DNA from: Deinococcaceae bacterium
Lineage (GTDB): Bacteria > Deinococcota > Deinococci > Deinococcales > Trueperaceae
Direction: 5' to 3'
Length of the DNA stretch: 12,362 nt
Assembly: GCA_040256005.1 (NCBI GenBank)
Contig: JBDZWC010000090.1
Location: 1-12,362, forward strand
Notes under the pieces: model-generated
Seen by the model: only the letters and a program-made list of their open reading frames with translations
What the model was told of the DNA's origin: nothing
Database searches by the model: none
Position numbers and translations under genes: made by a program
Part shown: one piece after another, positions 1 to 12,362 of the stretch
Layout of the letters: each line of letters opens with the position of its first letter
Position numbering within the stretch: position 1 is the first letter of the stretch

Positions 1-436
1 ACCTCTGAACATCGACAATCCGGCAACGCTGCTGCCGCTCGATGACAGCAGCGCCAACGGACGTCGCGCCAAGAGAGCGTTGCGAAACGCGGTGCCCGCC
101 TCGAGCCGGATCTGTCAGGCCTGAACGGGAGACAGCGACTGCCCGCGCCTCGCCCGTGGCGACCGCCACCCGGTCTCCTACGCTCAGGTCTGCCAGTCGC
201 CGCCAGCCGTCCAGGCTGTACCAGCGGTGCAGCGCGGTCGTGCGGCGTGTGCGGCCACTCGCCAGCTTCACTTCGAAGACCTCGCGCTCGCCGACGTGCC
301 AGACCAGGTCGCTGGTCGCCGATACGATCCTGGCGTTCTCGTCCATCGCCAGTACCTCGGGGCGCTGGCCCACGAGCTCCTCGATGGGAACGCGGCGGCC
401 GTCCGCGAGGTCCACCAAAGTGTCACCGGTGACGCA
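1..436 (-). mobile_element. Intein (Hint domain) in DnaB, probably a mini-intein; C-terminal blocks lie beyond the window
   Basis: After SDLRE the expected SGxIEQDAD is replaced in frame by CVTGDTLVDLADGRRVPIEELVG (block A, Cys1 at 436-434), then VFEVKLASGRTRRTTALHRW...GW..LADLSVGDRVAV (block B, TxxH with His at 229-227), a 44-aa linker, and RIVDVQR resembling the start of block F. Confidence 0.93.
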
Positions 437-1594
437 CTCCCTGAGATCAGACAACATGGGCCGCTTGTTCGGCCGGCTCTCCACTGCACGCGACAGCTGC
501 GAGAGGACAAGCACCGGGATGTCGAGCTCGCGCGCCAACGCCTTGAGCCCGCGCGAGATGGCGGAGATCTCCTGCTGCCGGTTCTCGCCCGCGCTGCGCG
601 ACGACGAACCGGCCGACATGAGCTGAAGGTAGTCGATGACCAGCAGATCGAGCCCGTGCTCGTTCTTGAGGCGACGCGCCCGCGACCGCAGCTCCATGAC
701 CGACATGTCGGCGTTGTCGTCGATGAAGATGTTCGCCTCTGAGAGGCGGCCGGCGGTGTCGGCGAGGCGCTGGAAGTCGCGCTCGGTCAGCTGCCCGCTG
801 CGCACGCGCGACATGTCCACGCGGGCCTCGGAGCACAGCATGCGCATGACGAGCTGGATCGCAGACATCTCGAGGGAGAAGATGCCCACGGAGGCTCTGC
901 GGCCGTCCTTGTCTGCCTTGAGAGCCGCGTGCAGCGCGATGTTGAGGCCGAAGGCCGTCTTGCCCATCGACGGCCTGGCGGCCAGCACGTTGAGGGTGGA
1001 GGCGTGCAGGCCCGCCGTGAGCTGGTCTAGCTCGCGGAAGCCCGTCTCGATGCCGGAGACGGGGTTGGGGTTCGTGAAGCGCTCGTTGATCTCATCGAAC
1101 GTCTCGCCGACTAGCTTGTGCATGGTCTCGAAGGCCACGCGGCGCTTCTTCGTCGTGAGGTCGAAGATGCCCTTCTCGGCCAGGTCGAGCACGTCCTCGA
1201 TCGCGATGGACTGATCGTAGGCGGACTGCATGATCCGACCGCTGGCTGCGATGAGCTCACGCAGGGTGGCCTTCTCGAGGACGATCCGCACGTAGCTGTC
1301 CGCGAAGGCGGCTGTAGGTACCTCGTCCGCCAGGCCGATGAGGTAGTTGATGCTGCCCACGCTCTCGAGCTCGCCGGAGGATCTGAGCTCCTCCGTCAGC
1401 GTCACCAGGTCGACGGGGTCGCCGTGGCGGTGGAGCCTCTCCATGGCCCGGAAGATCTTGCGGTGGGCTTCCTTGTAGAAGTGCTCGGGAGTGAGCACGC
1501 CTTCGAGCCCCGCGTAGACCTCGTTGTCCAGCATGATCGCGCCCAGAACGCTCATCTCGGCCTCGAGGTTGTGCGGGGGCGTGCGGCTGTCCAC
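1..1594 (-). CDS. dnaB: Replicative DNA helicase DnaB, intein-containing; 3' end runs off the left edge
   Basis: Manual minus-strand translation, open from 1594 to the edge: (V/M)DSRTPPHNLEAEMSVLGAIML..., Walker A LAARPSMGKTAF, IFSLEMS, Walker B LLVIDYLQLM, NRQQEISAISRGLKALARELDIPVLVLSQLSRAVESRPNKRPMLSDLRE. GTG at 1594 is preferred because it lies 7 nt after a -10 box; the in-frame ATG at 1603 is an alternative. Confidence 0.97.
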   Translation of the reverse strand, partial: MDSRTPPHNLEAEMSVLGAIMLDNEVYAGLEGVLTPEHFYKEAHRKIFRAMERLHRHGDPVDLVTLTEELRSSGELESVGSINYLIGLADEVPTAAFADSYVRIVLEKATLRELIAASGRIMQSAYDQSIAIEDVLDLAEKGIFDLTTKKRRVAFETMHKLVGETFDEINERFTNPNPVSGIETGFRELDQLTAGLHASTLNVLAARPSMGKTAFGLNIALHAALKADKDGRRASVGIFSLEMSAIQLVMRMLCSEARVDMSRVRSGQLTERDFQRLADTAGRLSEANIFIDDNADMSVMELRSRARRLKNEHGLDLLVIDYLQLMSAGSSSRSAGENRQQEISAISRGLKALARELDIPVLVLSQLSRAVESRPNKRPMLSDLRECVTGDTLVDLADGRRVPIEELVGQRPEVLAMDENARIVSATSDLVWHVGEREVFEVKLASGRTRRTTALHRWYSLDGWRRLADLSVGDRVAVATGEARAVAVSRSGLTDPARGGHRVSQRSLGATSVGAAVIERQQRCRIVDVQR

Positions 1595-1601
1595 GTTCGG
1601 C

Positions 1602-1610
1602 ATGCTAACA
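1602..1610 (-). promoter_or_regulatory. Extended -10 element (TGnTAGCAT) of a probable leaderless dnaB transcript
   Basis: Minus strand reads TGT-TAGCAT-gccgaac-GTG: TAnnnT box 7 nt before the start codon, with no Shine-Dalgarno sequence. Confidence 0.6.
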
Positions 1611-1623
1611 CCGGCACCGGTCG

Positions 1624-1629
1624 TAGAAT
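1624..1629 (+). promoter_or_regulatory. -10 element (TAGAAT) of a probable leaderless transcript for the plsY-fusion operon
   Basis: TAGAAT at 1624-1629, 8 nt before ATG 1638, in otherwise very GC-rich sequence; no Shine-Dalgarno sequence. Confidence 0.65.
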
Positions 1630-1637
1630 GGCGGTCC

Positions 1638-3506
1638 ATGGAGTGGTTCCTAGGCGCGGGTATCGCGTTCCTGACGGCGTTCCTGGTCGGTTCGTTGCCG
1701 CTGGGGGCGCGCCTCGTCGAGCGCGTGTCCGGCTGGTCGCCCAACGCCGTGAACCCTCATCTCCTAGGGGTGGAGAACGTCGCCAGGCTGGTGGGCGGCG
1801 GAGTGGCGTTGGGCGCCTTCGGTCTAGACCTTCTCAAGGGCTTGTCGGCCGTGGTAGCCGGTGTGGCCACCAGCTGGTCCGTCGTCTCGTGGCTCACCAC
1901 CGGAGCTCTGTCGCAGCTGCCGCACTTCGGTCCGGGCAACGTGCTCGCGCTGAGCGCTGCCCAATCCGGCGACGTCGCGCTGTTGGTGTCGGCCGGGCTC
2001 CTGGGCGTCGTCGTGGGGCACCTCCACCCGGTGCCGTTGCCCGGCATCGCCGTCGCCCCGCGCGGGCGGGGTACGGCGGTCATCCTCGGTGGACTGGCCG
2101 GTCTATATACCTACGGTGTGGCCCCGCTGTGGTTACTCGTGGTCCCAGTCGCCATGTGGGCCGGTCTGCTGGCCGCCGACGGATACGTGGCTCGCGCCAC
2201 GGTGTGGTCTGGCCTGGGGCTGGCCGCCCTCGGCGCCCTGGCCGCCACCCTACGGGCCGTCTCGTGGGAGGCCGCCTTCGCGCTGGCGCTACTCGCCCTC
2301 ACCATCTTCTGGCGTCACAAGTCGGCGCTGTCGCGCATCAGCGATGGTACCGAGCCCCGGCTGGGAGAGCCGATGCCCGTCCGGGGCATGGACGGCTCGG
2401 TCATGGCGGCGTTCATGATCCACCCGATGAACCTCGAGGACGTCTGGCAGCCCGCCAGCCTCCGTTGGTTCAAGCACGTGCTCGAGCGCACGGTCAAGCC
2501 CGGGCTCCTGCCCGTCGAGTGGGTCAAGCGGCTCTTCCTGCAGGTCAGGCCGCAGCTCACCGGCGTCATCGAAGGGGTCGTGACCAGCGATGGCCGGCCG
2601 CTGCGGGTGCTCCTCGTGGGCACGCCCCTGCTGCCCGACCAGTTCCGCAGCCACCCCGAGGACGCCGAACGCCTGGCGGTGCAGGGCGCGAGGTTCGCAC
2701 ACGAGCTGGGGGCCGAGGTGGTGGGTCTGGGCGCCTTCTGGTCGACTGTCGGCGACAAGGGTAGGAAGGTACAGGAGGCGGTGCCGGAGATCGTGGTTAC
2801 GAACGGCGGTGCCTATACCGCGGCGACCGTCCGGGCCGCGGTGCCCGGCCTGCTCAAGCGTTTCGGCGAGCAGGGCGTAGAACTGAAGCGCACGACGGCG
2901 GCCGTCGTCGGGGCGAACGGTGTCGTGGCGTTCGGGGTGGCACGCATGATCGCTCCCGAGGTGGGCAGGGTGATCCTCGTCGGCCGCGACAAGCAGAGGC
3001 TCAACCGCAGCGCAGCCACCCTGAAGGCGAAGTTCCCCGACACTGATTTCGTGCCCACCACGGACTTCCAGACCGTCGCGTCGGCCGACCTCGTGTTCAC
3101 CGCGACCTCCGACCCCGGCTACGTGCTCTACCCGCAGCACGTCCGGCCGGGCGCCTGGGTCTACGACCTGGGCCGGCCCGCCGATGTCCACCCCAGCGTG
3201 CGCGACGTGCCCGGGGTCGAGATCGTGCCGGGTGGCGTGGTGCGGCCGCCAGGCACGATCCGCTCGCAGATCGACCTGCGTTTCGGCGACGGCCACGTGC
3301 CCGCCTGCCTGGCGGAGACGATGATCCTCGCCGCGACCAAGGAGTACGACCGCCGCAGCTTGGGCGGTCGGACGCGCACCTCCGACATCGAGTTCTTCCT
3401 GCGGGAAGGCGAGCGCCTGGGCTTCGAGATCGTGACCCGCGACGCTCAGGTCGCGTCCGGTGAGCCGCAGGGTCGACGCAGCCGGGCCACGCCACCCAGC
3501 GAGTGA
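1638..3506 (+). CDS. Fusion protein (622 aa): N-terminal PlsY-like (glycerol-3-phosphate acyltransferase family) membrane domain plus C-terminal acyl-ACP-reductase-like NAD(P)-binding domain
   Basis: N-terminus has FLVGSLP, ENVARLVG, DLLKG, GHLHP, RGRGTA, WRHKSALSRI..GTEPR and several hydrophobic helices (PlsY pattern). From about 2403: AFMIHP, GLGAFWS, VTNGGAYTA, Rossmann VVGANGVVA, DLGRPADV, GGVV, PACLAETM, ERLGF, collinear with cyanobacterial acyl-ACP reductase motifs. Start moved from 1524 (overlaps dnaB) to ATG 1638. Confidence 0.85.
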   Translation: MEWFLGAGIAFLTAFLVGSLPLGARLVERVSGWSPNAVNPHLLGVENVARLVGGGVALGAFGLDLLKGLSAVVAGVATSWSVVSWLTTGALSQLPHFGPGNVLALSAAQSGDVALLVSAGLLGVVVGHLHPVPLPGIAVAPRGRGTAVILGGLAGLYTYGVAPLWLLVVPVAMWAGLLAADGYVARATVWSGLGLAALGALAATLRAVSWEAAFALALLALTIFWRHKSALSRISDGTEPRLGEPMPVRGMDGSVMAAFMIHPMNLEDVWQPASLRWFKHVLERTVKPGLLPVEWVKRLFLQVRPQLTGVIEGVVTSDGRPLRVLLVGTPLLPDQFRSHPEDAERLAVQGARFAHELGAEVVGLGAFWSTVGDKGRKVQEAVPEIVVTNGGAYTAATVRAAVPGLLKRFGEQGVELKRTTAAVVGANGVVAFGVARMIAPEVGRVILVGRDKQRLNRSAATLKAKFPDTDFVPTTDFQTVASADLVFTATSDPGYVLYPQHVRPGAWVYDLGRPADVHPSVRDVPGVEIVPGGVVRPPGTIRSQIDLRFGDGHVPACLAETMILAATKEYDRRSLGGRTRTSDIEFFLREGERLGFEIVTRDAQVASGEPQGRRSRATPPSE

Positions 3507-4369
3507 AGGTGTTCCGCGTCGGCGGCCTCACGGGCGAGTCGCCCGAGGTCGCGCGCCTGTGGGAGATGGGCTGCCGAGGCATCCAAGAGGTGGGCGGTGA
3601 GTCCGGCGAGACCGAGTTGATCGCGTACTTCGATGAGCAGGTGGAGACCGGCCTGGTAGGCACGTGGGAGGACCTCGACGAGCACGACTACCTGGCCGAG
3701 TACCGCGCCGGTCTCCAGCCCGTGCGGGCTGGCCGCCTCGTCGTGGCGCCGAGTCATGCCGCGGTGCAGATGAGGGACGGCGAAGCCGTGGTCTGGCTGG
3801 ACCCTGGCTCGGCATTCGGGACCGGCCATCACGAGACCACAGCCATGGCGCTAGAAGCGCTGGGTCTCCTTGACTTGGTGGGGAAGACCGTCCTCGACGT
3901 GGGCTCCGGTTCGGGCGTGTTGGCCATCGCCGCGGACGTGCTTGGCGCCGAGGCCTCGTACGGGATAGACGTCGACCCGGCCACGGTGCTGGTGGCACGC
4001 GAGAACGCCCGCCGCAACCGGTCGCGGGCCCGGTTCGCGGTAGGCACCTTGCCTGCCCCTGGCGCGCGGGGATTCGTCGTCAACCCCGAGGCCAGCGACG
4101 GACTGGGTGACGCCGGCTCGTTCGCGCCGGCCCGCGGTCTGCCGGGCAGGTTCGACGTGATCGTCGCGAACCTCTACGCCGAGCTCCACGCTGCCCTGGC
4201 TGGCGGCTACGCCGCCGCCCTACTGCCGGGAGGGTCGCTCCTCCTCACGGGCGTACTCTCACGGCTAGGCGGCTCGGTCGAGGAGGCGCTGGCAGCGGCC
4301 GGGCTGGGAGTCACCGCGCGCGCGGAGCGCGGGGAGTGGACGCTGCTCGCAGCCGGGGCGCCGGCATGA
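3503..4369 (+). CDS. prmA: Ribosomal protein L11 methyltransferase
   Basis: DPGSAFGTGHHETT, SAM motif VLDVGSGSGVLAIAA, GIDVDP, FDVIVANLYAELH; GTG start overlaps the upstream stop (GTGA). Confidence 0.95.
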   Translation: MKVFRVGGLTGESPEVARLWEMGCRGIQEVGGESGETELIAYFDEQVETGLVGTWEDLDEHDYLAEYRAGLQPVRAGRLVVAPSHAAVQMRDGEAVVWLDPGSAFGTGHHETTAMALEALGLLDLVGKTVLDVGSGSGVLAIAADVLGAEASYGIDVDPATVLVARENARRNRSRARFAVGTLPAPGARGFVVNPEASDGLGDAGSFAPARGLPGRFDVIVANLYAELHAALAGGYAAALLPGGSLLLTGVLSRLGGSVEEALAAAGLGVTARAERGEWTLLAAGAPA

Positions 4370-5145
4370 AGGCGCGCGCGGGCAAGCGCGGTGCAGGCGA
4401 CGTGCAGCGGGCCTGGTCGACATCGGGAGCCAGGGTGGAGCGCATCGACAGGGTGCTCGTCGATCACCTGTCCGACCTCGTCGAGGTCACCGGTCCCGAA
4501 GCTCATCATCTGCGGGACGTGCTGCGGGTACGCGTGGGCGGGTATGTGGAAGCGTTCGACGGCGCCGGCATGCGCGCCCGGGGTGAGGTAGTGGCCGTGA
4601 CCAGGGAGGGCGTGAGCCTGAGGCTGGGCGCGCCGGAGCGCTCGCCCTCGGAAACCCCGCAGGATGTCACGCTGGCCGTTGCCCTGCTCAAGGGCGACAA
4701 GCTGGTGGACGTGATCCGGCCGGCGACGGAGCTGGGCGTGAAGCGCATCGTCACGTTCGTCAGCGTGAACTGCGAGGCCCGGGAGTTATCCGACGTCAAG
4801 CTGTCCCGGCTGCGCCGTGTGGCCCAGGAGGCGGCGAGGCAGAGCGGGCGTTCGGTGGTCCCCCAGGTGGAGGCTCCGGTCGACCTCGCCGACCTCACGG
4901 TCGATGGAGAGGTCGTCGTTGGTGACCCCGCGGCGGACGCCGGGCTGACCGAGCACCTGGATGAGCTGCTGGCGGCGCCCGCGGTCACCTTCGTAACGGG
5001 CCCGGAGGGCGGGCTGAGCGAGCACGAGGTCATGAGCCTCGTAGCGGCCGGGGCGCGAGCCGTGCGTCTCGGACCCAGGGTGCTGCGCGCCGACACCGCC
5101 CCGGTGGCGATGGCGGCGGCGCTGCTGCTGGTCGGGGGCCGCTGA
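4366..5145 (+). CDS. rsmE: 16S rRNA m3U1498 methyltransferase (SPOUT)
   Basis: HHLRDVLR, KGDK...ATELGV, EAARQSGR, GPEGGLS, LGPRVLRADTA. Start is uncertain: ATG 4366 (ATGA overlap with the prmA stop) or GTG 4435 (GGGAG upstream). Confidence 0.94.
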   Translation: MKARAGKRGAGDVQRAWSTSGARVERIDRVLVDHLSDLVEVTGPEAHHLRDVLRVRVGGYVEAFDGAGMRARGEVVAVTREGVSLRLGAPERSPSETPQDVTLAVALLKGDKLVDVIRPATELGVKRIVTFVSVNCEARELSDVKLSRLRRVAQEAARQSGRSVVPQVEAPVDLADLTVDGEVVVGDPAADAGLTEHLDELLAAPAVTFVTGPEGGLSEHEVMSLVAAGARAVRLGPRVLRADTAPVAMAAALLLVGGR

Positions 5146-5146
5146 G

Positions 5147-5563
5147 ATGCGTGTCGCACCTATCAGGTCGGTGGCGCTGCTGGCCCTGGCGTGCGTCGCG
5201 CTGGCGGCCTGCCGGCCGCTGTACCTGCCGCCGGTGCCCGAGTCGCCCACGCAGCCGCGTCACTCGCGGCTGGACGCGAGCTCCGCCTTGGCACTGGTGG
5301 CAGGCAGGCCCGTGTTGACCGTGGTACTGGCCGAGCTGGTGGGGCCGGACGGCGGTGGTTGGCTCTACGTCCAGTGGTTCGGTCCGTCCAACGCCGAGAT
5401 GGCTTCGGACGCCAGCTGGGTGACGGGCAGCGACGTGGGCACGACGATCGAGTTCCCGCTGCCGCCGGACGTGGAACACACGCCCGGCGAGTGGCGCGCG
5501 GCGGTCTCGTACGACGGGTTCCTTCTGCGGCAGTTCCGTCTCGAGGTCCCGGCCGGCGAGTGA
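5147..5563 (+). CDS. Hypothetical lipoprotein (138 aa)
   Basis: Basic N-terminus, hydrophobic stretch and lipobox LAA-C; Pro-rich tether, then a beta-rich domain (WLYVQWFGP...PGEWRAAVSYDG..LRQFRLEV); starts 1 nt after the rsmE stop. Confidence 0.8.
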   Translation: MRVAPIRSVALLALACVALAACRPLYLPPVPESPTQPRHSRLDASSALALVAGRPVLTVVLAELVGPDGGGWLYVQWFGPSNAEMASDASWVTGSDVGTTIEFPLPPDVEHTPGEWRAAVSYDGFLLRQFRLEVPAGE

Positions 5564-5638
5564 CGGGGGCAATGACCGCCACAGGTTCAGGGGCGTGTGG
5601 GTACCCGGTCATGGCAGGGGAAGACCCATCCAGCGACG

Positions 5639-5670
5639 AACCGGGCCGGCGCGAAAGCACCGGCCCGGCT
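5639..5670 (-). terminator. GC-rich hairpin between convergent operons, probable terminator or 3' stem of the rimP-secDF transcript
   Basis: Minus strand AGCCGGGCCGGUGC-UUUC-GCGCCGGCCCGGUU: 14-bp stem fully paired with G.U wobbles on this strand; the U-tract is weak (UUCGUC). Confidence 0.6.
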
Positions 5671-5725
5671 GACCTCGAACGCTGGTTGGACCTTCGCGCG
5701 GGTAGCCTCCCGGGCCCCTGAGCGA

Positions 5726-7912
5726 CTAGGCGTGCGCCCGCCGCGCGCTCCTGACCCTGGAGCGCCCCGCGGACCTGAGCCACACGATGATCGGCGTCAT
5801 GATGAAGATGCTCGAGAACGTGCCCACGACGATGCCTACGAGCAGGACCACGCTGAAGCCCTGAAGCACGGAGCCACCCAGGAGCAGGAGGGCCAGGACC
5901 GGCAACAACGTCGTGCCCGAAGTGGCGATGGTGCGCGTCAGGGTCTGGTTGATGGAGAGATCCACGACCTCTGGCAGGCTCAGCTGCCTCTGCGACTTGA
6001 GGTTCTCGCGGATCCTGTCGGCCACGATGACGGAGTCGTTGAGCGAGTAACCGACGACGAACAGCAGCGCCGCCAGGACCGGGATGCTGAACTCGATCTG
6101 GAACAGCGCCAGCACGCCCAACGAGATGAGCACGTCGTGCGCCGTGGCGATGACGGCCGCGACGGCCACGCCCCACGTGGGCCAGAACCGCCAGGCCACG
6201 TAGAGGAGGATCAAGGCTAGCGAGACCACGACGGCGAGGATCGCGCCGCGCCGTAGGTCGGCGCCGATGGCGGGGCCAACGAAGTCGGCCGAGAGCACCT
6301 CGCCGTTCACCTGCTCCGCGAGCAACGCTCCGAAGTCGCCGCGTCCGCCCAGCGCGGTGTCGGTCAGGCCCGTGCGGACGATCACCTGGTGCTCGCCCTC
6401 GGCGCCCTGCGCCTCCACGATGGTGGCGGAGGCGGGATCGAGACCCTCGATGTCGAGTTCGCCGATGGCGGCTCGCACGTCGGCCACGCCGGTACCCTCC
6501 GGTACCGTCAGTGTCACGTTCTGGCCACCCGTGAAGTCGGTCGATAGCGGCAGACCGGCGATCATCACCCAGGCCAGCGAGGCGACGGCGAGCAGCGCCC
6601 CGAGCGGCACGAGGATGGGACCCCGCTTGACGTACTGCGGGCCCCTGATGTCGAAGCCCTGCCACAGGAACGTGCGGCCGCCGTTGAGCGTCAGCACGTC
6701 GAGGATGAAGGGCACTACTACCGTGTTCACGAACACGGAGGCCACGATGCCGATGGCCAACGTCACGGCGAAGCCGCGCACCGGCCCGCTGGTGTACTGG
6801 TAGAGGGCGGCGGCGGCCAGGAGGGTGGTCACGTTGGCGTCGATGATCGCCGAGAGCGAGTGCTGGAAGCCGCGCTTCATGGCGAGGCGGATGCCCTTGC
6901 CAGCGCGCAGCTCCTCGCGGATGCGCTCGAAGCTGATCACGTTGCCGTCTACGGCCGCGCCGATCGTCAGCACCAGGCCGGCGAGGCCAGGCAGGGTCAG
7001 CGAGGCGCCGAGGCCCGCCAGCGCGCCGAAGATGAAGAGCATGGCGAGCGCGACGCCGAAGGCGAGCACGCCACCGAAGAGGACGCCGTAGTAGGCGATG
7101 ACGGCGATGATCACCGCGGCGCCGCCGATCACGGCGGCCGTCGTGCCGGCGTTGATCGCGTCCTGACCTAGCGTGGGCCCGATGGAGCGGACCTCGGCGA
7201 CCTGCAGGTTGATGGGCAGGCTTCCCGAGCGCAGCACCAGCGCGATATCGGACGCCTCGTCGAGCGTGCCGATGCCGGTGATCTGGCCGTTGCTGGAGAT
7301 GCGGCCCTCGAGGGTGGGCGCGGTGATGATCACGTCGTCCAGGACGATGGCCATGCGCCGGCCCAGGTTCCCGCCCGTGAACGTACCGAAGGCGTTGGCG
7401 TCCTGCGGCCGTATGTCGAACTGGACCACGGGCCCGCCCGGCACGCCTACCGACTGTCCGAACGACGCGGTGGCGTTGGCGATGATCTCGCCGGTGAACG
7501 ACGTGGGCTCGAGGTCATCCAGGGTCAGCTGCTCGGTGGCCAGGTTGTTCGAGTCGCGCTTGACCAGCCGGAACTCGAGGACGGCCTGCTGGCCGATCAG
7601 GTCGAGCGCCCGCTCCTGGTCGTCCGAGGTTAGACCGGGCAGCTCCACGACGATGCGGCGGTCGCCGGAGGTCTGGACCAGAGACTCGGCGACCCCGAAC
7701 TGGTTGACGCGGTTCTCGACGATGTTGCGGGCGGCCTCGAGGTCCTCCCGCAACGGGTTGGGCTCCTCCGATTGCAAGGTGACCCGCAGGCCACCCTGGA
7801 GGTCGAGGCCCAGCTTGAGAGGCGTATGGCCCGGTGCCCACGGCTGCCACAGGTACAGGACGGACGCGATGACGGCCGCCAGGATCAGTATGCCGGTGGC
7901 GGCCCTGTTCAT
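5726..7912 (-). CDS. secDF: Fused protein translocase subunit SecDF (728 aa)
   Basis: LKLGLDLQGG, ENRVNQFGVAES, IGPTLGQD, GAAVDGNVISFERIREE (SecD); DFTGG, VGPAIG, GYSLNDSVIVADRIRE (SecF). Start at ATG 7912 (MNRAAT...), overlapping the infB stop (ATGA), rather than 7996. Confidence 0.96.
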   Translation of the reverse strand: MNRAATGILILAAVIASVLYLWQPWAPGHTPLKLGLDLQGGLRVTLQSEEPNPLREDLEAARNIVENRVNQFGVAESLVQTSGDRRIVVELPGLTSDDQERALDLIGQQAVLEFRLVKRDSNNLATEQLTLDDLEPTSFTGEIIANATASFGQSVGVPGGPVVQFDIRPQDANAFGTFTGGNLGRRMAIVLDDVIITAPTLEGRISSNGQITGIGTLDEASDIALVLRSGSLPINLQVAEVRSIGPTLGQDAINAGTTAAVIGGAAVIIAVIAYYGVLFGGVLAFGVALAMLFIFGALAGLGASLTLPGLAGLVLTIGAAVDGNVISFERIREELRAGKGIRLAMKRGFQHSLSAIIDANVTTLLAAAALYQYTSGPVRGFAVTLAIGIVASVFVNTVVVPFILDVLTLNGGRTFLWQGFDIRGPQYVKRGPILVPLGALLAVASLAWVMIAGLPLSTDFTGGQNVTLTVPEGTGVADVRAAIGELDIEGLDPASATIVEAQGAEGEHQVIVRTGLTDTALGGRGDFGALLAEQVNGEVLSADFVGPAIGADLRRGAILAVVVSLALILLYVAWRFWPTWGVAVAAVIATAHDVLISLGVLALFQIEFSIPVLAALLFVVGYSLNDSVIVADRIRENLKSQRQLSLPEVVDLSINQTLTRTIATSGTTLLPVLALLLLGGSVLQGFSVVLLVGIVVGTFSSIFIMTPIIVWLRSAGRSRVRSARRAHA

Positions 7913-9804
7913 GCGACCGGCACCTCGACGAGTTCGTACACCTCGATGATGTCCCCCTCCTGGATGTTGTCGTAGTTCTGGAGGCTGATACCGCATTCGA
8001 AACCGGTAGTCACCTCACGGACGTCGTCCTTGAAGCGCCTGAGGCCAGCGATGGAGCCCTTGTAGACCTCCTTGCCGCCGCGGTTGACGCGAGCCTTCGC
8101 GCCGCGGCGGACAACGCCGTCGAGGACGTAGGAGCCCGCGATGTTGCCGGAACGCGGCACGTGGATGACCTGCCTGACCTCGGCGCGGCCGAGCGTGCGC
8201 TCCTCGTACTCCGGTTCGATCTGGCCGCGGATCATCTTCTGCACGTCCTCGATGAGGTCGTAGATGATCCGGTACGTCTTGAGCGGTATGCCCTTGCGCT
8301 CCGCCGCCTTGATCACGCTCCCGGGCGGGTTGATACCGAAGCTGAGGATCGTGGCGTCGGCGGTACCGGCCAGCAGCAGGTCGGAGTCGGTGGGGGCGCC
8401 CACCTCGGCCAGCATGATCTCCAGGTCCACCTCGTCGGTGGCTTCGGCCTCGCGCTGCAGCACGCCCTTGATGGCTTCGAGCGAGCCCTGGGTGTCGGCC
8501 CGTAGGAGGAGGTAGATCGTCTTCGTCTTGGGCTTGCCGAAGAGGTCGGCGAGCGTGACGCCCTTCTTGCCGATCTCCTCCCTGGCCCCTTCCTCTCGCG
8601 CTAGGCGGCGCTGCGAGGTAAGGCTCTTCGCTTCGGCCTCGTTGGCGGCACCCTCGACCACCGAGCCCGCGACGGGCTGCTCGGAGAAGCCCAGCACCTG
8701 GACCGGGGTCGCGGGACCCGCCGCATCGACGTTGTTGCCGGCGTAGTCCGTGAGGCGCCTGACCTTGGCCCACACCTCGCCCGAGACGATGTAGTCTGCC
8801 ACGCGCAGCGTGCCCTCCTGCACCAGGACCGTCGCGAGGACGCCGGCGCGCTTGTCCAGCACCGACTCCACGACGATCCCTCTGACGGGCGCGTCCGGAT
8901 CAGCCCGTAGCTCCTCGACCTCGGCCACCAGCGAGAGCATCTCGAGCAGGTCGTCAACGCCCTCGCCGGTCTTGGCCGAGAGCGGCACGGTGATCGTGTC
9001 GCCGCCGTACTCCTCCGGCACCAGACCGACCTGCATGAGGTCCTGCTTGACCTTGTCGGGGTTCGCCTGCGGCAGGTCCACCTTGTTGATGGCCACGACG
9101 ATGGGCACGTTCGCGGCCTTGGCGTGCGCGATGGCCTCGCGGGTCTGGGGCATGACGCTGTCGTCCGCGGCTACCACGATGACGGCGATGTCGGTGGCGT
9201 TGGCGCCGCGCTGCCGGATGGTCGTGAACGCCTCGTGGCCCGGGGTGTCGAGGAAGGTGACGGAGCCGTGCTTCGTCTGAGCCTGGTACGCGCCTATGTG
9301 CTGGGTGATGCCGCCGGCCTCGCGCTCGGCGACGTGGGTCTGGCGGATGCGGTCGAGGAGCGAGGTCTTGCCGTGGTCGACGTGGCCCATGACCGTGACT
9401 ACCGGGGCGCGCAGCGGCGCTTCCGAGCTCTTGGGCTCGTCCTTGGCTTTCGCGGCCTTGCCGGCCTTGTCCGAGGTGGCTCCGCCTGCCTTAGGTGCCT
9501 GGGCCTCGGCCGTGGCGGTCTTGGCGGGAGCCGTCGCTGTGGCCGTGGCGGCTCGCTGGTTGGAACCCTTGGCGCCGGGCGCTGCCGGCGCGGTGTCGGC
9601 GCCTTCCGGGGCGCGTTCCGCCTTCGCCTGCGCTCCAGGCGCTGCGTCCGCGATCAGGTTCTTGACCGTCTCGGCGGTGTCGGCGTCGAGCGTGCTCGAC
9701 ACAGACTTGTAATCGACCCCGAGCTCGTCGAGGCGAGCCAGCAGCTCGCTGTTGTCGACCCCGAGGTCCTTGGCTAGTTGGTAGATCCTGACCTTATCCG
9801 ACAT
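7909..9804 (-). CDS. infB: Translation initiation factor IF-2
   Basis: [13 protein letters not shown]-domain, [56 protein letters not shown] at 9810-9814. Confidence 0.98.
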
Positions 9805-10159
9805 CCGTGCCTCCGTCCCGGCGTGCGGTGACGGCTGCCGTCCGACGCGCGGTGCGCGCCGGGCCCAGCGGGCGCTTGGCGGCGTCCCTCAGCAGTCCCA
9901 GCACCTGTTCCGCCTGGCCCTTGAAGGCCCGGCCCAGCTTCTTCGCGTTCTCGTCCTTCACGGCCTGGGCCGCGCACTCGTGGCAGACCCAGGTCCCGCG
10001 CCCGCCGAGCCTGCGGCGAGCGTCGTACTCGTACGTTCCGTCTTCATGCCTGGCCAGGCGCAACATCTCGGCCTGCGGCTTGGAGGCGCGACAGACCACG
10101 CACCGACGCAGCGGCACGTGCCGTTTGCGCTCAGGCTGTCCCTTCTGCGTGGCGACCAT
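9794..10159 (-). CDS. ylxR: YlxR/DUF448 family RNA-binding protein (RnpM)
   Basis: HVPLRRCVVCR...MLRL...GRGTWVC..C...KKLGRAFK; canonical position between nusA and infB. Confidence 0.9.
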   Translation of the reverse strand: MVATQKGQPERKRHVPLRRCVVCRASKPQAEMLRLARHEDGTYEYDARRRLGGRGTWVCHECAAQAVKDENAKKLGRAFKGQAEQVLGLLRDAAKRPLGPARTARRTAAVTARRDGGTDVG

Positions 10160-10161
10160 GG

Positions 10162-11433
10162 TCAGGACGCAGCCTCCTCGGTCTCCGGCTCTTCGTCCGC
10201 ACGTTCCGCGGCGGCGTCATCGGCGGCTTCCTCCACCTCGGCCGAGGCCTCTGCCGCCTCGTCCTCGCCCGCCTCCGCAGCGGCGGCCTCGCCGCCCTTC
10301 GAGAACAGGGCGTCGAACGCGCTGTGGCTGCGCTCTACCTGGCTCTGGTCGGACAGGCGCGAGGCGGCGGCCTGCATGGCGGCGTCGAGGTCCGAGACAG
10401 ACTCGGAAGCCTGCAGGTCGATGCTGAAGCCCGTCAGCTTCGCGGCGAGGCGCACGTTCTGACCGCTCTTGCCGATGGCCAGCGAGAGCTGGTCTGAGCC
10501 GACCGTGACCCTGGCCTTCTTCTCCTCGGTGTCGAGCTCGATGTTGCCGACCTTGGCGGGGGAGAGCGCGTTGCGGATGAACTCGCGCGGCGTGCTGTCC
10601 CACTGGATGATATCGACGCGCTCGCGCTGGAGCTCGGCGGTGACGGCCTGTATGCGGCTCCCGCGGTGACCGATGCAGGCGCCGATGGGGTCTACGTTCG
10701 GGTTGTTGGAGGTCACGGCGACCTTCGAGCGCTGGCCGGCCTCGCGGGCGATGGCCTTGATCTCCACGGTGCCGTCGGCGACCTCGGGGATCTCCTGGCG
10801 CATGAGGTACTCGAGGAGCTCGGGCGCGGCGCGCGACACGAGGATCGACGGGCCGCGTGGGGAGAGCTCCACCTTCTGCACGTAGACCTTGAGGCGCATG
10901 CCCACCATGTAGCGCTCGCCGTGTATCTGCTCCTTGAGCGGCATGATCGCCTCGCCGCGTCCTAGGTCGACGAACACGTTGCGCTTGGTGTCGGTGCGGG
11001 ACACGACGCCGGTCATGATGTCGCCCGCGCGGTCCTTGTACTCCTCGTAGACGATGGCCCTCTCGGCCTCGCGGATCTTCTGGGTGATCACCTGCTTGGT
11101 GGTCTGGACGGCGATCCGGGTGAACTTCTCGGGGTCGACCGGGAACTCCATCTCCATGCCCACCTCGACCTCGTCGTCGAGCTCGAGGGCCTCCTCGAGG
11201 GTGATCTGCGTGTCCTCCAGGCCCTCCTCGACCGTCTCGACGACCTTGCGGATGACCACGATCTCCATCTCGCCGGTCTCGGGGTCGAGCTCGACCTCGA
11301 TCTGCTTGCCTGGCATGATGTTGCGCTCGAACGCCTGGGAGAGCGCATCCTCGAGGTCATGGAGCAGCTGCTCCTTGCTCAGGTTGCGCTCCGCGGCCAG
11401 CATGTTCAGAGCGTCTACGAACTCTTTGTTCAT
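10162..11433 (-). CDS. nusA: Transcription termination/antitermination factor NusA
   Basis: FTRIAVQTTKQVI, S1 domain, QEIPEV, AREAGQRSKVAV, GACIGHRGSRI, LAIGKSGQNVRLA. ATG 11433 is chosen because AGAGGTG (11444-11450) is too close to TTG 11442. Confidence 0.97.
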   Translation of the reverse strand: MNKEFVDALNMLAAERNLSKEQLLHDLEDALSQAFERNIMPGKQIEVELDPETGEMEIVVIRKVVETVEEGLEDTQITLEEALELDDEVEVGMEMEFPVDPEKFTRIAVQTTKQVITQKIREAERAIVYEEYKDRAGDIMTGVVSRTDTKRNVFVDLGRGEAIMPLKEQIHGERYMVGMRLKVYVQKVELSPRGPSILVSRAAPELLEYLMRQEIPEVADGTVEIKAIAREAGQRSKVAVTSNNPNVDPIGACIGHRGSRIQAVTAELQRERVDIIQWDSTPREFIRNALSPAKVGNIELDTEEKKARVTVGSDQLSLAIGKSGQNVRLAAKLTGFSIDLQASESVSDLDAAMQAAASRLSDQSQVERSHSAFDALFSKGGEAAAAEAGEDEAAEASAEVEEAADDAAAERADEEPETEEAAS

Positions 11434-11525
11434 CTGTCTCAAACACCTCTATTCGGTTGTGGCCCCGCACACCTGTGGGACCCGCCACCCTATGGCACGG
11501 GCCGGAAGTGGGCGTTCGGGCAGGC

Positions 11526-11969
11526 CTAGCGGGGCGTGTCGGGCCACTCGGCCAGACGGGCCTGCTCGATCTCGTGCAAGGCGTAGGTGACGTCTTCTCC
11601 GCGGACGGTGAAGGTCACCTCGTCGCCGTCTACCCTCGCTACGCGGCCGGTGTGGTTGGCACCGGCGGCACGGAACTTGACAAGGAGGCCGGAGAACCGC
11701 TCGAAGTGCCTCGCCGTGAAGAGCGGTCGCTTGGACCCGGGCGACTCGACCTCGAGGCGGTACTCGTCAGGGAACGGATCGAGGCGGTCGAGCTCGAGAC
11801 CGAACACCTCCGACGCCCTGGCGACGTCGTCTACGGTGACGACCGCTTCGTCCAGCCGGTCGATCCTGAGCAGGACCCTGCGGGTGCGGCCGGTGGTGCT
11901 CACGTCCAGTTCGAGCACCTCGTAGCCGAGGGGCGTCAGCACCTCGGTCGCCGCCTCCGTCAGGTCCAC
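11526..11969 (-). CDS. rimP: Ribosome maturation factor RimP
   Basis: LRIDR...VTVDDVARAS...LDRLDPF...YRLEVESPG..RPL....HF.RF.G; AGGAGG SD at 11975-11980; first gene before nusA. Confidence 0.95.
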   Translation of the reverse strand: MDLTEAATEVLTPLGYEVLELDVSTTGRTRRVLLRIDRLDEAVVTVDDVARASEVFGLELDRLDPFPDEYRLEVESPGSKRPLFTARHFERFSGLLVKFRAAGANHTGRVARVDGDEVTFTVRGEDVTYALHEIEQARLAEWPDTPR

Positions 11970-11982
11970 CGCAGCCTCCTGT

Positions 11983-12035
11983 CATCCCAACGAAAACGGG
12001 CGGGTCTACCGAACCCACCCGCGCCTGTCGGGATG
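11983..12035 (-). promoter_or_regulatory. rimP leader hairpin, attenuator-like
   Basis: Minus strand CGGGUGGGU-ucgguag-ACCCGCCCG followed by UUUUCGUU (12021-11989), enclosed by a second stem CAUCCCGAC/GUUGGGAUG; lies between a promoter and the rimP SD. Confidence 0.7.
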
Positions 12036-12048
12036 TTGTCCGCCCAGT

Positions 12049-12078
12049 ATCTTAGCCCCACTCACCGCCCCCCTGCAA
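12049..12078 (-). promoter_or_regulatory. Sigma70-type promoter of the rimP operon
   Basis: TTGCAG (12078-12073), 18-nt spacer, TAAGAT (12054-12049) on the minus strand; the -35 lies in the last codons of the upstream CDS. Confidence 0.55.
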
Positions 12079-12362
12079 ACGCCGCGGCGACGTCTTCCGC
12101 CGACCCCGGCACGCCGCTGGCGCCGGTCGTGCCGACGCCGGCCACCGGCAGACCGCTGGGAACGGCCCTAGGCACCAGACTCGAGAGCTCCCGAGCGGCC
12201 GGGTCGGTGAGCGCACGCATGAACTCGGTCAGTTGGGCGACGGTCTCGGGGCTCAGCTCGACGCCGTCGAGGAGCGGGTCCCTGGTGGCCAGGATGGCGT
12301 CTTCGTTGTCTAGGGGCGCCAGACCCGCAGGCAGCTCGCCGCCGTACCCGCGCAGCTTGTCG
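12062..12362 (-). CDS. C-terminal fragment of a probable cytochrome c peroxidase/MauG-family protein (5' part outside the window)
   Basis: Manual translation ...DPLLDGVELSPETVAQLTEFMRALTDPAARELSSLVPRAVPSGLPVAG...FAGGR*; the L..F+.+LTD...P..VPSGLP ending is typical of this family; haem motifs are not visible in the window. Confidence 0.6.
   Translation of the reverse strand, partial: DKLRGYGGELPAGLAPLDNEDAILATRDPLLDGVELSPETVAQLTEFMRALTDPAARELSSLVPRAVPSGLPVAGVGTTGASGVPGSAEDVAAAFAGGR

Follow-up and report, generated by a model that had tools for sequence, protein, structure and literature searches.

What does a protein make when a single reading frame joins a membrane domain of the PlsY type to a soluble reductase-like domain? 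The frame in question lies in a window of 12,362 nucleotides, the whole stretch of DNA analyzed here, from a member of the Trueperaceae, and translates without a stop into 622 amino acids (Table 1). Its start ATG is common to two close 622-residue relatives (L002 and L003), and the AlphaFold model of the fusion has a mean pLDDT of 91.6. A sequence-only reading had proposed this two-domain frame and expected it to be annotated merely as a glycerol-3-phosphate acyltransferase. Both points hold, as the frame matches PF02660 and the AAR and PigE families, and its names in the sources are confined to glycerol-3-phosphate acyltransferase and predicted amino acid dehydrogenase. The fused architecture is far beyond chance. 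A literature search of titles and abstract openings, with subscription journals outside its coverage, returned nothing on a PlsY–reductase fusion. The 34-bp gap between the gene and the divergent dnaB holds a TAGAAT hexamer, which by its letters and position may be the −10 box of a leaderless transcript; a sigma-70 scan upstream of the gene found no full promoter. No lipid gene cluster was found among the neighbors, which are dnaB, prmA and rsmE in Trueperaceae and different genes elsewhere.

Table 1. Coordinates of the fusion gene, its features and two candidate partner genes.
Feature	Position	Strand	Basis
Whole gene: PlsY-like membrane half and AAR/PigE-type reductase half	1638..3506	+	Profiles, AlphaFold model, structure alignment
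TAGAAT hexamer, possible −10 box of leaderless mRNA	1624..1629	+	Read from sequence, 8 nt before ATG
PlsY-fold membrane domain, residues 1-245, remodeled active site	1638..2372	+	PF02660; profile versus 5xj5 E 6.1e-20; Z 19.1
Altered PlsY motif 1, residues 40-50	1755..1787	+	Alignment, counts, residue roles from PMC5700162
Gly127-His128; His128 = PlsY His92, acyl-phosphate hole	2016..2021	+	Invariant, 76/76 and 49/49
Altered motif 2, Arg-Gly-Arg-Gly 142-145 for Gly102-Gly103-Lys104-Gly105	2061..2072	+	Alignment, counts
Altered motif 3, residues 225-239	2310..2354	+	Alignment, counts
AAR/PigE-N-type thioester reductase domain, about residue 255 (nt 2400) to about 604	2400..3449	+	NCBIfam PigE E 1.3e-26, AAR E 3.3e-9; Foldseek AAR E 5.8e-19; Z 32.6
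Thr-Asn-Gly 388-390 = Thr-Thr-Gly beside catalytic Cys in AAR and TAD	2799..2807	+	Alignment; 76/76 orthologs
Dinucleotide-binding loop GANGVVA, residues 425-431	2910..2930	+	Alignment; AAR counterpart GATGDIG
Cys557 of PACLAETM = AAR Cys294	3306..3308	+	Alignment, ortholog counts
Class III transaminase, candidate partner	G000:C194:380-1837	−	Top family PigE
AAR-fold protein X, "quinate 5-dehydrogenase"	G000:C184:62916-63842	−	Predicted fold, neighborhoods

The soluble half resembles acyl-ACP reductase (AAR) most closely in structure. Alignment to AAR gave Z 32.6 (325 residues, rmsd 3.6, 22% identity), followed by TAD (Z 29.8), HemA (15.6) and shikimate dehydrogenase (14.1). The best profile match is PigE (NF053554, E 1.3e-26; PDB 4ppm, E 5.1e-11), and the score against the curated AAR model TIGR04058 is 36.5 bits against a cut-off of 449.7. 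Both subdomains align with AAR (PDB 6jzq, 6jzu, 6jzy, 6jzz), with the Cys, the dinucleotide loop and the Thr-x-Gly motif, whose role is treated in bioRxiv 10.1101/2024.10.28.620694, all in register. The AAR motif order claimed earlier, including a GxxGxxA loop and a Cys, is seen in the alignment, where Cys557 falls in the column occupied by the FACFAEAM Cys of 6jzu and by Ser in the C294S structure 6jzz. Cys557 is kept in 76/76 orthologs and in 141/141 domains of the wider family. The first two glycines of the loop are invariant and the third is Ala in 75 of the 76 orthologs, a position where AAR has Gly; the membrane domain is a further difference from AAR. A search of the genome, which is 96.8% complete, found no ADO (PF11266), the alkane partner of AAR; a Synechococcus control was positive.

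The automatic names, a Pfam Shikimate_DH match on residues 415-529 and a HemA profile match (E 1.1e-9) would fit a membrane-anchored amino acid, shikimate or glutamyl-tRNA dehydrogenase or reductase. The shikimate dehydrogenase and HemA sequence matches are, however, confined to residues 380-530, the nucleotide-binding part, and their Z scores of 14.1 to 15.6 compare with 32.6 for AAR over both subdomains, with the Cys intact. A better alignment with these families had been named as the outcome that would overturn the reductase assignment; this explanation now appears highly improbable. Of the searches that had been suggested, Foldseek returned AAR for the soluble half (E 5.8e-19), and Pfam placed PlsY (PF02660) on residues 14-234 (E 1.4e-14).

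The second-best fold, the TAD of the carmabin NRPS (PDB 9e4s and others), shares the two-subdomain architecture, the Cys and Thr-x-Gly. TAD has been proposed to carry out amidation instead of reduction, with no in vitro activity (bioRxiv 10.1101/2024.10.28.620694). By analogy, Cys557 could pass an acyl group, or a glyceroyl group, to an amine without reduction, yielding an amide such as the amide-linked fatty acid of glycolipids, and Thermus glycolipids do contain an N-acyl hexosamine. AAR nevertheless outscores TAD, the amidation by TAD is itself unproven, and the domain here does not terminate an NRPS module. TAD residues Asp2102 and Asp2170 correspond to Gly449/Arg450 and Leu511, as placed by motif order alone without residue-level superposition; yet position 511 is Glu in 14/14 Deinococcaceae and Thermaceae. 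We regard such transfer as quite unlikely. Thioester reductase activity is reported for AAR, PigE-N and TamH-TR, and in TamH and PigE an added transaminase leads to amines. The resemblance to PigE and TamH extends to a transaminase of the reductase-fused clade in the same genome, but here it is a separate, unlinked gene on another contig, and PF00202 is absent from the fusion protein. The fusion is also a phylum-core gene without a biosynthetic cluster, compared to the natural-product enzymes PigE and TamH.

The membrane half aligns with Aquifex PlsY (PDB 5xj5-5xj9) over 188 residues (Z 19.1, rmsd 2.7); the N half as a single-sequence query had no PDB match. According to PMC5700162, Thr41 of PlsY contacts the acyl-phosphate carbonyl, Ser35, Arg45, Lys104 and Asn180 clamp the phosphate of glycerol 3-phosphate, and Ser142 and His177 bind its 2-OH. 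Shared with Aquifex PlsY are the fold, the phosphate hole with His92 and the Lys104-Gly105 loop, and, for the most part, Ser/Thr142, whereas Ser35, Asn37, Asn180 and His177 are lost or variable. In motif 1 of the window protein, Pro40 replaces Ser35, His41 replaces Gly36 (His or Tyr in the family), Leu42 replaces Asn37 and Glu46 replaces Thr41, with Arg50 equivalent to Arg45; in motif 2, Gly102 becomes Arg. In motif 3, Ala230 replaces Asn180, Arg233 and Glu239 are invariant, and His227 corresponds to His177, which varies across the phylum. Thr188 corresponds to Ser142.

Counts among orthologs show the same division. The glycerol 3-phosphate clamp is broken, with Ser35 present in 1/76 and Asn180 in 5/76, although Asn180 is kept in 14/14 Deinococcaceae and Thermaceae. 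The acyl-phosphate hole is kept, with Arg at position 104 in 76/76, Gly105 in 75/76, and Lys or Arg at 104 in 49/49. The hydroxyl that meets the acyl-phosphate carbonyl is lost, Thr41 being Glu in 75/76 orthologs and 45/45 Deinococcota; Glu46 is missing from 4/4 Sysuimicrobiota fusions. Since the hole is kept, the clamp residues are lost and Thr41 has become Glu throughout the Deinococcota, the PlsY half is remodeled, not decayed. The earlier view of this half as a membrane anchor agrees with its membrane fold but leaves out a conserved, altered pocket of its own.

The database name would make the protein a second working glycerol-3-phosphate acyltransferase with an appended reductase. The full-length PlsY fold, the presence of His227 here, and the His92, Arg45 and Ser/Thr142 positions, largely retained among the 76 orthologs, are in keeping with this, as is the 25% activity left in the K104R variant of Aquifex PlsY, as given in PMC5700162. 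Besides a separate PlsX, the genome encodes a near-canonical PlsY, whose Asn at His92 would also favor a second working enzyme. Yet Ser35 is gone in 75/76 orthologs, Asn180 in 71/76, and His177 is Phe in 8/8 Deinococcaceae and Tyr in 6/6 Thermaceae, all three being residues that the same paper describes as nearly indispensable, and the score of 39.1 bits falls below the TIGR00023 cut-off of 137.2. A working acyltransferase is therefore very unlikely. The retained hole (His92 and Lys/Arg104 each in 49/49) and the recurrent fusion to intact PlsY and PlsC might instead indicate acyl-phosphate coupling, in which the PlsY half passes acyl-phosphate to Cys557 or the C half converts acyl-ACP to acyl-phosphate or to a different activated donor for an acyltransferase. 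Against this, PlsX already exists in the genome, the carbonyl binder Thr41 is Glu in 45/45 Deinococcota, and known AAR-fold enzymes use thioesters; we consider such coupling unlikely.

The fusion had been expected to occur across the phylum, and this is what the searches returned. A match was present in 199/201 Deinococcota genomes, strong (E<=1e-60) in 196, and the reductase was fused to PlsY in 150/150 places among the matches listed. The gene is found in 92/92 genomes of the Deinococcus family and 57/57 of the Meiothermus family. The AAR model matches in T. thermophilus and D. radiodurans and is silent in 10/14 control genomes. Shorter forms of the fusion were sought, and mostly fragments were returned. 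Counting against the alkylamine reading given below, the reductase family is frequent outside the phylum as well, in clusters of Actinomycetota, Chloroflexota, Armatimonadota and Vulcanimicrobiota. A scan of 58 long members of the family gave PlsY (21), START/lipid-transport (9), class III aminotransferase (6) and PlsC-type acyltransferase (2) as fusion partners. A sister clade carries the reductase fused to a PlsY with intact motifs (tree support 0.99), and the PlsC fusions have a separate origin in the tree. No PlsY-like frame was found at 80 loci of unfused reductases, and no remodeled stand-alone PlsY in five genomes with an unfused reductase. Viral contigs contained none of the family; plasmid matches comprised 126 records, from Ralstonia only, at about 29% identity and with aminotransferase annotations.

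Which lipid would a fatty aldehyde serve in this phylum? In Thermus, Meiothermus and Deinococcus, the major phospholipids are N-glyceroyl alkylamine phosphoglycolipids, which have been called a lineage marker; Moorella thermoacetica is also reported to make them. Their alkyl chain has the iso-17:0 length of the fatty acids, and a 2022 paper (PMC9636437) described the enzymes for this third chain as unidentified. We infer, with moderate confidence, that the fusion is a membrane-bound acyl-thioester reductase supplying fatty aldehyde for this alkylamine; it ranks first among candidates for the initial step to the fatty-amine chain of the Deinococcus–Thermus signature lipid. Every phylum-core gene is distributed alike, and therefore co-occurrence with a lipid within one phylum is weak evidence. 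The aldehyde could also go to another lipid, such as long-chain 1,2-diols, alkyl ethers or fatty alcohols, in which case the PlsY half would accept the reduced chain. This alternative shares all of the reductase evidence, and the sister-clade fusion to intact PlsY (0.99) together with the separate PlsC fusions ties the family to glycerolipid backbones. Long-chain 1,2-diols have been described from Truepera, Thermus and Meiothermus. They are minor in Meiothermus, however, and, subject to a method caveat, are given as unknown for Deinococcus, compared to a gene present in every genome of both families; a serine-palmitoyltransferase-like gene elsewhere in the genome may be another source of diol-type chains. 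Another lipid destination is fairly unlikely, and the diol option is weaker than the alkylamine option because diols are unreported in Deinococcus (with that caveat) and the gene is in 92/92 of its family.

An alkylamine would need a transaminase as well. The genome has eight class III transaminases, one of which has PigE as its top family and putrescine aminotransferase as its third-best. Orthologs of this enzyme were found in 72/72 Trueperaceae and Deinococcaceae tested. In a tree enlarged by 10 rows and built without HemL or putrescine aminotransferase, the enzyme grouped at 100/99 with five reductase-fused transaminases and with copies from Thermus and Sysuimicrobiota; LysJ and GabT fell outside this group. 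The Thermus copy and the copy in this genome are not reciprocal best matches, and the Thermus query found no clear ortholog in one genome of family f5. None of the 80 unfused-reductase loci was adjoined by a transaminase of the PigE-type clade, and one had a transaminase of another clade.

A different gene does adjoin these reductases. Protein X lies directly upstream of them in 39/80 loci and is present in 198/201 Deinococcota, unlinked to the fusion gene. Sequence searches of Pfam, NCBIfam and the PDB gave no match for it, and profile comparison with the reductase family gave probability 0.1 and E 0.5; its likeness to AAR is therefore one of structure alone (AAR Z 12.9, TAD 12.0, next 9.2; in Foldseek, TAD ranked 5th and AAR 28th). 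Complex prediction for the reductase domain and protein X scored 0.00, which we count neither for nor against binding.

In the proposed alkylamine route, Cys557 would be acylated by acyl-ACP, and NAD(P)H, probably NADPH, would reduce the resulting thioester to fatty aldehyde. The PlsY-fold half would have given up glycerol 3-phosphate acylation, and may keep the enzyme at the membrane and bind a phosphorylated ligand or lipid chain. The separate class III transaminase would convert aldehyde to alkylamine, the role that the second domain plays in TamH and PigE, and the glyceramide would come from a further enzyme, perhaps protein X or the PlsY half. One extension of this route, which we judge rather unlikely, is that three scattered core genes build the N-glyceroyl alkylamine, with aldehyde from the fusion, alkylamine from the transaminase and the amide from the PlsY half. 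The roles in PlsY would then be reversed. 1,3-Bisphosphoglycerate, a small soluble acyl-phosphate, would occupy the kept phosphate hole, and the alkylamine chain would lie in the acyl groove, where Glu46 would hold its amine, giving N-(3-phosphoglyceroyl) alkylamine; protein X would be a helper or an alternative amide-forming enzyme. Against this extension are the Sysuimicrobiota fusions, which lack Glu46, and the five unfused-reductase genomes, where no remodeled stand-alone PlsY was found. If true, it would define a PlsY-fold amide synthase.

Three candidates, each named and present as a single copy in two model bacteria amenable to genetics, make the question of the third chain directly testable. 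If the alkylamine assignment is true, a phylum-core gene would receive a corrected database name, the "quinate 5-dehydrogenase" family would gain a function, and the proteins would be a source of thermostable fatty-aldehyde and fatty-amine enzymes. AAR/TamH chemistry would then reach beyond alkanes and pigments into primary membrane synthesis.

The 622-residue fusion, translated from a single open frame, joins a PlsY membrane half (Pfam, residues 14-234) to a second half with a nucleotide-binding stretch (Pfam, residues 415-529). The best NCBIfam match to the second half is PigE (E 1.3e-26, residues 327-580), followed by HemA (E 1.1e-9, residues 398-530) and cyanobacterial acyl-ACP reductase, AAR (E 3.3e-9, residues 343-576), all far under cut-off. 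Cys557 lies in register with the AAR cysteine, through which acyl-ACP is reduced (Cys294, in the passage cited from PMC7089970), and a C294S AAR entry has Ser in this column. These features confirm the single-frame PlsY and AAR-like fusion recognized in the sequence-only reading. The genome to which the window belongs, as contig C49, measures 3.1 Mb and is 96.8% complete; relatives carry Trueperaceae labels.

Positions of the features discussed (C numbers, contigs of the source genome; L numbers, locus handles)
Feature	Location	Strand	Remark
Fusion	window 1638-3506	+	
Cys557 codon	window 3306-3308	+	aligned with AAR FACFAEAM
TAGAAT	window 1624-1629	+	8 nt upstream of fusion ATG
dnaB	window 2-1603	-	divergent from fusion; runs off contig
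prmA	window 3503-5563	+	range covers prmA, rsmE and then a 138-aa lipoprotein-like frame without family
X	C184:62916-63842	-	heads efp-accB-accC
Serine-palmitoyltransferase-like gene	L182:8782-11117; C184	+	near X; 433 bits vs cut-off 640; range given for this gene and the next frame
Candidate transaminase	C194:380-1837	-	PigE top family
Canonical PlsY	L014:1405-2085; C240	-	Asn at His92 position
Degenerate PlsY-like gene	L015:2169-2760 (+1 frame on minus strand); C227:4812-5357	-	stand-alone; without His177 motif

The fusion stop overlaps the prmA start (GTGA), and the gene order from the fusion to the lipoprotein-like frame is also present in other Trueperaceae. The position of TAGAAT suggests a leaderless fusion mRNA, reportedly a pattern in the phylum (PMC12340547). 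The start codons of dnaB and the fusion are 34 bp apart; within dnaB, the helicase core is followed by an intein (Pfam, E 7.6e-7, under cut-off), and DnaB measures 684 aa at locus L003 and 444 aa at L098.

The AlphaFold model of the fusion (pLDDT 91.6) was built on an alignment of 76 orthologs, comprising six loci and 70 of 120 listed matches, hand-picked to thin near-duplicates. Foldseek placed AAR first (E 5.8e-19) and the carmabin terminal amidation domain, TAD, second (8e-15), ahead of PlsY (1e-7), HemA (2e-6) and shikimate dehydrogenase (1.7e-5). VIA-align Z-scores ran in the same order (32.6, 29.8, 19.1, 15.6 and 14.1). Because AAR outscores HemA and shikimate dehydrogenase in both comparisons, the AAR-like assignment withstood the competing possibility of a better fit to shikimate or glutamyl-tRNA reductases. 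Cys557 is retained in 76/76 orthologs, and its equivalent in 141/141 near-full domains among 146 wider-family proteins examined. After the second strand, Gly-Arg-Asp-x-x-Arg is in register with Ala-Arg-Asn-x-x-Arg of AAR, which points to NADPH as the likely cofactor. In TamH and PigE, an AAR-like domain works together with a transaminase and amines result; TamH did not accept acyl-CoA (passages of PMC9594044 and PMC8341465). The fusion is predicted to work like AAR and the TamH thioester reductase but, judged by their defining features, falls outside AAR, PigE/TamH and PlsY alike. TAD shares its fold and Cys with the reductase half and is proposed to amidate, with no turnover seen in the part cited (bioRxiv 10.1101/2024.10.28.620694); that the fusion amidates likewise is improbable.

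The reductase half was matched in 199/201 Deinococcota genomes at E<=0.001 and 196/201 at E<=1e-60, usually with a single match per genome, and all 150 Deinococcota matches listed (103 more exist) lie in open frames of at least 557 aa, i.e. fused. The expectation that such fusions span the phylum was thus borne out. Among 14 named control genomes, the AAR model matched only Synechococcus, T. thermophilus, D. radiodurans and M. jannaschii. Reductases occur in 75/81 Ca. Sysuimicrobiota genomes, two of them unpublished in this count, and are unfused in some, fused in some and both in others. At E<=0.001 the wider family has 2036 representatives; among 58 of the best 150, picked for length or fusion, partners were PlsY (21), START/lipid-transport (9), class III aminotransferase (6) and PlsC-type acyltransferase (2). 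The fusion's neighbours vary from family to family and include no lipid cluster. A search of titles and opening lines of abstracts, outside subscription journals, listed no paper on this fusion.

The PlsY half has a remodelled pocket, with residue roles transferred by alignment from the passage used of PMC5700162. Orthologs retain the acyl-phosphate hole (His92 76/76, Arg for Lys104 76/76, Gly105 75/76) and Thr or Ser at Ser142 (74/76), and the G3P clamp is not retained (Ser35 1/76, Asn180 5/76, Arg45 61/76). Since this set is mostly Trueperaceae, we repeated the count family by family, using 49 distinct sequences taken from 51 loci. Gly102 is Arg and Gly36 is His or Tyr in 49/49, and Thr41 is Glu in 45/45 Deinococcota and 0/4 Sysuimicrobiota. 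At the His177 position Trueperaceae mostly have His or Gln, 8/8 Deinococcaceae have Phe and 6/6 Thermaceae have Tyr; all 14 sequences of the latter two families retain Asn180. The invariance of the new residues argues for changed function rather than decay. That this half is a second working PlsY is very improbable, given its altered clamp. The genome also holds PlsX and a near-canonical PlsY, which scores 149 bits against that of Aquifex. Coupling of acyl-phosphate between the two halves, with which the retained hole is consistent, is distinctly unlikely. Loci L236 and L237 hold copies similar to the degenerate third PlsY-like gene. A FastTree built from 141 reductase domains places the remodelled fusions in one clade (support 1.00), whose sister clade consists of fusions that keep the PlsY motifs intact (0.97; joint 0.99; proteins P0246, P0252, P0266, P0277, P0296, P0313, P0315 and P0336); another fusion to PlsY and two to PlsC are of separate origin.

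X, an AAR-fold protein automatically named quinate 5-dehydrogenase, is a candidate partner. Of 521 confirmed metagenome loci, the best 80 with unfused reductases were compared; these are kin rather than independent, and 44 carry X, directly upstream on the same strand in 39 (39/60 having room upstream). The X-reductase pair (L101-L180, L238-L247) is often preceded by type III pantothenate kinase (13/80) or an HTH regulator (12/80) and followed by greA or lysS. X is present in 198/201 Deinococcota and 77/81 Sysuimicrobiota, adjoining the reductase where this is unfused and unlinked to it where the fusion is the sole form. It heads efp-accB-accC also in 3/8 thermophile loci listed. It has no Pfam or NCBIfam family, and a passage of PMC9425974 places it among conserved uncharacterised Deinococcales families. 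Against 48,161 chains, its model (pLDDT 93.8) best matched AAR (Z 12.9) and TAD (12.0; next 9.2), with no Cys within its conserved columns. The serine-palmitoyltransferase-like gene near X is followed by a frame without NCBIfam family, presumably resembling the acyltransferase of ceramide clusters; sphingolipid- or diol-type synthesis in Trueperaceae is possible.

PigE is the top family for only one of the genome's eight class III transaminases, the others being LysJ/ArgD, GabT, HemL or general. At E<=1e-70 this C194 transaminase has one ortholog each in 4/4 Trueperaceae and 68/68 Deinococcaceae, with matches in 1/42 and 0/6 genomes of two thermophile families. At 1e-45, 61/61 Thermaceae match, with a gap between the best match and a weaker second one. 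The Thermus and C194 copies are not reciprocal best matches; the Thermus copy has a close relative in 4/4 genomes of family f4 and no clear one in the single f5 genome tried. In a 29-row tree, which omits putrescine aminotransferase, the third-best family of the C194 protein, this protein and the copies from Trueperaceae, Deinococcus and Thermus, along with four from Sysuimicrobiota, group with five reductase-fused transaminases (100/99). In Thermus (L067-L085) the candidate is preceded by a 132-aa gene that we take to resemble an acyl-CoA thioesterase.

Thermus and Meiothermus have an N-glyceroyl alkylamine as their major phosphoglycolipid; it is akin to the one in D. radiodurans and is termed a marker of the lineage (in the part cited of PMC3035268); Moorella thermoacetica likewise has lipids of this type (excerpt of PMC13274423). 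The passage used of PMC9636437 states that the enzymes for its third chain, the alkylamine, are not identified, and draws this chain as iso-17:0, as long as the fatty acids. That equal length fits reduction plus transamination. The AAR fold is not the sole route to an alkylamine, since the unrelated reductase TabE feeds one too (bioRxiv 10.1101/2025.08.11.669332, in part). Truepera has diols, and the passage cited does not compare its polar lipids with the marker lipid (PMC3072082); fatty aldehyde destined for another lipid is unlikely, though the least so of the alternatives. On balance, with confidence slightly better than even, we infer that the fusion would reduce acyl-ACP to the fatty aldehyde for the alkylamine of N-glyceroyl alkylamine phosphoglycolipids.
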